DNA from: Promethearchaeota archaeon
GTDB taxonomy: Archaea > Asgardarchaeota > Lokiarchaeia > Sigyniarchaeales > SOKP01
Assembly (NCBI GenBank): GCA_048937405.1
Contig: JBHLNF010000001.1
Coordinates: 384,001-448,000 of the forward strand
Reading direction: 5' to 3'
Length of the DNA stretch: 64,000 nt
Position 1 is the stretch's first letter; each line of letters opens with the position of its first letter. The position numbers and the translations under genes are program-made. The notes beneath the pieces were generated by a model, which saw only the letters and a list, made by a program, of their open reading frames with translations, had not been told where the DNA came from and made no database searches. Positions 1 through 64,000 of the stretch are shown in pieces.

Positions 1-613
1 TCGCTGTAAATTATATAATTAGAAAGGTAAAAAAAAATTAATATTAAAGCTAAAATAGTTGGATTTTAAATAATTCAAGTATGGAACTTGAATCTAATAC
101 GGAGAAAGCCTTGGAAATCATTAATGAGCTTGATTCTATACTAACAAATAATCCCAATTTATTACATTTTTTTATGCAAGTCGAATTCTATAAAGCTAAA
201 ATTTATTTAGTTGGATTCTAAAGCTTTCAATATAAAATTTTGATTTAGCTATTACTCCCCAACCTTATTAAATCAACGAGATAATTATTTTTTCCTTAAA
301 TTTCTTAGTAAATCAGACTTTGAATTAACCCTTCTTGTATAATTAACATTATAAAAAACTAGTAGTATAAAATTTTTTTCTAGCATAAAAAAAAAGAAAA
401 ATTCGAAAAATTAACAAAAGAAATCCTTAAGATCCAGAAAAAGGAAATTTAATGGTTTTTCTAAATTTTTAAAAATTCATATTATTAATTTGCAAAATTA
501 AGAAATATTATTCATACTATTTGTAAAGATCCTTTTTTCCCTTTTAGTTAAAATATATAAACATAAAGTGATATTCACTGTAATAAAAAACAATTAAATT
601 TGGTATCATCTTT

Positions 614-2542
614 TTGAATTTTAAAAATAACAAAGATTTTAGTTGTTTTAACCCTAATTTTAATTCTCCAAAAAATATTAGAGAAAAATGTATTGATGGA
701 ATTCAAAAATTTGGACAGAGAATAGAACAATCTAGAAAATTAGATGGTTGCATAAACAGTTCGATAAAAAAATCATTAAATCGTAATATTAACGTTTTTA
801 AACATTTGAAATTAAAAAAAGAGGAACTTCAAAACTATTTAGACTATTACATTGAAAAATATGCGAATATTTATTCAAATAGGTTTAAAACAATTGATTT
901 AAATAGAAATAGGGTTGAAAATCCTCAAGTTTATAATGAATTTGTACATAGGATAATAAAAAATGGACAGATCCCTTACATTGTTTATGAGATATGTGAT
1001 AATGAGACAGGATGGATTCGTGTAGGTTGGTCAAGTCATTCCCCAGATGAACGGATGAACTGGTATCTCCTTAGATCATTTTCTCCAAATCTTTCTGCAA
1101 ATATGGCTAATATTTATTATGAGATGGCAAAAATTGGATCAAAGAGAAAATGTTTAGCTCGTTTTGATATGAAAGTCAGATATGTATTTTCAACTAAAGG
1201 TGAAGCCCAAATAATGGAAGAATTCTTAACAATTTTTAGAAACCGTGCGGATAATCCTGATGGATATGATCTTACACTTAATAACGAATATAACAAGATA
1301 GTAGGGGACATATATAAAAGAGGTTTGCGTGGGAGTTTTCCTAAAGCTTCATTGAATCCAAAGTGGTGCGATGTACCTCCTATTCCTCTTGCTGATGCCA
1401 TATTAAACGGATCTGAAATGAATGAATTAGAATCTTTATTTGAGGTGAGTTCAAGAACTATTAGAAGGCGTTTTAGAGCTTATGGTTATGGAGTACGGGG
1501 GACTTATGATCTGATAGATGCACGAGCTTTTTTACTAAAACCTTATATTATTAAAGGAATTAAAAGAGCAATGTCGCAAGAAGAGTTTTTCAAGTTTTGT
1601 GAGAAAGAGGGTATTAATCTATTTAAGAATTTTAAATTTATAAAGAATAAGGAAAATTCTAGAGGTTCTTTTTTCCGTAGAATGTTAAAACAAATATGGA
1701 ATACTTCAAAACATAAGGAAGTACGGTATCAGGTAATTAGTGATTATATTATATCAGCTATTACTAAACCTGATATTACTCCTGGTGAAGCAGAATTTGA
1801 AGTTAGAAGAATAGTAGATTTTAAATACGAGAGAGAGTTTGCTCGAATTTGTAATCATGTATTTGGTCGAGATTTTGTTAAACAAAGAGATGAAATTTAT
1901 AAGCCAATAATTAGAAAATTAGCATTAAAATATCATAATCACCGAGATATTAACTTAAGAATTGCGATTGATTTAGGGATGTGTAAACGTTATGATCTAT
2001 TAAAATCAAGAAAAAATGCAGCTAGATGGATTGGACAATACATAAAAAGAAATTTTGGTGTTAGTGGAAAAAATTTACCAAATACCATAAATCCTAAAAT
2101 TCCTAAATTTAAATCAATCAAAGAACATATAAACGAGTATATGGAAGAAAATCCTATAGCCAGACCAAAAGAAGTTTATGAAAAATTCCCAAACTTTAAT
2201 CTTGAGACAATAAGACATGCCATAAAAGAATGGAAAAAAGATAATAAAGATAAGATAGAGAGATTTTCAAGCATATTAATTGAACAATACATAGATGAGA
2301 TGGATTTAGATAAAAATTTGGAAACAAAAGCTAAAAAAATTTTAGAAAGTTTCATAACTTCTAAGAAACCTCCATTAAATAGTGAATGGAAAGCTATTAT
2401 TGGTGGAGTAATATACTTTACCTCAAAATTGTTAGATTATGATATTTCTTATAATCAAATTGCAGAATATCTCAATGTTGACAGCCATACTATTAGTAAA
2501 AGATATAGAGAAATAGTCACTGAATTAAATTTAAGAACTTGA
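614..2542 (+). CDS. Large protein with GIY-YIG-like nuclease domain and C-terminal TFIIB (cyclin-fold) repeat
   Basis: YIVYEI...WIRVGWS...ERMNWY...EAQIMEE...GYDL resembles GIY-YIG; C-terminal KAKKIL...AIIGGVIYF...ISYNQIAEYLNVDSHTISKRYREI resembles a TFB repeat; TTG start. Confidence 0.65.
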   Translation: MNFKNNKDFSCFNPNFNSPKNIREKCIDGIQKFGQRIEQSRKLDGCINSSIKKSLNRNINVFKHLKLKKEELQNYLDYYIEKYANIYSNRFKTIDLNRNRVENPQVYNEFVHRIIKNGQIPYIVYEICDNETGWIRVGWSSHSPDERMNWYLLRSFSPNLSANMANIYYEMAKIGSKRKCLARFDMKVRYVFSTKGEAQIMEEFLTIFRNRADNPDGYDLTLNNEYNKIVGDIYKRGLRGSFPKASLNPKWCDVPPIPLADAILNGSEMNELESLFEVSSRTIRRRFRAYGYGVRGTYDLIDARAFLLKPYIIKGIKRAMSQEEFFKFCEKEGINLFKNFKFIKNKENSRGSFFRRMLKQIWNTSKHKEVRYQVISDYIISAITKPDITPGEAEFEVRRIVDFKYEREFARICNHVFGRDFVKQRDEIYKPIIRKLALKYHNHRDINLRIAIDLGMCKRYDLLKSRKNAARWIGQYIKRNFGVSGKNLPNTINPKIPKFKSIKEHINEYMEENPIARPKEVYEKFPNFNLETIRHAIKEWKKDNKDKIERFSSILIEQYIDEMDLDKNLETKAKKILESFITSKKPPLNSEWKAIIGGVIYFTSKLLDYDISYNQIAEYLNVDSHTISKRYREIVTELNLRT

Positions 2543-2628
2543 TTTTCTTTTTCTTTAAAAGCATAATTGTTTTAGGACTAGAATCATTATATTCTGTATT
2601 ATTTTATACTCACCTAGAAGATAATATC

Positions 2629-5628
2629 ATGCTTACTGAGGAAATGGTAAATAATTTAAAAGAATGTAAAACAGATAAAGATCTTAAAAGAGAGTTTAAA
2701 AAAATTGCTTCAAAGGACCCTGAGAAATACTTCCCTACTAAGGAATTGAAGCAATTAGGTTATATGAGAAAACAATGTAACTGCTGTGGCACTTATTTCT
2801 GGACTGTATTAAAAGAAAGAACTGTCTGTGGCGACCCTGTTTGTGCAGGGGGATTCCAAGTCACGAAAAATAATCCAATAAAAGTAAAATTGTCTTATAT
2901 AGGTGTTTGGGAGAAATTTGTCGAAGTCCTTGAACCAAGAGGGTATAAACCTATAAAAAGATACCCTTGTGTTGCTAGATGGAATCCTACATCAGAATTC
3001 ACGATAGCATCAATTTCAGCATTTCAACCTTATGTTATTACTGGTGAAGTTGAACCTCCTGCAAAAAAACTGATTATTCCTCAGTTTTGTCTAAGATTCA
3101 ATGATATTGAAAACGTAGGACTTACAGGTTCGCATGCTTCAGGCTTCACAATGATAGGACAGCATACATTTGTATCCCCTGAAGAATGGAACCAAAGTCA
3201 ACTTTTTATGGATATACATGATTTTATTCATAAAGGTGTGGGGTTACCAAAAGAAGAAATAACAATTCATGAGGACTCATGGGCAGGTGGTGGTTCTTTT
3301 GGTTGCAGTTTAGAATTTTTCAGTAGAGGTGTAGAACTTTTTAATCAAGTGTATACTATGTTTGAGCAAACTCCTGAGGGTCCACGAGAACTTAAGCTTA
3401 AAGTTCTTGATATGGGGTTGGGTCAAGAACGCGTGGCATGGTTTTCCCAAGGTACACCAAATATGTACGAGGCTATTTTTCCATTAGTATTATCAAAGTT
3501 AAGAGAAATTACTAAAATCGAGTTAGATTTAGAATTATATAACAAATTTTCAGAGTTTTCAGCGTATTTAAATATAGATGAAGTCGATAATATGGACGAA
3601 GCGTGGCAGAGAGTAGCTAAAAAATTAAGCATTAATGTTGAAGAATTACAAGATAAGATCCTACCTATGACTGGTCTCTATTCTATTGCTGATCATGCTC
3701 GAACCTTATTATTCGCCATTAATGATGGAAAATTACCTTCTAATGTAGGAGGAGGATATAACTTAAGAGTAATATTTAGACGTGCTATCAGTTTTATTGA
3801 TCACTTCAATTGGGACATTAATATTGCTGATATTTGTGAATGGCATGCCAGAGAACTAAAGAATATATTTCCAGAAGTATCAGATCATTTAGTTGAAATA
3901 AGAGAAGTTCTTGATGTTGAAAAAGAAAAATTTTATGCAACCAAGAAAAAAGCAGGAAAAATTCTAGAAAGAGAATTAAAAAAAGGTGAGTTATCAACTG
4001 AAATTCTCATAGAGCTGTATGATTCTAACGGCATTAGTCCTGATATGGTAAAAACAGCAGCTAAAAAGTTTGGTGTAAAAGTGAAAATTCCAGCTGATTT
4101 CTATAGTTTAGTTGTCAAACGACATGAAAAATCTGAACAAGTTCATGCTACAGGAAAAGAAATTGAATTAGATCTAAGTGATATTCCTGAAACAAAATCT
4201 CTTTATTATTATGACTATACTAAAACTTCTAATAAAGCAAAAGTCTTAAAAATTATTGACAAAATGGTCGTATTAGATAAAACAGTAGTTTATCCTACTT
4301 CTGGAGGGCAACTTCATGATATTGGAAAAATCAATGGACAAAAATTCTCTGATGCCTTTAAACAAGGAAATTATACAATTCATGTCCTAGATGAAAAACC
4401 TTTTTTTAAGGAGGGAGATACCGTTAAAGTTGAAGTTGATAAGGATTGGCGTACTCAACTCTCCCAACATCACACTGCTACCCATATTGTAAATGCTGCA
4501 GCTCGAGAGGTTTTAGGAAGCCATGTGAATCAAGCAGGAGCAAAAAAAACACTAAAAAATTCTCACTTGGACATAACCCATTATGAACAAATTCCAAGAG
4601 ATAAATTGCTGGAAATTGAAATGAAAGCAAATAAAATAGTTGAGAAAAGAATAGCTGTTCATTTAGATTTTATACCTCGCAGTGAAGCAGAAAAGAAATA
4701 TGGTATGACAATATATCAGGGAGGAGTCGTCCCTGGAAAAAATCTGAGAATTGTTGAGATACCAGGTGTAGATGTAGAGGCTTGTGGAGGTACACATCTG
4801 AATAATACTTCAGAAACAGGATATATTCATATTACTAAATCACAAAAGATACAAGATGGGATTGTCAGACTTACATTTGTGGCTGGAGAAGCAACAAATA
4901 AGCTAAAAAACACACACACACATATACTTGAAATATTAAAAACCATTTTACATGTTGAACGTAAGTTGCTTGTTGGACGTGTAACAGAATTACTTGAAAA
5001 ATGGAAAAATATCAATAAAGCGTTGAAAACTGGTAATATAGATGAGGATGATTTGCATTTAACCTCTACTGAAATATTTGAAGGTGATGTACTATCAGAG
5101 ATTTCTCAAATACTTGGAACTAAAAAAGTCGATGTACCTTCTAAAACTCAAAAGTTAATGGAGGAATGGAAAGAAAATAAACAAAAATTACATCAGAAAG
5201 ATATTGGTATTTATTTAAGTAAATCATTTGCAGAGAATTTGTATGATAAAACTGAACAACATGAACCATATACCTTCATTTATCATACCTTTAACGATAT
5301 AGCTCAAAAAGATTTAAACAATATAAGCTCAAACGTTCAAAAATATGTGAATAAACCTACTGTTAATTGGTTTTTTGATAAAACTCAAAAAGGAACATAT
5401 GTTGTTGGAATGATGTCTCCAGAAATTGCTGAAAACACTGATATTAGTTTAAATAAATTTATAAGCGAAGAACTACAAGATTATGAATTTAAAGGAGGGG
5501 GTAGAGATACTTTTGTATCTGGATATATAAGTAATGAACAAGGAAAAACTAATACTGTTGCAAATCGTTTTGAAGCAAGCTTTAATAAATATATTGAAAA
5601 AAAAATTAAGAAGAAAAAAAGTAGCTGA
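2629..5628 (+). CDS. alaS: Alanine--tRNA ligase, archaeal type
   Basis: RYPCVARW, FTIASISAFQP, DMGLGQER, HHTATH editing motif, ACGGTH; start moved to ATG 2629 because the track's TTG at 2539 gives a non-homologous extension. Confidence 0.97.
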   Translation: MLTEEMVNNLKECKTDKDLKREFKKIASKDPEKYFPTKELKQLGYMRKQCNCCGTYFWTVLKERTVCGDPVCAGGFQVTKNNPIKVKLSYIGVWEKFVEVLEPRGYKPIKRYPCVARWNPTSEFTIASISAFQPYVITGEVEPPAKKLIIPQFCLRFNDIENVGLTGSHASGFTMIGQHTFVSPEEWNQSQLFMDIHDFIHKGVGLPKEEITIHEDSWAGGGSFGCSLEFFSRGVELFNQVYTMFEQTPEGPRELKLKVLDMGLGQERVAWFSQGTPNMYEAIFPLVLSKLREITKIELDLELYNKFSEFSAYLNIDEVDNMDEAWQRVAKKLSINVEELQDKILPMTGLYSIADHARTLLFAINDGKLPSNVGGGYNLRVIFRRAISFIDHFNWDINIADICEWHARELKNIFPEVSDHLVEIREVLDVEKEKFYATKKKAGKILERELKKGELSTEILIELYDSNGISPDMVKTAAKKFGVKVKIPADFYSLVVKRHEKSEQVHATGKEIELDLSDIPETKSLYYYDYTKTSNKAKVLKIIDKMVVLDKTVVYPTSGGQLHDIGKINGQKFSDAFKQGNYTIHVLDEKPFFKEGDTVKVEVDKDWRTQLSQHHTATHIVNAAAREVLGSHVNQAGAKKTLKNSHLDITHYEQIPRDKLLEIEMKANKIVEKRIAVHLDFIPRSEAEKKYGMTIYQGGVVPGKNLRIVEIPGVDVEACGGTHLNNTSETGYIHITKSQKIQDGIVRLTFVAGEATNKLKNTHTHILEILKTILHVERKLLVGRVTELLEKWKNINKALKTGNIDEDDLHLTSTEIFEGDVLSEISQILGTKKVDVPSKTQKLMEEWKENKQKLHQKDIGIYLSKSFAENLYDKTEQHEPYTFIYHTFNDIAQKDLNNISSNVQKYVNKPTVNWFFDKTQKGTYVVGMMSPEIAENTDISLNKFISEELQDYEFKGGGRDTFVSGYISNEQGKTNTVANRFEASFNKYIEKKIKKKKSS

Positions 5629-5700
5629 TTAATCCACTTAGTTAAATATCGAAAAAATTAAAAAATACTTCAAAATATAATTAAATCTTTAGTATTAACA

Positions 5701-6270
5701 TTATTCTTCTCTAATGATTAAATAGAGAGATTCATTACGAATAAACGCTTCAACAAAACAACTCCAATTATCTTTCAAAACTTTCTCAAAATATTTTGCC
5801 CAAAACTCGCTATAATCTTTTGTTAAATCATGATTAAATCTCATTTGATATGTACCTTTATCGTTCTTCTCTAATTCTATATTGTAAAAATAATTGGCTG
5901 CTTGCCACATCCCCTTAAGTCCATTTAGAAATTCTTCAAATGTCATGATTTCTATCCTTTTCCCTAGATACCATTCAATTGATTCAACGGCAATATTTTT
6001 TGTGAAAACATCCTCAACCTTACCAGTGATATAGTTAAGATATGTTGTTTTTCCAACTAAAAGCATATTTAATTCATCTCTAGCTCTACACCATATACTT
6101 CTTTGATCTTGTAATTTTGGTTCTTTAAATTTTTTTAATGATTTAATTGCGGCGTCTACAACAGCAGATTTTGAACCAAATTCTTCTTGATATTGCTGTA
6201 AAATTTTATAAGATTCATGCGAAACGGTCGCATGAACAGATTTTTTGTAATCTCTTTTCTCTTTTGACAT
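5701..6270 (-). CDS. Ribbon-helix-helix-type regulator with C-terminal sensor-like domain
   Basis: N-terminal KSVHATVSHESYKIL...SKSAVVDAAI has a strand-helix-helix pattern. Confidence 0.6.
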   Translation of the reverse strand: MSKEKRDYKKSVHATVSHESYKILQQYQEEFGSKSAVVDAAIKSLKKFKEPKLQDQRSIWCRARDELNMLLVGKTTYLNYITGKVEDVFTKNIAVESIEWYLGKRIEIMTFEEFLNGLKGMWQAANYFYNIELEKNDKGTYQMRFNHDLTKDYSEFWAKYFEKVLKDNWSCFVEAFIRNESLYLIIREE

Positions 6271-6300
6271 GATTTTGATAATATAATAAGTAATATATTT

Positions 6301-6323
6301 TTATGACATATATAATGTCATAA
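6301..6323. promoter_or_regulatory. Inverted-repeat operator TTATGACAT-N5-ATGTCATAA
   Basis: Perfect 9-bp inverted repeat between divergent genes; further TGACAT half-sites near 6348 and 6369. Confidence 0.65.
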
Positions 6324-6398
6324 TCTAACATAATATTTAAATATTAATGACATTTCATAAAATATATCTGACATATTTATTTTATATTTTCTAAGGCA

Positions 6399-6584
6399 AT
6401 GAAAACTACAATGAATACAGATAAGATAGGTTTTAATGAATTAGAGAAGAAAAATATAAAATTACCATCTTGTTATGGTAATTTTAATAATATGTCTGCT
6501 ATTTGTCAGAAATGTGCAATAAAAGCCCAATGTAAAAAAATTCCCCCTCCAAATGATGTTGATTGGTGTTGTAATCCCCCTTAA
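6399..6584 (+). CDS. Small Cys-rich protein (61 aa)
   Basis: PSCYG...CQKC...C...WCCNPP; ATG start, directly upstream of a PLP enzyme gene. Confidence 0.6.
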   Translation: MKTTMNTDKIGFNELEKKNIKLPSCYGNFNNMSAICQKCAIKAQCKKIPPPNDVDWCCNPP

Positions 6585-6620
6585 CTATTTAATAATAAAA
6601 ATACTATAGTGAAGTGATTT

Positions 6621-7796
6621 ATGGAACAAGAAGTCTATGAAAGTTATATTGGTGGATATAAATGGAGATCAAGTGATAAAATATATTACAAATTAACTGG
6701 AAGAAAAATTAATTCCAAATATTTTCCAACCATTCCAGTTTCTGTCAGTTATTTACCTGATCTAATACCCAATAAAAATCTATTTGGTTTGTTTTGGAGC
6801 ACTCCAACTTTCAAAGATACTGATTGTCAATACTTATTTCATGTTTATGATGAGTATGATATCGATATTGTTATCTCAACGTCTTCTGGAAATACAGTTG
6901 AAAGTATGGCCAACGTTATAAAAAGGTATAATCAAGAATCAAAAAAAAAAATTAAAGCTATTCTGTTAGTTCCGGAAATTTCTTCATTTAAAGTTTCTAA
7001 AAATGCTATTGAGAATAACCCTTATGTTTATTACATTGTTTTAAAAAATTCAACTTTAGATAGTATAAGAGAATTTGCTAGTAAACTTAAAGAAAAATTG
7101 TTAGAAAGGTTTAATGTAATTTTGGCGGACGCAAATTTAAAAACAGCTGCATACAGTCAAGTTGGTTTTGTATTAGATCACATGAATCTCTTAAATGATG
7201 ATGTGTGTTTTGTTCAGACAGTATCAGGAGGGGTTTGTCCTGCTGGAGTGATTGAATATGCTTCATTATATGATATTAATCCTGAATTTTTAGTAGTTCA
7301 ACCTTTTGATAGTAAGACTACTCCAATAATCGATGCTCTAAATGAACATTCAGTAGGTCACGATCCATTTGAAATTTTTAAGAAACAGAATTATGAAACT
7401 TCCAATATTGAGACCACATTAGGTAGTACTAAACCGCTATACGCGATTGAAAAATTTATTCAATGGAGAGAACATGGAGGAAAAGTTCTCGCTGCCAAAA
7501 TTTCCCAAGAAGAACTTTGCAATCAAAAAAACAAAGTTTTAAAATTACTAGTTGATGTAGGAATATATCCTACAATTGATCTAGCTTTAAAATTTTTCGA
7601 ATTGGAAAAGAGTGGAATAATAGCATTCATTGGAGCGATTAAATCTGCTAAAAAAATAAATTCAAATAATATAATCGTAAATTTTACAGGAAGATATCCT
7701 GAAAAAAATTCCTTTTTTCCAAGTTCTGCTACTCCTCATATTTTGTATAATCCAGAACAAGGGATAGAACACTTAATTACAATGTTGAATATTTAA
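6621..7796 (+). CDS. PLP-dependent enzyme, fold type II (threonine synthase-like)
   Basis: TPTFKD lysine motif, STSSGNT, VSGG loop, EKSG, VNFTG. Confidence 0.7.
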   Translation: MEQEVYESYIGGYKWRSSDKIYYKLTGRKINSKYFPTIPVSVSYLPDLIPNKNLFGLFWSTPTFKDTDCQYLFHVYDEYDIDIVISTSSGNTVESMANVIKRYNQESKKKIKAILLVPEISSFKVSKNAIENNPYVYYIVLKNSTLDSIREFASKLKEKLLERFNVILADANLKTAAYSQVGFVLDHMNLLNDDVCFVQTVSGGVCPAGVIEYASLYDINPEFLVVQPFDSKTTPIIDALNEHSVGHDPFEIFKKQNYETSNIETTLGSTKPLYAIEKFIQWREHGGKVLAAKISQEELCNQKNKVLKLLVDVGIYPTIDLALKFFELEKSGIIAFIGAIKSAKKINSNNIIVNFTGRYPEKNSFFPSSATPHILYNPEQGIEHLITMLNI

Positions 7797-8003
7797 ATAT
7801 GTAATTTCATAAGTTCTCTTATTTTTATACTTCTATCGATTCTTTTCGTCTATATAGACTATATATACCTTATATAATATGATGAGAGTACTTATAAATC
7901 AAAAGTATTTAACTTTAATTAAAGTGAAAAAAGTCACTATATATTGATAATGTTTAATCAAATTCTATTCATATTAATAGATCAAAAAGATGATTACTTA
8001 AAA

Positions 8004-8120
8004 ATGAAACAAAAAGTGGCTCAAACACCTCTAGAAAAATCAATTGATAATATTCTTGAAAGAATTGATAAAGATATTAAAAAGATAATCAACCTAAATC
8101 AAATTGAATATAAATTATAA
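8004..8120 (+). CDS. Small hypothetical protein (MKQKVAQTPLEKSID...)
   Basis: Short open frame read by hand (could start at 7950); no homology recognised. Confidence 0.3.
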   Translation: MKQKVAQTPLEKSIDNILERIDKDIKKIINLNQIEYKL

Positions 8121-8145
8121 AAATACAAATTTTGAGGAAAAAAAT

Positions 8146-8328
8146 ATGAAAACTGTATATAAAGAGTTTTGCTGTCCAGAATGTGGAGAATTACGCTATA
8201 TAAATGTTAATGGTATTTGTTTTAACTGCAAAACTGAAAAAACTCTTACCTTCTTAGCAGAACAACGTAAATTGCAGCAAAATCTCGAACCAGTAAATCA
8301 TATCATCAATAATAATAATTATACTTAA
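8146..8328 (+). CDS. Small zinc-ribbon protein
   Basis: CPEC...CFNC; GAGG upstream of ATG 8146. Confidence 0.6.
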   Translation: MKTVYKEFCCPECGELRYINVNGICFNCKTEKTLTFLAEQRKLQQNLEPVNHIINNNNYT

Positions 8329-8494
8329 ATTCTTATTATGTTGGTATATCTAAATTTTTTATAAACCGATCTTTTTTTTAGGTAAATTTTTTATTTGCAT
8401 CAAAAACATTTTAAATATTTTGCAAATTATTAAATTTATAAATTATTGAAATTCTCTCTTAGAAATTAACATTTGTATGAGGAGATACTGAAGA

Positions 8495-9316
8495 TTGGTA
8501 GAAATTATACAAATTAGCGATTTACATTACGGAAGTGAGTTCCGAGAAGATTGTTTTGAGAATATCATTAGTTATATTGCAGAAAATAATCCTGATATTG
8601 TAATTTGCACTGGGGACATTGTGCATAAAGGAAGGGTAAAACAATTTAAAGAAGTTCTTAAATACATTAATCGAATTAAAGATATTACTAATTTTATGGC
8701 AGTTCCAGGAAATCACGATGCTAAGAATTCAGGACTTATATTTTTTGAGAAAATAATTGGACCTCGGCGAACTAAATTAATTTTAGAAGAAAAAGATGCC
8801 TTAATAGTAGGTGTTTGTTCCGCTAGAGATGATCTCGCATATGGAGAAATCGGCGATGAGCAACTAGATTGGATTGGAAGATGTTTTGACCGTAATTTAG
8901 AGGATCGAGTCATAGCACTGCATCACCATTTGATTCCAATTCCAATGTCTGGACAAAAATTCACAACTGTCCGGGATGCTGGAGAAATCTTAGAATTTAC
9001 AAATTTATTTGAGGTAGATTTAGTATTAATGGGCCATCGGCATGTTCCTCACGCTTATACAATTTCTTGGAAGAACTCTTCAAGTACAACTTTTCTTTAT
9101 AGTGGGACTTCAACTTCAAATAAGGTTCGTGCTGATGATTCTCCTAGTTTTAATCATATTTTTCTTAGTAAGGGTGACTTAGAAGTTTATATAGTTAATT
9201 CAATCAATCTTAAAAAGAGTCTATTATTAGAACGTAAGGAGCATCATACGGAATTTATAAGACCTAGGAAAACTAGGATTGAGCATCTATTAGCATCTGA
9301 AGTATGGGATGAGTAA
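8495..9316 (+). CDS. Metallophosphoesterase (calcineurin-like, Icc/CpdA type)
   Basis: DLH, GD, PGNHD, HHH, GHRH motifs. Confidence 0.92.
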   Translation: MVEIIQISDLHYGSEFREDCFENIISYIAENNPDIVICTGDIVHKGRVKQFKEVLKYINRIKDITNFMAVPGNHDAKNSGLIFFEKIIGPRRTKLILEEKDALIVGVCSARDDLAYGEIGDEQLDWIGRCFDRNLEDRVIALHHHLIPIPMSGQKFTTVRDAGEILEFTNLFEVDLVLMGHRHVPHAYTISWKNSSSTTFLYSGTSTSNKVRADDSPSFNHIFLSKGDLEVYIVNSINLKKSLLLERKEHHTEFIRPRKTRIEHLLASEVWDE

Positions 9317-9746
9317 TATGGTTAAACCAGAAACTCCTTTATTAACTACTGATGCCGTTATTTTGATTAATAATAAAAAAGATTTAATTTTAATTAGAAG
9401 AAAAAATCCCCCTTTTCAAGGTGAGCTAGCATTACCAGGAGGATTTGTAGACATTGGTGAAACCGTTGAACAAGCATGTATCCGTGAAGCAAAAGAAGAA
9501 ACAAATATCAACATAAAAATCATTAAATTAATAGGTCAATTTTCTGATCCTAAGCGAGATCCAAGAGGTCATACTGTTTCTATTGCTTTTTTATGTGAAC
9601 CAAAAACGAAAAATGAAAAACCAAAAGCTAAAGATGATGCAGCTGCTTTAGAAACTATCCCTTTATCAAAAATATCTTCTTTAAAATTAGCTTTCGATCA
9701 TATGAAAATTATTGAAAGTTCAGGAATTTTAAACAATCTTAATTAA
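9309..9746 (+). CDS. NUDIX hydrolase (ADP-ribose pyrophosphatase-like)
   Basis: GGFVDIGETVEQACIREAKEETN Nudix box, RDPR, LAFDH. Confidence 0.93.
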   Translation: MSNMVKPETPLLTTDAVILINNKKDLILIRRKNPPFQGELALPGGFVDIGETVEQACIREAKEETNINIKIIKLIGQFSDPKRDPRGHTVSIAFLCEPKTKNEKPKAKDDAAALETIPLSKISSLKLAFDHMKIIESSGILNNLN

Positions 9747-9751
9747 TATTA

Positions 9752-10141
9752 TTACATCTTTTCCTTAATTTCATATAGATTATGAAATGAATCTTTAATC
9801 CAAAGATAATAACCATTCCCTTCTTGTCTTGAAACTTTAATTATCTCATATCCCATCGAAATTGCTTTATCAACGAACTCATCTCGATTATCAATTAATA
9901 TACATGAATGAGTAAAAATATCAGTTGCCTTACTATTATCCTCAGTTATAAATACTTCAAAAGACAAGTCTTCATTTTTATATAGAATAAATTCATGTTC
10001 TCTTTTAACTCCAAAAAAGGATTTCATTAATTCAGCTGAAACTGTTTTAGTTCTTACTTTTTTCATCCCAAGTAGTTTAATGAAAAATTTATCAGCTTCT
10101 TCTTCTGAATTATATCCGATTGCAATGTGTTCTATTTTCAT
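9752..10141 (-). CDS. VOC/glyoxalase-family protein
   Basis: MKIEHIAI...FFIKLLG...H...WIKDSFHNLYEI; start trimmed to 10141. Confidence 0.8.
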   Translation of the reverse strand: MKIEHIAIGYNSEEEADKFFIKLLGMKKVRTKTVSAELMKSFFGVKREHEFILYKNEDLSFEVFITEDNSKATDIFTHSCILIDNRDEFVDKAISMGYEIIKVSRQEGNGYYLWIKDSFHNLYEIKEKM

Positions 10142-10267
10142 TTCTTTCTTCTGTTTTAAAACTATTTTGATATATAAATAACTAATATATTTATTTAAGT
10201 TAATCATTGTTTAAGTTAGTTAATTACATCTTTTTTAAATTGAATCTTAAAAATAGGTGAAAATGAA

Positions 10268-10711
10268 ATGGATCCTAATAGGATTGTAAGAATAATCGCT
10301 GGAAGTTTGTGTTTAATTATTGCAATATTACGGATTGTGTTTTTCTTTTTTGATTTAAACGGAGCAATTGTATATTCTGCTATCTTTATTGATTTCAACG
10401 AAGCTGTAAATCTAATTGAAGGATTACTAATGCTTATTTTTGCATTTATAATGACAATCATTTTAACTATAATTGCCGTTATAATTCATGTTGTTTTGGG
10501 TATACTCCAAATTGCGTTAAGTAAATTTAAAACAGCTACTATTATATGTAATTTTTTCATTACTCTAAACATTCTATTATCTATTCGAGCTATTATGATA
10601 TATGCAAGTGTTGATGAATTTAGTATATTATTAGCAACGCTATTCACATTCTATATAATCCTTTTCTCACTTTGTATAGTATCATATTGGAAATTCATAA
10701 AAAAAGATTAA
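10268..10711 (+). CDS. Membrane protein, about 4 TM
   Basis: Hydrophobic segments; AGGTGA ribosome-binding site upstream. Confidence 0.75.
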   Translation: MDPNRIVRIIAGSLCLIIAILRIVFFFFDLNGAIVYSAIFIDFNEAVNLIEGLLMLIFAFIMTIILTIIAVIIHVVLGILQIALSKFKTATIICNFFITLNILLSIRAIMIYASVDEFSILLATLFTFYIILFSLCIVSYWKFIKKD

Positions 10712-10890
10712 AAGAAGAACTCTAATAAAATATCAGTGTTTCGTTGAATATAAGTTAAAGTTTTGGAATTTAACAATTGTAGTTTAAATAAATTCATATT
10801 TGAATTTTTGTTTAAAATTTAAAAATATTTCAGTTCTATTATTATTAATAAAAGAAAAAAAAATTGAGTAAACGTTAAGATATTTAGAGG

Positions 10891-11760
10891 ATGACTGAAG
10901 TTTCTGAAACTGATTTTCTAAATAGACTTCTAGAGGTTGTATATAAACTCTCAAACATAGTGAAAACTCAAGCTCCTCGATTGGAGAGAAAATGGGAGGA
11001 ATACTTAAAACCTATTAATGATAAACCTCATATAGTTCGCCAAATACCTCTTGACAAAAATAAATTCTTAAATGATATTAAATACAGAATTGATGTTCTG
11101 AAAACTGTTGAACAAGCTACAGTTGATGGTTTTTATTCAACAAAAACATTATTACAAACATTTTATCGTTCATATTTTAATTCAGAATTATTTAAGAAGG
11201 ATTTCTCGGAAAAGGATCAATTAATTTTAAAATATTTCATTGCCAAAGAAATTTTGGGAAATCTAATACAATATAATAAGTTAGATCATGAATCAGTTCC
11301 ATTAAAATACAATATAATCGGTAGAAATTATACTTTAATTAAATTGCAGGGTTTATCAGATGTTGAAATATTAGACAGTTTAAAGAAATTAAATATTAAA
11401 GATATAGAGTTAAAGGATATAAATAATATAATGAAAGAAATTGAAGAAGATGGAATTGTAAATATCAAAAAAAAAGGAGAAAGTTATTTCTATTCTTTAA
11501 ATAAAGAATTAGAATTAACTTTAGAAGGAAAAAACATATATTCCCAAGTTCTTCAACCTTTAGTAGATTGGCCAACACTTTTTTTTCGTAGCTTCTATAA
11601 TATTAGAGAGTTAAACGTTACTATAAATCAAAATGTGTTGTATCATGATTTTCTTCAAAAGATTTTAATAAAAACTGCAACTCAAGGATTTGCTCCTACT
11701 AATTATGTTTTTAAAAATTTAGTAAAATACTATGAAAAAATTTGTGAAGAATCAAACTAA
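10891..11760 (+). CDS. Hypothetical protein with possible winged-helix segment
   Basis: 289-aa ORF; IMKEIEEDGIVNIKKKGESYFYSL resembles a wHTH wing. Confidence 0.65.
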   Translation: MTEVSETDFLNRLLEVVYKLSNIVKTQAPRLERKWEEYLKPINDKPHIVRQIPLDKNKFLNDIKYRIDVLKTVEQATVDGFYSTKTLLQTFYRSYFNSELFKKDFSEKDQLILKYFIAKEILGNLIQYNKLDHESVPLKYNIIGRNYTLIKLQGLSDVEILDSLKKLNIKDIELKDINNIMKEIEEDGIVNIKKKGESYFYSLNKELELTLEGKNIYSQVLQPLVDWPTLFFRSFYNIRELNVTINQNVLYHDFLQKILIKTATQGFAPTNYVFKNLVKYYEKICEESN

Positions 11761-11790
11761 TTTAATTCTTCAGTAATAATTTAGTTTAAA

Positions 11791-12666
11791 TTAGAATTCT
11801 TTTGTCTTTTTTATAGGAACTTTAAACTCTTCCAAAAGTGGAATTAGGTGTTTTTTATCCTCAGAATTTGTTCCTTTCCAGTCAATTATGAAATAATCCA
11901 CATTTTCAATAGTATTTTTAACCATTTTTTCAATTAAGACTTTATTTAACTGCTGAACATAATATTTTGGGCAAATAAAAGAAATTGCAACATTCTTATT
12001 TCTAATTAATCTATGAAAATTCGGTGCATAATGAGTACCTCCAAATCCTAATCCTATTTTATTTTCTCCTTTCTCATTAAATTCTAAATATTTGAAGATA
12101 GCATTAATAATTGACCTTACAAGTAGTTCACCAGCATGATCTATAACCCATTCTTCCTTACTACTCCCTAATTCCATGAATATTAAAGGTTTCTCTAAAA
12201 TTGTTGGACCATGATGAGTTACCTCAATATCAATTGCAAAATCCTTTAATTGTGGTAATAAATCTTGTTCAATCAAAGATATTAATCCTGCTTTGTGTAA
12301 TAAAGCGCTTGTTTTTGATAAATCTTGTGGTTCACCCCCAAAATTTACGTCTTCTGTCCAATTCCCCGTCGTATGGACAAGAAAAGCAGGACGGGAGGAT
12401 TCTGAAGTATGACGACTAGCAAATATAAGTAAATCCGGATTAATTTCAGATTTCTCCAATTCTAAATTATTTAGAAAAATTAATGACTCTCTTGTAAGTC
12501 CAAGATATATCTCGTTTTCAGCAGATTCTGTCTTTAATTTTAAAACTTGGTTTTCATGCCAGTTGAAATCTGTCTTTTCGAATCTATAAACTTTAGATTT
12601 CAAAAATTTATCACGAATATTCATTGAGGCTTTGTCTTCTGAGGATGTTATAATTAGAAACTGGAT
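11791..12666 (-). CDS. dtdA: D-aminoacyl-tRNA deacylase (archaeal DTD2/GEK1 type), probable ATC start
   Basis: FASRH, VHTTGN, EVTHHGP, FMELGS, GFGGTHY; conserved N-terminus IITSSEDKASMNI lies upstream of the track's ATG, after AGGTGAGG. Confidence 0.9.
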   Translation of the reverse strand: MQFLIITSSEDKASMNIRDKFLKSKVYRFEKTDFNWHENQVLKLKTESAENEIYLGLTRESLIFLNNLELEKSEINPDLLIFASRHTSESSRPAFLVHTTGNWTEDVNFGGEPQDLSKTSALLHKAGLISLIEQDLLPQLKDFAIDIEVTHHGPTILEKPLIFMELGSSKEEWVIDHAGELLVRSIINAIFKYLEFNEKGENKIGLGFGGTHYAPNFHRLIRNKNVAISFICPKYYVQQLNKVLIEKMVKNTIENVDYFIIDWKGTNSEDKKHLIPLLEEFKVPIKKTKEF

Positions 12667-12779
12667 TAAACCTCACCTATAAGTCTTTTATTACTTTATA
12701 TTTATAAGAATTAGTATAAATTTTATATTTTTTGTTATTACTACAACTTTATTATATATTAAATCTAAGTTCAATATTA

Positions 12780-13742
12780 ATGAGTATTAATTTAATATTA
12801 GTTCTAATCCTTGGCTTAGCTTTTGGAGTCTTATTTTTTATTGCCGATTATTTTGAAAATGAACTTATTCAGGTACATGCCTCATTGATTGCAGGAATCT
12901 CAATATCATATTTTTTCCTAATAGTTCTTCCTGAAATTGCTAAAAGATTACCAGAGTTCCCTTTTGATTTAATACTTTTCGAATACCTTTTTGTTCTGAT
13001 CGGTTTCTCATTTATTCATGTTTCTGAAAAATTAATTCTACAGAAAGTTGAAATGAGAACTCAAAAAAAAATTAGAAAATTACTCAAAAAAGAAAAAATT
13101 TTAGAAAGTGTTGAGCGTAATATGGAAAAAATTCTTACAAAAGAATTAATCCATGAAAATCAAGATGAAATAGCGCTAAAAGAGATTGCCCGAACTTTAT
13201 CTGAGTTAAATCAACAAGAAGAGGGAATGAAATTAGAAATAAGTAATTATAAAATAAAGATTCAAAATCACATCAATAAAGAGTTAACTAACTTCCGGTT
13301 TATTACTGATTTTGTATATCATTTTCTTGTAGGAATTATTTTAATTGGTCTACTACGTATTGAATTAGTAGGGGGAATTCTATTTTTTGTATATGCTTTT
13401 TTTAGAACTATTGTCACTAAACGCTCTGAAGCACATCTCATATTCACTGATTTAGAAATCTATGAAGTTCCAAAGTCTGAAGAAAGAAAAATTATTAAGT
13501 ATCTCTCATGTGGATCTGCTTTAATTGGGATAATAATTGGATTACTAATAAATTCATTTTTACCAGTTAATTTAGAACTATTATTTATTTTTTATTCATT
13601 TATCTCTGGTGTGATTTTATACGTTATTGTAAGAGAAGTTATACCTGAAAAAGAGAAAGGAAATCCAATAAAATTCCTAATTGGCTTAATTGGCTTTACT
13701 TTTGTAATTATTATTATTAATATTTTTACAAGTGTTTTATAA
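12780..13742 (+). CDS. ZIP-like membrane transporter with coiled-coil insertion
   Basis: AGISISYFFLIVLPE, SGVILYVIVREVIPE; charged helical insert mid-protein. Confidence 0.65.
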   Translation: MSINLILVLILGLAFGVLFFIADYFENELIQVHASLIAGISISYFFLIVLPEIAKRLPEFPFDLILFEYLFVLIGFSFIHVSEKLILQKVEMRTQKKIRKLLKKEKILESVERNMEKILTKELIHENQDEIALKEIARTLSELNQQEEGMKLEISNYKIKIQNHINKELTNFRFITDFVYHFLVGIILIGLLRIELVGGILFFVYAFFRTIVTKRSEAHLIFTDLEIYEVPKSEERKIIKYLSCGSALIGIIIGLLINSFLPVNLELLFIFYSFISGVILYVIVREVIPEKEKGNPIKFLIGLIGFTFVIIIINIFTSVL

Positions 13743-13900
13743 AATAATATACCATTCCAAATTTCAGTTTGTTCTGGATATTATTTTCTTATAAATTAGA
13801 ATATATAATCCAAATTTTCTTTCCTTCAATAATTATACTCTTTATAAAGATTTAAATTCATTAAAACTAAGTTTAAATTAATGTGAGGTTATGAAATATA

Positions 13901-14467
13901 ATGGATATGAAGAAAAAAAATTTTAATGAAATCTTATCAATAGATGATGATGATAAAAAAATCATTGAGATGATTGAGAAGGACCCAGATATAACGCATA
14001 GTGATATTGCTAAGGAAATTGATAAATCTCAACCTGCCGTAGGTGCACGAATTATTAAATTAGAAAGAAAACACCTTTTAACCAAGCAAGTTGGCTTTAA
14101 TATTAAAAAAGTTGATATTAAAGTTGCAATTGTTTATATATCTACTAAAGATGTTGATGAGATTGTACGAAAAGTTGAAAATTGTCCCTTTATTAACCAT
14201 GCATTCAAAATATCAGGAGAATTTAATCTGCTTTGTTTTATCGCAGCCTCAGACTTACAAACAATCGAAAAATTAGTTGATCTATGTTTTAGAAAGGATA
14301 AGGATGTTATAAACGTAAAAACTAATATTCTAATCGAATCTATTCATGATTTTGTAGTTCCAATTGATTTTCAGATTGAGGATTTCGATGGAAGATATTG
14401 CGGACCTGGTTGTAATATGATAGAAGACTTACCAAAATTTAAATTTGGTCAAGAAGATGAGAATTAA
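13901..14467 (+). CDS. Lrp/AsnC-family regulator
   Basis: HTH THSDIAKEIDKSQPAVGARIIKLE; ISGEFNL RAM domain. Confidence 0.9.
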   Translation: MDMKKKNFNEILSIDDDDKKIIEMIEKDPDITHSDIAKEIDKSQPAVGARIIKLERKHLLTKQVGFNIKKVDIKVAIVYISTKDVDEIVRKVENCPFINHAFKISGEFNLLCFIAASDLQTIEKLVDLCFRKDKDVINVKTNILIESIHDFVVPIDFQIEDFDGRYCGPGCNMIEDLPKFKFGQEDEN

Positions 14468-14520
14468 CTCGAATTATTTTTTTATTTTTATATTTACTGA
14501 ATTTAGAAAGAGATAAGAAT

Positions 14521-15075
14521 TTAATTTTCAACTGATTTTGTTAATCCTTTAGCTTTAGCTATTTTGTACTTACAAACATCTCCACATCCATTTTCAAGTG
14601 TAGGATCGTGATCCTCTGAATCAAAGTCAATTGGTAGAATAAAATCTTTTGCAATTTCAAGCACAACTTCCATTGAAACACTACTTATTTGAGGATTATT
14701 TCGAAAATGGTAATTAATTATATTATCTAGCTTTTGAAGTTTTGAACTTGCAAGTAAGATACAAACGTTGTGTTCTCCTGAAAGCTTAAATGCGTTTAAC
14801 ATAAAGGGACAGTGCTTAGCCATGTCTATAATTTCTTCTGGATTCTTAGTTTTAATCTCAACAGTAGCAAGATTTAAATCTACTTTCTTAAAATTAATAC
14901 CAGGTTGGAATTGCAAAATTCCATTCTTTTCTAACTTCTTGATTCTCATACCCACAGTTGGTTGCGATCTATTAATTTTAGAAGCAATCTCTGTATGTGT
15001 AAGGCTAGGATTATCCTGAACTAAAGATATAATTTGCCTATCAACCTCATCGAGCTTCAATTTATCAGATATCAT
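14521..15075 (-). CDS. Lrp/AsnC-family regulator
   Basis: THTEIASKINRSQPTVGMRIKKLE; LSGEHN. Confidence 0.9.
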   Translation of the reverse strand: MISDKLKLDEVDRQIISLVQDNPSLTHTEIASKINRSQPTVGMRIKKLEKNGILQFQPGINFKKVDLNLATVEIKTKNPEEIIDMAKHCPFMLNAFKLSGEHNVCILLASSKLQKLDNIINYHFRNNPQISSVSMEVVLEIAKDFILPIDFDSEDHDPTLENGCGDVCKYKIAKAKGLTKSVEN

Positions 15076-15293
15076 AATTATTAATTCATTTTTTTTTCTC
15101 TTATAACTAAATATAATATTCACAATTTATAAAACATTGACATAAACTTATAAAAAATTAGTTAGGGTTAGTTAAAGTTATAGACATAGATATTGAAGAT
15201 ATTTTTAAAAAAAATTAATAGAGAAATATTTATGATTGACTTTATTTTATTAAAATTAATTATAAGAAATATTTTACCAATTAGTTGAATACA

Positions 15294-15761
15294 ATGGCGA
15301 AAAATAGTGGGTATATTTTAGTAATTATTGCAGGCATTATTGGACTTATTTGTTTAATTGCTCCAGTAGCTTATCATAGTAGTATTATAGGGGACTCATA
15401 TGTATGGATGTGGGGGTTATCTTCTTTTGATCCAGTTATTGGTGATACTGACTATCACTTTAGTGACAATAGTGATTATCTAGTATGGGGATTAACAGCC
15501 ACATTGTTGATAGTGATTGCCACAATTTTATTAATCTCATCAGGTGTTAAAGCTCACAAAAGTAATAGGAGTTCTGGGGGTTTATGGATATTTTGTGGAT
15601 TATTATTAATTGCTGCTCCAATTATATACTATGTAGGACTCTTAGAAGTATATTCTGATTGGGTAGTTGAAAGGTTCTGGGATTTTTATGACTTTCACTT
15701 TGCATTTTTTGGATCATTTATTGCGGGAGCTTTAGCAATTATAGGAGGAGCTATAAAATAA
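15294..15761 (+). CDS. Four-TM membrane protein (claudin-like topology)
   Basis: TM1, then WMWGL loop, then three more TM segments. Confidence 0.7.
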   Translation: MAKNSGYILVIIAGIIGLICLIAPVAYHSSIIGDSYVWMWGLSSFDPVIGDTDYHFSDNSDYLVWGLTATLLIVIATILLISSGVKAHKSNRSSGGLWIFCGLLLIAAPIIYYVGLLEVYSDWVVERFWDFYDFHFAFFGSFIAGALAIIGGAIK

Positions 15762-15825
15762 TTACGTGTAATTTAAAAATATTTAAAATAAGCCATTTTT
15801 TTTTAATTTTCTAATTCTTTAAATA

Positions 15826-16494
15826 TTAAAAATCATATAACGGAATTTTTTTATGATAAAATACAGTCTTTCCATCAAAACTAATTTGATTTGCCAATAT
15901 TTTGATACCTTTCTTTCTTGCCTCCGATAGATTTTTTGAAAACTCAGGATCCATTTCTAAATTCGGAGCAAAAAATTTCGATTTTCGAAAAACTAAGAAA
16001 AAAATAATTCCATTATGTTTAATAATTTCTTTAACATGTCTTGCTCCACGTTTTGTTGGAGCATCAGGAAAAAGTGCAATTCCATCTTTAACTAATGATA
16101 CTCCTTTTACTTCTAATGGTACACCATCCAGGACAAAGTCTATCCGGCTATCTCCAAGTTTCACTTCTTTTCTAATCTCTTTCACATCAGAAAATTCTGA
16201 TAAAAGGTTAAAAACTTCTTGAGCTATTTTGGAGTGTAAAGCTGTATCAATGAGTACCCATTCATCATTAACTTTTACAGCTTTAATATAATATTTTAAT
16301 TTACCTTGAGAATAAGTAAATAAAATTTCAACATTTTCTATAAGTAATTCTTTGAGCCTCCCTGGGTCATGTATATGGGCAGTTTCTTTACGTTCTTTAT
16401 ATTCAATCTCACCAACAAATCTATTTGGTCTCGAGATAAATGATCCTTTCATTAGTCCTGGAATATTAAAAAGAGCTTTCTTATCATTACTCAT
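15826..16494 (-). CDS. sfsA: DNA/RNA nuclease SfsA
   Basis: RPNRF, HIHDPGRLKEL, SRIDF, EVKGVSL, FPDAPTKRGARH. Confidence 0.93.
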   Translation of the reverse strand: MSNDKKALFNIPGLMKGSFISRPNRFVGEIEYKERKETAHIHDPGRLKELLIENVEILFTYSQGKLKYYIKAVKVNDEWVLIDTALHSKIAQEVFNLLSEFSDVKEIRKEVKLGDSRIDFVLDGVPLEVKGVSLVKDGIALFPDAPTKRGARHVKEIIKHNGIIFFLVFRKSKFFAPNLEMDPEFSKNLSEARKKGIKILANQISFDGKTVFYHKKIPLYDF

Positions 16495-16615
16495 AAATTT
16501 CTATTCCAATTTTTTAATCTAATTATTTGAACATAGATATTCTTTCACATTAAGACGCATTATTATAGAATATAACCTTAATAGATAAAAAGAGTTTTTT
16601 ATTTGTTTAATCATA

Positions 16616-16855
16616 ATGAGTGAAGTAGAAGAACGGACCGCAATTGAAAGTTACAAATTTCATCATATAGATACATCTAAATGTAAGCAATGTAAAGAAT
16701 TTTCATGTGAAGAAGCGTGTTTTAGAGGTATCTATGAAGTTATCAATAAAGATACTATTCCTAAATGTATTGTGGTTGAAGATCGTGAAGATAGGTGCGT
16801 TAAATGTCATATCTGTACTACGGCATGTAAATCCAATGCTATAACAATTGATTAG
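16616..16855 (+). CDS. 2[4Fe-4S] ferredoxin
   Basis: CKQC...CEEAC and CVKCHICTTAC. Confidence 0.88.
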   Translation: MSEVEERTAIESYKFHHIDTSKCKQCKEFSCEEACFRGIYEVINKDTIPKCIVVEDREDRCVKCHICTTACKSNAITID

Positions 16856-16870
16856 AAATCCTAAGGCAGT

Positions 16871-17383
16871 CTAAAACTCACAGCTCCCGCAACAAGAATT
16901 CTCTAATTCAATCTTTGAAAAATCGAAGTTTAAATCTATTGGTAAAACAAAATCATCTGCTACATCTTCAATAATATCCATATGAACATTTGAGATTTCT
17001 GGATTTCCTCGAAGATGATGATTAACTACATGATCGAGATCCTTTAATGATAAACCTGCTATTATAATGCTGATATTGTTATTTCCACTCAATCTAAACG
17101 CGGTGAGCATAAAAGGACAGCGCCTTACTATCTTAAAAATCTTTCTGGGATTCCTACTTAGAATATCAACACGGGCAAACTGCAAATCAGCAACTTTAAT
17201 ATTTATACCTGCTTGATATTTCAAAATTCCTAATTTCTCTAATTTTTTTACCCGCATTCCGATTGTGGGCTGACTTCTATTCACAAACCCTGCAATTTCA
17301 GTATGAGTAAGATTTGGTTCTTTTTGGATTAATTCCATTATTTTACAATCAATATCATCAATTCCAATTCTTTCACTTAACAT
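16871..17383 (-). CDS. Lrp/AsnC-family regulator
   Basis: THTEIAGFVNRSQPTIGMRVKKLE; paralogue of the genes at 13901 and 14521. Confidence 0.9.
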   Translation of the reverse strand: MLSERIGIDDIDCKIMELIQKEPNLTHTEIAGFVNRSQPTIGMRVKKLEKLGILKYQAGINIKVADLQFARVDILSRNPRKIFKIVRRCPFMLTAFRLSGNNNISIIIAGLSLKDLDHVVNHHLRGNPEISNVHMDIIEDVADDFVLPIDLNFDFSKIELENSCCGSCEF

Positions 17384-17584
17384 TTTCTTACAACACTTTT
17401 TTTTAATTAGTTAATTAATATGAAAAACTAAAATTTGAGTATTCACTAATCGCGGTATCGCGATATAAGAATATAACGATAACATCATATTTAAAGTTTT
17501 GTGTCTGTCATGTTAATATAAAAGGATTAATAAACCATTAAAAAAAGCTTTAAAAACTAGTAAAAAGAATAATCTAATCAATCG

Positions 17585-17920
17585 ATGAGTGAATTTAGAA
17601 AGTATATAATTGAATTCTTAAAAGTATTATCAAATTCTACAAGACTGGAAATTTTAGATATATTAAAAAATAGTGAGAAGAATTCGTCTGAAATTGAATA
17701 TTTACTAGGAAGATCTCAATCAACGATTTCTAAACATCTTAATATGCTCCTCGAGAATAATCTTATAGATTATGAGAGAAAAGATAATATAAAATATTAT
17801 AAAATACAAAATGCAGATGTGTTTACTTTACTTACAAATATAAATTCAATAGTAGGAAATATCTATAAAGAAAAGTTTAAGGATATTAGAGACGTAGATA
17901 TACGTGATACACTATCTTAA
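17585..17920 (+). CDS. ArsR/SmtB-family regulator
   Basis: LKVLSNSTRLEIL...SQSTISKHL...IKYY. Confidence 0.9.
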   Translation: MSEFRKYIIEFLKVLSNSTRLEILDILKNSEKNSSEIEYLLGRSQSTISKHLNMLLENNLIDYERKDNIKYYKIQNADVFTLLTNINSIVGNIYKEKFKDIRDVDIRDTLS

Positions 17921-17962
17921 CTCATAAAAAATATAAAAAATTAAAGTCATCTTTCAAATCTT

Positions 17963-18511
17963 ATGAATGTTTTAAAAACCAATAAATCTAAAGAAGAATC
18001 CAAAAAAATTATCTTGATGGGATTGGATAATAGTGGAAAAACTTCAATAGTGAATTGTTTAAAGGGAAATAAGCGCATTTCTGCTTTTAATAATCCAAAA
18101 CCTACGAAAGGTCTTGAGATCCAACAATTTGAAGCCTTAGATACAAAGTATGCTATTTGGGATTTTGGTGGCCAAGCATCATACCTAGATGACTATTTTA
18201 ATGATTTCAGCAATCATTTAAAAGGAACAACAAAAATTATTTATGTAATTGATATTCAAGATGTTAGTCGTTATGACCTTGCACTTCAATATCTAAAAAA
18301 GGTAATCGATTCAATTGATACTTCTAATAAAATTAGTTTTTCTGTTTTTCTCCATAAATTTGATCCTGATTTAGTATTTGATCACAGCTTCAATGAACTC
18401 GTAATTAATGACTTTATCAAAAAAATTAAAGAGATTATCCCTTTAGATTTTATATATTCAATAAATAGAACGACAATTTATGCCATATTTGAAAAATTTA
18501 AAATCAAATAA
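17963..18511 (+). CDS. Small Arf/Rag-like GTPase (eukaryotic signature protein type)
   Basis: G1 GLDNSGKTS, G2 PTKG, G3 WDFGGQ, G4 LHKFD. Confidence 0.9.
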   Translation: MNVLKTNKSKEESKKIILMGLDNSGKTSIVNCLKGNKRISAFNNPKPTKGLEIQQFEALDTKYAIWDFGGQASYLDDYFNDFSNHLKGTTKIIYVIDIQDVSRYDLALQYLKKVIDSIDTSNKISFSVFLHKFDPDLVFDHSFNELVINDFIKKIKEIIPLDFIYSINRTTIYAIFEKFKIK

Positions 18512-18622
18512 ATATTTTTAATTTTTTTTCTTGGCTATTTTTAATTAGATACAATTTTTTAATAATTATAAAAAAAATAATAAATATTAACAAAGTATTG
18601 CATAGAACCATATTTAAATAAG

Positions 18623-20560
18623 GTGATATTTTTACAAGCACTAAGAAACGAAGATTCACTCAGCTTGCAAACTGGATCATCAATAATTATCTTTATTATT
18701 ATATTATTCTTAATTTATCTAACAAATTTTTATAGCTTTCTATTGTTCCATACCATAGCAGAATTATTTAGTATAGCTATAGCATTTGGAGTTTTTGCTA
18801 TAGGTTGGAATACCAGAAAAAACATAGAAAACTCTCTATTCTTGATTCTAGGGGTTAGTTTAGCCTTTATAGGATTATTAGATCTTGTTCATACTTTAGC
18901 ATATAAAGGATTGGATATATTTAGAGGTTATGATGCCAATTTGCCTACTCAATTATGGATTGCTGCAAGATATCTTCAAGCAGGTTCCTTTTTTATAGCA
19001 GTAATGTTATTTAATAAAAAAATTAATCCAAATCAATTAGTTATTTTTTATACGATTGTAGTTTGTGTTTTACTTTTATTGATTTTCTCAGAGATTTTTC
19101 CAGTCTGTTATATCGAAGGACATGGACTTACGCCATTTAAAATTGTCAGTGAATACGTAATTATCGCTATTTTATTAGGAGTGATAATAAAATTGTATAG
19201 ATTGAGGAAAGAATTTGACCCACTGATGTTCTATCTTATAGTTTTTTCAAATATTTCAACGATTATTGCAGAATTAGCTTTTACTTTTTATATTGGTGTC
19301 ACTGATGTCTCCAATTTAATTGGACACATTTTTAAAATCCTCTCTTTTTACCTTATATACTTAGCAATTATCCAAAAGGGTCTTGAAGATCCCCTTAATA
19401 CATTATTTTCCAAACTAAAACATAGCGAAGAAATTCTTGCTACAAAAGCGGAAGATCTTGAAAGCGCATATTCCCTTATAAAAGAATCGGAAGAAAAATT
19501 CAGACTTACTTTTGAAAATGCTTCAGATGCGTTAATATGGGCGGATGCAAATACTGGAACCATATTAAATTGCAATCATGCAGCAGAAATTCTTCTAGAA
19601 CGTAATAAAGAGGAAATTATTGGGATGGATCAAACATATTTACATCCAACTGAAAAAAGGGAGATTTATAAGAAAATGTTTAGAGATCGCGTAGAATCGG
19701 AAGAACTCTATTCAAATGAAGCAGAAGTAATTACCAAATCCGGAAAAATTATCCCGGTTACAATCTCAGCATCAAATATAGTAATTAGTGGAGAACTGAT
19801 AATCCAAGGAATATTTCATGATATAAGAGAAAGAAAAAAAGCTGAACAGAAATTGAAAAACTTGGTTTCAACAGTTTCTCATGAATTAAGAACTCCCTTG
19901 ACAGTATTAAATATGTCTATGGATCTTTATAAACAACAAAAAAATTCGATGACTCCTGAATTACAAAACAAAATTATCGAAACATGGGATAGAAACATAA
20001 CGCTTCTAAAAGATTTATCTGAAAATATCCTAAATATTTCAAGAATAGATGAAAAAAAGATTGAACTTGAATTGAATAAATTTAAACTACTGAATATAAT
20101 AATGGATATTGTAGTATTCTTAACACCATTTTGTAAACAAAAAAAAGTGAGAATAAATATCGATATTGATAAAAATATAGAGCTAAAAGGAGATATTAAA
20201 AGAATAGATCAAGTTTTCCGTATTATACTTGATAATGCTATTAAATATTCATATGAAAATACTACAATAGAAATTAATGCAATAGACAAATATAGAAGGA
20301 ATTTTGACTCTGCTAATAAAAGTGAGGGTATACTTATTCAATTTAAGAATTATGGTATAGGAATCAGTAAAGAGGATCTTCCTCATATCTTTGAAAGATT
20401 TTATCGTGCTTCCAATGCAGGAGAAATATCTGGAACGGGATTAGGATTATCAATAGCAAAGTCCATCGTCCAACTTCATCAAGGAGAAATATATATTGAA
20501 AGTGAATTAGGTAAAAGCACTACTTTTTCTATATTTTTTCCAAGGTTAAATAAAATATAA
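18623..20560 (+). CDS. MASE3-PAS sensor histidine kinase
   Basis: FLLFHTIAELFSI, DLVHTLAYKG (MASE3); PAS; SHELRTPL; NAIKY; GTGLGL. Confidence 0.92.
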   Translation: MIFLQALRNEDSLSLQTGSSIIIFIIILFLIYLTNFYSFLLFHTIAELFSIAIAFGVFAIGWNTRKNIENSLFLILGVSLAFIGLLDLVHTLAYKGLDIFRGYDANLPTQLWIAARYLQAGSFFIAVMLFNKKINPNQLVIFYTIVVCVLLLLIFSEIFPVCYIEGHGLTPFKIVSEYVIIAILLGVIIKLYRLRKEFDPLMFYLIVFSNISTIIAELAFTFYIGVTDVSNLIGHIFKILSFYLIYLAIIQKGLEDPLNTLFSKLKHSEEILATKAEDLESAYSLIKESEEKFRLTFENASDALIWADANTGTILNCNHAAEILLERNKEEIIGMDQTYLHPTEKREIYKKMFRDRVESEELYSNEAEVITKSGKIIPVTISASNIVISGELIIQGIFHDIRERKKAEQKLKNLVSTVSHELRTPLTVLNMSMDLYKQQKNSMTPELQNKIIETWDRNITLLKDLSENILNISRIDEKKIELELNKFKLLNIIMDIVVFLTPFCKQKKVRINIDIDKNIELKGDIKRIDQVFRIILDNAIKYSYENTTIEINAIDKYRRNFDSANKSEGILIQFKNYGIGISKEDLPHIFERFYRASNAGEISGTGLGLSIAKSIVQLHQGEIYIESELGKSTTFSIFFPRLNKI

Positions 20561-20621
20561 AACAAATTATTAATATAATTACAATTAGTATTTTTCCAAT
20601 TAGAGTTGTAGGCGAACTAAT

Positions 20622-21563
20622 ATGCCACCTGTAACAAAACTAATGATACTGGTAGTTGATGATAATAAAGACATCTTATTCAACCTAAGAATTCAATTGG
20701 AAAGCAAAGGATATGAAGTTGAAACAGCATTAAATGGTAAAAATGCGTTAAATGTCCTATCGAAGTTAAAGAATCCTCCTGATTTAATCATTAGCGATAT
20801 TATGATGCCTCAAATGGACGGTTATGAGTTTTTTTCTACGGTTTCAAATAATCCTCAATGGAGTCGTATTCCTTTTTTATTCCTAACCGCGAAATCTACT
20901 CCTGAAGATATAAGATTTGGTAAAATGTTGGGGATTGACGATTACATAACAAAACCTTTTAATAATGAAGATTTATTTGCAACTATCGCAGGAAAGATTG
21001 CTAGACATAAAAAATCTAATCTTATAGATAATGAGATAAAGAAATTATTATCCTCTTTAAATATCAAAACACAACCTTCAATTCCAGCTGGAGATCACAC
21101 ATCCACATGCTTATTTTTAGTATATTGGGATGATGTTTTAGGTCCTATAATAAAGACTCATTATCCTTCCGATAAAGATGTTTCTTTTTCATTACGTTCA
21201 ATAGGTGTTCAGTTATTCCAAGCAGTAATTTCAATTTATGGCCATACTAAAATCACAAGAGCTCAAGGATTTTTGTTAAATATTGAAAATATAAATCAAA
21301 AAGGTTATATCTTTTTTGATTCTTATCCAGATGAAACTGAAAGACATGGAGAAAAACAATACATGATATCTGTTATCTCTCCAAATATTACCTATTTTGA
21401 TTCGCTTGAAATTAAACTTATATTGAAAGAAATTTCTGAAAAAATTAAAAATAAACAAGATTGGGAAATCAAGGAATACTGGGAAAAAGTTATAAGCATA
21501 TTATCAAAAGACTTATTGTTGTTGAATACTCAAAATAGCTCTACATCTAACAAAAATATATAA
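20622..21563 (+). CDS. Response regulator receiver fused to a longin/uDENN-like domain
   Basis: VVDD, DIMMP, LTAK, KPF receiver motifs; C-terminal LVYWDDVLGPIIKTHYP. Confidence 0.8.
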   Translation: MPPVTKLMILVVDDNKDILFNLRIQLESKGYEVETALNGKNALNVLSKLKNPPDLIISDIMMPQMDGYEFFSTVSNNPQWSRIPFLFLTAKSTPEDIRFGKMLGIDDYITKPFNNEDLFATIAGKIARHKKSNLIDNEIKKLLSSLNIKTQPSIPAGDHTSTCLFLVYWDDVLGPIIKTHYPSDKDVSFSLRSIGVQLFQAVISIYGHTKITRAQGFLLNIENINQKGYIFFDSYPDETERHGEKQYMISVISPNITYFDSLEIKLILKEISEKIKNKQDWEIKEYWEKVISILSKDLLLLNTQNSSTSNKNI

Positions 21564-21704
21564 TTTTATAGATTAAAAATCAATCCAATTTTTTCTTTAG
21601 AAAATAAGTAAGAATTATCAATTTCTTTAATAATCTATAGAAAAAACTTTTAAATCTGCTATTCGGCATCATAATATTTAGATTATTATAATATTTTAAG
21701 TTAA

Positions 21705-22031
21705 ATGGTGAATAATGTGTCAGAAGTAAAAGAAGAAGAAAAGTTGTTAAGATCCCCAGAAGTATGTTCTTGGGCTGATGACGAAGAAAATGTTTATAAA
21801 ATTGAAATTCAATTACCTGGAGTAGAAAAAGATTCAATTAAGCTTAAGATGCACGATGATAGTTTTTTTATTAAAGGAGAGACCGAAGATACAGTATACG
21901 TAGGTTCGTACGGTTTATGTTGTCCTATAAATCCTGAAGAAGCAAAAGCAAATTATAAAAATGGATTATTAAAAATTGAGGTCCCTTTTAAAGAACCTGA
22001 ATTTCATAGTATAGATATAAATATTGAATAA
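21705..22031 (+). CDS. Small heat-shock protein (Hsp20)
   Basis: IQLPGVEKDSI, ANYKNGLLKIEVP. Confidence 0.9.
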   Translation: MVNNVSEVKEEEKLLRSPEVCSWADDEENVYKIEIQLPGVEKDSIKLKMHDDSFFIKGETEDTVYVGSYGLCCPINPEEAKANYKNGLLKIEVPFKEPEFHSIDINIE

Positions 22032-22088
22032 ATTACTTTTTTTTCTCTATTTTTTAAATTTAAATGATATTTAGAAATAAAAGTCTAT

Positions 22089-23018
22089 TTAATATTCGAT
22101 ATTCGTTTCTTTAACATAATCAAAAGCTGAATAAGCAGCTATAACACCTTCAGATACTCCTGTAATAGCTTGCTTAAAAGGAGCGTCTGCTACATCTCCC
22201 GCGGCAAAGATTCCCTTAACATTTGTTTCTGATTTCCTGTTAATCAAGATTTCCCCATTTTCATTTGTTTCTACCCCAATTTTCTTAGCTAGATCAGAAT
22301 TAGGAATTGAACCAATATCGATAAATACCCCATCAACTTCCAATTGTTTCCCATTATCAAAATATACCGATCTTACGTTGCCATCCCCTATAATTTCAAT
22401 AACATTGGTTTTATAAATAATTTCAATTATGTCATTTTCTAGAACTCGTTTCTTATTTATAGGTTCTGCTCTAATATCATCTCCGCGATAGATAATATAT
22501 ACTTTTTTTGTATTTTGAGCAAGAAAGAGAGCTTCTTTTGCAGCTGAGTCACTTCCTCCTATTACACAGACTACTTTATCTTTGTAAAAGGGGCCGTCGC
22601 ATGTAGCACAATATGAAACACCTCGTCCTGCAAACTCCTCTTCACCAGGTATACCCAACTTTTTTCTTTCAGATCCAGTAGCAATACAAATACTATATGC
22701 TTTAAATTTTTGGAAAAAGGATTGTAATACAAAATAATCATCCTGTTTTTCAATATTTCGAATTTCATCTGAGATATATGGAATATTTAAAGAATTCATA
22801 TGATCTTTAAACATATCCATTAAACCCTGACCGCTAATACTAGTTATACCTGGATAATTTTCAACGAGATGAGTTGTTGCGATTAATCCTCCAAAAGTCT
22901 TCCCTATGATTAGTACATCCATGGCAAATCGAGCAGCATAGATTGCACATCCAATTGCAGTTGGTCCACCCCCTAAGACGATTAGATCATAGGTTTTTTC
23001 TAAATTAATGTTCTCCAT
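22089..23018 (-). CDS. trxB: Thioredoxin-disulfide reductase
   Basis: GGGP, VENYPG, GRGVSYCATCDG, GIFAAGD; start set to ATG 23018. Confidence 0.93.
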   Translation of the reverse strand: MENINLEKTYDLIVLGGGPTAIGCAIYAARFAMDVLIIGKTFGGLIATTHLVENYPGITSISGQGLMDMFKDHMNSLNIPYISDEIRNIEKQDDYFVLQSFFQKFKAYSICIATGSERKKLGIPGEEEFAGRGVSYCATCDGPFYKDKVVCVIGGSDSAAKEALFLAQNTKKVYIIYRGDDIRAEPINKKRVLENDIIEIIYKTNVIEIIGDGNVRSVYFDNGKQLEVDGVFIDIGSIPNSDLAKKIGVETNENGEILINRKSETNVKGIFAAGDVADAPFKQAITGVSEGVIAAYSAFDYVKETNIEY

Positions 23019-23019
23019 A

Positions 23020-23703
23020 TCAATATTGAACACGTATATTACCTCCAATTAAAGCCCTTAATATTTCATTTGGTCCAACCATTCCAACTAAGGTCTTCTG
23101 ATCATTTATTATAGTATAAGGTACACCAGCAGCATCATAATATTGACCAATATCAGGATTTGCCATGATATCAATTATTACAGTTCTAATTTTTCCCTCT
23201 GAAGCAATCGCGAAAGAATTACTAATTGTAATTACCTGAGGGCAATAGGGACAAGTTTCTGTCATCATAATTTTTATAGTTGATGGTTGGATTCTTTCTA
23301 GATTTTGCTTTATTGTAGCTTCATAATAATTGGGAGTTCCAGCAAAGTTAAATATAGCTTGAATAAAAGGTTGAATTTCTCCTCCTTTTGGGGCTGCTAA
23401 ATATCTAATAATCTCACGCCCATTATTATCTATAAAAAGAATTGTTGGTACTCGATTAATATCATACTTTTTTGCAAAATCTGGATTATCATCTATAGAT
23501 AATTCTTCTATAGTTAACATACCATTTGAATTCTCTTCATAAACCCGTAATAAAGCCATAAATTCCCTACAATCCATACAGGCTCTTATTTGAGTCCCAT
23601 CTGATCGTGTTCCTTGTGAAGTGAAGACTTTAAGTGTAACAGGCTTTTTTAATTTAGCCATTTCTCGTCTAATAATTTCTTTATATCGATCGTCTGAAGA
23701 CAT
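23020..23703 (-). CDS. Protein disulfide oxidoreductase (PDO/AhpF-NTD type)
   Basis: Two thioredoxin folds with CMDC and CPYC. Confidence 0.88.
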   Translation of the reverse strand: MSSDDRYKEIIRREMAKLKKPVTLKVFTSQGTRSDGTQIRACMDCREFMALLRVYEENSNGMLTIEELSIDDNPDFAKKYDINRVPTILFIDNNGREIIRYLAAPKGGEIQPFIQAIFNFAGTPNYYEATIKQNLERIQPSTIKIMMTETCPYCPQVITISNSFAIASEGKIRTVIIDIMANPDIGQYYDAAGVPYTIINDQKTLVGMVGPNEILRALIGGNIRVQY

Positions 23704-23721
23704 CTTTAAAATTCACCTGTT

Positions 23722-24426
23722 TTATGCATACATTCCTCCAAAATCTCTTTCGCCTTTAGTGAGTTTATCTAATAAATCTTGAGGTGTAAACATACCATAT
23801 ATATGATCCTTCTCATTAATAACTGTGTGAGGAACCCCTTGAACTTGATATTTCATACCGAGATCTGGATTCAAATTAACATCAATTACTTCCGCTGAAA
23901 TCTTTCCCTTAGAAACTATGGCAAATAGAGTTAGAACAGGTACCGTTGCTGGACAATATGGACAAGTTGGAGTTATAAAAATTTTCATCTTTGACTTATC
24001 TATTTTTTTCAAATGAGTAAGGATTTGATCTGCATAATATGGCCTTACTCCTGAAAAATATTGTATACTATTCAGAAATGGTACAAATTCAGAACCTGTT
24101 GGATGTGCTAAATATCGAATAATTTCTCTCTCATTCTGATCAACAAATAATATAGCGGGGATCTTATTTACATTAAATTTATTTGCCTCCTCCTCGTTTT
24201 CTTCAATGGAGATCTCTTCTACTTCTAATTTTCCATTAGAATATTCCTCTAAAATCTTTAATAGTTCAAAACTACCTTCACAAGCCATACATTTTCTTAG
24301 TTTTGATCCATCTTCTTGAGTTCTGAAATCTGTAAATAGTTTTAACACTACTTTATCCTTTAATTTAGCCATTTCTCTTTTAATATTATCTATTTCATTT
24401 TGAGAAAATATCACATAAACACCCAT
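23722..24426 (-). CDS. Protein disulfide oxidoreductase paralogue
   Basis: CMAC and CPYC; tandem paralogue of 23020..23703. Confidence 0.88.
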   Translation of the reverse strand: MGVYVIFSQNEIDNIKREMAKLKDKVVLKLFTDFRTQEDGSKLRKCMACEGSFELLKILEEYSNGKLEVEEISIEENEEEANKFNVNKIPAILFVDQNEREIIRYLAHPTGSEFVPFLNSIQYFSGVRPYYADQILTHLKKIDKSKMKIFITPTCPYCPATVPVLTLFAIVSKGKISAEVIDVNLNPDLGMKYQVQGVPHTVINEKDHIYGMFTPQDLLDKLTKGERDFGGMYA

Positions 24427-24560
24427 TTCTGTTCAATCTATTATGAATATTTGCTTTCACCCTTAAAATAATTTTTCGTTTAAAATATAAAAAAAACATA
24501 ATATGAATTGTTTTTAAATAAAACCTTTTATAATTTGACTAATAAATCAAAAGATAAATT

Positions 24561-25745
24561 TCAAGGTTCTTTTAGATTCTTTTCAATAAATTTCCTAAAA
24601 ATCATAAATAATATTAACCCAATTAGAAAACCAACTACAATATTAATATAAAAACAAAAAATAGCAGAAATTAAAATTATTGGAAAAGTTTTTGAATTAA
24701 ATTCTCTAAAAGCAACTTTTCCTAATAAAAAAGCAGTATAAATTAGCATAGCTCCCAAAATTGCCATAGGAAACTCAGTAAATAATAAAAGCAAAGCTTC
24801 AGAAAAGAATAGTCCCAGAATTAATTCCATTATTCCCTCTAATATCATAGAACCACCAGTTCTAGCCCCAAAAGCATATTGAGCCATTAATCCCCCTGAC
24901 CCATGGCATAGCGGCATTCCTGTAACAAATGGATTGATTAAATTCATTGCTCCCATATTAAAAGCTAAAGTATTAGCATCAATCTTATTATTTTCAGGAA
25001 AAAGTTCTTTAACTAAAACAACAGTAGCAACCATAACATTTGTTAATGTTAAAAATAATTGTGCAATTCCAGCATATAACATTCCCAATAGAAAATTATT
25101 CCATGAAGGTACTTGAAGTATTAAATTAGGGATTCCAAAATTCAAGTCTGAAATAAGTATCTTCCCAGTAATAACTAATATTAAAACTCCACCTAAGGTA
25201 AGAATAATTGCCGAAGGAATTGGTTTATTCTTTATTAAAATCAAGATGATTGAAATAGATATAAAACCAAGATATATATTTTCCTTAAATAATATGATTC
25301 CCGTCCAACCTAAAATAAGAGCCAAGCCGAGTTGAATTCCTCTTACAGCGACGATAGGAACTTTGGTTACGATTTTGTTAAGCTTTTTTGAAAAACCAAG
25401 AAGAAACCATATAAGACCTGTACCAAATCCAGTAGAAATAACCATATTAGGATTCCATTTTTTTGAGATGGCCACAGTACCAATTGTTTTTTGTGGTTGT
25501 ACAGGAAGTGGAAGATTAAATTTAATTCCTAAAATTATATTCGTTATTCCTAAAGTAAGAAAAATTCCTGCTGGGCTTAATCCTACAATTGAGATATATC
25601 CAATTATAAATGGAATTAAAGTACCCCAATCTCCAAATGCACCCCCAAATTCTCTTAAAGTAAATTTTTTATGATTCTTTTCAGTAAATTTTTCAATATC
25701 AAAATTATCAGATTCCAAATTTATCAAATAAATAAAAATTGCCAA
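24561..25745 (-). CDS. Molybdate/sulfate transporter (MOT1-like)
   Basis: EFGGAFGDWGT, PLPVQP, PLCHGSGGLMAQYAFGARTGG; start uncertain. Confidence 0.88.
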   Translation of the reverse strand: MAIFIYLINLESDNFDIEKFTEKNHKKFTLREFGGAFGDWGTLIPFIIGYISIVGLSPAGIFLTLGITNIILGIKFNLPLPVQPQKTIGTVAISKKWNPNMVISTGFGTGLIWFLLGFSKKLNKIVTKVPIVAVRGIQLGLALILGWTGIILFKENIYLGFISISIILILIKNKPIPSAIILTLGGVLILVITGKILISDLNFGIPNLILQVPSWNNFLLGMLYAGIAQLFLTLTNVMVATVVLVKELFPENNKIDANTLAFNMGAMNLINPFVTGMPLCHGSGGLMAQYAFGARTGGSMILEGIMELILGLFFSEALLLLFTEFPMAILGAMLIYTAFLLGKVAFREFNSKTFPIILISAIFCFYINIVVGFLIGLILFMIFRKFIEKNLKEP

Positions 25746-25939
25746 AAATAATAAATTTTTTAAAAAGATTTCTCAAAAATTTGAATCAGGGACGTTAATT
25801 TATGCTTGGAAATTAACTTTTTCTCTTTCCATAAATTTAAAAATATTCAATTTATAATTTGTTCAGTTTTAGCTCGATTAAATATATTTGAATAACACAA
25901 TGAATTTATTATTTTATCTACTCATCAAGGAGTATTTCC

Positions 25940-27580
25940 ATGTCGCTTGAAAGTAGATTAAATTTTGAAAAAACCATTTCAAGCATTTCTTCTCGATTTA
26001 TTGGGCGAATAAATCCTGATGAAGCAATAAATTTATCTTTTGAAGACATGGGAACTATATCAAACGCAGATAGAGTCTCTCTTTTTCTTTTTGATGAAGA
26101 TGATAAGATCTTTAAGAATACCCATGAATGGTGCTCAGAAGGAATTAGTTCCCAAATTAAAAACCTCCAAAATGTAGATAGTAAAGTAATTACTTGGTGG
26201 ATTAACCAAGTTGAAAAAATAAGTTTTATTAACATTCGTGATATTTCTACTCTACCAAATAGCGCTCACTCAGTAAAAAGATTTTTGGAATTACAAAATA
26301 TTCAATCATTTTTAGCTTTCCCTATCTATAGTACTGGAATGATTAATGGATTTGTTTGTTTTAGCAAAATAAAAGAAAAAACTCAATGGAAAGGGAAAGA
26401 TTTTGTGATATTAAGAATTTTTGGTCAGAGTCTTGGTGACACAATCGAACGTTTAAATGCGGAAAAAGTGTTAAAAGAGAATCAAGAATTGTTGAGGGCT
26501 ACTTTCGAAGCCACTGCCGATGGAATTCTTGCTATTGACAATAATAACATAATCACTCATTTAAATGAAAGATTCATTTATATGTGGCGCGTTCCTGATG
26601 AGATAATTGATCAAAGAAATTTCACTAAATTAATTAATTATATCATAAAACAGCTAATATATCCAGACAAATTTTTATCAAAATTAAGGAATCTTGAAAA
26701 TTCATCTAAGGATGGTTATGATATGATTTTTTTTAAGGATGGACGAATATTTGAACATTATTCTTGTCCATTAATTCAAGATAGAGAAAAAACAGGAAGG
26801 GTATGGAGTTTCAAAGATATAACTGAACATCAACATGCTGAACAAGAATTAAGAAGATCTGAAAATAGATATCGAGAGGCATATGAAAGAGCAGATTTGT
26901 TTAAAGATGTTTTTACGCACGATATGAATAATGTTTTTCATAATATAAAATCTTCAATAGAACTAATCTCAATTTTGAAAGAAAAATCAAAAAACTTAGA
27001 AAATTTAGACGAGTTTTTTCAAATTATTGATAATCAAATTGAGAGAGGAGTAAAGTTAATTAATAATGTACGCAAAATTTCTAAACTTGATGAAACAGAA
27101 ATATCACTAAAAAGTGTAGATGTTTACAAGGTATTAGATGAAGCATTTCAATTTGCTTATAAAAGTGCCTATGAAAAGAAATTGGATATACAAGTTATTA
27201 AAATTGAAGAGGATCTATTTGTTGAAGCTAATGAGTTTTTGTTAGATGTATTTGAAAACATTCTACATAATGCTATCAAATATAATTATAATGAGCTTGT
27301 AAAAATAACTATTGAAATTACTAAAAGTGTTAGAATTCCTAAGAACTATATTAAAATCGAATTCAAAGATAATGGTATGGGAATTACTGATGAAAAAAAG
27401 AAAGTAATCTTTCAAAAAGGACTTAAAAAAGATAATAAAGTAAGAGGAATGGGAATTGGTTTATCACTTGTAAAAAAAATTATTGAGAGTTATAATGGTG
27501 AAATTTGGGTTGAAAACCGAATACAAAATGACTATTCTAAGGGAAGCAATTTTATAGTTGAAATCCCAGAAGCAAAATAA
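25940..27580 (+). CDS. GAF-PAS sensor histidine kinase
   Basis: NTHEWC GAF, PAS, THDMNN, NAIKY, GMGIGL. Confidence 0.9.
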   Translation: MSLESRLNFEKTISSISSRFIGRINPDEAINLSFEDMGTISNADRVSLFLFDEDDKIFKNTHEWCSEGISSQIKNLQNVDSKVITWWINQVEKISFINIRDISTLPNSAHSVKRFLELQNIQSFLAFPIYSTGMINGFVCFSKIKEKTQWKGKDFVILRIFGQSLGDTIERLNAEKVLKENQELLRATFEATADGILAIDNNNIITHLNERFIYMWRVPDEIIDQRNFTKLINYIIKQLIYPDKFLSKLRNLENSSKDGYDMIFFKDGRIFEHYSCPLIQDREKTGRVWSFKDITEHQHAEQELRRSENRYREAYERADLFKDVFTHDMNNVFHNIKSSIELISILKEKSKNLENLDEFFQIIDNQIERGVKLINNVRKISKLDETEISLKSVDVYKVLDEAFQFAYKSAYEKKLDIQVIKIEEDLFVEANEFLLDVFENILHNAIKYNYNELVKITIEITKSVRIPKNYIKIEFKDNGMGITDEKKKVIFQKGLKKDNKVRGMGIGLSLVKKIIESYNGEIWVENRIQNDYSKGSNFIVEIPEAK

Positions 27581-27624
27581 TAAAAAAATAGTTTTAAGAC
27601 TTGAATGAACTTTTTTTATCTGAT

Positions 27625-28605
27625 TTATAGTAGTAATTCAAATAAATCTTTAGCTTTTGGGTGAATTTTGCATATTTTACTGAAACGACGAAGAATCCAC
27701 CAACAGGAAGGACAGTAAGTGGTTACAAAATCAAGATCCTCTCGATTAAAATCAGACATTCGCTTGCGAGCAATCTTTTCTATTATATCAGTTCGTCCCA
27801 TCCAACCAGATCCTCCTCCACAACACCAATGAGGTATATCTACAACTTCATATCCGGTCTTTTTAAGGATATCATCAATAAACTTTTCTACGCCTTCTCG
27901 ACCTCTATTCATTAATTGACATAGGTGTTGTACTCCTACTTTTCCTGATTTACCAGCATTTAAAGGTTTCAAGTAATCAGCAATGTATTTCACATCTGCA
28001 TCTAAACCATCCATCTCATTTTTAAAAAGATAATAGCAAGCAGGACACAAACAAATTATCTCTTTGAATTTTTCTGAATTAAATAAATCTCTATTTTCCT
28101 TCTTACATATTTCATACTCCGCATTCAAACCACTAATTTTTAAATGCCATCCACAACAAATTTCTGATTCTAAAATAGTGAAATCCACGTCGCGTTGGAT
28201 TAAATATTGAAGAGCATGTTCGGTGTATCGGGGAATTCTTATAGTAGAAAGACATCCCATGAAAAAGAGAGTGTCAGATTTACTCGGTATTTCCTTTAAT
28301 CTTTTTATTCGCATCTTATTAGTTGGATATGGGGATCGGTATTTTTCAAAATATTCACGCATTTCATTAATTTCCTCAAATGTATTTCCATCTTCAATAT
28401 ACTTTTGTTTTAATAAAATACGTTCATTTTCTGTCTCGCATTCTCCACAATGAACGCAATTGTAGAGCTTGTAATAATCCTCTGGTTTAAATTTAATTAA
28501 TTCTTGTTTAAAAATCATTTGTTTTACCGACTCATCACTTAAGAAATTAGTTGGATCTACTTCATCTGTAGGATAGTTTTTTCTTCCTTTTATTCGCTCT
28601 TTCAT
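27625..28605 (-). CDS. Fe-S oxidoreductase with two CCG domains (HdrB/GlpC-like)
   Basis: CVHCGEC, FMGC, ICCG, CPAC, WCCGGG, CPSC. Confidence 0.85.
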   Translation of the reverse strand: MKERIKGRKNYPTDEVDPTNFLSDESVKQMIFKQELIKFKPEDYYKLYNCVHCGECETENERILLKQKYIEDGNTFEEINEMREYFEKYRSPYPTNKMRIKRLKEIPSKSDTLFFMGCLSTIRIPRYTEHALQYLIQRDVDFTILESEICCGWHLKISGLNAEYEICKKENRDLFNSEKFKEIICLCPACYYLFKNEMDGLDADVKYIADYLKPLNAGKSGKVGVQHLCQLMNRGREGVEKFIDDILKKTGYEVVDIPHWCCGGGSGWMGRTDIIEKIARKRMSDFNREDLDFVTTYCPSCWWILRRFSKICKIHPKAKDLFELLL

Positions 28606-28841
28606 CCTAATCAGCTAAGATATTCTTATTTTTTTTTTATTAAAGATTTATATTAACGATAAAAAGATTTTCAAATAAATTTTATTTCATATTAAAATAA
28701 TCAAACTGAATTTTTTATTTATAACATTATATGTTTTAAAATATAAATAAAAAATTCCTATTTAGGGATATAATTAATAAAACTTACTAAGCCTTTATAG
28801 TTCGATTATTATTAAAAAAAAGAAATTCTTGAAGAATTTTA

Positions 28842-28997
28842 TTAATCTTTTTTGATTTTTACATCAGTTCTTTGTACGCCAACTTCCTTATTACTTGGTA
28901 TAGGAGATCCACAATGATCCCTTAACCTTTCACTTTCCTTAAATGCTTTATCAAGTTCTTCTTCTAACTCATCATCAGTTATGTCATTATCTGTCAT
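28842..28997 (-). CDS. Small acidic hypothetical protein (51 aa), absent from ORF track
   Basis: MTDNDITDDELEEELDKAFKESERLRDHCGSP...; more GC-rich than flanks, co-oriented with the FTR operon. Confidence 0.5.
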   Translation of the reverse strand: MTDNDITDDELEEELDKAFKESERLRDHCGSPIPSNKEVGVQRTDVKIKKD

Positions 28998-29067
28998 AAT
29001 TTATAAAGAGTAATTGTATTATTTAAGGATTTTATTTATAAATAAAAAAGATAAATAAATTTATGAT

Positions 29068-29433
29068 TCACTTTCTAAGATATTCTAATACTGCCTTTTC
29101 TTTCTCCTCAGGTCTTCTTTCTGGAACAATTATATAATAAGCACCAATAGTTTCGTAATAATCTGGTTTAAGGTATAAATTACAGTAACATGCACCGTAT
29201 TCTTTAATATCCAATGGAGCATAATCGCAAGGACAAATTAAATCTCTATCCAGATCTCGATTACCTGAAGCAAGACGACATGGACAAGATTGATATCCAT
29301 AATTACTCTTATTTTCTACCAAACCAACAATCAGATTATTTAATGTTTCTTGATCTTTATTTAATATCCATTTATTTGTTTCACAGACTTTATTACAATA
29401 TTCCATCATTCCTTTAATAGTCTCCATATCCAT
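29068..29433 (-). CDS. Ferredoxin-thioredoxin reductase catalytic-subunit-like protein
   Basis: CPCR, CPC, CYC motifs. Confidence 0.9.
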   Translation of the reverse strand: MDMETIKGMMEYCNKVCETNKWILNKDQETLNNLIVGLVENKSNYGYQSCPCRLASGNRDLDRDLICPCDYAPLDIKEYGACYCNLYLKPDYYETIGAYYIIVPERRPEEKEKAVLEYLRK

Positions 29434-29434
29434 T

Positions 29435-29746
29435 CTAATTCCCTCCAGATTTTGTTAATTCTTCATATTTACTAGGATTGTATCCTACTACAACTTCATT
29501 ATCACAAATCATATATGGATATGAAACTCTATTTTGATATGTATATTTTAGATATTCGATTATTTGTAATTTTTCTATAGGTTTAATTTTATCAACATCT
29601 ACATATCTATATTGTATATCATTTTCTTCCAACCAAGTTTTGCATTTTTTACACCACATACAAGTAGATAATGTTAAAAGAATGATATCTCTATTTTTCT
29701 TAGAGCCTTTAACGGTTTTTGCTAGCTTCTCTATAGTTTTTAACAT
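29435..29746 (-). CDS. Glutaredoxin-family protein
   Basis: LSTCMWCKK, SYP, VVGY; adjacent to the FTR-like gene. Confidence 0.88.
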   Translation of the reverse strand: MLKTIEKLAKTVKGSKKNRDIILLTLSTCMWCKKCKTWLEENDIQYRYVDVDKIKPIEKLQIIEYLKYTYQNRVSYPYMICDNEVVVGYNPSKYEELTKSGGN

Positions 29747-29784
29747 AATTTTATTTTCCCCTCATTTTTAAAAAAGTTTTTGCT

Positions 29785-30234
29785 TTAATTTGCTTTAATC
29801 CTCAGTTTCCATTGTGGATCGATACACTCAAAAGCTTCTATAGTCAATGTTCTAATATCACTATGACAAGAATCTAATAAAATACCTAAATGCTCAAGTG
29901 CTCTCTTATCTCCAATTTTCATAAGACTTTCTATAATTATAAATAATCTTGTTTTATCTTGATGTTCTTCAGGTTTCTCTAGTTCCACATTTAAAAAATC
30001 TATAATTGGCATTGTTGCTTTTGGGTCTCCAATTTCACCCATTGCTTCAATAATTCGATTAATTACTACAGCATCTTTTTCTGCTTTTAACGCTCTAAAT
30101 AATATATTAATTGCTCTACCTTCTTTTAATTGACCAAGATTTTGGGCAGCAAAAGCTCTCTCTTTCCAATTAGAATTATTGAACAAATTTTTTACAAACT
30201 TATTGAATGCTTCATTTCGAGTTTTTTGATCCAT
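29785..30234 (-). CDS. HEAT-repeat (PBS lyase-like) protein
   Basis: RAFAAQNLG, IIEAMGEIGD, IIESLMKIGD repeats. Confidence 0.85.
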   Translation of the reverse strand: MDQKTRNEAFNKFVKNLFNNSNWKERAFAAQNLGQLKEGRAINILFRALKAEKDAVVINRIIEAMGEIGDPKATMPIIDFLNVELEKPEEHQDKTRLFIIIESLMKIGDKRALEHLGILLDSCHSDIRTLTIEAFECIDPQWKLRIKAN

Positions 30235-30531
30235 CTTAAGTTTAAAATAAGAATAAGAAATAATAATCTGTCGTTAATAAATTATTAAATATTTTTGAAT
30301 TTAGAATTAAAAATTTAGGGATTTTAATTAAAGTCTTGATAATTCCTCATCTAATCTATTAATATTTTTTTCCAAGTAAAATTAATTATTGAAATGAAAT
30401 AATTTTGATTTGGAAAGCAAGTGTTAATATTTAAAAATAATTCTCAGGTTATTAGCTTATTTTATTTTGTTTAAATCATTAATTATTTTATTTCAATTTG
30501 TTTTATTAGGATCGGCTAAAGGAGTAGTAAT

Positions 30532-31806
30532 ATGTCTGAAGAAAATTTAAAAAATATAAGAAAATGTGTTGAAAATCAAAATTTGTGGCGAGGAAATAAA
30601 ACTATTAATTTAATTGCCTCAGAAAATGTAATAAGCCAAATTGCAAAGTCATTAAGTTACTCAGATTTTGCACATAGATATGCTGAAGGTGTAGTATATC
30701 ATAGAGAGTATCAAGGTCAACGCTTTCAAGATGAAATCGAACAGATTGCTATTGATAGTGTAAAGAAATTGTTCAATTGTAAATTTGCAGATGTACGTTG
30801 TCCTGCTGCAACAACTGCAAATATTGCAATTTATTATGGTTTATGTAATTACGGGGATAAAATTTTTACCTTAAGTGTTCCAAATGGCGCCCATATTTCA
30901 ATGAGAAAATTTGGGGGTGCTGGTCTACGAGGTTTAAAAATTTTTGATATTCCATTTGATTATGATAAATATAATATTGATATGGATCTTTTTGGAAATC
31001 TTATATTGGGCATTAAACCAGATATTATCACTCTAGGAGCAAGTGTGTTTTTATTTCCACATCCTATAGTGGAGATAAAGAAAATCTGTCAAGACATTGG
31101 AACATTTATACACTATGATGGTTCGCATGTACTTGGCTTAATTGCAGGAGGTGAATTTCAAGATCCGCTCCTTGAAGGTGCTGATGTCTTAATGGGTTCA
31201 ACACATAAAACATTTCCTGGACCACAAGGAGCGATTATTTGTACAAATAATGAAAACTTATTTCATAATATAGAGAAAGGAATATTTCCCGGTACAGTTA
31301 GCAATCATCATTTACATAGACTCCCCCCATTAGCTATTGTTTGTGAGGAAATGAATCAATTTGGAAAGGATTATGCAATACAAATAATCAAAAATGCCAA
31401 GACATTCGCATCTGAACTTGATCGGAACGGATTTAATGTCCTTGGTAAAAAATTAGGTTATACAAAATCCCATCAAATTATCATAGATTTATCTGAATTT
31501 GGTAAAGGTCTAAAAAATGCAGAATTACTGGAAAAAGCAGATATAATTACAAATAAAAATTTAATCCATGGTGATGAAGTTGATCTCGCTTCGAATCCCT
31601 CTGGTATTAGACTAGGAGTTCAAGAAATGACGCATGTGGGGATGAAAGAACCAGAATTCAAGATTTTAGCAGAATTTTTCAAGCGTGTTATAATAGATAA
31701 TGAAAATCCTGATAAAATAAAACTAGAAGTTAATGAATTAAGATCAAAATTTCTTAATATTAATTATTCATTTGATGAGCTAGGTGTTTTAAATAATGGA
31801 AACTGA
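30532..31806 (+). CDS. glyA: Serine hydroxymethyltransferase
   Basis: LIASEN, YAEG, STHKTFPGPQG, FPGTVSNHH, PSGIRLG. Confidence 0.96.
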   Translation: MSEENLKNIRKCVENQNLWRGNKTINLIASENVISQIAKSLSYSDFAHRYAEGVVYHREYQGQRFQDEIEQIAIDSVKKLFNCKFADVRCPAATTANIAIYYGLCNYGDKIFTLSVPNGAHISMRKFGGAGLRGLKIFDIPFDYDKYNIDMDLFGNLILGIKPDIITLGASVFLFPHPIVEIKKICQDIGTFIHYDGSHVLGLIAGGEFQDPLLEGADVLMGSTHKTFPGPQGAIICTNNENLFHNIEKGIFPGTVSNHHLHRLPPLAIVCEEMNQFGKDYAIQIIKNAKTFASELDRNGFNVLGKKLGYTKSHQIIIDLSEFGKGLKNAELLEKADIITNKNLIHGDEVDLASNPSGIRLGVQEMTHVGMKEPEFKILAEFFKRVIIDNENPDKIKLEVNELRSKFLNINYSFDELGVLNNGN

Positions 31807-33016
31807 AGAACAATACTACCTAATTAATGCTATGGGTCAAGATCGACCTGGACTAATCGCAATGCTTACTAAAGTTGTTGCAAATGGGGGTTTCAATATT
31901 ATTGATATAGAACAAAGTGCTCCCCATGGACTTTTTTATATCATTATGATCATTGAGCCTACAGATAAAGCGGTGAATAAACCGTTAACATACTTTAATG
32001 AACGATTTCAAGAATTATCTGCAGGGAGCGATTTAAATATTTCAATTAAATCCTTTAAAGGGGGAATAAGAAAAAGTACAAAATTGTGGTTAAGTTTTGT
32101 GTTTGTTGGTCCTGATAAACCAGGATTAATTGCAACCTTTTCTAACTATGCTGGTCAAAATAACGCAAATATTCACAAATTAAATATGATCTCTCGAGGT
32201 CAAATTATTGCTTGTGAAAGTTTACTCAATATATCCGATTTAAAGATATCAAGAGATAGTTTTATCCAAGGACTTAAATCCTTAGGCGAAGAATTAGGAC
32301 TACAAATAATTATTGAAGCTGAAAATGTTTTAATGAAGAAGACTAGAAAACTACTGATTCTCGATTTGGATGAAAATTTAATTCAAATCCAAGGTTTAAA
32401 TAATTTCTTAAAAGAGATACAACTAAATGAATCAGATAAGCAATTGTTCCAAAAACTGAAGGGCACTAAAAATAGTCAAGAGTTGAGAAAATTAGGTGTT
32501 GAAGCCCTCGTAGGAATGGATGTTGATATACTTAATCAAATAATTTCATCATTAAGAATTTCTCCTGGAACAGAAGAGTTTATTCGTGCTTTAAAGTTAA
32601 TGCAATATACTATTGCTCTTCTTAGTAATAGCTTATCACTTTTTACTGATCTACTGAAAAATAGGCTTAATTTAGAATATGCATTTGGGAATGCTCTTGA
32701 AGTGAATAATGGGAAAATAACTGGGAAATATATCAAAAATTTAGAAATAACTTCCCAAAAAAAGGAAAGGTTAATAAATTGGCTTGCTGTAATGGAGAAA
32801 ATACCCGAAATGGAAGTAGTTCAATTCGGATTGGATAATAATGATAAGGACCCAATATTATCTCAAAGCGCTGGTCTAAAAATTAGTATAAACTTTAACT
32901 ATGAAAAGGTAAAAAGAATGATGCAACAGCATAATATTACTGCTAGTCAAATTTTAGGTTTATTTGTATCCATTGGAATGATAGATTCTCAAATGGATGA
33001 AATATGGGAATTTTAA
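31796..33016 (+). CDS. ACT-ACT-HAD phosphoserine phosphatase-like protein with divergent catalytic motifs
   Basis: GQDRPGL and GPDKPGL ACT domains; HAD DLD motif; overlaps the glyA stop. Confidence 0.75.
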   Translation: METEEQYYLINAMGQDRPGLIAMLTKVVANGGFNIIDIEQSAPHGLFYIIMIIEPTDKAVNKPLTYFNERFQELSAGSDLNISIKSFKGGIRKSTKLWLSFVFVGPDKPGLIATFSNYAGQNNANIHKLNMISRGQIIACESLLNISDLKISRDSFIQGLKSLGEELGLQIIIEAENVLMKKTRKLLILDLDENLIQIQGLNNFLKEIQLNESDKQLFQKLKGTKNSQELRKLGVEALVGMDVDILNQIISSLRISPGTEEFIRALKLMQYTIALLSNSLSLFTDLLKNRLNLEYAFGNALEVNNGKITGKYIKNLEITSQKKERLINWLAVMEKIPEMEVVQFGLDNNDKDPILSQSAGLKISINFNYEKVKRMMQQHNITASQILGLFVSIGMIDSQMDEIWEF

Positions 33017-33101
33017 TATAGGGTATTATCACCAACAATTATATCAAAAAAATTTTATTATAAAGTACCATTTGAGAAGATAAAAAAAAAAATGATGTTT
33101 T

Positions 33102-33869
33102 ATGGCAAAAACAATATATTCAAGAGATAAAGGGATAAAAATTTGGCCTGGACCATATAGAGAAGCAGATCCTGAATGGAAAAACCAATTTTCCCAATGG
33201 ATTATTGAATATCTTCCTGAGGGGACAAAATTAGAGATTGTTAACATACTGCAAAGAGATGATTCACGAGGATTTAAAATCAATCTCAAAATTGGTAATG
33301 AATTAAATATGTTTCTTACTTTAAATTTTCAAGGTGATAATCCGTTTAAACAAGATAGATCTCTATTCTTAATAACTACTTCAATACCGTTACCAATAAA
33401 AGAGTATTATCCAGTAATGGGAAATATACTAGATCGTTATAAGGGTATACCATCTTATGAACTCTATAAAAGTGATCGACTTATTCGGAAAGATGATGAT
33501 CCTCTCATTCAAGGCTTAATGAATGCGGTAGATAAAAAATTTCTAAGCCACATGTTTAATGCATTTGGAAAAAAATCAATACGAATAAATCAATCTTACA
33601 CTCAACAAATTGGTATATCTAATCGATTTAGTACTATTGAAATTAAAAATTACTTAAGAGTTTTTCCCTCAGAAGAATTAAAAACAATGATCTTTGAGCA
33701 TGATTCATTTTTGATATTACTTATGAAAAAGAATAAGAAAAAAAAGATAAAGAAGGGTGGTACAAGCTTTTATGGACTATTTAAATTTGCTATAGAAAAT
33801 TATAATAGTATATCATCCAAAAAAGCAATTATTGAAGAGAACTATAAAAGTTCTTCTTGGACAATGTAG
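33102..33869 (+). CDS. Hypothetical protein
   Basis: 255-aa ORF, no family recognised. Confidence 0.6.
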   Translation: MAKTIYSRDKGIKIWPGPYREADPEWKNQFSQWIIEYLPEGTKLEIVNILQRDDSRGFKINLKIGNELNMFLTLNFQGDNPFKQDRSLFLITTSIPLPIKEYYPVMGNILDRYKGIPSYELYKSDRLIRKDDDPLIQGLMNAVDKKFLSHMFNAFGKKSIRINQSYTQQIGISNRFSTIEIKNYLRVFPSEELKTMIFEHDSFLILLMKKNKKKKIKKGGTSFYGLFKFAIENYNSISSKKAIIEENYKSSSWTM

Positions 33870-34128
33870 AAATGCAGGGAATTATACTATGGTTTTATAA
33901 TTTTTATTTTTAATTTATTTTAATTGGATTGTAAATATCCACTTAAATTAATTTTTTATTTTTGAAGGAGTTTTCATATTCTTTTTAACGAATATAGAAG
34001 TGGTTACTATCTCATTTAATGCTACTATGTATTTATTAATATTTATAGAAAAAATCATAAATAATCTAATGTTTTGCAAATTATAAAGAAAAGAAGAGAC
34101 AATTATTTGTGCTTGATTTTAAGTATTG

Positions 34129-35727
34129 ATGGAAAATATGAAAAATTCAGTAATAGAAATTGTTGATTTATTTTATAATCCAAAATCTGTTGCGGTAATT
34201 GGAGCTTCAATGGTTCCTATGAAAGGTGGATATCGTATAGTTGAAAATTTACACTCAAATGGGTACAAAGGTCCAATCTATCCTGTTAATCCCAACTATA
34301 ATGAAGAAGATGAACTATGTGGTTTCAAATTTAATAAATCTATCTTAGACATTGAAGGAGAAGTAGATCTTGCCATTTTTTATGTAAACAATCGTATTGT
34401 AACTAATGTTCTAAAAGACTGTGTCAAGAAAGGAGTAAAAGCGGCTATTATACAAAGTGCTGGTTTTGAGGAGGTGGGTGTAGAAGGATTAAAATTAAGG
34501 GATGAAATTATGGCTATTACTGATAATTTCTCTAAGTTACATATTATTGGACCTAACTGTATGGGAATCAGTAGGATGGATGGGGATTATGATGATAAAA
34601 AAGGAGGTTTCTTCACTGGACAATTTATTTTAACTAATTATAAAAGAGGGAATGTTGCGATTATCACCCAAAGTGGTTTCTTGAATGGAGGAATAGCACC
34701 ATTAATATTTCGACAGTATCCCAATCTAGGATTTAGATATATTGTTTCAATTGGAAACAAGATGGATTTAGGAGAAAATGAACTTCTAGAATATATTTTA
34801 AAAGATGATACAGTAAACGTCATAGCATTATATTTAGAGTCATTTAAAGACCCTAGAAAATTCATCTCTTTATGCAGAAAAGCAAAACAATTACCTAAAA
34901 AAACTATCATCCTTGTAAAAGGTGGAAAAACAAGCCAAGGGATGAGAGCTGCTTCTAGTCACACAGGTGCTTTAGCTGAAGATGAAAGGCTAATTGATAC
35001 TATTATTAAACAAGCAGGAGTTATTCAAGCAAATAATTTTCTTGAAATGTTCCAATTTATGAGGACATTTTCTATGATCTATAAATCTGGTAAAAATTTC
35101 CCGAAAAAAGGAAATATTGCCATCGTTGTTGGGAGTGGTGGTATGGGGACTATAATGGGAGATGTTGCTATGAAGTATGGTTTAAAGTTTCCTGAATTTG
35201 GTCAAAATAGTTATAACATTCTTAAAAGTGTATTCCCTGATTGGATGCCTCCAAACAGATTTGCTCTCGTTGATTCTTGGCCCACAATGGAAAAAGCAAT
35301 AATGGATGCAGCCAAAAATGCCAAAACTAATGAAGAAAAGACAATAGAAAAAGATACTAATGATGAAAAAAAAGCGGATAATTTTCGTAGAATGGGCTTT
35401 TTTGGAAATGTTATGGAAGTTATTCAAAGAGCCATTCTAGAGGAACCCAATATCGAAGGAATGTTTACATCAATGCCAACTGGTCCAAGTGGACATGAAG
35501 GAATAATGGAACTTGTTATTCCAATGCTAGAACGCTTAGCGAAATACCCGAAACCAGTTTTCTTTTATTCAGTGATGGAAAGTGAAGAAGCTTTGGAAAT
35601 ATTAAGGTTATTTGGTAAATATAATATTCCTTTTTTTACCAGATCAGAAGATGCTATCAAGAATTTTGCGATTTTGGTTCAAGAAGCCAGGAACAAAGAA
35701 AGAATTTTAAAAACATTTAAACCATAA
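34129..35727 (+). CDS. Acyl-CoA synthetase (NDP-forming) alpha-subunit-like, CoA-binding
   Basis: PKSVAVIGAS, GPNCMG, TQSG, SIGNK, ASSHTGALA phospho-His motif. Confidence 0.88.
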   Translation: MENMKNSVIEIVDLFYNPKSVAVIGASMVPMKGGYRIVENLHSNGYKGPIYPVNPNYNEEDELCGFKFNKSILDIEGEVDLAIFYVNNRIVTNVLKDCVKKGVKAAIIQSAGFEEVGVEGLKLRDEIMAITDNFSKLHIIGPNCMGISRMDGDYDDKKGGFFTGQFILTNYKRGNVAIITQSGFLNGGIAPLIFRQYPNLGFRYIVSIGNKMDLGENELLEYILKDDTVNVIALYLESFKDPRKFISLCRKAKQLPKKTIILVKGGKTSQGMRAASSHTGALAEDERLIDTIIKQAGVIQANNFLEMFQFMRTFSMIYKSGKNFPKKGNIAIVVGSGGMGTIMGDVAMKYGLKFPEFGQNSYNILKSVFPDWMPPNRFALVDSWPTMEKAIMDAAKNAKTNEEKTIEKDTNDEKKADNFRRMGFFGNVMEVIQRAILEEPNIEGMFTSMPTGPSGHEGIMELVIPMLERLAKYPKPVFFYSVMESEEALEILRLFGKYNIPFFTRSEDAIKNFAILVQEARNKERILKTFKP

Positions 35728-35851
35728 ATTTCAATATCTTTAAATCTAGACCAATTCTCAATAAAATTTCATAAAAATTATACTCTAAATTTACTATTAC
35801 TTTCAAATTGAGCTTGGACTAAAATTTAGAAAAACAGGTTTCAAATTAGAT

Positions 35852-37048
35852 TCACACCTTATAATGTTTAATTATGAGCAAACTTATGTAAATTGCGCCC
35901 ATAATTAAATTTCCGAATAATGATACAAGTAATACTACTCGAAAAAGTCCAAAAATAGCAATAATACCTCCAGATATTATTCCTATAGCTATCCCTGATG
36001 TTTGGGTGAAGGTAGCCAATGCCATATTACGAATTACACGTTTTTTATTGGGATGTTGAGTAGCGAGGTATTCGGTTGCGATTTGGAATGTAAATGCGGG
36101 GAGTGTCCAAACAATAAAAATTATTGTAATATTTCTGGTTAAAAGTCCAATATATACTATTATATAGGTTATCCATCCATAAGCAAATAATATATCGGGT
36201 CCATATTTATCGAGAATTTTCCCAAACAGTTTAAAAGCTATTATCCCTAAAAATGCTGCTAATGCATTAGTCGTTCCGTAAAACCATGAAAGAGCACCTA
36301 ATTCTTGAAGATAAGCTGAAAATAATCCAAAAAACATAGCAGCAAATATTGCTAAAAACAATTGATACATTAAAGCAGATTTGAAGGTAAATATTGAATT
36401 TATTAGAGATACATCCTTGTTTAGGTTATTTTTCGTAAATTGAACTATCTCTTTATTTTGAGTAATATATTCAATTGGGATTTTCATATCAGGAACAAGG
36501 ATTAGAAGAATTAAAGCTACTATTGAAAAAAGAAATGAAATTGTAATCATAATTTGCAAATTTAAAAAATCATAACCAATGCCTCCGAAAAATATACCAC
36601 TCCCAAAAGCCAGAGTTTGGATAATATTTAATTTACCCAGAATACTACCTTTTTTGTTTGGTGAAAGATTTGAGAAATATGCTTTAATTGCAGGGATATA
36701 AGCTACGACAAAAAGGTTAGAAATAAATGTTATAGAAAGAATAACTATAGGCGCGGAATTGTAAATTCTTACTAAAAACAAAGCTACATATTGAACCAAT
36801 CCGGCAGTATATCCAATAAGAATTAACTTTTTTTCCCAATGTTTTTTTTCTGCTAACCAATTGAACAAATAAAGAGTTGTTGCCTGTGCTATTGATGGAG
36901 TAGCAAAAATTAGTGAAGCAATAAATAAATCTAAGCCAAAATTGTTTGTACTTCCTAAACTGTTTAATGATAGATATGGTGTTAAAAAGTAAATGTTGAA
37001 AAATGCAAAAAAGAATGAAATTAATAAAAATCTAGAAGATTTATACAT
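35852..37048 (-). CDS. MFS transporter
   Basis: About 12 TM segments; GKILDKYG motif-A-like loop. Confidence 0.85.
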   Translation of the reverse strand: MYKSSRFLLISFFFAFFNIYFLTPYLSLNSLGSTNNFGLDLFIASLIFATPSIAQATTLYLFNWLAEKKHWEKKLILIGYTAGLVQYVALFLVRIYNSAPIVILSITFISNLFVVAYIPAIKAYFSNLSPNKKGSILGKLNIIQTLAFGSGIFFGGIGYDFLNLQIMITISFLFSIVALILLILVPDMKIPIEYITQNKEIVQFTKNNLNKDVSLINSIFTFKSALMYQLFLAIFAAMFFGLFSAYLQELGALSWFYGTTNALAAFLGIIAFKLFGKILDKYGPDILFAYGWITYIIVYIGLLTRNITIIFIVWTLPAFTFQIATEYLATQHPNKKRVIRNMALATFTQTSGIAIGIISGGIIAIFGLFRVVLLVSLFGNLIMGAIYISLLIIKHYKV

Positions 37049-37107
37049 AATCCTTGCATTTTTGATTAATATTAAAAAAGAGTGAGTAATTTTCCATGTT
37101 GTTGCTT

Positions 37108-37974
37108 CTAACCAGAAATGTCAACACGCGATTCAAACCTGGAAATTAACTCATCAATTCGACTGTAATCATCTATTGAGATGGTAATAGCTTTATTAGG
37201 GCATTCTCTCACACAACGCCCACATCCCATACAGTTTTCTTGATTGATCATTGCTTTACCTTTTTTCATTTTCAATCCGTCTCTTATACAAACTTTAAAA
37301 CATTTTCCACAACCAGTACATTTATCCGGATCTACCCTTACATCAACACCTTCCATTCTCTTCGACATTTTTCTAAAATCGGCTGGACCGTATTTGCTTA
37401 AGCTAACTACACAGCAACAAGAGCAACAATGACAAATACTCATAAATTCGTCCTCATAATCCAACACATCGTATAAAACTGCATCAGCTCTGAACTTTCC
37501 CATATGTGGAACTAAACCATTTTCATAGGCCAGTCGCTCTCGTTCTAAAGCTTCCTCTTTAGTTGCAAGATGTGCTCCAGGCCATTTAGATCTATCTATT
37601 TTTCCAGCTCCTCGCCCCAACCAGGTACAACCTAAAGTAATATCGTGGTTTTTGCATTTATTGTGGGTACGACATGGACAATCCATTAGAAGTATTGTAC
37701 CTGCCTTATTGATGAAGTATTCTACGACTTTACGGGGTACAATTTGATCCTCATAGGTACCTATCGATAAGTTAACAGGTATAGCGGTTCCTGTTTGGTT
37801 ATCAAATCCGTCGGGATACCTGCGTTTTCTTTCTTTTCGTTTTATAATGGGTAATTTGGCATATTTAGCCCGTTTCTTCATTTTTTTTGCCCATGGAGTA
37901 TCCATCTCAATTGGATTTAGGTCTAACTTACGTTTTTTCTTCAAATTAATCCCTTCTTTAATGATAGTATACAA
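37108..37974 (-). CDS. 4Fe-4S dicluster-domain protein
   Basis: CPCR, ICHCCSCCC, CTGCGKCFKVC, CMGCGRCVRECP; start uncertain. Confidence 0.88.
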   Translation of the reverse strand: MYTIIKEGINLKKKRKLDLNPIEMDTPWAKKMKKRAKYAKLPIIKRKERKRRYPDGFDNQTGTAIPVNLSIGTYEDQIVPRKVVEYFINKAGTILLMDCPCRTHNKCKNHDITLGCTWLGRGAGKIDRSKWPGAHLATKEEALERERLAYENGLVPHMGKFRADAVLYDVLDYEDEFMSICHCCSCCCVVSLSKYGPADFRKMSKRMEGVDVRVDPDKCTGCGKCFKVCIRDGLKMKKGKAMINQENCMGCGRCVRECPNKAITISIDDYSRIDELISRFESRVDISG

Positions 37975-38213
37975 ATCTAAATAGCAATAATTTTATAAAA
38001 GGTTTATTATAAATACGGATTTAAATTGATTAAAGTCCATTTTCTCCTTAATCAATAGTTATAAATCTATCATAGATAATATATCTAAAAATAAAGTGAA
38101 AGAAAGATAACTTGAATTATGATTAATTTTATTGTGATAAATAGAAAAAAATAATAAATTTATTAATTACTACGCATTAGATAGAAAAAATACACACTTA
38201 TGTGATATTAAAT

Positions 38214-39101
38214 ATGCCAAAAGTAAAAGCAAACAATATAGAGTTGGAATACGATACTTTTGGAGATAGTAAATCAGAACCTTTACTTCTAATTATGGGA
38301 TTAGCCGCACAAATGATTCAATGGCCTGAAGAATTTTGTGAAATGCTTGTCGAACAGGGCTTTTTTGTAATTAGGTTTGATAATAGAGATGTTGGTTTAT
38401 CAAAGAAATTTGAACATTTAGGAGTTCCGAACACAATAAAGGCATTTGTCGACATTCAAAAAGGAGAAAAAGTCACTTATGATTATACTACTGATGATAT
38501 GGCAGATGATGCTATAGGATTATTAGATGCCTTGGGTATAGAAAAAGCACATATATGCGGTGCATCCATGGGTGCTGCAATAACACAAACCATAGGATAT
38601 AGACATGCTGATCGGGTACTTAGCTTAGCACCAATTATGGGATCAACAGGAAATCCTGATCTTCCACGCGCTAAACCAGAAGTATCAAGTATACTTGTAA
38701 CCCCTACTCCTGCTGAGCGGGAAGCTTATATCGAACACAGAGTCAAAAATGAAAAAATTATATATGGAACTGGATTTCCATATGATGAAAATGCACGACG
38801 TGATATGATGGGAAGATTATTTGATAGATGCTTTTACCCCCAGGGAATAGCACGCCAACTAATGGCCACATTGGCTCATGGAAACCGCAAACCGAAATTA
38901 TCTTCAATCAAGGCTCCAACCATAGTTATTCATGGAAAAGATGATCCACTTGTCCCATTTGAGGGAGGAAAAGATACAGCAGATTCCATCCCTGGAGCAG
39001 AGTTGTTACTTATCGATGGAATGGGTCATAGCTTACCCCCTGAAACATGGCCTACGATTGTAAATGCTATCAGAAAAAATGCAGATAAAGCTAAAAAATA
39101 G
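38214..39101 (+). CDS. Alpha/beta hydrolase
   Basis: DNRDVGLS, GASMG nucleophile, HGKDDPL, GMGH. Confidence 0.92.
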   Translation: MPKVKANNIELEYDTFGDSKSEPLLLIMGLAAQMIQWPEEFCEMLVEQGFFVIRFDNRDVGLSKKFEHLGVPNTIKAFVDIQKGEKVTYDYTTDDMADDAIGLLDALGIEKAHICGASMGAAITQTIGYRHADRVLSLAPIMGSTGNPDLPRAKPEVSSILVTPTPAEREAYIEHRVKNEKIIYGTGFPYDENARRDMMGRLFDRCFYPQGIARQLMATLAHGNRKPKLSSIKAPTIVIHGKDDPLVPFEGGKDTADSIPGAELLLIDGMGHSLPPETWPTIVNAIRKNADKAKK

Positions 39102-39256
39102 CGATATCAATATAAAAAGATAAAAAATAACAGTGAATTCTATTTTCATTACAAAAAAAATTGGAATAAATAGGTTGATCACTTATTTATTTCAAGCAAA
39201 TTTTTATTGAATTTCAATCCTAAATTTACCTTTCCATTCCAATTTCAAAGGATTAT

Positions 39257-40276
39257 TCATTTTTTAGTTTTTCTTTCCTTCACTATTTGCAGATATTCCT
39301 CGAAACTAATGCCTGTTCTTTTTAGGTCATAATGTACAGAATTTGGTTTATATACACCATTGCACCAAACAAATTCATTGATTTCTCCATTTATTTCTGA
39401 AAAACCTCGAATATTATATAGATCATCATAAGCATCTAATATTCTTTTATCATTTCCATATCCTAACTTAGTCAATGTATAGAGTGCTATTGCAGTGGTT
39501 AACGCGGGATTCCCGTTAATAAAACTACCAGGACCAGATTGTAAAGAACTTATACACACCATTTTGCCGTGTTCTGGAGCAACTCGTCGAAAACCATCTT
39601 GTTCAGCGGTATAGTTATCTGTAAGAAAAATACTCTCGAAACTAAATCTCCAAGTGCTCGCTTTTCCTTCAAAATTTTCATGAAACTGTTCAAAAAGCCA
39701 TCTAATAGCCATGGAAACTGATTCATGCTTAGTATCAATGCCTAATTCTATCAAGGTTTGTAGTTGAAAGCAGGTTGCAGATAAACTATTAAACCAAGAA
39801 CCATTCTTTCTTTGAGTAGAAATTAATTCTGCAACAACATTTTCCTCGTTAGTAGTTTCATTCATGATATTTCTTCTTACAAGTGTGCTGATAAGATCAG
39901 TTTTCTCTCGAAATCCTTGGTATAAATCATAACGAAAGGTATCTTGATCGAGAAGTTCAGCATGTTTCAAGGCTTTTAAAATTCCATAGGTGTATATCTC
40001 AGCATTTTTCCGTTTCCACATCCCTGTTGATTGTTGTCTGCGAGATATCTCTGGAAGGCACTTAGATAGTACTTCAAATGCTTCCTCTTTAGGTAGATGG
40101 AATGCATAAGCCCATTTTGCATGATGACCTAAAATATAAGTTTTTGCTTCACGGATAAGTCCTTCATTTGATTGATACTTTGGATGAGCAAGGAATGCAG
40201 CTAGTACACCAACTTTGCACCTTATATGTGTGGTACTTTTCATTGATAGACTACTAAATCTCATATAACCATCCAC
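39257..40276 (-). CDS. Prenyltransferase/squalene-cyclase-repeat-like protein
   Basis: QW-like repeats QQSTGMW and QRKNGSW. Confidence 0.55.
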   Translation of the reverse strand: MDGYMRFSSLSMKSTTHIRCKVGVLAAFLAHPKYQSNEGLIREAKTYILGHHAKWAYAFHLPKEEAFEVLSKCLPEISRRQQSTGMWKRKNAEIYTYGILKALKHAELLDQDTFRYDLYQGFREKTDLISTLVRRNIMNETTNEENVVAELISTQRKNGSWFNSLSATCFQLQTLIELGIDTKHESVSMAIRWLFEQFHENFEGKASTWRFSFESIFLTDNYTAEQDGFRRVAPEHGKMVCISSLQSGPGSFINGNPALTTAIALYTLTKLGYGNDKRILDAYDDLYNIRGFSEINGEINEFVWCNGVYKPNSVHYDLKRTGISFEEYLQIVKERKTKK

Positions 40277-40516
40277 TTTTTACTTACTACTGGATTTGTC
40301 CTATATTTATATAATTAAACTTTTAAAGCTTTGCTACTTTTTCACTAAATTTTCATGGAAATCAGACTCTGAATTTACCTTTTCAGCATTTAACCTTTTA
40401 AGATATCTTATAAAAAAATGCCGAATATTTATAAATTAGAATCTAAATATTTTTTATATATTTTATTTATTTTTAAGATAACCTTAAAAGACATAACAAA
40501 AGAGAGATGATTATTA

Positions 40517-40813
40517 TTGGCTGAATCAAAGACACCAATATTAATAACCAAAGAAGGCTGTCACAGATGCCATGAATTAAAAGAGTGGCTAAAAGAACGT
40601 AATGTTAGATATATTGAACGAGACGTAAATGATGAGGAATTTGTTCATGAACTACTTAACGATAATAATTTTTTAACAACCTTCTGTGATAAGGAAGGGT
40701 GTATAGTAAATACTCCTGTAGTAATCCATAAAGGTAAATATTGGTTTAAAGAACTGTGGGGTATTTCCGGTCTTAGAGAAAAAGAAGCAAAAAAGCTATT
40801 TGGAGTTAAATAG
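40517..40813 (+). CDS. Glutaredoxin-like protein
   Basis: GCHRC, NTP. Confidence 0.8.
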   Translation: MAESKTPILITKEGCHRCHELKEWLKERNVRYIERDVNDEEFVHELLNDNNFLTTFCDKEGCIVNTPVVIHKGKYWFKELWGISGLREKEAKKLFGVK

Positions 40814-40838
40814 ATTTTTATAATTTCTATTCATTTTT

Positions 40839-41438
40839 TTATTTTTTTAATTCAGCTAATCTTTTTATTACTTTTCGGATCGTTCTTAATCCTTCTTCAT
40901 CCATTTCAATACCTTTTTTTCCCATATCTTGACTCCACAAACTTGCACCTAAATTTGCGCCAAATGCCCCTCCAGATACAGTTATAATATGATTTTGTAG
41001 ATAAAAATCTAAAATACTTCTTATGGCAATCTCTTGTCCTCCACTTCTATCTCCTCCTAAAGCTAATGCCGCTCCAATTTTATCTTTAAACACATTAGAA
41101 TTCTTAGCTACCAAAGCCCTACACCGATCTATTACCGTTTTTAGTTGACCTGATAAATTACCTTGAAATATTGGAGTACCGAAAAGATAAAATTTCGCCT
41201 CTTCTAATTTAGAATAAAGTTCTTCCATATCATCCTTATTGATACACCCTTTTTTTTCTCGAATACAATAATCACAATGAAGACAAAAGTTAATTTTTTT
41301 ATTTCTAACACTCCAGAATTCTGTTTCAAAACCAAACTTATTGGCAGCATAATTTAAAGCATATTGGATGGCATATTCGGTCCCTTGTTTTCGAGGACTT
41401 CCACATATTCCAAGTAATAGATTCTTCTTTTCAACCAT
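40839..41438 (-). CDS. Iron-sulfur flavoprotein / NADPH-dependent FMN reductase
   Basis: GSPRK, CLHCDYC...C, GTPIF, KTVIDR, GGQE. Confidence 0.9.
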   Translation of the reverse strand: MVEKKNLLLGICGSPRKQGTEYAIQYALNYAANKFGFETEFWSVRNKKINFCLHCDYCIREKKGCINKDDMEELYSKLEEAKFYLFGTPIFQGNLSGQLKTVIDRCRALVAKNSNVFKDKIGAALALGGDRSGGQEIAIRSILDFYLQNHIITVSGGAFGANLGASLWSQDMGKKGIEMDEEGLRTIRKVIKRLAELKK

Positions 41439-41525
41439 AATAATGCATTTAACTTCCTTTTATTAATAATTGATCATTATTGTATAAAATAAATGTATTA
41501 AAATCTAAAATTCCAATATTAAAAG

Positions 41526-42179
41526 ATGGATACGAATAGACCAAGTTTAGCGAGAATTAAGATTAAGTTTCCAGATCAGATATGGATTTCTGAAATTTTT
41601 AATAACTATCCGGATATAAAAATGGAAATTTCCCACTTTCTACCTTATGATCTTGAGGAATCCATTGGAAATAGTCTAATTGAAATATTACATTATGATA
41701 TCGATTCCATTATAGAAGAGATAAAAAATCATCCTTCTGTCTTCGAGTTAAGTATATTAGAGAAGGAAGAAAATAAAGTTAAATTTAATGTGAAAACAAA
41801 AGATCCATATTTATTATATGCTATAATAAAATGTGGAGTTTTAGTGAACTTTCCAGTAAGAGTGGAAGAAGGATATGCATATTGGAGACTAATTTCAAGT
41901 AGGGACAGGATAGATCAACTCTTAACTCTTTTTGAAGAGAAAAATATTAGTTATGATTTGTTAAGAATTGGTGTATCACCATATACTATTGAAGATGATA
42001 AAAGTAAATTAACTTTTGATGAATCAAATATCCTTGATAAAGCTATTTCTTCAGGTTTCTTTGAAATTCCAAGAAAAATATCTTTAGAAGAATTAGCTAA
42101 CGAATTGGGCAAATCTAAGTCAGCGCTATCAGTAATGCTTAGAAAAATAATCAAAAAGAAAGTCTTATTTGAGAAATAA
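41526..42179 (+). CDS. Bat/HTH_10-type transcriptional regulator
   Basis: C-terminal GFFEIPRKISLEELANELGKSKS. Confidence 0.88.
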   Translation: MDTNRPSLARIKIKFPDQIWISEIFNNYPDIKMEISHFLPYDLEESIGNSLIEILHYDIDSIIEEIKNHPSVFELSILEKEENKVKFNVKTKDPYLLYAIIKCGVLVNFPVRVEEGYAYWRLISSRDRIDQLLTLFEEKNISYDLLRIGVSPYTIEDDKSKLTFDESNILDKAISSGFFEIPRKISLEELANELGKSKSALSVMLRKIIKKKVLFEK

Positions 42180-42203
42180 TTAATAAGAAATACAAAAAAA
42201 AAG

Positions 42204-43018
42204 TTATACCCATTCTTCTTTTAAAATATTTCCTTTTATACCTACGACAACTAATTTAATTGGAACTTTTCTACTTGCTCGTTTAGTCGCTTCTTGAGCT
42301 AAAGCTAATAGACCAGAACAACAAGGAACTTCCATAATAACAACTGTAAGTGTATTTATTTTTGCATCATCAATTAGAGTCTTTATTTTTTCTATATACA
42401 CTTCTTTGCCTTGGTCGAGTTTGGGACAAGCTATTGCGATTGACTTTTGTTTCATGAAATCTCTATGAAAATCCCCATATGAAAATCCTACACAATCTGC
42501 TGAAAGCAATACATCAGCTCCTTGGTAATAAGGTGCTCGAGGATTAATTAAATGCATTTGAACAGGCCATTGTCTTAACGCAGAAGGGATTGTTCCTGAT
42601 ATTTCTGTTTGTGTTTCTGGTCCCTCAAAAACCATTGTTTGAGCAGAAGGACAACCACAATGAGAGTTATTATCAGAAAGAATTTCCTGCATTTGTCCCA
42701 TTTTAGTTTTTTCATTTTGTTTCATAGATTCTAAATGTTTCTCAACAGCCTCCTCATCAAATTCTAAAGCTTCCCTTTCAATTATTTCAAGTGCCCCCTC
42801 AGGACAACCAGAAATGCATGCTCCAAGTCCATCACAGAAAACGTCGTTTATTACCCTCGCTTTTCCGTCGATAACTGCGAGCGCGCCTTTTATGCTATAT
42901 AAATCATTCTTTATATTACTGCACAGTCGACTACGCAATTACCACATCCAGTACATAGATCTTCATCAATCTTGATTATTTTTCTTTTTAATAATTTTTG
43001 TTGTTTTACTTCAGTCAT
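42204..43018 (-). CDS. 4Fe-4S ferredoxin-domain protein (FrdX-like), split gene: exon 1 43018..42919, exon 2 42889..42204, 261 aa when joined
   Basis: Exon 1 MTEVK...IKIDEDLCTGCGNCVVDCA joins EGALAVIDGKA...CDGLGACISGCP...QWPVQ...ACPKLD...MEVPCC; joined length 786 nt is in frame. Confidence 0.9.
42890..42918 (-). other. Predicted 29-nt BHB-type intron (UAAUAUAAAGAAUGAUUUAUAUAGCAUAA)
   Basis: GUGC/GCAU 4-bp helix, bulges AG|U and AA|A, internal AUAUAAA/UUUAUAU stem; in-frame UAA inside; excision gives GCA GAA GGC. Confidence 0.85.
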
Positions 43019-43053
43019 GATTATATCAAATGGATTTGGCTATATATTTTTGA

Positions 43054-43068
43054 TTTCGAACATGTTCA
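43054..43068. promoter_or_regulatory. Operator-like site TTTCGAACATGTTCA (palindromic core GAACATGTTC)
   Basis: About 35 nt upstream of the split 4Fe-4S gene; exact reverse complement occurs at 47025..47039. Confidence 0.65.
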
Positions 43069-43134
43069 TAGGATATTAAAATGCAATTATAAACATTGTA
43101 AAAGAGATGACACAAAAAATTAAAAAAAAGAATA

Positions 43135-44502
43135 TTAAGATTTGATATAATAATCATATTTTTTTTTAATCAATATAGCAATGGTTACACTTAACACTGC
43201 AACAATCAGGACTAAAATATAACCTGGAATTTCAGAACTTGGTGTAGCGAGTCCCCCATCTGTAATAATCCAAGAAAAGTTAGTAATGATAAATTGTTTT
43301 GCATTTTCGGAAGCATTGCTATATTTTGAATTACCTGCATTAAAGTTTACGTTAGGTTGTAAGGGTAATTGCGACCAGCCTAATAATAAATTATCATAGT
43401 TGGATGTTGACAATTTAACTTTATAGAACATATCTGTCATATCTGTCACTCTCGAAACATTCCAGCTACCGAGGGGCTGGTTGAATGAAGACGTCCAGGA
43501 GAACATGTAAGCCATATTTGTCACTCTTGAAACGTTCCAGTTATCGAGGGGCTGGTTAAATGAAGTATCTGAAAACATAGATTCCATATTTGTCACTCTC
43601 GAGACATCCCAATTATTGATGGGTTGGTTAAATGAATCAGCTGATAGGAACATCCCTTGCATATTTGTCACGATCCAGACATCCCAGTCACTGATGGGCT
43701 GGTTGAATGAATTAGCCATGTAAAACATAAGTTCCATGTCATTTACGCTCGAAACATCCCAACTTCCGATCGGCTGGTTGAAGGAATCGGCCCCCCGAAA
43801 CATAGCACTCATATCTCTAACACTTGAGACGTCCCAGCTTCCGATGGGTTGGTTGAAGGAATGAGCATTATAGAACATATTACTCATGTCTGTTACATTC
43901 GAGACATCCCATCCGTTCATACTATCACTATCACCGAGATTAGGGCAATACCAAAAAGCTCCATGTAATATAGTAGTCCCCCTTAAATCCAAATTATCAG
44001 TTGCAGTAAGTTCTAGATTTTTACAACCATAAAAATAATGCCCCGAATTTCCTAATCGTAAAGATCCCCATTGTTTGATATCAATTATCTTTAACCGATC
44101 TCCTTCATCATTAAAACACCACCCAATAATCATTCCTGTGATCGTAATGGTGTAAACCCCTTCTGATGCATACGTATGTAAAATGTTAGGGTCATTGAAA
44201 AGCGTGATTAGATCGCTGTTTCCATCGCCCCAAAAAACTGTAAAATCATAGTTACCATCCCATTGTAGTGGTAATTTCACTTGATTACTGTTGCTGGAAT
44301 CCGAGCTTGTCTTTGTTGTATCCCAGACTGATATAAAATCCATTGGATCTGATGTAATAGGTTTAAGAAATTCACATTTAGTAGTTATTAGCTTTTGCTC
44401 GTGAAATAGATATGTAAATACCGAAAAGGTCACAATTGTCAAAGAAAATAATATTATCGTTGCACTTAATTTAACTGATTTGAATTTCATTAATCTAAAC
44501 AC
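43135..44502 (-). CDS. Surface protein with PKD-like domain, DUF285 repeats and IPGY-TM-basic C-terminal anchor
   Basis: VFWGDG...HTY; repeats FNQPIGSWDVSSVxDMxxMF; EIPGY + TM + KKK. Confidence 0.9.
   Translation of the reverse strand: MFRLMKFKSVKLSATIILFSLTIVTFSVFTYLFHEQKLITTKCEFLKPITSDPMDFISVWDTTKTSSDSSNSNQVKLPLQWDGNYDFTVFWGDGNSDLITLFNDPNILHTYASEGVYTITITGMIIGWCFNDEGDRLKIIDIKQWGSLRLGNSGHYFYGCKNLELTATDNLDLRGTTILHGAFWYCPNLGDSDSMNGWDVSNVTDMSNMFYNAHSFNQPIGSWDVSSVRDMSAMFRGADSFNQPIGSWDVSSVNDMELMFYMANSFNQPISDWDVWIVTNMQGMFLSADSFNQPINNWDVSRVTNMESMFSDTSFNQPLDNWNVSRVTNMAYMFSWTSSFNQPLGSWNVSRVTDMTDMFYKVKLSTSNYDNLLLGWSQLPLQPNVNFNAGNSKYSNASENAKQFIITNFSWIITDGGLATPSSEIPGYILVLIVAVLSVTIAILIKKKYDYYIKS
43430..43920 (-). 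repeat. About 6-7 intragenic tandem repeats of about 75 nt (DUF285 units)
   Basis: Recurring ggttgaa/ggttaaa...gagacatccca-like units; boundaries approximate. Confidence 0.8.
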
Positions 44503-44865
44503 ATTTTCTCATTAATTTTTTTTACATTTTTGTATTTCTTAAGTTAAATTATATCTATACCTTTCCTAAATAAAAAAATATCGAATTTGTGAGAACAGAG
44601 AATATCAATAAATTTTATACATTTAAAACTATAAACCTAGATTTTATAAAAAGTTCCTACAGAAATAAAAAAGAAAAATTATGATAAGAAACATAAGAAT
44701 TTATGTATTCATTTTAATCTTAAGTATGTGTTACGCCACTTTATAAGTAAATTTTCCTTAATTAGATATTATCTTAATAAATCAAATTGAATAGATAAAA
44801 TACAATAAAAAGAGATAAAAGATAAAATAACGGAAGATTTTAAAATAATTGAAGTAACTAATGTT

Positions 44866-45015
44866 ATGAAGGCTGGTAGAACCGTTAAGATAAAAATTTG
44901 GGAAGAATTCATTGAAATTGCGAAAAATAATAAAGTTGATAAAGTCTATAAATATGGTAAATTGCATTTTATGCTCCTTAGAGATGGAATTTATCAAATA
45001 AAAAAGAAAAAATAA
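44866..45015 (+). CDS. Small basic hypothetical protein, absent from ORF track
   Basis: MKAGRTVKIKIWEEFIEIAK...; frame open back past ATA 44827; converges on the cooS end. Confidence 0.45.
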   Translation: MKAGRTVKIKIWEEFIEIAKNNKVDKVYKYGKLHFMLLRDGIYQIKKKK

Positions 45016-45043
45016 AAAAAAATATAAATCTAAAGTAAAGATA

Positions 45044-46948
45044 TTAAATACCTAATTTTCTCCTATTCTTTTCAATGTGAGTTAACATCGCATCTACAGC
45101 GTGAATTGGATCAGTTTCGACATGTAAAATTCCACCTGTTAAATCTTTGCAATCTTCAGTTAGAAGTTTTACTAAATCAGCACCTCCAGTAACTGTAGGT
45201 ATTGGATTGACATAAGTATATAGACCAAACGCTAGGGCAAATATTGCATCGATCGTCGCTTTTTGTTCCATGTATTCTGGAGCCGCAGCTATTACTGGTA
45301 AATCAGGAATTGGTACACCACCAAGTGCTGCAGAAATTATTCCTATCAAATCAGCAACTCTTCCTGTATCTGTACATGTTCCGTAGCTAAGAACAGGGGG
45401 AATTCCTAATTTTTCACAAACTGCTTTTAAACCAGGACCTGCCAATTCCTTTGCTTCTGGTAAACATAATCCTCCTACTTGCAATGCCCCATTTCCACAA
45501 CCCATTGATAATACCAAGACATCTCTTTTGATTAATTCTTTAGCTACTTGAATTGTATGCACGTCTTGTCCATAATCCCTAAGCGTTGTGCAGGATACCA
45601 GTCCTGCTACACCTCGTATGGTACCATTCTTAATTACTTCGAGCAATGGTTCAAGTGTACCTCCAAGAGCAGTAAGTATACTCTCACTAGAAAAACCCAC
45701 GACCGCTTCATTTAAATCTAATCCTGTTATAGGTTCAATATTTGCTTTACGCTCTTTAAAATTATCAATCGCCATTTGTAGTAATGTCGCGGCTTGTTCT
45801 TCAGCTTTATCTGGCTTATAATCTACCCTTTCAGTAATACCTTCAAAAGCTACAACTTCAGAAACTGGAACTAGTTTGAATTTATATTTCTCTGCATATA
45901 TAGGATCAATTGGCATACAACAATTCATATCACAGATAAATGCATCAATACAACCACTTGCCAAAATCGCCTCTTGCATTATCCAATTTCCTGTAAATCC
46001 ATAAAAAACGTCATCCATTTCCCATCTTTGTATCATTTCTTGTCCAGTCTCGATATTTGCAATTATTCTCAATCCTTTTGCACCAACTGCTTTTGCTTTT
46101 TCTTGCCATTCAGACTTTCTAGCCAGTTGGACCATCGCAAATCCTAAAAATGGTTCATGCCCATTTGGAAGAATATTTACATAATCAGGATCTAATACAC
46201 CTAGGTTAACTCTCATTTTATGTGGTCTTGGAATATTGAATAAGATATCTTGAGTAAATTCATTAACAATTTGACTTTGATATGCCATTGCTATCCCTAA
46301 TCTCATAGCCTTGAGGGCTAAACTTGCATAATATCCATCTACATTTGTTAGACAAGAGCTTGTTGAAAACATCATTTCACTATATAATCCGCCAGGAAAA
46401 ATTCCTAATTTTCTCCATACCTCCTGTCTTTCTTTCGGTGCTAGTTTCTCAACAATTTTGCTTTTCTCATCATAAGGGATATTAAAATCTTCCTTTACAA
46501 AATAATATAGTCTTAGAGCAATATCTTTTTCTTGACCAGACGTGTCTAAACCAAGACGTTCAGCAAAAACTTTTAGTTTCTCAGGTTCGGAGATTTTAAA
46601 TGGGGTTTTACCCTCTACTGTAGCTTTTAAGGTTTTCAAAGTTGTTTCAGTATGATAATGGTAAGTAGATGCTCCCATAACATTCCTAAGAAGCATCATA
46701 CGCATTGCCATACCATCTGCTGTAATTCCACAGACTCCACGTTTATCTATTGATGAATCTGCTCTACAAGGACCATTTGAACATAGATCACAACGTGCAC
46801 CTTTTAAACAAAATGGACATCGTTTATCGGGATCTCCTCCAAATCCCTGTGCTTCAAAACGATCCCAAATATTATTCATACCATCTTTTTTAATCCTTTC
46901 ATAAACTTTTTGGACGGATTTATGATAAGAGATTCTATCATCTTCCAT
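45044..46948 (-). CDS. cooS: Ni-CODH family catalytic subunit with atypical C-cluster ligands
   Basis: CDLCSNGPC...GVCG B-cluster, NGHEP, DMNC, VSCT, MGCG, GTCTD, EQKA. Confidence 0.92.
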   Translation of the reverse strand: MEDDRISYHKSVQKVYERIKKDGMNNIWDRFEAQGFGGDPDKRCPFCLKGARCDLCSNGPCRADSSIDKRGVCGITADGMAMRMMLLRNVMGASTYHYHTETTLKTLKATVEGKTPFKISEPEKLKVFAERLGLDTSGQEKDIALRLYYFVKEDFNIPYDEKSKIVEKLAPKERQEVWRKLGIFPGGLYSEMMFSTSSCLTNVDGYYASLALKAMRLGIAMAYQSQIVNEFTQDILFNIPRPHKMRVNLGVLDPDYVNILPNGHEPFLGFAMVQLARKSEWQEKAKAVGAKGLRIIANIETGQEMIQRWEMDDVFYGFTGNWIMQEAILASGCIDAFICDMNCCMPIDPIYAEKYKFKLVPVSEVVAFEGITERVDYKPDKAEEQAATLLQMAIDNFKERKANIEPITGLDLNEAVVGFSSESILTALGGTLEPLLEVIKNGTIRGVAGLVSCTTLRDYGQDVHTIQVAKELIKRDVLVLSMGCGNGALQVGGLCLPEAKELAGPGLKAVCEKLGIPPVLSYGTCTDTGRVADLIGIISAALGGVPIPDLPVIAAAPEYMEQKATIDAIFALAFGLYTYVNPIPTVTGGADLVKLLTEDCKDLTGGILHVETDPIHAVDAMLTHIEKNRRKLGI

Positions 46949-47024
46949 AAATAATCACTTCTCTCTAATTTTTCTAAAAATTGTAGTATTTAACAAATAA
47001 ACTGATTTAATTTAAAATTGTTGT

Positions 47025-47039
47025 TGAACATGTTCGAAA
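47025..47039. promoter_or_regulatory. Operator-like site TGAACATGTTCGAAA
   Basis: Lies between divergent cooS and oxidoreductase genes; reverse complement of 43054..43068. Confidence 0.65.
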
Positions 47040-47106
47040 GGAATTTACTTAAAGATTACATTATATAATAAAAACTTTAATATAAAATGTAAAAACTAGT
47101 TATGCA

Positions 47107-48459
47107 ATGAAAGTTGTAATAATAGGGAATAATGTTGCTGGGACATTCACCGCCCAGAACCTCAGAAATCTTAACAATGATATTGAAATAGATATATATA
47201 CCCAAGAAAGATACCCTTACTATACAAGAGTCAATCTACCAGAATTAATATCTGAAAAAGTAACAATTGATGATTTAATTGTTTTTAAAGAAGATTGGTA
47301 CAAAAATAAGCGTCTAAATTTATATCTAGAAAAAAGAGTTAATACTCTCAATCTAAGTAATAAAACATTACAGATAGAAGGGGAAAATGATCCGATCATC
47401 TATGATAAACTTGTTTTAGCACTTGGAAGTACTCCAAATATTCCTCCTATTAAAAATGCTGTTGAAATGAAAAATGAAAACAAGGGATTATTTACATTAA
47501 GAAGTATTGATGATGCTTTAGACATAAAAGATTTTATCAAAAATAAGAATGCTAAAAATGCTATCATTATAGGAGGGGGTTTACTCGGTTTAGAATTAGC
47601 AAATCAAATAAATAATACCAATTTAATGACAACAGTAGTAGAATTTTTTCCCCGATTATTACCAAGACAGTTAGATATTGAATGTGGTGCGATGCTAAAA
47701 GAAGAAATCGAAAGTAGAGGAATTAAGGTTGTTTTAGATGCAGTCACAGAAGAAATTCTTGGAAATAGTGTAGTTTCGGGAATTAAATTAAAAAATGGAA
47801 AAACAATAAATGGGGATCTTGTATTAATTCAGGCTGGCATTAGACCTACAATTGATTTGGCTAAAAATGCTGGATTAAATACAAATAGAGGAATAATGGT
47901 TGATGATTTTTTACAAACCAGCGAAAAGGATATCTTTGCTGTAGGAGATTGTATAGAATACAAAGATCAAATATGGGGTATTATTCCAGCGTGCATGGAA
48001 CAATCAAAAATTGCAGCAGCTTCATTACTTGGATTAAAAAAAGTGGATTACAAGGGGACTATACCGAAAAATACCCTTAAAATAGTAGGATTAGATTTAA
48101 CCTCGATAGGAATGATAAATCCTGACAAGGAACAAACGGGTGGTTGGGAAATCCTAAGAAGGGCTGATAAGAAGGATTGTTGTTATCAAAAATTAGTATT
48201 AAAAGATAATAAGTTAAAAGGAGCAATATTATTTGGAGAAAATAAAATAATGTCTTACGTATATAATAAAATGGAAGAAAATGTTGATAAGGCTGAACTT
48301 AAAAAATTGTTAGATTTAAGTACTTATACTTGTAATAAGTGTGGTTTAGAATATGATGAGGCCGAAATGGGTATTCTCTTTGAGGATTTACCTCCTGATT
48401 GGAAATGTCCAAATTGCAAATGTACCAAAAAAGAATTTGTAGGAAATAGCAGTATCTAA
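47107..48459 (+). CDS. NAD(P)H:rubredoxin oxidoreductase-like flavoprotein with C-terminal rubredoxin domain
   Basis: IIGGGLLGLE, FAVGDC; terminal CNKCG...FEDLPPDWKCPNC. Confidence 0.9.
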   Translation: MKVVIIGNNVAGTFTAQNLRNLNNDIEIDIYTQERYPYYTRVNLPELISEKVTIDDLIVFKEDWYKNKRLNLYLEKRVNTLNLSNKTLQIEGENDPIIYDKLVLALGSTPNIPPIKNAVEMKNENKGLFTLRSIDDALDIKDFIKNKNAKNAIIIGGGLLGLELANQINNTNLMTTVVEFFPRLLPRQLDIECGAMLKEEIESRGIKVVLDAVTEEILGNSVVSGIKLKNGKTINGDLVLIQAGIRPTIDLAKNAGLNTNRGIMVDDFLQTSEKDIFAVGDCIEYKDQIWGIIPACMEQSKIAAASLLGLKKVDYKGTIPKNTLKIVGLDLTSIGMINPDKEQTGGWEILRRADKKDCCYQKLVLKDNKLKGAILFGENKIMSYVYNKMEENVDKAELKKLLDLSTYTCNKCGLEYDEAEMGILFEDLPPDWKCPNCKCTKKEFVGNSSI

Positions 48460-48485
48460 TTATATTAGAAAAGAGGTGGTTATAG

Positions 48486-48632
48486 ATTTCAGTATATCGC
48501 TGTAAGAGATGTAATTATCTTTATATAAATGAAGAAAAGAAGATACCTTTTGAAGAATTAGATGAAAATGAATATAAATGTCCTAAATGTCGTTCTTCAA
48601 AAAAATTCTTTGTTAAAAAGGAAATTCAATAA
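48486..48632 (+). CDS. Rubredoxin-like protein (48 aa), probable ATT start
   Basis: ISVYRCKRCNYLY...PFEELDENEYKCPKCRSSKKFF; GAGGTGG upstream; in-frame TAG immediately before ATT. Confidence 0.75.
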   Translation: MSVYRCKRCNYLYINEEKKIPFEELDENEYKCPKCRSSKKFFVKKEIQ

Positions 48633-48888
48633 AAAACAAAAAATTGATTAGTTTATAAAATTCATTAGCTTATAAAACCAAAAATAACAAAATCTTCTTT
48701 ATTTTATGTAATATACTTACCCTTTATTTCAATTTAATAGATTTTATTCAAAATAATAGGTTAGATTATTATTTGTTTAATCTAATTGGATCAATTTATA
48801 AAATATTAAATTAATATATTTAATATATTTTCAATTTCAAACCATATAATCAAATTCTACAACTTAAAATTAAAAGGATGTGTTAAAT

Positions 48889-49058
48889 TTGGCAAAATGG
48901 GAATGTCAAGCTTGTGGATATGTTTATGATGAAGAAGCTGAAGGTACAAAATTTGAAGATTTACCAGACGATTGGACTTGTCCTGTATGTGGCGTAGTCA
49001 TGATAGGATCTCCCATTATGGCGTAAGAAAGGACATGTTCGAGAAGATTGAAGGTTAA
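48889..49058 (+). CDS. Rubredoxin, split gene: exon 1 48889..48997, exon 2 49027..49058, 46 aa when joined
   Basis: Joined product [46 protein letters not shown]; TTG start. Confidence 0.92.
48998..49026 (+). other. Predicted 29-nt BHB-type intron (UCAUGAUAGGAUCUCCCAUUAUGGCGUAA)
   Basis: GCGU/GCGU 4-bp helix (2 GC + 2 GU), bulges AG|U and AA|G, internal CAUGAU/AUUAUG stem; excision gives GTA GGA AAG. Confidence 0.85.
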
Positions 49059-49257
49059 ATAGTATAATTTATAATTAAAATAGTTTTTTTTTTAAATTTT
49101 TTAAATTCTAATATTAAATTAATAGTAATTTTGCATAAGATTTGATTTCTAAATCTATAGAAATAAATTTATTTGAGATTTATATTAAAAATCATATAAA
49201 TTAAAGATTTAATAATACTATCAGCCTAAAATTCTTTTGAAACAATTTTTTATTTAA

Positions 49258-51576
49258 TTAAGAAAAAAAATCAAACCAAGATGTGTCTAGTAACCCAGTT
49301 CTTCTACTTTTATTTAGTTTAAGTACAAAAGGTTTAATTTTAGTCAATAAAATGTGTGGTTCATATTCCCAAGCACCCTTTTTATCAAAACTAACACAAA
49401 TTATATTTCCATCTGGAATCTGTAGAAATTCTTTTAACATCAGACCATAAAGTCCTACTTGAGGTAGAGAAGTAAAAAAAGAATAATCATCTGGCTTAAA
49501 ATCTACAACATATACAACATTACATCTGAATTGAATTAAATCAATGTGTCCTAATAGAAAAACATTATTTCGAACAGATTTCCAGATGGGAACTTCAATT
49601 GCATAACTATTCTCATCTTCATTTAGAATAACAGTAAGAATTGGTTTATGTCCTGGTTTTAGAAATCCATCTGCCTGATATTTTTTATATTCTTTCTGAG
49701 CGATTTTTGAAAGGGCATAATTTTGATTATAAATATGTAGTTCACCTTTTTCTTGTAGTTCTTTAATAAAAGGATTGATTATTGGAGCTTTCAAAGGTTC
49801 TTTATTCGAACCTTGGATACTATAATCAGAAGCACGTGGATTTGATGAATCATTAAAGGCATTCAGTGGTATTATATCACCTTCCATAATATCAGTGAAA
49901 AATTTATATAAATTACAATTCAGAAGGGAATTATTAAACTTATTGATTGAATGTTGTTCATCGTTCCATTTAAATGAATATTTTACACCTTGATGATAGA
50001 AATCTTTAACTTTTAAACTTTTCAATCTTTTTAAATCATTTTTTAACTCAATTTTATGATCAGAAATATTTTTTTCAATAAAATCATCAAATTTCTTAAA
50101 AATTTTAGGTTCAGTGAATTGAGAACCTCTTTTAACAAATTTAGCTAAATTTGCAACACTATCTCCCCCATATATATCTAATTTTTTTACAAAATCTAAA
50201 GGCTTTAAATCAGAATTTTTAAAAATTTTAAGTAAAAATTTTGTATCATGAGATGGATTCTGTTCTAATAATTCTTCAAAATCATTACTAGAATAATTGT
50301 GTTTTTTGATTTTTGGAATATGTTTAATAATATAAGAATAAATAGGGCTTCTATTTGTAGTTGCTGTACTATAATCCCAATTTTCACCAATTAATTCTTT
50401 TAGACTATCCCTCGTAACACAATCTTCAAAAATTTTATTTTGTTTTATTGAAAAATATAATAATGAGATTGCAATTAATTGTGGAAAAGTATATCTATTA
50501 CTTTGTGAATCTTTTTTAACTTTAAATCCATTTTTAATAGCGATATCAAATAGTTCTAATGCTTTACTTTTGGTTTCATTTTTTATTTGTGATTTGAAAT
50601 AATTTACTCTATTAGCTTTTAAAATATAATGATCCAAAAAATCTGATACCTTATCTCTAAAAGCTAATTGATCAATATAATAGTAATTATGGAGAATATA
50701 CATATAAATTGGAGAAAAAACTTTTTCAACAAGTTGGTAATTTTCAAAATTATTTATAATACTTAGAAAATCTCCCTGTTCTAAATTATTATTATTTTGA
50801 TATCGCAAATACAAATAACAAAAAGCAGCTGAGTAATATTTAGGATCCTTTGTTTCTGGAGCAGACTTATAAAACCTCTTTATCTTTTCACTAGTGTTTA
50901 CACATTGAATGTAATTTAGTCCATTTATAAATAATTCATCTACTTGGATGAGATTTTCTTCTAAATTTAGATTTTTTTTTATATCGTTTATGTAATAAAT
51001 AATATCATCAAAATAGTTCTCATAATTAGTTAATTTATAATTAATTATTGGTCTTGAAAGATTTTTATATTTAGGTAATTCACTAAGAAGTCTTACATAA
51101 TAATTTTTTGTACGAGAGAGATTGTCCTTCTGAAGATTTAATCGCACAGCAAGTTCTTTTACTTTTAATTTTTTTCCTATAAGATCTAATCCAATAAAAA
51201 TGAGAGAACATGCAGTATATTTAACATCCTTTATGGGTAAATTATAATATAAATTGTTAAATTGTTCAGATTCATCTAATCCAGAGTTATTTCTTAAACT
51301 GTCTTGAAAAATATTGAATAATTCCTTAACAGAAAATGTAGTATCTCCTTTGTTTTTTAATTTTTCTTTGAATTCTTTTAAAGTTTGGATTAAATCAAAT
51401 TCAAACATGTTTTTTTTAGAAAAAATAGTTTTGTTAGTAGGGGAAAGATTTTCCTGCAATTCATTGATTTGAGTATTAATGAGATTATTGTCAAAACATG
51501 AACTATTTTGAGAATTCTTAAAGCGCGAAGGATTTTTTGTACAAGTATATTTTTTTTTATTGTTATCATTTGTCAT
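49258..51576 (-). CDS. Large protein with TFIIB-like cyclin repeats and C-terminal PD-(D/E)XK nuclease
   Basis: IEVPIW...GHIDL...VVDFKP...QVGLYG (RecB/Cas4-like); cyclin-like segments KYTACSLIFI...KELA, PKYYSAAFCY, PQLIAISLLYF. Confidence 0.7.
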   Translation of the reverse strand: MTNDNNKKKYTCTKNPSRFKNSQNSSCFDNNLINTQINELQENLSPTNKTIFSKKNMFEFDLIQTLKEFKEKLKNKGDTTFSVKELFNIFQDSLRNNSGLDESEQFNNLYYNLPIKDVKYTACSLIFIGLDLIGKKLKVKELAVRLNLQKDNLSRTKNYYVRLLSELPKYKNLSRPIINYKLTNYENYFDDIIYYINDIKKNLNLEENLIQVDELFINGLNYIQCVNTSEKIKRFYKSAPETKDPKYYSAAFCYLYLRYQNNNNLEQGDFLSIINNFENYQLVEKVFSPIYMYILHNYYYIDQLAFRDKVSDFLDHYILKANRVNYFKSQIKNETKSKALELFDIAIKNGFKVKKDSQSNRYTFPQLIAISLLYFSIKQNKIFEDCVTRDSLKELIGENWDYSTATTNRSPIYSYIIKHIPKIKKHNYSSNDFEELLEQNPSHDTKFLLKIFKNSDLKPLDFVKKLDIYGGDSVANLAKFVKRGSQFTEPKIFKKFDDFIEKNISDHKIELKNDLKRLKSLKVKDFYHQGVKYSFKWNDEQHSINKFNNSLLNCNLYKFFTDIMEGDIIPLNAFNDSSNPRASDYSIQGSNKEPLKAPIINPFIKELQEKGELHIYNQNYALSKIAQKEYKKYQADGFLKPGHKPILTVILNEDENSYAIEVPIWKSVRNNVFLLGHIDLIQFRCNVVYVVDFKPDDYSFFTSLPQVGLYGLMLKEFLQIPDGNIICVSFDKKGAWEYEPHILLTKIKPFVLKLNKSRRTGLLDTSWFDFFS

Positions 51577-51766
51577 ATTGTAAATAATTCGTAGATATAT
51601 ATAAAATAAAAAAGTGATTCATTAATTTCTAATTTTCAACATTATTTTTTTTTTATTGGCTGTTTTCTCACAATTTTTATAATAAATAGGATATAAGTTT
51701 TTAATCTGATTTGAATTAATTATACGAAATAATAACAAAATCCTATTATAAAAAGGTGAACTTGAA

Positions 51767-52972
51767 ATCACTCATTTAGAATTAATGAAAGATATTTATT
51801 ATGTTGGTTATGTAGATTGGGAGGTAAGAAATTTTCATGGATATTCTACACACCGAGGTAGTAGTTATAATGCATATTTAGTTAAAGGAGAGAAAACTGT
51901 ACTCATTGATAATGTTAAACGACCATATTTTGATTATTTTCTAAAGAATATAAAAGATGTATGTGATCCTTCCGAAATTGACTATTTCATTACAAACCAT
52001 GTTGAGATGGATCATTCCGGGTCCTTTCCATTAATTATTAAATATCTTCCCAATGCTGAATTAATTGCATCTAAGAGAGGAGTTGAAATATTAAAAGCTC
52101 ATTTTCATGAAGAAGTTGATGAGGAGGTATTTAATAAAATTAGAGCTGTTGAGGAAGGGGATACTTTAGATATTGGGAATGGGAAAAAATTTACATTTGT
52201 GCCAATACCAATGATTCATTGGCCTGATTCTATGGTTTCTTTTATGACTGATGAGAATGGAAAGAACGTATTATTTTCAAATGATGCCTTTGGACAACAT
52301 TATGCAACTTCTAGACGTTGGGATGATGAAAATGATTTAGCTGAAGTATTCCAAGAAGCAGAAAAATACTATGCTAATATTCTACTTCATCTCTCTGGAT
52401 TAATAGCAAAGACATTACCTAAGGTGGGAGCATTACCAATTGAAATTATATGTCCTTCTCATGGTGTTTGTTGGAGAAAACATATCCCCGAGATATTGGA
52501 GAGATATACTAAATGGAGTAAAGGAGAAATAGATAATAATAGTGTGCTTATTATTTATGACACAATGTGGGAAAGTACAGCAAAAATTGCTAAAGCATTA
52601 ACCAATGAAATCAAACATCGAGGAATTCATGTAAAAAGGTACAGATTAACCACCGCAGATTATTCAGATGTAATAACAGAAGCCATGAAAGCAAAAGCCA
52701 TCTTAGTTGGTAGCCCAACTTTAAATAATGGATTGTATCCAACTGTAGCTGAATATTTATCATACCAAAAGGGATTAAAACCTATGAATAAGGTAGGATT
52801 AGCTTTTGGCTCTTATGGTTGGGGTGGCGGTGCTGTAAAAGAAATTGTTGAACAAATGAAGGCTGCTAAAATTGATGTAATGCAAGAAACAATAGAAATT
52901 AAATTTGTTCCAAGAATACAAGATTTAGATTTTAAAGAAATCGTCGATAAATTAGTAGAAAAGATGGGGTAA
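51767..52972 (+). CDS. fprA: Flavodiiron protein (FprA), possible ATC start
   Basis: GSSYNAYL, HVEMDH, HWPD, SNDAFGQH, PSHG, flavodoxin domain; first ATG is at 51785. Confidence 0.95.
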   Translation: MTHLELMKDIYYVGYVDWEVRNFHGYSTHRGSSYNAYLVKGEKTVLIDNVKRPYFDYFLKNIKDVCDPSEIDYFITNHVEMDHSGSFPLIIKYLPNAELIASKRGVEILKAHFHEEVDEEVFNKIRAVEEGDTLDIGNGKKFTFVPIPMIHWPDSMVSFMTDENGKNVLFSNDAFGQHYATSRRWDDENDLAEVFQEAEKYYANILLHLSGLIAKTLPKVGALPIEIICPSHGVCWRKHIPEILERYTKWSKGEIDNNSVLIIYDTMWESTAKIAKALTNEIKHRGIHVKRYRLTTADYSDVITEAMKAKAILVGSPTLNNGLYPTVAEYLSYQKGLKPMNKVGLAFGSYGWGGGAVKEIVEQMKAAKIDVMQETIEIKFVPRIQDLDFKEIVDKLVEKMG

Positions 52973-52987
52973 AAGGAGGCAGTTAAA

Positions 52988-54166
52988 ATGGAGTTTATGT
53001 TAACTGAAGAACAAAAGACTTTGCAGAAAAAAGCAAGAGAATTTGCAATTAATGAAGTATTACCTGTTGCTCGAAAATATGATGAATCTGAAGAATTTCC
53101 TTTGCCAGTCATTAAAAAAGCTTGGGAAGAAAAATTGTTAAATTTAGGGATCCCTAAAAAATATGGTGGTTCCGGTTTTGGGTTAATAGATTCCTGTATT
53201 GTTGTTGAGGAAATTTCCTCCGCATGTCCCGGAATTGCTACCTCAATCTTCGATAATAACCTTGGTGCTGAACCAATTGTAATTGGAGGAAATGAAGAAC
53301 AGAAACAAAGAATTTTAACTGAATTAATTAATGAATTTAAATTAATTGCTTTTGCTACTTCTGAACCTATGATGGGTTCTGACGTCGCTGGAATGAAATG
53401 CAAAGCAGAGAAGGATGGAGATGAGTATATTTTAAATGGCAATAAGTTTTGGATTACTAATGGGGGATATGCTGATTATATCACGGTATTTGCTACAGTA
53501 GATCCTGAAAAAAAGCATAAAGGTATTTGTGCTTTTATTGTAGATACCAAAAGTGAAGGCGTAAAATTGGGTAAGCATATTCCAAAATTAGGTCAAAGAT
53601 CATCAAATACCGTATCAGTAGGACTCAAAAATGTAAGGATTCCTGAAGAAAATGTTCTTGCCAAACCAGGAAGAGGATTCGTTTTAGCCATGCAAACATT
53701 TGCCCATACTCGACCCGCCATTGGAGCATTTGCAGTAGGATGTGCTCGTTCCGCAATGGAGTATTCTATTGATTATGCCCAAAAAAGAGAAGCTTTTGGA
53801 AGACCAATTGGAAATTATCAAGCAATTCAAGAAAAAATAGCTAATATGTATAAAGACATTGAAGCTGCACGGTTATTAACATATAAAGCAGCTTGGGAAG
53901 CTGATCAAGGCATGGATAATAATTTGAGTTCCTCTATTGCCAAAGCTTTCGCTTCAGACGTTGTTATGAATGTTACAACAGAAGCAATCCAAATTTTTGG
54001 AGGTTATGGATATCTGAGAACATATCCCGTAGAAAAACTATTTAGAGATGCTAAATTATACCAAATATATGAGGGTACGAGTGAAATTCAGAGAATTGTT
54101 ATTTCTCGATTTGTTATGAAACAATATGAGCATGCAATGCCATTTCTTGGAAAAAAAAGAAATTAA
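52988..54166 (+). CDS. Acyl-CoA dehydrogenase
   Basis: SEPMMGSD, NGNKFWITN, QIFGGYGY, IYEGTSEIQR. Confidence 0.95.
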   Translation: MEFMLTEEQKTLQKKAREFAINEVLPVARKYDESEEFPLPVIKKAWEEKLLNLGIPKKYGGSGFGLIDSCIVVEEISSACPGIATSIFDNNLGAEPIVIGGNEEQKQRILTELINEFKLIAFATSEPMMGSDVAGMKCKAEKDGDEYILNGNKFWITNGGYADYITVFATVDPEKKHKGICAFIVDTKSEGVKLGKHIPKLGQRSSNTVSVGLKNVRIPEENVLAKPGRGFVLAMQTFAHTRPAIGAFAVGCARSAMEYSIDYAQKREAFGRPIGNYQAIQEKIANMYKDIEAARLLTYKAAWEADQGMDNNLSSSIAKAFASDVVMNVTTEAIQIFGGYGYLRTYPVEKLFRDAKLYQIYEGTSEIQRIVISRFVMKQYEHAMPFLGKKRN

Positions 54167-54230
54167 GAACAATCTAACTATATTATTTTTATTCTTTATT
54201 TGGGAAAAAATTAATAAGATAAATCGATAA

Positions 54231-54548
54231 TTATTTCTTCTTAGGGGTAAAAAATTTAGTAATCAAATTATAGAATTCATTCAATGCTTCCTTTCCTCTA
54301 AGAGTAGTCTGATACATAATACTACTATCATTTTCTTTTTCGATAGTCCGTAATAGATTACGTTCTATAAGAAATAGGAGATATTCTTTACATAAACTGG
54401 TTCTTAAATGTAATTTTTGTAAAATTTTACTAAGATGACAAGGTTCTCGGGAACATAAATCCAAAATTTGGGCCCAAATTTCATATTTATTTCTACGACT
54501 TGTGACTGAATTAATTTCATCATGGATTGTTTTTTTCATCATTATCAT
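54231..54548 (-). CDS. Winged-helix DNA-binding protein
   Basis: RRNKYEIWAQIL...YQTTLRGKEAL. Confidence 0.8.
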   Translation of the reverse strand: MIMMKKTIHDEINSVTSRRNKYEIWAQILDLCSREPCHLSKILQKLHLRTSLCKEYLLFLIERNLLRTIEKENDSSIMYQTTLRGKEALNEFYNLITKFFTPKKK

Positions 54549-54560
54549 GTAAATTTAATT

Positions 54561-55472
54561 TTAATATGTTTCATTTCTCTGTCCACAATATATACAGAAT
54601 TTAGCATTTAGTTCTAATAATTTGCCACAGTTTACACAATATCTATCATTTGGAAATCCCAAATTATTAAAATCTTTATCTAACAATGCCATATATCCTT
54701 CTTTTGGTATTATATCATATTTATCTAATAAATCCCCCCAAGCATTTAATTCATGATATCCTTTTAACCATTTATTAGTATATCTTAAAATTAAATAGGT
54801 TAAAATACTATGAGAAACCATTAAAATATTAGCAAATAACAAAAAAGGATGATCTATTGTATAGTATATGAAATCTAATACACCAGAAACACTTAAACGA
54901 TGAAAAAAACTCATATAAACAATTGCTGTCCAATATATTATGTCATATATTAAAAAATTCCTTTCATCTTTAAAAATTATTCTCATTTTTTCATCCATTG
55001 ATTTCTCAGTATCTTGACGCAGTTTCCTAACATTCCAAATTTTTTTACCTAATCTAAATTTAGATGTATATATCTTGATCATCAGCAAGAGTTCTTCAGA
55101 AAGGTAATTTAAATTCTGTTTTTCTTTTAAAGAATATTCACGATGAATATCAATTGTTTCGGCAATATATCTAATTAAAATATATAATAAAAAAATTACA
55201 AGTCCAATGAAACTAAATAATAAAATTAAAAATAATCTGGGGTAATATGGGAAGGGGAATAATAAAAGGAATAAGAAAATAAGGGATGATATCCCCATCA
55301 TCGCAGATATTTGCTGAAATACTAAAAATATTTGAGTCTTACGGATTCGTCTTAAGAGAAGATTATGATTTTTCTTTAATTTTTCATCAATTTCATCAGG
55401 AATTCCAATATGGGATTTCATATGTAAAATATAAATTTTATGCATATAAACAGATATGGAACTAAGTTCCAA
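54561..55472 (-). CDS. Membrane protein with C-terminal zinc ribbon
   Basis: 4 TM; YCVNCG...KFCIYCG; start uncertain. Confidence 0.75.
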   Translation of the reverse strand: MELSSISVYMHKIYILHMKSHIGIPDEIDEKLKKNHNLLLRRIRKTQIFLVFQQISAMMGISSLIFLFLLLFPFPYYPRLFLILLFSFIGLVIFLLYILIRYIAETIDIHREYSLKEKQNLNYLSEELLLMIKIYTSKFRLGKKIWNVRKLRQDTEKSMDEKMRIIFKDERNFLIYDIIYWTAIVYMSFFHRLSVSGVLDFIYYTIDHPFLLFANILMVSHSILTYLILRYTNKWLKGYHELNAWGDLLDKYDIIPKEGYMALLDKDFNNLGFPNDRYCVNCGKLLELNAKFCIYCGQRNETY

Positions 55473-55571
55473 TTTATTTTTACTTTAGGAATTATTTAAA
55501 TTCTATATGTTCTCATCCATTTATAGACTTTTTCTAATAAAGAGATATTGTTGGCTCTAAATTTGTTTGTT

Positions 55572-56039
55572 TTACTCATTCAATTTTTTCTTTTTAAGAA
55601 AATCATAATAAGTTTTATTATATTTACGTTGGCATAAATTATCACAAAATATTTGAAAGTTGTGGTCTAGCCAGAGTTTCCTCAACTCGTGAATTTTTAA
55701 ATAATTATGAATTTTACTAAACTTGTAAATATCTATTGGAGATCCGCAGAATAAACAATTTCTTTCCTTTAATTCTTGCTCAATCTTTTTTAATTCATGA
55801 ATTTTAAGAAACCTAAAACATTCACAACAATGGAACTCTAAAAAAGGAGTTTGCCATAATTTTAAAATATATTCAGGAGTAAAATTAACATTGTCGCTAA
55901 GAAAGTCATAAATATTGAGATCTTTCTTACAGTTCCAACATGTCCTTTTCTTAAAGTATTTTTCCGCTTTAATTAAATCCCTTAGCTTTTGAATTTTATC
56001 CCATAGACTAGCATTATTCAACTTTTTTAAGAACATCAA
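55572..56039 (-). CDS. Cys-rich protein with two internal zinc-binding-like repeats
   Basis: CWNC..LNIYDF...LW...FHCCEC and CLFC..IDIYKF...LW...IFCDNLC. Confidence 0.7.
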   Translation of the reverse strand: MMFLKKLNNASLWDKIQKLRDLIKAEKYFKKRTCWNCKKDLNIYDFLSDNVNFTPEYILKLWQTPFLEFHCCECFRFLKIHELKKIEQELKERNCLFCGSPIDIYKFSKIHNYLKIHELRKLWLDHNFQIFCDNLCQRKYNKTYYDFLKKKKLNE

Positions 56040-56157
56040 ACGTTCCTCAAATTTATTCTTATATCTAATTATAATAGATTAGTATTATTCCAACTTTTTA
56101 TAATGATCGTTTGTAATAAGTAATTGCTAAATTAATCGATTATTTTTTTTTTATCTC

Positions 56158-56703
56158 CTACATCTTTAGGATTTTTTTTGCTGCTAATAAGAAATTTTCA
56201 CATATTAAAGTTGGTTTTATTCCAAAAGACTCTAAATCGTTTATATGTTCATTACCATGTCCAGTTCTGAGAAATACTGTTTTACTACCTGCGTTTATCC
56301 CAAATTCTATATCTAAAGGATGATCTCCAATCATCCATGATCTAGTGATATCCACGTTAAATTCACTAATGATTTCTTTAGCAAATTTAGTCTTAGGTTT
56401 TCGACATTCGCAATTATGCTCTTTTAAATGAGGACAGAAATAAGTTTCAAGAATGTTAATTTTTTCTTTTTTTAATATCTCCAATAAATGATTATTAAAC
56501 TTATGAAAATCTTGAGTGGTATAAAATCCTCTTCCTATACCTGATTGATTAGTTACAATAAAAAAAAGAAATTGATTACTAAGTAATTTTAATCCTTCGA
56601 TGACTCCCAGTAATAGTTTAAAATCTTTAATTTGATAAGCGTAATTCTTATCTTCAATTAAAGTACCATCTCTATCTAAAATAATAACTTTATTTTTAAC
56701 CAT
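56158..56703 (-). CDS. HAD-IIIA phosphatase (GmhB/HisB-N type)
   Basis: LDRDGT, VTNQSG, CPH...CECRKP, MIGD. Confidence 0.9.
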   Translation of the reverse strand: MVKNKVIILDRDGTLIEDKNYAYQIKDFKLLLGVIEGLKLLSNQFLFFIVTNQSGIGRGFYTTQDFHKFNNHLLEILKKEKINILETYFCPHLKEHNCECRKPKTKFAKEIISEFNVDITRSWMIGDHPLDIEFGINAGSKTVFLRTGHGNEHINDLESFGIKPTLICENFLLAAKKILKM

Positions 56704-56748
56704 CTCTAATTACCTCAATCTAACTCCAAAATAAATTAAGAAATTTAT

Positions 56749-58104
56749 TTAGAAAAATAAGAAAGTAATTATAGCTAAATACCCAATTCCCAATAAAATA
56801 TGGAATAATGCAAATAAACCTCCGATTTTTAATAATCTCTTATAATTCATACCATCAACACAATATTTAGTAGAGAGTTCTAAAGTCATCATATCTGCTG
56901 CAGATCCTTGAGGTAAAAAATTACCTCCTAAATTAATACCTAATATAAATGCAATTAAGAGAGGTGCAGCTGAAAAGTCTAAAGAAACTAATAGCTGTAT
57001 AACAGGAATGAAAATTACAGTAACAGGTACATTATCAAGAAATCCAGAAAGAATAGATGTGATAATTAAAATTAAAATTGATAATAAGAAAATATGCTCT
57101 GGGGCTATAAAATTTATAAAATCTTCAATTATTCCTATAACTCCAGAAACTTCAAAACAATAAACTAATACAAATAAACATATAAAGAAGAATATTAGTT
57201 TAAAATCTACTTCTTTGAGATAGTGGGAGATATCTGGTTGTTTCTTACCAGATTCTTTCATTCGAGGATTAATGAAAACAAATATAAGCATTCCTAAAAG
57301 TCCTACAAAAAGAATATTTGGAATTATAATTAATAAAGAGAAGAAGATCAATAAAGCGATTAAATTTTTATAAAATACTTTAGATTTTATTGGTTTCTCC
57401 ATAATTATTAATTCATGCACTTCCACAGTTTCTTGATTGAGAGGCTCTTCATATTCCGAACAATGTGGAACCCAGATCTCCTGTAAATGCTTCCTTAAGA
57501 AAAATCTGTCTAATAAAAATAAAGTTATAATAACCGCAATAATAAAATATAGTCCTAAATTAAGGAAAAACCAGGTTGTTGTTAGTTGAAATTTATCTGC
57601 AATTAAAATATTTTGAGCTGATCCAAATGGAGTCAATGTAGCTGCCAAATTAATACATATTGTCATTCCCATTAATATCGGAGTAGGATTTATCTTTAAC
57701 TTCTCTGAAGTGCTTATTATCATAGGAATAAAAATAATAGCGACTGAAATATCTTCGATAAAAGCGGCACTAAGTGTTGAAATCAAACATATTACCCAAA
57801 AAAATTGACGCGTATTAGTGCTATACTTGTTGGTTATTCGCAATGCAATTTCATTGAAAATACGTTTATCCTCTAAAATTGCTACGATTGTAAACATTGA
57901 AATTAAGAAAAAAATTACAGTCCAGTCTATTGCTTGAAAAAAATCTTCAAGAGATATTGGAATTGGTGAAAAGAAATATGTTGCTGTAGCTGCTGCCAAC
58001 ATGGAAGCTAAACTATACGCTAAAAAATCTGTTTTCTCACGAAAAAGAGCAATTATTACTATAATAAAGCAGAAAACTATGAATAATTGTAAAATGTAAT
58101 TCAT
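56749..58104 (-). CDS. ArsB/NhaD/SLC13-type ion transporter
   Basis: LTPFGSAQN, SGFLDNVP, NLGGNFLPQGSAA. Confidence 0.88.
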   Translation of the reverse strand: MNYILQLFIVFCFIIVIIALFREKTDFLAYSLASMLAAATATYFFSPIPISLEDFFQAIDWTVIFFLISMFTIVAILEDKRIFNEIALRITNKYSTNTRQFFWVICLISTLSAAFIEDISVAIIFIPMIISTSEKLKINPTPILMGMTICINLAATLTPFGSAQNILIADKFQLTTTWFFLNLGLYFIIAVIITLFLLDRFFLRKHLQEIWVPHCSEYEEPLNQETVEVHELIIMEKPIKSKVFYKNLIALLIFFSLLIIIPNILFVGLLGMLIFVFINPRMKESGKKQPDISHYLKEVDFKLIFFFICLFVLVYCFEVSGVIGIIEDFINFIAPEHIFLLSILILIITSILSGFLDNVPVTVIFIPVIQLLVSLDFSAAPLLIAFILGINLGGNFLPQGSAADMMTLELSTKYCVDGMNYKRLLKIGGLFALFHILLGIGYLAIITFLFF

Positions 58105-58225
58105 TGTTCTTCTTTAATAGGGTTCTTTTATTTCACTGATACTAATAAAAGTAGTTTAAAATCTTAATAATCCATTATTTTAAAATATTTAAAAAAAAAT
58201 AAAAATAAAATATTAAATTTCAAGT

Positions 58226-58612
58226 TTAACTTTTCCATAAAAAGTGTAGATTACAATATTCTCTCGCCCAGAGACCTTCTGAATTAGCAACAGTAAAAGT
58301 TGCCTTAGGCTCCATACCAGGCTTTAAGAATCTTCTTTCGTAGCAACCATCTTTACAAATTATTTCAATCCACATTATATAATGCTCATCGGTCATTGGA
58401 TGAGGTGTTCCCATTGATATTCCTACATCTACAGTAACTTTATCACCCTCAATAGTAATTTTAGGCACATGTTTTTCCGTTTTCCAATCAGTAGTTTGTT
58501 CCTCCATAAGTTTCATTGGTTGTCCACAACAGATAGTTTCTAGAGATGCTGGATTTAATATTTCGATAACTTTTCCGCATACACTACATCTATATATTTC
58601 TTTTTGTTTCAT
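58226..58612 (-). CDS. dfx: Desulfoferrodoxin (2Fe superoxide reductase)
   Basis: CSVCG...CCG, EKHVP, HPM..EHYI.WI, YCNLH. Confidence 0.93.
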   Translation of the reverse strand: MKQKEIYRCSVCGKVIEILNPASLETICCGQPMKLMEEQTTDWKTEKHVPKITIEGDKVTVDVGISMGTPHPMTDEHYIMWIEIICKDGCYERRFLKPGMEPKATFTVANSEGLWAREYCNLHFLWKS

Positions 58613-58701
58613 AATAATTTCACGTATTCTATTTCTGTCTTTAAATCATATATATTAATTTTTAAAAATTATGCTTTTAAATTAAAAATTCATAACTTCT
58701 T

Positions 58702-59292
58702 TTAGAAATCTTCGCATTTCTTTCTATAATATTCCCGAGGATGATCACAGGATGGACATATGAAATCTTTTGGTAACTCATCCATTTCTACTTCATAGCC
58801 ACACTCCATACAGACCCATACAATTTTCTTTCCACGTTTAAAGAAAGCATCATCACCAACTAATTTTAAGAGCTTTCCATATCGTTCTGAATGGTGTTTC
58901 TCAGCTTTTATAATTGCCTTTACTCTTTTAGCAATGTCAGGATATCCTTCTTTCTCAGCAGTTTCAACTATATCGGGATAAAGGGTTTGCCATTCCATAT
59001 TCTCTCCTGCTATAGCAGATTTAAGGTTTTCAATCGTAGTTCCTAGGGTTGTTGGAAATTCAGCATCAGGAAGGACTTTCATTTCATCAAAATCTTCTTC
59101 TTTCTTAAACTGTTGGAGCATCTTATAAAACCAGCTACCATGTTCCTTTTCTTGATCTGAGGTTTCATCAAAAATTTTTGATACTAGTACGTATCCATCC
59201 TTCTTTGCAACTTTAGAAAAGTAATTATATCGATTTCTGGCTTGTGATTCACCAACATATGCGGTGTATAATTTTTTAGGTGTTTCTTTCAT
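58702..59292 (-). CDS. rbr: Rubrerythrin
   Basis: GESQARNRY, EKEH, GE..E, EKHH, CMECG...CPSC. Confidence 0.94.
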   Translation of the reverse strand: MKETPKKLYTAYVGESQARNRYNYFSKVAKKDGYVLVSKIFDETSDQEKEHGSWFYKMLQQFKKEEDFDEMKVLPDAEFPTTLGTTIENLKSAIAGENMEWQTLYPDIVETAEKEGYPDIAKRVKAIIKAEKHHSERYGKLLKLVGDDAFFKRGKKIVWVCMECGYEVEMDELPKDFICPSCDHPREYYRKKCEDF

Positions 59293-59484
59293 AATTTTTA
59301 ACCTCCATTTTAAATTGGAAATTCGTAATGTTTGAATATCTTTGAATTAAACTTATTTTGCCTATTTTAAAACTTTTTTACTTATAATTTAAAGAAAAAT
59401 CTTATGGAAAAACTTGGGAAAATATTTAAATCATTGATAAAAGTGTTTAACTAAAATAATTGTTTTCAATCATTTTTAATCATA

Positions 59485-59814
59485 ATGTCGATAATTTTAT
59501 CAAATAAATCTGAAGAATATCTACGGAAGAGTATAACTTCTAATTTTATTGTTGATATTATGTTTATTGAGGAAGCATGTACTCAAATTTATAATCCAAC
59601 GATAGAATATATTAAAGATGTGGATTTAGAAAATTATAAGGATTATGAAAAAGTATCTAATGAGAATTTGATATTATATTTGTCTGATTGGTTTATTAAA
59701 ATTTACGGAAAATTGGAAGAATATCATTTAGATGTGGGGGGATTTTTTAAAAAAAAATTAACAATTACAAACATAGATCCAATTATTAAAAATACTTGTA
59801 GAATTGATAAATAA
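59485..59814 (+). CDS. Hypothetical protein, possibly HesB-like
   Basis: 109 aa; layout loosely resembles HesB-like proteins; upstream of TlpA/CcdA genes. Confidence 0.45.
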   Translation: MSIILSNKSEEYLRKSITSNFIVDIMFIEEACTQIYNPTIEYIKDVDLENYKDYEKVSNENLILYLSDWFIKIYGKLEEYHLDVGGFFKKKLTITNIDPIIKNTCRIDK

Positions 59815-59853
59815 ACAGGAAAAGAACTCTTTTTATAATTGTTGATAAAATTT

Positions 59854-60522
59854 ATGAAATTACCTAAAGAACTGAAAAAAAAACAAAAACAAACACAAGA
59901 AAAAAAAACAAAAAAATCAACAAGAAAAAAGAGAAAGCAATATATAGCTAAACCTAAAGAGACACAATATGCTGTTAGACCTAAAAAGAAATTTACAGAA
60001 ACTTTTGCGCCTTATGCAATAATAATTGCTGTTGTGTTTGTTGTAATCATTGTCGTTGTAGCAACTACATCGGATAATTCAAATACTAGCACAGATAATT
60101 CAAATTCTTATCAAACTGATATAACATTTAAAACAATTAACGGAGGGACAATTAAATTAGCAGATCATCAAGGCGAAATTGTTCTTTTATTTTTCTTTGA
60201 TTTAGATTGTCCTCCTTGTAGTCCTGAATCAGAAATTATAAGCAATATTGATGATGATTATTCTAACAGTCAACTGTATATAGTTCTTATAACAGTGCAT
60301 TCATATGATTCCAATGATGGTTTAAACCTATTTAAAAATGATCATAATTTGAATTCCCCTATAGTTCGTGATGATAGTTTTAACAGTTATAGTGCGCCTT
60401 TTAATATTGCATATACCCCTACAACCATTTTATTAGATAGGGATGGAGCAGAGGTTCAAAGATTTATTGGTTATGATGCTAATCATTATAACCAAATAAA
60501 AAATGCTATTAATAGTTTGTAA
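59854..60522 (+). CDS. Membrane-anchored TlpA/ResA thiol-disulfide oxidoreductase
   Basis: Basic N-terminus, TM, CPPC, YTPTTILLDRDG. Confidence 0.88.
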   Translation: MKLPKELKKKQKQTQEKKTKKSTRKKRKQYIAKPKETQYAVRPKKKFTETFAPYAIIIAVVFVVIIVVVATTSDNSNTSTDNSNSYQTDITFKTINGGTIKLADHQGEIVLLFFFDLDCPPCSPESEIISNIDDDYSNSQLYIVLITVHSYDSNDGLNLFKNDHNLNSPIVRDDSFNSYSAPFNIAYTPTTILLDRDGAEVQRFIGYDANHYNQIKNAINSL

Positions 60523-60575
60523 AAAAACATAATAATTGAATTCATAAAGTCAAAACACAAAATTTTCCAAAAAAA

Positions 60576-61340
60576 ATGAATGAGATTTTCCTCTTTTTCT
60601 TAGCTATTGCTGGGGGGTTGATTTCTTTTTTAACACCATGTAATTTAGTGACATTACCATCTTTTATGTTATATTTAGCCAGTCAAACGAATACTCCAAA
60701 AAAGGCTTTTTTAATGAGTTTATTTTTCTCTCTAGGATTTATTTTAATGTTTTCTGTAATTGCTACCCTATATATTGTTATTTCTGGTTTTATAAGGTTT
60801 ACTTTTTGGTTAAAATTGTTTTCTGGATTAACAATAATCATTTTATCAATTTACATTTTTTTGGCTAAGCAATTTACAAGAACCCAACAAATTTTAAGCA
60901 TATCTGAAAATAATAATATCAAACAGGAGGAAACAGAAATCAATACAGAGGAATCCATATCACAAAATATAGATGCTAATACTTATGATAATGAATTATT
61001 GAAATATGAAGGGTATAGTGGTTCATTTTTGCTTGGTTTTTCGATGGGATTTTCATGGATAGGGTGTATAACACCTATTTATTTATCTATTGTATTGATT
61101 GTAAGTGATCAAGCGGATCTTGGCTTAGGGATCGTTTTATTTACTTGTTATTCTTTAGGAATTATGATCCCCTTCATAATTATTGGATCCTTAATAGGCA
61201 CAATTAAACAAAGATTTTTTGTTAAATTAATTAGGATTGGATCCAAATTGCAAAGAATTTTTGCAATTTTATTATTGTATATAGGTATTGAAATCACTTT
61301 AGGAGCATTTGGAATACCCGGTTTATTACCTTTCTTTTGA
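60576..61340 (+). CDS. ccdA: CcdA/DsbD-type disulfide transporter
   Basis: SFLTPC...LP, WIGCITP, YSLGIMIPF. Confidence 0.9.
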   Translation: MNEIFLFFLAIAGGLISFLTPCNLVTLPSFMLYLASQTNTPKKAFLMSLFFSLGFILMFSVIATLYIVISGFIRFTFWLKLFSGLTIIILSIYIFLAKQFTRTQQILSISENNNIKQEETEINTEESISQNIDANTYDNELLKYEGYSGSFLLGFSMGFSWIGCITPIYLSIVLIVSDQADLGLGIVLFTCYSLGIMIPFIIIGSLIGTIKQRFFVKLIRIGSKLQRIFAILLLYIGIEITLGAFGIPGLLPFF

Positions 61341-61413
61341 TTAAGATATAGAAGATAATTTTCCTTTTTCCCTAATCAATTCATTTTAAATGAATCATTT
61401 AAAGAAAACCTTA

Positions 61414-63798
61414 TTAATAGTAAGTATTTGTCATTCTATCTTCTTCTAATTCTACAGGATAACCTTTTCTATGCCACATTATCATCCCCCCCGTCAAATT
61501 TCGGATATCTTTAAATCCTGTTTGTGCTAAAATTTGAGCTGCCATCATAGATCGAGAACCAGAGTGGCAAATCGAGATGATTTCTTCGTCTTTATATTCC
61601 TTAATAACCTCTGGATTATTCATTAATTTTCCTAATGGAATTAATTTAGTATTTTTGATATGCCCTTGTGGACTATGGTATTCTTGGGGTGTACGAACAT
61701 CGATCATAAGTGCTGGTTCATCTTCGGTACTAATGCGTTCAAATAATTCATCAGCACTAATTTCTGAAACAGGAGGAGCATCAGGAGCCCTTAATTCTTT
61801 TCTGGTTTTCTTCTTAGCTGGAGGGGCAACTTCAAGAGGTTTAACCCTTTTTAACGTTGCGACTAGCTTCCCCCTCTCTTTCCCTAGATATAATAATTCA
61901 ATATTTTCATTTAATTTAGAATAAGCCTCAACACTAGATTTAAACCCAGGATCAGTAGCAAAAATTTTTAATTTCTTGTTTTCAGGTAATGATTCAAGTC
62001 CTTTAATTAAAGCGTTCAATGGACCTGGACATGACAATCCACTGGCATCTATTTCTATATAATCTTCACTTTCAATACTCTTTTGATAAACAAATTCCTC
62101 AATTGCATTTTCAGACCCTCCGCATGCTGCCATAATTTCTTCTGTAGTTGCGTTCGCCATCTCATATATTTTAAAGCCCCCAGTAAGTTCATAGACCTTC
62201 TTAAAACCACTTTGCAATAGAATTCTTAATGCTAAATAACTTCTATATCCAACTTCACAATACACATAAATCGGTTTGTCTTTAGATATCTCATCTAAAC
62301 GGTTTCTTAGTTCCTCAATTTGGATATTTATGGAGCCTTCAATGTTTCTAGCTGAAAATTCTTCTTTGGTTCGAACATCTAATAAGATGCTCCCATTATT
62401 GGAAATCTGGCTATAATCATGCCAATGCCAAATAGGCATATCCTCTCTAAGATAATTAGCAGCAACAAAACCTGCTATATTTACAGGATCCTTCGCAGAA
62501 CCATAGGGAGGAGCGTAAGTTAGCTCTAATTCTTCTAAATCAAAAACAGTCCCATTAAATTGTATCACAGTTGAGATTACATCAATTCTTTTTTCTGTAC
62601 CTGGACCACCAACAGCTTGCGCTCCAAGAATTTTCCCATTTGGAACTTCAAAAATTAGTTTTAAAGTTATTGGTATTGCTCCAGGATAATAACCTGCATG
62701 ATTATTGGGATGAATATAGATCTTATTATAATCAATATTAAGGTTTTTCAGTTGTTTTTCTGTTAATCCCACAGAAGCAACTGTTACATCAAAAATCTTA
62801 ACAACAGAAGCCCCTAAAACACCTTTATATTCAGAATCTCTTCCTGCAATGTTATCTGCTGCGATTCTACCCTGTTTATTTGCTGGACCCGCTAACGCAA
62901 TAGAAATTGGTTGTTTTGTTTGAAGATGTTTAACTTGAACAATATCTCCCACTGCATAAATATTTGAATCAGAAGTTTGCATTTTATTGTTAACAATAAT
63001 ATATCCTTTCTCAGTTATTTCCAAACCTGCATCTTTGCCAAGTTTGCTTTCTGGTCTAATTCCAATGGATAAAATAACTAGATCAGTTTCTATCACTCTA
63101 CCACTTTTTGTTTTAACAAACGAGTTATTTTGATCCGTTCTCCCAAAAGAATCTACAGGATCTTCCAAAACTAAACAAACTCCGTTTAAAATTAATTCTT
63201 GGTGTATGAATTGTGCAATTTCTTTATCTATTGGTGGCATAACTTGGTCCAACATCTCTACAATTTTAACTTTCACTCCTTTTTCTACTAAGTTTTCTGC
63301 CATTTCTAATCCAATAAAACCTCCCCCAACAATGACAGCATTTTTAATATCATATTGATCAACATATTCACGTATTTTAATGGCATCTGGGATTGTCCAT
63401 ACGGTATAATATGGAACTTTATTTAATCCCTCAAATTGAGGAACTATTGGTTTTGAACCTGTTGCAAGAATCAAATAATCATAATCAAGTACATATTCAT
63501 TTAATTTTATTAAATCTTTTACTTTCACTTGATTTTTCTTTCTATCAATTACGAGTACCTCATTATTGACCCGTACGTCAATATTGAATCTCTCAAGGAA
63601 CCTTTCAGGAGTAACTAATTCTAAAGACTCACGATCCTTTATTATATTCCCCACATAATATGGTAATCCACAATTTGCAAATGATACATATGGACCTCGA
63701 TCTAACATAATAATTTCAAATTCTTCTCTCAAGCGTCTGAGTCTAGCAGCGGCAGAAGCTCCACCGGCAACCCCACCAACAATTATTACTCGTTTCAT
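61414..63798 (-). CDS. CoA-disulfide reductase with rhodanese, TusA and second rhodanese domains
   Basis: GGVAGG, SFANCGLPY, YAPPY; YCEVGYRS; DASGLSCPGP; ICHSGSRS. Confidence 0.92.
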   Translation of the reverse strand: MKRVIIVGGVAGGASAAARLRRLREEFEIIMLDRGPYVSFANCGLPYYVGNIIKDRESLELVTPERFLERFNIDVRVNNEVLVIDRKKNQVKVKDLIKLNEYVLDYDYLILATGSKPIVPQFEGLNKVPYYTVWTIPDAIKIREYVDQYDIKNAVIVGGGFIGLEMAENLVEKGVKVKIVEMLDQVMPPIDKEIAQFIHQELILNGVCLVLEDPVDSFGRTDQNNSFVKTKSGRVIETDLVILSIGIRPESKLGKDAGLEITEKGYIIVNNKMQTSDSNIYAVGDIVQVKHLQTKQPISIALAGPANKQGRIAADNIAGRDSEYKGVLGASVVKIFDVTVASVGLTEKQLKNLNIDYNKIYIHPNNHAGYYPGAIPITLKLIFEVPNGKILGAQAVGGPGTEKRIDVISTVIQFNGTVFDLEELELTYAPPYGSAKDPVNIAGFVAANYLREDMPIWHWHDYSQISNNGSILLDVRTKEEFSARNIEGSINIQIEELRNRLDEISKDKPIYVYCEVGYRSYLALRILLQSGFKKVYELTGGFKIYEMANATTEEIMAACGGSENAIEEFVYQKSIESEDYIEIDASGLSCPGPLNALIKGLESLPENKKLKIFATDPGFKSSVEAYSKLNENIELLYLGKERGKLVATLKRVKPLEVAPPAKKKTRKELRAPDAPPVSEISADELFERISTEDEPALMIDVRTPQEYHSPQGHIKNTKLIPLGKLMNNPEVIKEYKDEEIISICHSGSRSMMAAQILAQTGFKDIRNLTGGMIMWHRKGYPVELEEDRMTNTYY

Positions 63799-64000
63799 TT
63801 TATACTTCTCATTGATATTTTTTAAAACTCTATACTCAAAATTTAATTATTTAACACATTAGATTGGATTTAAAGATGTTTATTATGAATTAAATTAAAT
63901 AATAAAAAGAGATTTAATTCAATTTAATTTTTCTAATTAATTTTATTTATGAACTATAATTTGAAAAATATTCGAAAAAGAGAAAATTCAGTAAAATTAA

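Follow-up and report, generated by a model that had tools for sequence, protein, structure and literature searches.

Two protein-coding genes in the window (the whole 64,000-nt stretch of Promethearchaeota DNA that was analysed) are each interrupted by an insert of 29 nt, and it is highly likely, judging from comparison with orthologues, that both inserts are archaeal BHB (tRNA-type) introns in coding sequences, removed by EndA and RtcB. The initial annotation had placed two 29-nt, phase 1 inserts, starting 4–7 nt past the last Cys codon of an iron-binding motif, at 42918..42890 (minus strand) and 48998..49026 (plus strand), and both are found there. It had also taken the host for an Asgard archaeon, and the relatives that carry the same intron are Promethearchaeota.

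The insert on the minus strand breaks a ferredoxin-domain gene (43018-42204; the Fer4 gene below), the sole orthologue found in this genome. Exon 1 (42919..43018) starts with the ATG at 43018 and has 33 codons plus 1 nt; its translation contains a CxxCxxCxxxC motif, and the Pfam families Fer4_6 and Fer4 both match these 33 a.a. The phase 1 intron (42890..42918) begins 4 nt past the last Cys codon of this motif. Exon 2 (42204..42889; 2 nt, 227 codons and a stop codon) encodes a second Fe-S motif and a PF27217 domain, the latter taken from a precomputed family assignment (local Pfam and NCBIfam profile searches gave no matches for exon 2). Without the insert the gene encodes 261 a.a., including CTGCGNCVVDCAEGALAVIDGKARV. 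The insert on the plus strand lies in the only canonical rubredoxin gene of the genome (48880-49058). Exon 1 of this gene (48880..48997; Pfam Rubredoxin, E-value 3e-13) starts with GTG at 48880 or TTG at 48889 and ends with the codons for CPVCGV plus 1 nt; the phase 1 intron (48998..49026) begins 7 nt past the last Cys codon of CPVC; and exon 2 (49027..49058) consists of 2 nt followed by KDMFEKIEG and a stop codon, a tail identical to that of 26 intron-less orthologues. If the inserts were retained, an in-frame TAA would be read as the third codon of the Fer4 insert and from the final three bases of the rubredoxin insert. The claim that retention puts a UAA in frame thus holds for both genes here, but this stop codon is not kept in all alleles.

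Applying the standard BHB cut rule restores the conserved motifs in both genes, as had been proposed: the spliced joints read DCAEGAL (Fer4) and CPVCGVGKDMF (rubredoxin), the same as in the intron-less orthologues. Among same-genus Fer4 orthologues 26 out of 30 are continuous, and one of them (L006) matches the predicted spliced joint exactly; the 26 rubredoxin orthologues without an intron all have CGVGKDMFEK. The conserved Glu (Fer4) and Gly (rubredoxin) are obtained solely with the BHB cut positions, and other residues result if the 29-nt deletion is shifted by one base or made between the copies of GGCGTA, a direct repeat that flanks the rubredoxin insert. Spliced-form proteins of this strain at 100% identity were not found in the protein collection, and a search of RNA runs for the DNA of 42100-49100 listed none that contains it.

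The joints also bear on whether the ribosome bypasses the 29 nt, or shifts frame, with the RNA left uncut. Bypassing of phage T4 gene 60 requires matched take-off and landing codons, and the two genes resemble gene 60 in having a short gap with a stop codon and a hairpin inside the coding sequence: a stop codon follows soon past each break, a hairpin can form in the gap, and a copy of GGCGUA sits at either end of the insert in the rubredoxin gene. The matched codons here, however, yield a wrong residue or a stop codon, since landing from GUA to GUA in the rubredoxin gene gives Val-Arg-Lys and not the conserved Val-Gly-Lys, and landing from GCA to GCA in the Fer4 gene falls before the UAA. A simple frameshift would leave 9–10 foreign residues inside the metal-binding motif, and a conserved 4-bp exon–intron helix with bulges, which sets the two genes apart from gene 60, is superfluous for bypassing. 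We therefore regard decoding across the inserts as very unlikely.

The Fer4 intron is present at the same site in seven out of 134 family genomes, representing three genera, and genomes and metagenomes yielded 10 distinct alleles of the rubredoxin intron, all at one site; every copy of either intron is 29 nt long. The genome is a metagenome-assembled draft (29 contigs, 5.7% contamination), which might raise the suspicion of an assembly or sequencing artefact. This is almost certainly not the case, as near-identical inserts are found in independent assemblies: the rubredoxin allele in JAZHCH013304631.1 differs at only two out of 29 bases, the Fer4 allele of G001 is identical to that of this genome, and the G076 allele is found on three separate records. 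DNA contigs of four runs listed no 29-nt gap or joint at either site, a weak check with contigs as fragmented as these.

We also considered that the inserts are inactivating, so that both genes either have recently become pseudogenes or retain the trace of a small mobile element and its target-site duplication. Both inserts shift the frame and introduce a stop codon, they are absent from most relatives, and the GGCGTA direct repeat surrounds one of them. But each insert sequence is unique within this genome, so the inserts are not members of a repeat family, and a deletion from one direct repeat to the other would put Arg in place of the Gly found in all orthologues. The same insert is kept across genera with the downstream exon open: all seven intron-bearing Fer4 orthologues have intact spliced frames (250–286 a.a.), and dN/dS values of 0.06–0.32 for exon 2 indicate purifying selection. 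All spliced rubredoxin alleles encode canonical rubredoxins. Together with the compensatory changes that preserve the helices (see below), these observations largely refute inactivation already, and we give it very little probability.

The common layout described in the initial annotation (a 4-nt helix strand, AG/U, a hairpin, the 4-nt partner and AA/R, where the slash marks the predicted cut) is seen in both genes. In the Fer4 gene (all on the minus strand), the exon strand GUGC of the central 4-bp helix (42921..42924), which is invariant in the seven alleles with every cell of the alignment paired, faces GCAU on the intron side (42895-42892), between AGU and AAA; the bulges are AG/U (42920-42918) on the 5' side and AA/A (42891-42889) on the 3' side. 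The intron hairpin is formed by 42916-42910 with 42903-42897, and an outer exon–exon helix (span 42884..42929; 42929-42925 with 42888-42884), with 88.6% of cells paired, contains a single A.G mismatch here and none in G029, G084 and G088. The Fer4 intron thus has the two 3-nt bulges and the 4-bp helix of a BHB. In the rubredoxin gene (all on the plus strand), the exon strand GCGU (48992..48995), placed by fold and allele alignment, pairs with GCGU on the intron side (49021-49024); the 5' bulge is AG/U (48996-48998), and the intron hairpin is formed by 48999-49007 with 49012-49020. A distal exon–exon helix (span 48979..49035; UGUCCU at 48979-48984 with AGGACA at 49030-49035) is found in the minimum-free-energy fold, with 98% of cells paired. 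The rubredoxin intron has the 4-bp helix and the 5' bulge of a BHB; its 3' site, AA/G (49025-49027), lies in a 7x5 internal loop and not in a clean 3-nt bulge, a relaxed, bulge-helix-loop-like form. The hairpin is 7–9 bp in both genes, and the exon–exon helix is adjacent in Fer4 and distal in rubredoxin.

Structural covariation among homologous insertions, proposed earlier as a check, was observed, with compensatory changes in two pairs of the Fer4 alignment and six pairs of the rubredoxin alignment. The share of paired cells is 93.8% for Fer4 (24–59% when the alignment is slid) and 88.9% for rubredoxin (37–54% when slid). The compensatory changes in the rubredoxin alignment involve 16 cells, a level reached by three out of 500 shuffles, although shuffle statistics inflate the support because the alleles are related. 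For example, the rubredoxin pair 16-46 is C-G in six alleles and U-A in four, and the choice between GGC and GGU for an exon Gly varies together with an intron base that is G or A. When the G084 allele of the Fer4 intron is folded, its minimum-free-energy structure is the exact hBHBh' (z-score −3.5); folds of the two insert sequences of the window itself are no better than those of shuffled sequences (z-scores −0.8 and −1.2). The support beyond chance for a shared, predicted insert layout therefore comes from the orthologues and not from the window's own folds.

As the exons are protein-coding, the exon strand of the helix must satisfy codons too, and this constraint is seen at synonymous sites. 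Synonymous sites expected to pair or to sit in a bulge are biased in intron-bearing rubredoxin alleles: Lys is encoded by AAG in 10 out of 10 intron-bearing alleles as compared to eight out of 26 intron-less rubredoxins, and Asp by GAC in nine out of 10 as compared to four out of 26.

It is very improbable that the genes are truly split, with their parts translated separately or the downstream part alone being made. Followed backwards from Fer4 exon 2, the frame meets no stop codon within the insert and reaches a TTG, from which the 244-a.a. product listed in public databases would start. This upstream start, however, is missing in some alleles (giving a 240-a.a. form), and splitting would halve the 4Fe-4S motif, leave a 10-residue rubredoxin tail without a start codon, and account neither for the covariation nor for the BHB shape and the constant length of 29 nt. 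As the initial annotation anticipated, gene callers mis-call these loci: public databases hold 244-a.a. products without the Fer4 domain and 45-a.a. rubredoxins with odd tails.

The genome encodes two EndA paralogues (197 and 200 a.a., each with N-terminal and catalytic domains) and one RtcB (E-value 2e-169). Asgard EndA is reported to be of the alpha2-beta2 type with a loop for broad specificity (PMC5829648), and the pair found here is probably an alpha2-beta2 enzyme. We infer that cutting and joining take place in the cell by EndA and RtcB, as follows. Before splicing, the four exon bases directly 5' of the insert would pair with four bases near the 3' end of the insert; the resulting 4-bp helix, bordered on either strand by a 3-nt bulge, would be braced by the intron hairpin and the exon–exon helix. 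EndA would then cleave past the second base of each bulge, and RtcB would ligate the exons into a single frame per gene, for an ordinary Fe-S protein in one case and an ordinary rubredoxin in the other. The rubredoxin 3' site would need an enzyme that tolerates relaxed motifs and is a candidate substrate for the host EndA. Its difference from a canonical bulge could also point to RNA processing by another route (a different nuclease and ligase, or self-cleavage), which we consider quite unlikely: the 3-nt bulge, 4-bp helix and cut rule are the signature of EndA and predict both joints exactly, EndA and RtcB are both encoded, and the window has no match to any Rfam family, including the ribozymes.

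Aragorn called 14 tRNA genes, nine of them with introns, in this genome scored as 100% complete (its tRNA intron borders are too unreliable for a clean comparison set). The low tRNA count and the many tRNA introns fit the heavy interruption of tRNA genes reported in Asgard archaea, with many introns at non-canonical positions in the same lineages (10.64898/2026.10.13.758758; PMC11291895). The introns described here share the motif and cut rule of archaeal tRNA BHB introns, would use the same enzymes and are of similar size, but their exons are protein-coding, whereas the cited papers cover tRNA genes only.

Similar inserts are found in rnhB (29 nt) and the mevalonate kinase gene mvk (31 nt) of this genome, contrary to the suggestion that such inserts are tied to iron or redox proteins; the iron-protein angle contributes nothing. 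Both introns would instead belong to a wider set of ~30-nt introns in the protein genes of this genome, a set that is not particular to iron proteins, and would be old and frequently lost cleanly. The initial annotation had also called for a genome scan for further inserts. Our scan of the 4.47-Mb genome for BHB geometry and open-frame merging gave no excess over a control with the 3' partner mis-registered by 1–2 bases; such a scan is powerless because of the 29% G+C content and the many close gene boundaries, and it misses introns near gene ends. A scan of the window alone with looser limits revealed nothing more that looked real.

The pathway is not new, although a candidate new system had been proposed: it is the known EndA/RtcB route acting on mRNA. 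In the literature searched, coding-sequence BHB introns are reported for crenarchaeal cbf5 only, in the pre-mRNA of a pseudouridine synthase (Watanabe 2002; Yoshinari 2006; Yokobori 2009, PMC2738675), and a further mRNA intron of this type lies in a 5' UTR. The hosts of the cbf5 intron have a hetero-oligomeric EndA, as this genome probably does, and in both cases the intron is found in some lineages and cleanly lost elsewhere and is missed by annotation pipelines. The differences are in the genes (Fe-S protein and rubredoxin), the host (Asgard, Promethearchaeota), the fixed 29-nt length and the presence of several interrupted protein genes in one genome, cbf5 being a single case; the introns are not at the cbf5 position and are the same kind of intron, not the same intron. 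Splicing of cbf5 was shown by experiment, whereas here it is read from sequence. The 5' UTR intron, in Haloferax volcanii HVO_1309, is an EndA substrate in vivo and in vitro (PMC7714728), but it lies in an untranslated leader and, unlike the Fer4 and rubredoxin introns, leaves the reading frame uninterrupted.

A regulated switch resembling HAC1 splicing had also been suggested, of which we see no sign; the in-frame UAA varies among alleles, and so do the unspliced reading frames, which are not conserved. In Ire1-dependent splicing of HAC1/XBP1, Ire1 recognises twin stem-loops under stress regulation, and RtcB ligates the exons in animals. The introns here would be like those of HAC1/XBP1 in being short and frame-shifting and in leaving the mRNA without a spliceosome, through a protein endonuclease together with an RNA ligase, but the resemblance is in logic only; a search with PF06479 (Ire1 KEN) gave no matches in this genome, nor in control genomes. 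It is improbable that splicing goes beyond constitutive repair, being rate-limiting or conditional (through EndA availability or BHB folding), and sets the amounts of rubredoxin and the Fe-S protein, with introns spreading to new AG/R sites in protein genes; if true, this would be a regulated, mobile mRNA-intron system in Asgard archaea, older than the spliceosome.

If our reading of the inserts as BHB introns is true, the transcripts of several protein genes in the prokaryotes most closely related to eukaryotes would have to be cut and rejoined before they are translated. As the introns appear long-lived and cleanly lost, how Asgard protein genes gain and lose introns could be tested directly; and as public databases hold truncated products, metabolic reconstructions of Asgard archaea would undercount intact genes.

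Two inserts of 29 nt interrupt conserved protein-coding genes of the window, and we read them as real introns of the bulge–helix–bulge (BHB, tRNA-type) kind, very probably spliced by the archaeal splicing endonuclease EndA and the RNA ligase RtcB. The first lies in a ferredoxin-domain (Fer4) gene on the minus strand (43018–42204), which starts with an ATG at 43018 and holds a CxxCxxCxxxC 4Fe–4S motif in its first 33 codons (Pfam Fer4_6 and Fer4). The frame is broken one base into codon 34 by the insert (42918–42890, minus), whose third in-frame codon is TAA, and the remaining 227 codons (42887–42207; 42204–42887 with the stop codon) are read in a different frame. The insert is in phase 1; with the 29 nt removed, the conceptual product has 261 aa and reads ...DCAEGALAVIDGKARV..., and the junction peptide predicted from the spliced frame contains CAEGALAVIDGK. 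The C-terminal 227 aa (42204–42887) have no family match in the Pfam and NCBIfam copies searched, and carry the precomputed family PF27217. Orthologues of this gene are called 'ATP-binding protein' by NCBI, which looks like a poor name; the product is a Cys-rich redox protein, encoded near the CO dehydrogenase gene cooS. A neighbouring gene (43135–44502, minus) encodes a 455-aa membrane-anchored protein built from a repeat unit of some 26 residues (FNQPI..WDVS.V..M..MF) that occurs about ten times in tandem, and its repeat region shows many joints and length variants in metagenome contigs.

The second insert (48998–49026, plus strand) lies in a rubredoxin gene (48880–49058, plus; start at 48880 or 48889; Pfam Rubredoxin, E 3e-13), whose frame it breaks one base past CPVCGV. 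It is also in phase 1, and its last three bases form an in-frame TAA; beyond it a different frame encodes the conserved tail KDMFEKIEG, and the spliced junction is predicted to read CPVCGVGK. The description of both inserts in the initial annotation (positions, length, phase and in-frame TAA) holds in every detail. The window also contains a small rubredoxin-like or zinc-ribbon frame (CxxC...CPKC; 48478–48632, plus) just 3′ of an NADH:rubredoxin-reductase-like gene; this frame has no ATG, GTG or TTG start and begins with ATT, which is preceded directly by a TAG and also by a GGAGG-like site, and the arrangement recurs in relatives.

The predicted joints are those of the intron-less orthologues. 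Of 30 Fer4 orthologues from the genus of the host, four have a 29-nt insert at exactly this position, and the other 26 run through it without a break, reading TGY GCN GAR GGN; the continuous orthologue at locus L006 equals, base for base, the spliced joint predicted for the window genome. The 26 intron-less rubredoxin orthologues agree without exception on CGVGKDMFEK. EndA cleaves after the second base of each 3-nt bulge. In each gene just one register of a 29-nt deletion restores the conserved residue (Glu in Fer4, Gly in rubredoxin), and in both it is the register of this rule, so that the proposal that BHB cutting restores canonical motifs stands. The rubredoxin insert has a GGCGTA direct repeat on both sides, but a deletion between the repeats would yield Arg instead of the invariant Gly. 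The invariant Gly would likewise be lost to Arg if ribosomes hopped between the matching GUA codons of rubredoxin, and hopping from one GCA triplet to the other in the Fer4 gene would place the ribosome before the UAA.

Neither length (exactly 29 nt) nor site varies among the alleles of either intron. Assembly error is excluded because independent assemblies share the inserts: one rubredoxin allele differs from that of the window at two of 29 bases, and the Fer4 allele of another family genome (G001) is identical. Neither insert has a second copy in the host genome, and they are therefore not members of a repeat family. Decay into pseudogenes cannot account for the intact spliced frames of all seven intron-bearing Fer4 genes (250–286 aa), which between genera have diverged to 44–47% protein identity yet remain intact, nor for the low dN/dS of Fer4 exon 2 in its own frame (0.06–0.32 in all computable pairs), the canonical sequence of 10 out of 10 spliced rubredoxins, and the fact that the window copies are the only orthologues of either gene found in the host genome.

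By pattern search of 134 family genomes (13 genera), the Fer4 insert is present in seven genomes of three genera, and the rubredoxin insert in the window genome and two genomes of another genus. A one-genome-per-species scan of Bacteria and Archaea found the rubredoxin insert in those same two genomes only; seven further distinct alleles came from metagenome contigs and a protein collection. The assignment of the host to the Asgard archaea is sound, since one relative with the rubredoxin insert is titled Promethearchaeota archaeon. As had been anticipated, annotation mis-calls these loci: public databases hold at least eight clusters of 240–244-aa Fer4-gene products that start within the intron and lack the Fer4 domain, and 45-aa rubredoxins with foreign tails. 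In G026, a close relative that shares the Fer4 intron, the rubredoxin gene ends after MGKWECQ and unrelated sequence follows (contig C130, minus; locus L064, 1990–2080); this break is a deletion or rearrangement and not an intron.

In both RNAs the four exon bases immediately 5′ of the insert pair with intron bases 24–27 to form a central helix (GUGC with GCAU in Fer4, GCGU with GCGU in rubredoxin). The adjacent bulges are AG↓U on the 5′ strand and AA↓A or AA↓G on the 3′ strand (the arrow marks the cut), and the motif is flanked by an intron hairpin of 7–9 bp on one side and an exon–exon helix on the other; the BHB motif recognised by EndA has been described (PMC5829648). When this structure is scored on alignments that span the 29 intron bases with 20 exon bases on either side, standard pairs fill 93.8% of cells for the Fer4 intron (seven alleles) and 88.9% for the rubredoxin intron (10 alleles), against 24–59% and 37–54%, respectively, when the 3′ partner is slid. 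Covariation among homologous inserts is evident: two pairs have changed on both sides in Fer4 (U-A to C-G in three alleles, A-U to G-C in two) and six in rubredoxin (16 cells), one of which lies in the central helix and joins Gly codon GGC to intron G in six alleles and GGU to intron A in four. Six such rubredoxin pairs were reached in three out of 500 shuffles, and synonymous exon sites expected to pair or lie in a bulge are biased in intron-bearing versus intron-less rubredoxin alleles (Lys AAG, 10/10 versus 8/26; Asp GAC, 9/10 versus 4/26; Val GUA, 9/10 versus 9/26), although, because the alleles are related, these codon counts and shuffle figures overstate independence. Free folding of the Fer4 allele of G084 gives the exact helix–bulge–helix–bulge–helix (z −3.5), and the folds of the G029, G074 and G076 alleles are also better than those of shuffled sequences (z −2.3 to −2.7); the two window sequences by themselves are not outstanding (z −0.8 and −1.2). 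A single A.G mismatch interrupts the Fer4 outer helix of the window genome. The rubredoxin intron has its 3′ cut site within an internal loop and its exon–exon helix (UGUCCU with AGGACA) set back, a relaxed motif such as α2β2 EndA with an extra loop is reported to accept (PMC5829648).

The host genome encodes one RtcB and two EndA paralogues (197 and 200 aa, both with N-terminal and catalytic domains), and the EndA pair fits the α2β2 enzyme described for Asgard archaea (PMC5829648). Contigs 27 and 8 each carry one of the EndA genes. Only 14 tRNA genes, nine of them with introns, were recognised by aragorn in the 4.47-Mb genome (contigs C1–C29, scored 100% complete). Heavy interruption that hides Asgard tRNA genes from standard tools has been reported (PMC11291895; bioRxiv 10.64898/2026.10.13.758758), in line with this count, and most host tRNA genes are probably too interrupted for recognition. 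Neither Rfam nor aragorn found RNA genes in the 64-kb window.

A quick maximum-likelihood tree built from 65 Fer4-gene orthologues places the seven intron-bearers in scattered positions, each with intron-less nearest neighbours, and its well-supported branches require a minimum of five changes. The simplest reading would be one old intron with repeated clean losses, because all seven introns resemble one another in their 3′ halves; alternatively, the intron may have moved by transfer between alleles. A similar pattern of presence and absence has been described for the cbf5 intron (PMC2738675). Orthologues from genera g1, g27 and g28 are intermixed on the tree and one family genome (G090) has two copies, which suggests transfer or paralogy of the gene within the family.

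The initial annotation had proposed a splicing system specific to iron and redox proteins, which is not supported, as inserts with a like helix-and-bulge layout are present in two other genes, both within conserved N-terminal motifs. These genes were located with family models, whose matches begin 7–10 profile positions late. As read from the DNA, rnhB has 29 nt between GIDEAGR and GSVLGP (contig C25, about 104540–104610; locus L084, 1440–1510), and the mevalonate kinase gene 31 nt between ILFGE and HFVVYG (contig C17, about 197180–197250; locus L085, 1440–1510). The host sites are alike in having a conserved motif of higher G+C content and not in iron chemistry. The rnhB and mevalonate kinase inserts open with nearly identical nine bases (AUUUAAUUC), whereas the two window introns differ. 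Three of the four introns have an AG↓R exon junction (42918/42889, CAG↓A; 48997/49027, UAG↓G; L084, CAG↓A), which recalls the eukaryotic proto-splice site, in a sample far too small for more. A regulated switch like that of HAC1/XBP1 is also without support: some alleles lack the in-frame UAA and the unspliced tails vary freely, so nothing indicates that the unspliced product is of importance.

The kind of intron is already known, since the literature searched reports BHB introns in the mRNA of crenarchaeal cbf5 and in a single Haloferax 5′ UTR. According to a paper from 2020, cbf5 was the only other mRNA case (PMC7714728), and the Asgard papers searched treat tRNA introns alone. The mechanism is probably as in these known cases. 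Compared with the cbf5 and Haloferax UTR introns, the novelty here lies in the lineage, in the genes that host the introns, and in the occurrence of several affected protein genes within a single genome.

What the first reader, a model, noticed from the sequence alone, without database searches (positions are those of the whole stretch)
42860..42945. Intron 1: splits the first 4Fe-4S motif region of a FrdX-like gene and has a paired exon-exon stem
Minus strand reads TGC GTA GTC GAC TGT GCA G|TAATATAAAGAATGATTTATATAGCATAA|AA GGC GCG CTC GCA GTT ATC. Unspliced, it stops at CA-V-I-*. Spliced, it gives CTGCGNCVVDCAEGALAVID. The structure is a GUGC/GCAU helix, two 3-nt bulges and a 7-bp intron stem opened by an A-A mismatch. 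The flanking exons can also pair over 10 bp (GGUAAUUGCG/CGCAGUUAUC, two G-U pairs) and use GC-rich codons that are rare in this AT-rich DNA, suggesting selection on RNA structure.
Basis: partly seen in the sequence, partly recalled or inferred. Interest (0 to 1): 0.92.

Follow-up and report, generated by a model that had tools for sequence, protein, structure and literature searches.

The report
tRNA-type mini-intron in Asgard ferredoxin gene
The only copy of an iron-sulfur protein gene in this Asgard (Loki-type) archaeon is broken by a 29-base insert shaped like an archaeal tRNA intron, and comparison with over 100 related genes indicates it is cut out of the messenger RNA, which papers confirm for only one archaeal protein gene (cbf5).

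Summary
On the minus strand a 261-codon Fe-S protein gene (2x[4Fe-4S] domain plus AF_0155 domain) is interrupted at 42918..42890 by 29 nt that cause a frameshift and a stop.

- **Exact deletion length:** every orthologue fetched has either one Glu codon at this point or the insert (29 nt; 30 nt in one). Cutting after the second nucleotide of each 3-nt bulge of a canonical bulge-helix-bulge (BHB) motif rebuilds that invariant Glu in all 13 insert-bearing alleles.
- **The gene is alive:** both exons are under purifying selection (pN/pS 0.23 and 0.19).
- **RNA structure is selected:** all 25 predicted pairs hold, and the only changes are wobble-compatible. The exon flanks keep fixed GC-rich synonymous codons that intronless alleles coding the same peptide do not use.
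- **Machinery is present:** the genome has two EndA paralogues and RtcB.
- **Not alone here:** a second 29-nt BHB intron sits 6 kb away in rubredoxin.
- **Patchy distribution:** insert-bearing alleles do not form one clade (AU p = 1.5e-66).

No RNA data exist for this gene, so splicing is inferred. This scan has already noted the same class in at least 126 other genomes. In print only cbf5 is confirmed. Verdict: real, a new member of a known kind.

The parts
42919..43018 (-). Exon 1: Met1 to Ala33 plus the first base (G) of the Glu34 codon. It carries the CxxCxxCxxxC motif of the first [4Fe-4S] cluster.
   Evidence: Translation. Pfam Fer4_6 27.7 bits, above the cut-off of 25. pN/pS 0.23 among insert-bearing alleles.
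42890..42918 (-). 29-nt BHB intron: U, a 7-bp AU hairpin with a 6-nt loop, GCAU, AA.
   Evidence: Present in 13 loci, with a 30-nt variant in L125.
42204..42889 (-). Exon 2: the last two bases (AA) of the Glu34 codon, then Gly35 to Val261 and the stop. It carries the second Cys motif and the AF_0155 (PF27217) domain.
   Evidence: pN/pS 0.19.
42921..42924 (-). Central helix H, 5' strand (GUGC, in exon 1). It pairs with 42892..42895.
   Evidence: Four pairs, invariant in 13 loci.
42892..42895 (-). Central helix H, 3' strand (GCAU, in the intron).
42918..42920 (-). Bulge 1 (AGU). The predicted 5' cut lies between G42919 and U42918.
   Evidence: The second/third-nucleotide rule (PMC2738675). The third nucleotide varies U/A.
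42889..42891 (-). Bulge 2 (AAA). The predicted 3' cut lies between A42890 and A42889.
   Evidence: The middle nucleotide varies A/C/U while the junction codon stays Glu (GAA or GAG).
42897..42916 (-). Inner helix h' (7 bp, 42910..42916 with 42897..42903) and its 6-nt loop (42904..42909).
   Evidence: The stem is invariant and the loop varies at several positions.
42925..42929 (-). Outer helix h, 5' strand (CGACU). It forms 2+2 pairs with 42884..42888 around an A-G mismatch.
   Evidence: Two pairs vary by wobble only.
42884..42888 (-). Outer helix h, 3' strand (AGGCG, in exon 2).
42934..42943 (-). Distal exon-exon helix, 5' strand (GGUAAUUGCG).
   Evidence: Ten pairs, 100% kept, five with one-sided wobble changes. 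The block of conserved nucleotides ends at this helix.
42870..42879 (-). Distal exon-exon helix, 3' strand (CGCAGUUAUC).
   Evidence: All 14 exon-exon pairs form in every insert-bearing allele, against a mean of 8.4 in 40 intronless ones.
48998..49026 (+). Second 29-nt BHB intron, in the rubredoxin gene: H GCGU/GCGU, bulges AGU and AAG, 6-bp stem.
   Evidence: Removal gives [16 protein letters not shown]. Intronless orthologues in L004 and L006 read CPVCGVGKDMFEKID.

Best explanation
The 29 nt at 42918..42890 are a bulge-helix-bulge (BHB) intron in the pre-mRNA of a 261-aa Fe-S protein. The transcript folds so that exon 1 bases GUGC pair with intron bases GCAU (helix H). H is flanked by two 3-nt bulges, an intron hairpin (h') and exon-exon pairing (h plus a 10-bp distal helix). 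The archaeal splicing endonuclease cuts between the second and third nucleotide of each bulge. In this genome that enzyme is probably an (alpha-beta)2 EndA made from two paralogues. RtcB then joins the exons, which creates the Glu34 codon G|AA and restores the frame, and the intron is released. Shown here: the anatomy, the exact fit to orthologues, purifying selection on both exons, conservation of the pairing, and the presence of the enzymes. Inferred: that cutting and ligation happen in the cell, and which enzymes do it. The simplest reading is constitutive splicing of a tolerated insertion. The insert has been lost or gained repeatedly among close relatives.
For: 1. Exact deletion length. 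Every orthologue locus fetched with both parts aligned has 3 nt (one codon) or 32/33 nt between exon 1 and exon 2, and the junction codon is Glu in 52 of 52 genes.
2. The published cut rule (second/third bulge nucleotide; PMC2738675) rebuilds Glu in all 13 insert-bearing alleles although the bases differ: GAA, GAG in L001, and middle nucleotide of bulge 2 A/C/U.
3. A 30-nt variant (L125) has both exons intact, so indels inside the insert are neutral, as expected for an excised segment.
4. pN/pS is 0.23 for exon 1 and 0.19 for exon 2 among insert-bearing alleles.
5. The 25 pairs are 99.6-100% kept. Seven pairs change on one side only, always to a wobble pair. Slid controls give 28-48%.
6. Third-position identity in the exon flanks is 0.88 among insert-bearing alleles against 0.54 among intronless ones. 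All 14 exon-exon pairs form, against a mean of 8.4. Intronless alleles that code the identical peptide CVVDCAEGALAIIDGK use other synonymous codons.
7. The ferredoxin domain of an intronless orthologue aligns as one piece across the junction to solved structures, residues 8-69.
8. Two EndA paralogues are present, one with the Tyr/His/Lys pattern and one without the His by my reading, and so is RtcB.
9. Independent DNA assemblies bridge the insert without gaps, and this is the only copy in the genome.
10. More inserts of the same architecture occur in this genome: rubredoxin, uppS and rnhB.
Against: There is no RNA evidence for this gene. No compensatory double change supports any pair: all variation is one-sided wobble, and the sequences are closely related. 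The 51-nt core alone folds no better than shuffled sequence (z = +0.4), so stability rests on the exon-exon helices. My genome-wide structural scan found no excess of BHB shapes over a mirror-image decoy, so shape alone is weak evidence and the case rests on the comparative fit. The EndA subunit composition is inferred from two paralogues and was not tested.
Confidence: 0.87

Rival explanations
1. Programmed ribosomal frameshift or bypass. The mRNA keeps the 29 nt and the ribosome shifts into the downstream frame, or hops over the insert as in phage T4 gene 60.
For: The downstream frame is open from 42938, so a shift inside the insert region could fuse the two parts. Authors of the cbf5 work note that its introns were once mistaken for frameshift sites (PMC2738675).
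Against: No contiguous triplet codes the invariant Glu34. A hop or shift would give Lys or Gln, or an about 10-residue insertion (SNIKNDLYSIK-like) inside the ferredoxin fold, and no orthologue has either. I saw no matched take-off and landing codons that would give Glu. The 30-nt variant changes the required shift yet both exons stay intact. Neither frameshifting nor bypass explains why the bulges sit exactly at the two boundaries.
Confidence: 0.03
2. Dead or dying gene. The insert is a disabling insertion and the locus is a pseudogene.
For: Unspliced, the frame stops after 35 codons. Gene callers annotate only a 244-aa remnant in several assemblies.
Against: Thirteen loci whose remaining coding sequence is as little as about 70% identical keep both exons free of stops, with pN/pS about 0.2. 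It is the only copy in a genome scored 100% complete. The insert and its flanks are more conserved than the rest of the gene.
Confidence: 0.03
3. Split gene without splicing. A 35-aa Cys-rich peptide and a separate protein of about 227-244 aa are made and assemble.
For: Both parts are under purifying selection, which a two-protein arrangement would also predict. A TTG start at 42938 opens the downstream ORF.
Against: The break lies inside one 2x[4Fe-4S] domain that is continuous in all other orthologues and in solved structures. The N-terminal extension of the 244-aa ORF is out-of-frame exon 1 plus intron and varies non-synonymously. This reading does not explain the BHB geometry, the exon-exon pairing or the split Glu codon.
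Confidence: 0.04
4. Assembly or sequencing artefact.
For: None found.
Against: Contigs from a second study (X2) and from other samples (X3, X4) bridge the insert with no gaps. It also stands in independent assemblies and metagenome contigs from several projects.
Confidence: 0.01

Closest known systems
BHB intron of the cbf5 (pseudouridine synthase) pre-mRNA in Crenarchaeota (Desulfurococcales, Sulfolobales; Watanabe 2002, Yokobori 2009 = PMC2738675)
   Same: A short intron inside a protein-coding sequence. A BHB-type motif built from exon and intron bases. Predicted cuts between the second and third bulge nucleotides. A host with a hetero-oligomeric EndA. Lineage-specific presence and absence within one gene.
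   Different: Another phylum (Asgard/Promethearchaeota) and another gene (an Fe-S protein of an O2/NO-stress locus). The motif here is canonical, whereas most cbf5 motifs are described as unconventional. It is closed by a 10-bp distal exon-exon helix with fixed synonymous codons. It is one of several such introns in the same genome. cbf5 splicing was shown with cDNA and enzyme assays, and this one is only inferred.
Archaeal pre-tRNA and pre-rRNA BHB introns (EndA plus RtcB pathway)
   Same: The same motif geometry (3-nt bulge, 4-bp helix, 3-nt bulge) and the same predicted enzymes. This genome's tRNA genes are intron-rich: 15 of the 21 that ARAGORN finds.
   Different: The host RNA is a translated message, so folding and cutting must compete with ribosomes, and the exon half of the motif is also constrained by the protein code.
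BHB element in an mRNA 5' UTR of Haloferax volcanii (listed in the search as PMC7714728; not read here)
   Different: That element lies outside the coding sequence. Here excision is needed to make the protein.
HAC1/XBP1 unconventional splicing by IRE1 and the tRNA ligase (my own knowledge)
   Same: A small non-spliceosomal intron is cut out of an mRNA at two stem-loop sites and the exons are joined by a tRNA-type ligase (RtcB in animals). Removal changes the reading frame.
   Different: The nuclease is different (IRE1, not EndA) and so is the motif. That splicing is stress-regulated, and there is no evidence of regulation here.

Membership tests
BHB (EndA-type) intron | [quoted passage not shown] | tested here: met
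   GUGC/GCAU with bulges AGU and AAA. Invariant helix in 13 loci.
BHB (EndA-type) intron | Flanking helices h (exon-exon) and h' (intron) | tested here: met
   h is 2+2 bp plus a 10-bp distal helix, and h' is 7 bp. 99.6-100% of cells are paired.
BHB (EndA-type) intron | Cuts between the second and third bulge nucleotides give the functional junction | tested here: met
   Rule from PMC2738675. The cuts rebuild the invariant Glu and the frame in all 13 alleles and match every intronless orthologue fetched.
BHB (EndA-type) intron | The host encodes a splicing endonuclease able to cut outside the canonical tRNA position | tested here: inconclusive
   Two PF01974 paralogues are present, 103 and 71 bits. 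One has the Tyr/His/Lys pattern and the other lacks the His by my reading, which fits an (alpha-beta)2 enzyme. Assembly and specificity were not tested.
BHB (EndA-type) intron | The host encodes the RtcB ligase | tested here: met
   PF01139 match, 565 bits, full length.
BHB (EndA-type) intron | The intron is absent from mature RNA (spliced cDNA, circular intron) | not testable with these tools
   No RNA run holds this gene.
2x[4Fe-4S] ferredoxin domain plus AF_0155 (PF27217) protein | A continuous ferredoxin domain followed by the AF_0155 domain | tested here: met
   Exon 1 hits Fer4_6 above the cut-off. Orthologues carry Fer4 families plus PF27217. The domain spans the junction in matches to solved structures.
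FrdX (ferredoxin-like partner of hybrid-cluster protein Hcp) | Orthology to delta-proteobacterial or clostridial FrdX, and linkage to hcp | not tested
   A Prismane-family gene lies nearby (45044..46948, and next to the gene in L001). No FrdX reference sequence was compared.
Translational bypass (T4 gene 60 type) | Matched take-off and landing codons that yield the conserved residue | tested here: not met
   No contiguous Glu codon exists. Landing would give Lys or Gln, varying between alleles, at a site that is Glu in 52 of 52 genes.

The most novel reading that the evidence does not exclude
The roughly 76-nt block (intron plus the exon segments that pair around it) may be more than a tolerated insertion. 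One possibility is a convertible cassette that moves between orthologous genes of related Asgard lineages, by gene conversion or reverse splicing. This would explain why insert-bearing alleles are scattered over the gene tree while the block stays 83-100% identical. The other possibility is a regulated splice switch. Two genes of one O2/NO-detoxification neighbourhood (this Fe-S gene and rubredoxin) each carry a 29-nt intron just after a metal-binding Cys motif. A 15-bp palindromic site stands twice here, upstream of this gene and beside the hcp-like gene, so protein output could be gated at the RNA level, as with HAC1/XBP1.
Probability: 0.12. Interest if true: 0.85.

Novelty: new member of a known kind. 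Interest (0 to 1): 0.62.

Why it matters
In the papers I could search, splicing of an archaeal protein-coding message by the tRNA-splicing enzymes is confirmed for a single gene, cbf5, in Crenarchaeota (PMC2738675). Here the same mechanism is very probably needed to make an Fe-S protein in an Asgard archaeon, a member of the archaeal group reported as closest to eukaryotes. The same genome holds at least three more such inserts.

This has a practical consequence. Gene callers truncate these genes: 244 aa is annotated instead of 261, and the ferredoxin domain is lost. Asgard proteomes and metabolic reconstructions are therefore systematically wrong at such sites.

It also offers a clean natural experiment on how an RNA-structure requirement reshapes codon choice in exons, and on how often such introns are lost or gained between close relatives.

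Tried and rejected
- **RNA evidence:** no RNA holder is listed for this stretch, so expression and splicing could not be examined.
- **Spliced-junction search:** a scan of metagenome contigs for the spliced junction with intron-type flanks found nothing. This says little, because the collection is mainly DNA.
- **Genome-wide de novo census:** I scanned for BHB shapes that bridge two open frames. One search timed out. The later versions gave as many hits for a mirror-image decoy architecture as for the real one (for example 4500 against 4535), and a codon-usage score did not separate them. The scan cannot count mRNA introns in this AT-rich genome, and the relaxed rubredoxin motif escaped the strict version.
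- **Checking two other sites:** my simple finder did not recover the zinc-ribbon and rpo10 sites named in earlier notes, so I make no claim on them.
- **Rfam and ARAGORN on the window:** both found nothing.
- **First related-loci call:** it failed because partial rows were in the alignment, and I repeated it with A3.
- **Possible spliced cDNAs:** the 261-278-aa proteins with the peptide GALAIIDGK (P0096, P0100) lie on contigs flanked by genes on the opposite strand and use different synonymous codons, so they are intronless genomic alleles.
- **Lateral transfer against vertical descent of the block:** block differences grow roughly with host-gene divergence (2 to 13 of 77 nt), so neither is settled.

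Full report
**What is in the sequence**

On the minus strand an ORF starts at 43018 (MTEVKQQK...) and runs through a CxxCxxCxxxC motif to ...CVVDCA. It then reads V-I-stop, giving a 35-aa ORF at 42911..43018. A second frame is open from 42938 to 42204 (244 aa). From GALAVIDGK onward it encodes the rest of a 2x[4Fe-4S] domain and a PF27217 (AF_0155) domain. The two parts are separated by 29 nt, 42918..42890.

**Organism and gene**

The nearest proteins are from Promethearchaeota and other Asgard MAGs. Most are 261 aa, which equals 33 + 1 + 227, the two parts plus one residue. The window lies in a 4.47-Mb genome of about 29% GC in 29 contigs, scored 100% complete. That genome holds one copy of the gene. 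The neighbours are redox and stress genes: a Prismane/Hcp-like protein, an FMN reductase, a glutaredoxin-like protein, an HTH_10 regulator and rubredoxin. Relatives also carry a flavodiiron protein and a rubredoxin reductase-like gene.

**The orthologue test**

I located exon 1 and exon 2 by tblastn in all loci fetched: Asgard relatives, bacteria and other archaea down to about 45% identity. Every locus in which both parts aligned has either exactly 3 nt or 32 nt between the end of ...DCA and the start of GAL.... One further locus, L125, has 33 nt. The single codon is Glu in all 52 genes I translated. So the alignment requires removal of exactly the 29 nt (30 in L125).

**Fit to the BHB rule**

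The cbf5 authors state that the endonuclease cuts between the second and third residue of each bulge (PMC2738675). With H = GUGC/GCAU, bulge 1 is AG|U and bulge 2 is AA|A. The joined exons read GCA G|AA GGC, that is Ala-Glu-Gly. No other pair of cut sites in this sequence gives Glu. The rule also holds where the bases differ:
- L001 has AA|AG, giving GAG, which is still Glu.
- L008, L124 and L126 have C or U as the middle nucleotide of bulge 2, which lies in the intron.
- L008 has A as the third nucleotide of bulge 1, which also lies in the intron.

Under a hop or a frameshift the residue would be Lys or Gln and would vary between alleles.

**The gene is alive in insert-bearing lineages**

Thirteen loci carry the insert: the window, L001, L003, L004, L006, L008, L017 and L123-L128. 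They come from several assemblies and metagenome projects. Outside the flanks their coding sequences are 69-100% identical. Both exons are free of stops in all of them. pN/pS is 0.23 for exon 1 (codons 2-25) and 0.19 for exon 2. A 30-nt variant of the insert (L125) leaves both exons intact. Independent DNA contigs from another study (X2) and from other samples (X3, X4) cross the insert without gaps, so it is not an assembly error.

**RNA structure under selection**

- On the alignment of the 86-nt region, the canonical hBHBh' structure (25 pairs) is kept in 100% of cells in 7 loci and 99.6% in 13. The same pairs slid by 1-3 columns give 28-48%.
- Seven pairs vary, always on one side and always to a wobble pair. 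There is no double compensatory change, so the support is compatibility rather than covariation.
- Variation otherwise sits in the loop, the bulges, the A-A mismatch and an internal loop.
- The block of conserved nucleotides ends where the distal exon-exon helix ends.
- Third-codon-position identity in the 16 flank codons is 0.88 among insert-bearing alleles, against 0.61 in the rest of their genes. It is 0.54 among intronless alleles, and 0.36 between the two classes.
- All 14 exon-exon pairs form in each insert-bearing allele, against a mean of 8.4 (range 6-12) in 40 intronless alleles. Flank GC is 0.52 against 0.42, with 0.37 elsewhere.
- A natural control exists. Intronless alleles that code the identical peptide CVVDCAEGALAIIDGK (L131, L135) use other synonymous codons: GGA, GTG, GAT, GGA and GCT or GCC in place of GGT, GTC, GAC, GGC and GCA. 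The nucleotide conservation is therefore not a protein constraint.
- Thermodynamics are modest. z is -2.5 for the 86 nt and +0.4 for the 51-nt core, so the exon helices carry the stability.

**Machinery**

The genome has two PF01974 EndA paralogues of 197 and 200 aa. By my reading the first keeps the Tyr/His/Lys pattern and the second lacks the His, which fits an (alpha-beta)2 enzyme. A preprint reports that arrangement for 44 of 60 Asgard genomes (10.64898/2026.10.13.758758). RtcB is present. ARAGORN finds only 21 tRNA genes in this complete genome, and 15 of them have introns. This agrees with the heavily interrupted tRNA genes described in that preprint.

**Distribution**

On a protein tree built without the flank codons, the 13 insert-bearing alleles need at least 8 changes of state (at least 5 forced by well-supported branches). 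The AU test rejects one clade (delta lnL 184, p = 1.5e-66) (an earlier tree is). Among the 30 same-genus relatives with a full-length match, only two others show the 244-aa open frame typical of the insert. Differences within the 77-nt block rise roughly with host-gene divergence, from 2 to 13 nt. Repeated precise loss of an old intron and repeated gain by conversion both remain possible, and the tree cannot tell gain from loss.

**Other introns of the same kind in this genome**
- **Rubredoxin.** Six kilobases away, on the other strand, the gene breaks after CPVCGV. Removal of 29 nt (48998..49026; H GCGU/GCGU, bulges AG|U and AA|G, 6-bp stem) gives [16 protein letters not shown]. The orthologues in L004 and L006 are intronless and read CPVCGVGKDMFEKID.
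- **uppS and rnhB.** Following leads from earlier notes of this scan, I read both genes directly. A 30-nt insert with an in-frame TAG splits DG|NRRW in uppS. A 29-nt insert (UGGC/GUUA, AG|A, AA|A) splits GIDEAGR|G in rnhB. I checked these two by eye only.

**What is known**

Searches of the paper library found confirmed archaeal pre-mRNA splicing only for cbf5. Introns in other protein genes are described as predicted but unconfirmed (PMC2738675; searches). I found no paper on Asgard mRNA BHB introns. Within this scan the class has been noted before on other DNA, in at least 126 genomes. One follow-up on another genome reports environmental RNA reads that show excision at the predicted sites. 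That is a lead I did not check, and I do not count it as support.

**Verdict**

This is a BHB intron in a protein-coding message of an Asgard archaeon, with confidence about 0.87. It is a new member of the kind known from cbf5. This case adds:
- the exon-codon imprint of the structure, with a matched natural control;
- a length variant of the insert;
- strong evidence for repeated loss or gain;
- a second intron in a neighbouring redox gene.

What is missing is RNA-level proof.

Noticed in passing
window 48998-49026 (+): A second 29-nt BHB intron lies in the rubredoxin gene. Removal restores [16 protein letters not shown]. The orthologues in L004 and L006 lack it although they carry the Fe-S gene intron.
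   Followed up: yes
window 43054-43068 (-) and 47025-47039 (+): An identical 15-bp site, TGAACATGTTCGAAA with a palindromic core, stands 36 nt upstream of the intron-bearing gene's start and again beside the Hcp-like gene. Zero matches are expected by chance. It may be a shared operator.
   Followed up: partly
L129:2130-2200 (-) = G000 C17, uppS: A 30-nt insert with an in-frame TAG splits the catalytic DG|NRRW motif. It folds as a relaxed BHB (AUGG/ACAU with one G-A mismatch, a 7-bp stem).
   Followed up: partly
L130:1470-1500 (+) = G000 C25, rnhB: A 29-nt insert splits GIDEAGR|G of RNase HII. H is UGGC/GUUA and the bulges are AG|A and AA|A.
   Followed up: partly
whole genome G000: ARAGORN finds only 21 tRNA genes, 15 of them with introns of 9-46 nt, in a genome scored 100% complete. 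Many tRNA genes are probably too interrupted to be detected.
   Followed up: no
L014 (JBHLQA010000004.1): A MAG labelled Odinarchaeota carries an allele that nests inside the window's own genus on the gene tree, beside G089. This suggests mis-binning, mislabelling or transfer.
   Followed up: no
L021 and L023 (intronless Promethearchaeota alleles): They have the intron-type 3' flank GGCGCGCTCGCA but no insert. This may be a trace of a precise intron loss.
   Followed up: no
window 43135-44502 (-): A 455-aa repeat protein with a C-terminal membrane anchor (repeated FNQPIxxWDVS motif) sits between the Fe-S gene and the Hcp-like gene. In L001 those two genes are separated only by a 96-aa ORF.
   Followed up: no

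Follow-up and report, generated by a model that had tools for sequence, protein, structure and literature searches.

Asgard archaea are the closest prokaryotic relatives of eukaryotes. An intron in the pre-mRNA of cbf5 was reportedly described by Watanabe in 2002, and non-canonical archaeal tRNA introns with HBh' and hBH motifs are said to have been treated by Marck and Grosjean in 2003. Archaeal introns of this type are defined by a bulge-helix-bulge (BHB) structure with a 4-bp central helix and 3-nt bulges, each cut falling after the second of the three bulge nucleotides (PMC2738675; PMC4090602), and a relaxed class of BHB is accepted for heteromeric forms of the splicing endonuclease EndA (PMC4090602; PMC5829648). 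The BHB intron of the crenarchaeal cbf5 pre-mRNA (Yokobori 2009, PMC2738675) is cut between the second and third bulge residues by heteromeric EndA and has undergone both gains and losses (PMC2738675). In Haloferax volcanii, a BHB intron in the 5′ UTR of HVO_1309 was documented by circRNA-seq and in vitro cleavage, and the 2020 paper reporting it names cbf5 as the sole other BHB intron reported in archaeal mRNA (PMC7714728). Our literature search likewise found confirmed endonuclease-type splicing inside archaeal coding sequence for cbf5 only, and it found no paper on BHB introns in Asgard protein genes. Outside the BHB systems, the small mRNA intron of eukaryotic HAC1/XBP1 is removed in the cytoplasm, by unconventional splicing with an endonuclease and a tRNA ligase (RtcB in metazoa), with a change of the C-terminal reading frame (PMC4090602).

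The window analyzed here is a 64,000-nt stretch (G000:C7:384001-448000) of the genome of a Promethearchaeota archaeon (Asgard), an assembly of 4.47 Mb in 29 contigs with ~29% GC. On its forward strand, a rubredoxin gene at 48880-49058 is split by a 29-nt insert (48998-49026) that, on comparative sequence grounds, is probably an archaeal endonuclease-type intron of the relaxed BHB (HBh') form lying within the coding sequence. Like the cbf5 intron, it is a short phase 1 intron inside a protein-coding sequence, with a relaxed BHB and a patchy distribution among relatives; unlike it, it sits in a rubredoxin gene of sediment Promethearchaeota/Asgard metagenome-assembled genomes and has a fixed length of 29 nt, and its splicing is deduced from sequence comparison. 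It shares its structural grammar and presumed enzymes with the TACK and Asgard tRNA introns that have HBh' or hBH motifs (PMC4090602; bioRxiv 10.64898/2026.10.13.758758), from which it differs in that its splicing would set a reading frame. As with HVO_1309, the predicted substrate of the archaeal splicing endonuclease is an mRNA, but the HVO_1309 intron lies in an untranslated leader, leaves the protein uninterrupted, and is handled by a homodimeric enzyme that needs a strict BHB. The resemblance to HAC1/XBP1 consists of a small mRNA intron, the use of an endonuclease plus a ligase (proposed here), and a shift of the C-terminal frame; there, however, the nuclease is IRE1 rather than a tRNA splicing endonuclease, the splice sites lie in twin stem-loops rather than a BHB, and splicing is regulated by stress. 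The rubredoxin case is well defined, in that intronless orthologues set the junction, three diverged copies covary, and a second candidate intron of like build lies in a neighboring redox gene.

Exon 1 was recognized as rubredoxin by Pfam (PF00301, 48880-48996, E 5e-13). The mechanical start of the ORF is GTG 48880, and the start codon is likely TTG 48889, with AGGA 11-12 nt upstream; exon 1 then encodes (M) plus 35 residues and the first G of a Gly codon, and all four Cys ligands of the protein are upstream of the insert. Rereading the letters gave the insert exactly as it had been quoted in the original prediction, TGT GGC GTA G / TCATGATAGGATCTCCCATTATGGCGTAA / GA AAG GAC ATG TTC. It contains an in-frame TAA (49024-49026), and the expectation that an unspliced message would lose the normal tail is borne out: the ORF 48880..49026 stops within the insert, and KDMFEKIEG* is encoded in another frame that runs to 49058. 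The insert is not an assembly artifact, because a DNA contig from a second sample (run X2), which spans 48957-49200, carries it unchanged and shows 0 differences over that interval. The predicted spliced junction, GGCGTAGGAAAGGACATGTTCGAG, would be diagnostic for this organism, since GAT ATG TTT GAA AAA is found here in intronless relatives. Coordinates of all features are collected in the table.

Table. Features of the interrupted genes, by position in the window (L075 and L076 are the intron-bearing metagenome contigs described in the text)
Feature	Position	Strand	Remarks
29-nt intron (candidate) in 4Fe-4S-domain gene, GUGC AG / U ... GCAU AA / A	42890..42918	-	exon 1 43018-42919, exon 2 42889-42204
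Rubredoxin exon 1	48889..48997	+	Pfam PF00301; orthologue N-termini MGKWEC or LAKWEC
Distal exon-exon helix, 5′ strand, UGUCCU	48979..48984	+	pairs with 49030-49035; MFE fold
Central helix H, 5′ strand, GCGU (exon)	48992..48995	+	pairs with 49021-49024; MFE fold; pair 19-49 of alignment A2 changes from C-G to U-A
5′ bulge A-G / U, predicted cut 48997/48998	48996..48998	+	unpaired in MFE fold between H and h'; cut rule from PMC2738675
29-nt intron (candidate), phase 1: U + 22-nt hairpin + GCGU + AA	48998..49026	+	missing from uninterrupted orthologues; homologous 29-nt insert in L075 and L076
Inner helix h' and loop: CAUGAU/AUUAUG (6 bp), A x C mismatch, GG/CC, loop AUCU	48999..49020	+	MFE fold
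Central helix H, 3′ strand, GCGU (intron)	49021..49024	+	MFE fold, alignment
3′ site A-A / G, predicted cut 49026/49027	49025..49027	+	in asymmetric internal loop, no closed 3-nt bulge
Rubredoxin exon 2, GA AAG GAC ATG TTC GAG AAG ATT GAA GGT TAA = (G)KDMFEKIEG*	49027..49058	+	synonymous-only differences in spliced frame
Distal exon-exon helix, 3′ strand, AGGACA	49030..49035	+	pairs with 48979-48984; MFE fold
772-aa gene downstream of rubredoxin	49258-51576	-	homologues at L075 2878-4035 and L076 15-2035

We searched all 53 other species-level genomes of the genus for the rubredoxin gene, which was present in 38, and the site could be read in 34 orthologues from 33 genomes. All 34 are uninterrupted, with the consensus TGY GGN GTN GGN AAR GAY ATG TTY GAR AAR AT., encoding CGVGKDMFEKI, and several of them read GGC GTA GGA AAA, a context identical to that of G000. 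A pattern scan of one genome per species, with G000 itself left out, detected no insert of any kind at the rubredoxin site. The only register of removal that matches the relatives is G / 29 nt / GA, which yields GTA GGA AAG and hence GVGK; the junction produced by a BHB cut equals that of all 34 orthologues read, upholding the prediction that such a cut restores GVGKDMF. Excision between the two copies of the direct repeat TGGCGTA would instead give GTA AGA and GVRK. Relatives carrying this Arg allele had been named as the finding that would favor a DNA insertion, and what they carry is Gly, as GTA GGA AAA or GTT GGG AAA, never GTA AGA. We rejected deletion between the direct repeats on this ground. 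Because the uninterrupted orthologues define them, the boundaries of the insert are set independently of any RNA structure.

The predicted BHB cuts, placed between the second and third bulge residues, coincide exactly with these orthologue-defined boundaries. The central helix is formed by the four pairs G.U, C-G, G-C, and U.G, and on the 5′ side the structure has the HBh' half, with the 3-nt bulge AGU enclosed between the central helix and the 6-bp helix CAUGAU/AUUAUG. On the 3′ side, a 5 x 7 internal loop (49025-49029 across from 48985-48991) intervenes before the exon helix, which starts only at 49030, so the strict hBHBh' arrangement is absent. Because no outer helix adjoins the 3′ bulge, the motif is classified as relaxed HBh' rather than strict hBHBh'. 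The non-canonical nature ascribed to the BHB was thus correctly recognized, as was the pairing of UGUCCU with AGGACA, which in the MFE fold takes place only past the internal loop. The fit exceeds what chance would give: when the rubredoxin 29-mer was shuffled 200,000 times with the boundaries fixed, the exact-register geometry, for which we required 4 bp in the central helix and 5 bp or more in the inner one, arose in 0.036% (3.6e-4) of the shuffles.

A search with a degenerate pattern that demanded an insert at the rubredoxin site retrieved two metagenome contigs, L075 (JABUBN010003207.1) and L076 (LAZR01022229.1). Each is syntenic with the window and has a homologous insert at that site, again exactly 29 nt long and identical to that of G000 at 25 of 29 positions in L075 and 19 of 29 in L076 (counted on the alignment), with the common core GGAUYUCCCAUUA. 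Removal of the 29 nt from each of the three genes gives ...CPVCGVGKDMFEKI(E/D). Their alignment has 94% of its cells in pairs and contains two compensatory pairs; with only 3 sequences, the covariation score is reached by 58 of 500 shuffles. A synonymous change of the exon Gly codon from GGC to GGU is compensated in the central helix by a change of G to A on the intron strand, and within the inner helix the relatives show C-G to U-A at pair 25-46 and G.U to A-U at pair 28-43. All six pairs of the distal exon-exon helix are kept in the three sequences. Pairing is poorer in L076, where the central helix contains a G-G mismatch and the inner helix two mismatches.

Across the whole gene, the three intron-bearing copies differ by 10-14 synonymous and 1-4 non-synonymous changes, and in exon 2, read in the spliced frame, by 3-5 synonymous and 0 non-synonymous changes. 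By these counts, exon 2 is under purifying selection in the spliced frame. The flanking genes have diverged (71-74% nucleotide identity for L075; 59% amino-acid identity), and because the coding changes in rubredoxin are nevertheless mainly synonymous, the interrupted gene has long been under selection. The comparison indicates that the insert is removed from the mRNA. A tree of the rubredoxin gene (123 nt) was poorly resolved; the maximum likelihood tree needs two changes, and the well-supported branches permit a single origin.

A second candidate intron of 29 nt, built as in rubredoxin, lies ~6 kb away in a gene for a 4Fe-4S-domain protein, which it splits after ...CVVDCA. Its removal gives CAEGALAVIDGKA, with G / AA (Glu) as the junction codon, and ~19 members of the genus that are without the insert read GCA GAR GGN, matching the spliced Glu. 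Six species (G000, G001, G026, G065, G063, and G029) share the insert, always with a length of 29 nt. In the G029 copy, 12 of the 22 interior bases differ while the length and the ends are the same, and six of the seven stem pairs hold, two of them through compensatory changes. The alignment of all six sequences, a small sample, has 98.9% of cells paired and two compensatory pairs. This motif has the outer helix too, making it a nearly canonical BHB, and its geometry was reached in 0.018% of shuffles. In another genome, G022, an additional copy of the 4Fe-4S gene (L063, G022:C211:3150-3600) reads TGT GCT TGG TGC TCT TGA after the fourth Cys and looks truncated or frameshifted.

We scanned the whole of G000 for further mRNA introns by structure and ORF content, requiring strict 3-4-3 geometry and long flanking ORFs and filtering the hits by coding potential, strength of the helices, and length of the intron. 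Among the 26 candidates left after filtering, only the 4Fe-4S intron was convincing, and the others that were inspected resembled gene junctions or chance matches. The scan does not show the absence of further introns, because it required strict 3-4-3 geometry and long flanking ORFs; within that scope, mRNA introns are not a widespread habit in this genome, a point that counts against the intron interpretation. A third 29-nt match, on contig C28, was rejected since it lies in one continuous ORF. An ORF of ~19,000 codons was encountered on the plus strand of contig C13 near 91,190 and is presumably a giant gene.

G000 encodes two EndA paralogues of ~200 aa each, both with the N- and C-terminal Pfam domains; they lie in the regions of C8:5162-5410 and C27:74089-74313. 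One of the two aligns best to the catalytic subunit of the Aeropyrum pernix heterotetramer, retains the catalytic His and Lys, and keeps the Lys of the Crenarchaea-specific loop, aligned to A. pernix K44; the other aligns best to the Methanocaldococcus jannaschii enzyme and has Ser at the position of the catalytic His. The pair fits the (alpha-beta)2 type, as judged from these alignments, and Asgard EndA has been reported as an (alpha-beta)2 enzyme with an L1 loop that cuts relaxed motifs (PMC5829648). The original prediction had called for a broad-specificity endonuclease and for the EndA subunit type to be established, and the combination of a catalytic and a His-less paralogue suggests that the genome encodes the heteromeric type. 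An RtcB ligase is also encoded (E 1.8e-169). ARAGORN reported only 21 tRNA genes in this genome, which is rated 100% complete, most of them with odd intron calls, and many tRNA genes are probably interrupted in ways beyond ARAGORN's reach. This agrees with a preprint that describes Asgard tRNA genes as heavily interrupted (bioRxiv 10.64898/2026.10.13.758758); a term search of that preprint returned no mention of mRNA.

In the mechanism that we propose, the last GCGU of exon 1 would pair in the pre-mRNA with the GCGU near the 3′ end of the intron to form the 4-bp central helix, and the intron's own hairpin would supply the inner helix. The 5′ site would thereby be presented as a closed 3-nt bulge (A-G / U), and the 3′ site (A-A / G) would lie in the internal loop that is closed farther out by UGUCCU/AGGACA. 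A heteromeric (alpha-beta)2 EndA would cut after the second residue at both sites, and at the 3′ site, which is not closed, cutting would depend on an enzyme of relaxed specificity. RtcB would then ligate the exons to give GTA G / GA AAG, restoring the normal rubredoxin C terminus, and the 29-nt intron would be released, probably as a circle. At ~70 nt, the rubredoxin region offers a short, defined substrate for Asgard EndA acting on mRNA. Splicing of this kind would mean that, in these lineages, the heavy burden of tRNA introns extends to mRNAs and that gene callers will miss or truncate genes split in this way.

It is unlikely that the 29 nt are instead a disruptive DNA insertion, arisen by slippage or as a mini-element that duplicated TGGCGTA at its target, and that the gene is now a pseudogene or encodes a rubredoxin whose tail is aberrant. 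In G000, most of the insert is indeed flanked by the 7-nt direct repeat TGGCGTA, no other genus genome whose gene we read carries the insert, and a protein truncated there would have its four Cys ligands upstream. The repeat, however, is mostly a by-product of the self-complementary GCGU of the central helix and decays to 6 of 7 positions in L075 and 3 of 7 in L076, and removal from repeat to repeat leads to the GVRK found in no relative. A second copy of either 29-mer was sought in the 4.47-Mb genome, and neither a copy nor a near-copy of the rubredoxin insert was found; four near-matches to its 22-nt core, with 3 mismatches, occur in genomes of the genus, all within ordinary ORFs. We accordingly rejected a MITE or insertion element with target-site duplication, given the decay of the repeat and the single copy in the genome. 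An insertion also accounts poorly for a length of exactly 29 nt in three diverged lineages, for the compensatory changes, and for synonymous-only differences in exon 2.

Translational recoding would leave the RNA uncut, with ribosomes hopping from GTA 48994-48996 to GTA 49023-49025 to make CGV-RKDMF. Ribosomal bypassing has its model in phage T4 gene 60, and in G000 and L075 the codons for take-off and landing do match (GGC GTA ... GTA), lie 29 nt apart, and enclose a hairpin. L076, however, has no matching landing codon, yet its gap is also 29 nt and its exon 2 is intact, a hop from GCA to GCA in the 4Fe-4S gene would land on TAA, and the product would again be GVRK against the GVGK of every uninterrupted relative read; we rejected bypassing of the T4 gene 60 type for these reasons and regard recoding as highly improbable. 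Excision from the RNA by an agent other than EndA, or only conditionally, such that the truncated unspliced form is the default product, is quite improbable in our judgment. It would suit the 3′ site, which is not a canonical bulge, the degenerate copy in L076, and a hairpin core, GGAUYUCC, that is conserved beyond what pairing alone requires. Against it, in two unrelated genes the boundaries fall exactly where the EndA rule places them, and we know of no other RNA-cutting system that uses BHB-type geometry like that of the rubredoxin insert.

The intron that we favor at the rubredoxin site has a recurrent neighbor, a gene encoding a 772-aa protein. This gene is found beside rubredoxin in 3 of 3 intron-bearing loci and in 0 of 19 intronless loci with enough flanking sequence. 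Close orthologues are lacking in the rest of the genus, where full-length homologues at other loci are only 30-33% identical; the C-terminal ~245 aa of its product are similar to a protein that occurs by itself in most of the genus genomes searched. The protein matched Pfam only below threshold, to PD-(D/E)XK (E 0.098). The intron allele and the 772-aa gene might form one mobile unit, with the protein acting as a free-standing homing endonuclease that cuts intronless alleles; the intron would then break the recognition site and protect its carrier, which would explain the patchy spread among intronless relatives. Co-occurrence is the sole evidence for such a link, and we consider it improbable: shared descent of one locus variant explains the co-occurrence equally well and is the simplest reading. 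The L076 counterpart of the 772-aa gene has a single change of frame, at ~1109-1136, and the DNA matched falls 1 nt short of the coding length of the query protein; this is a frameshift or an assembly error, not an intron.
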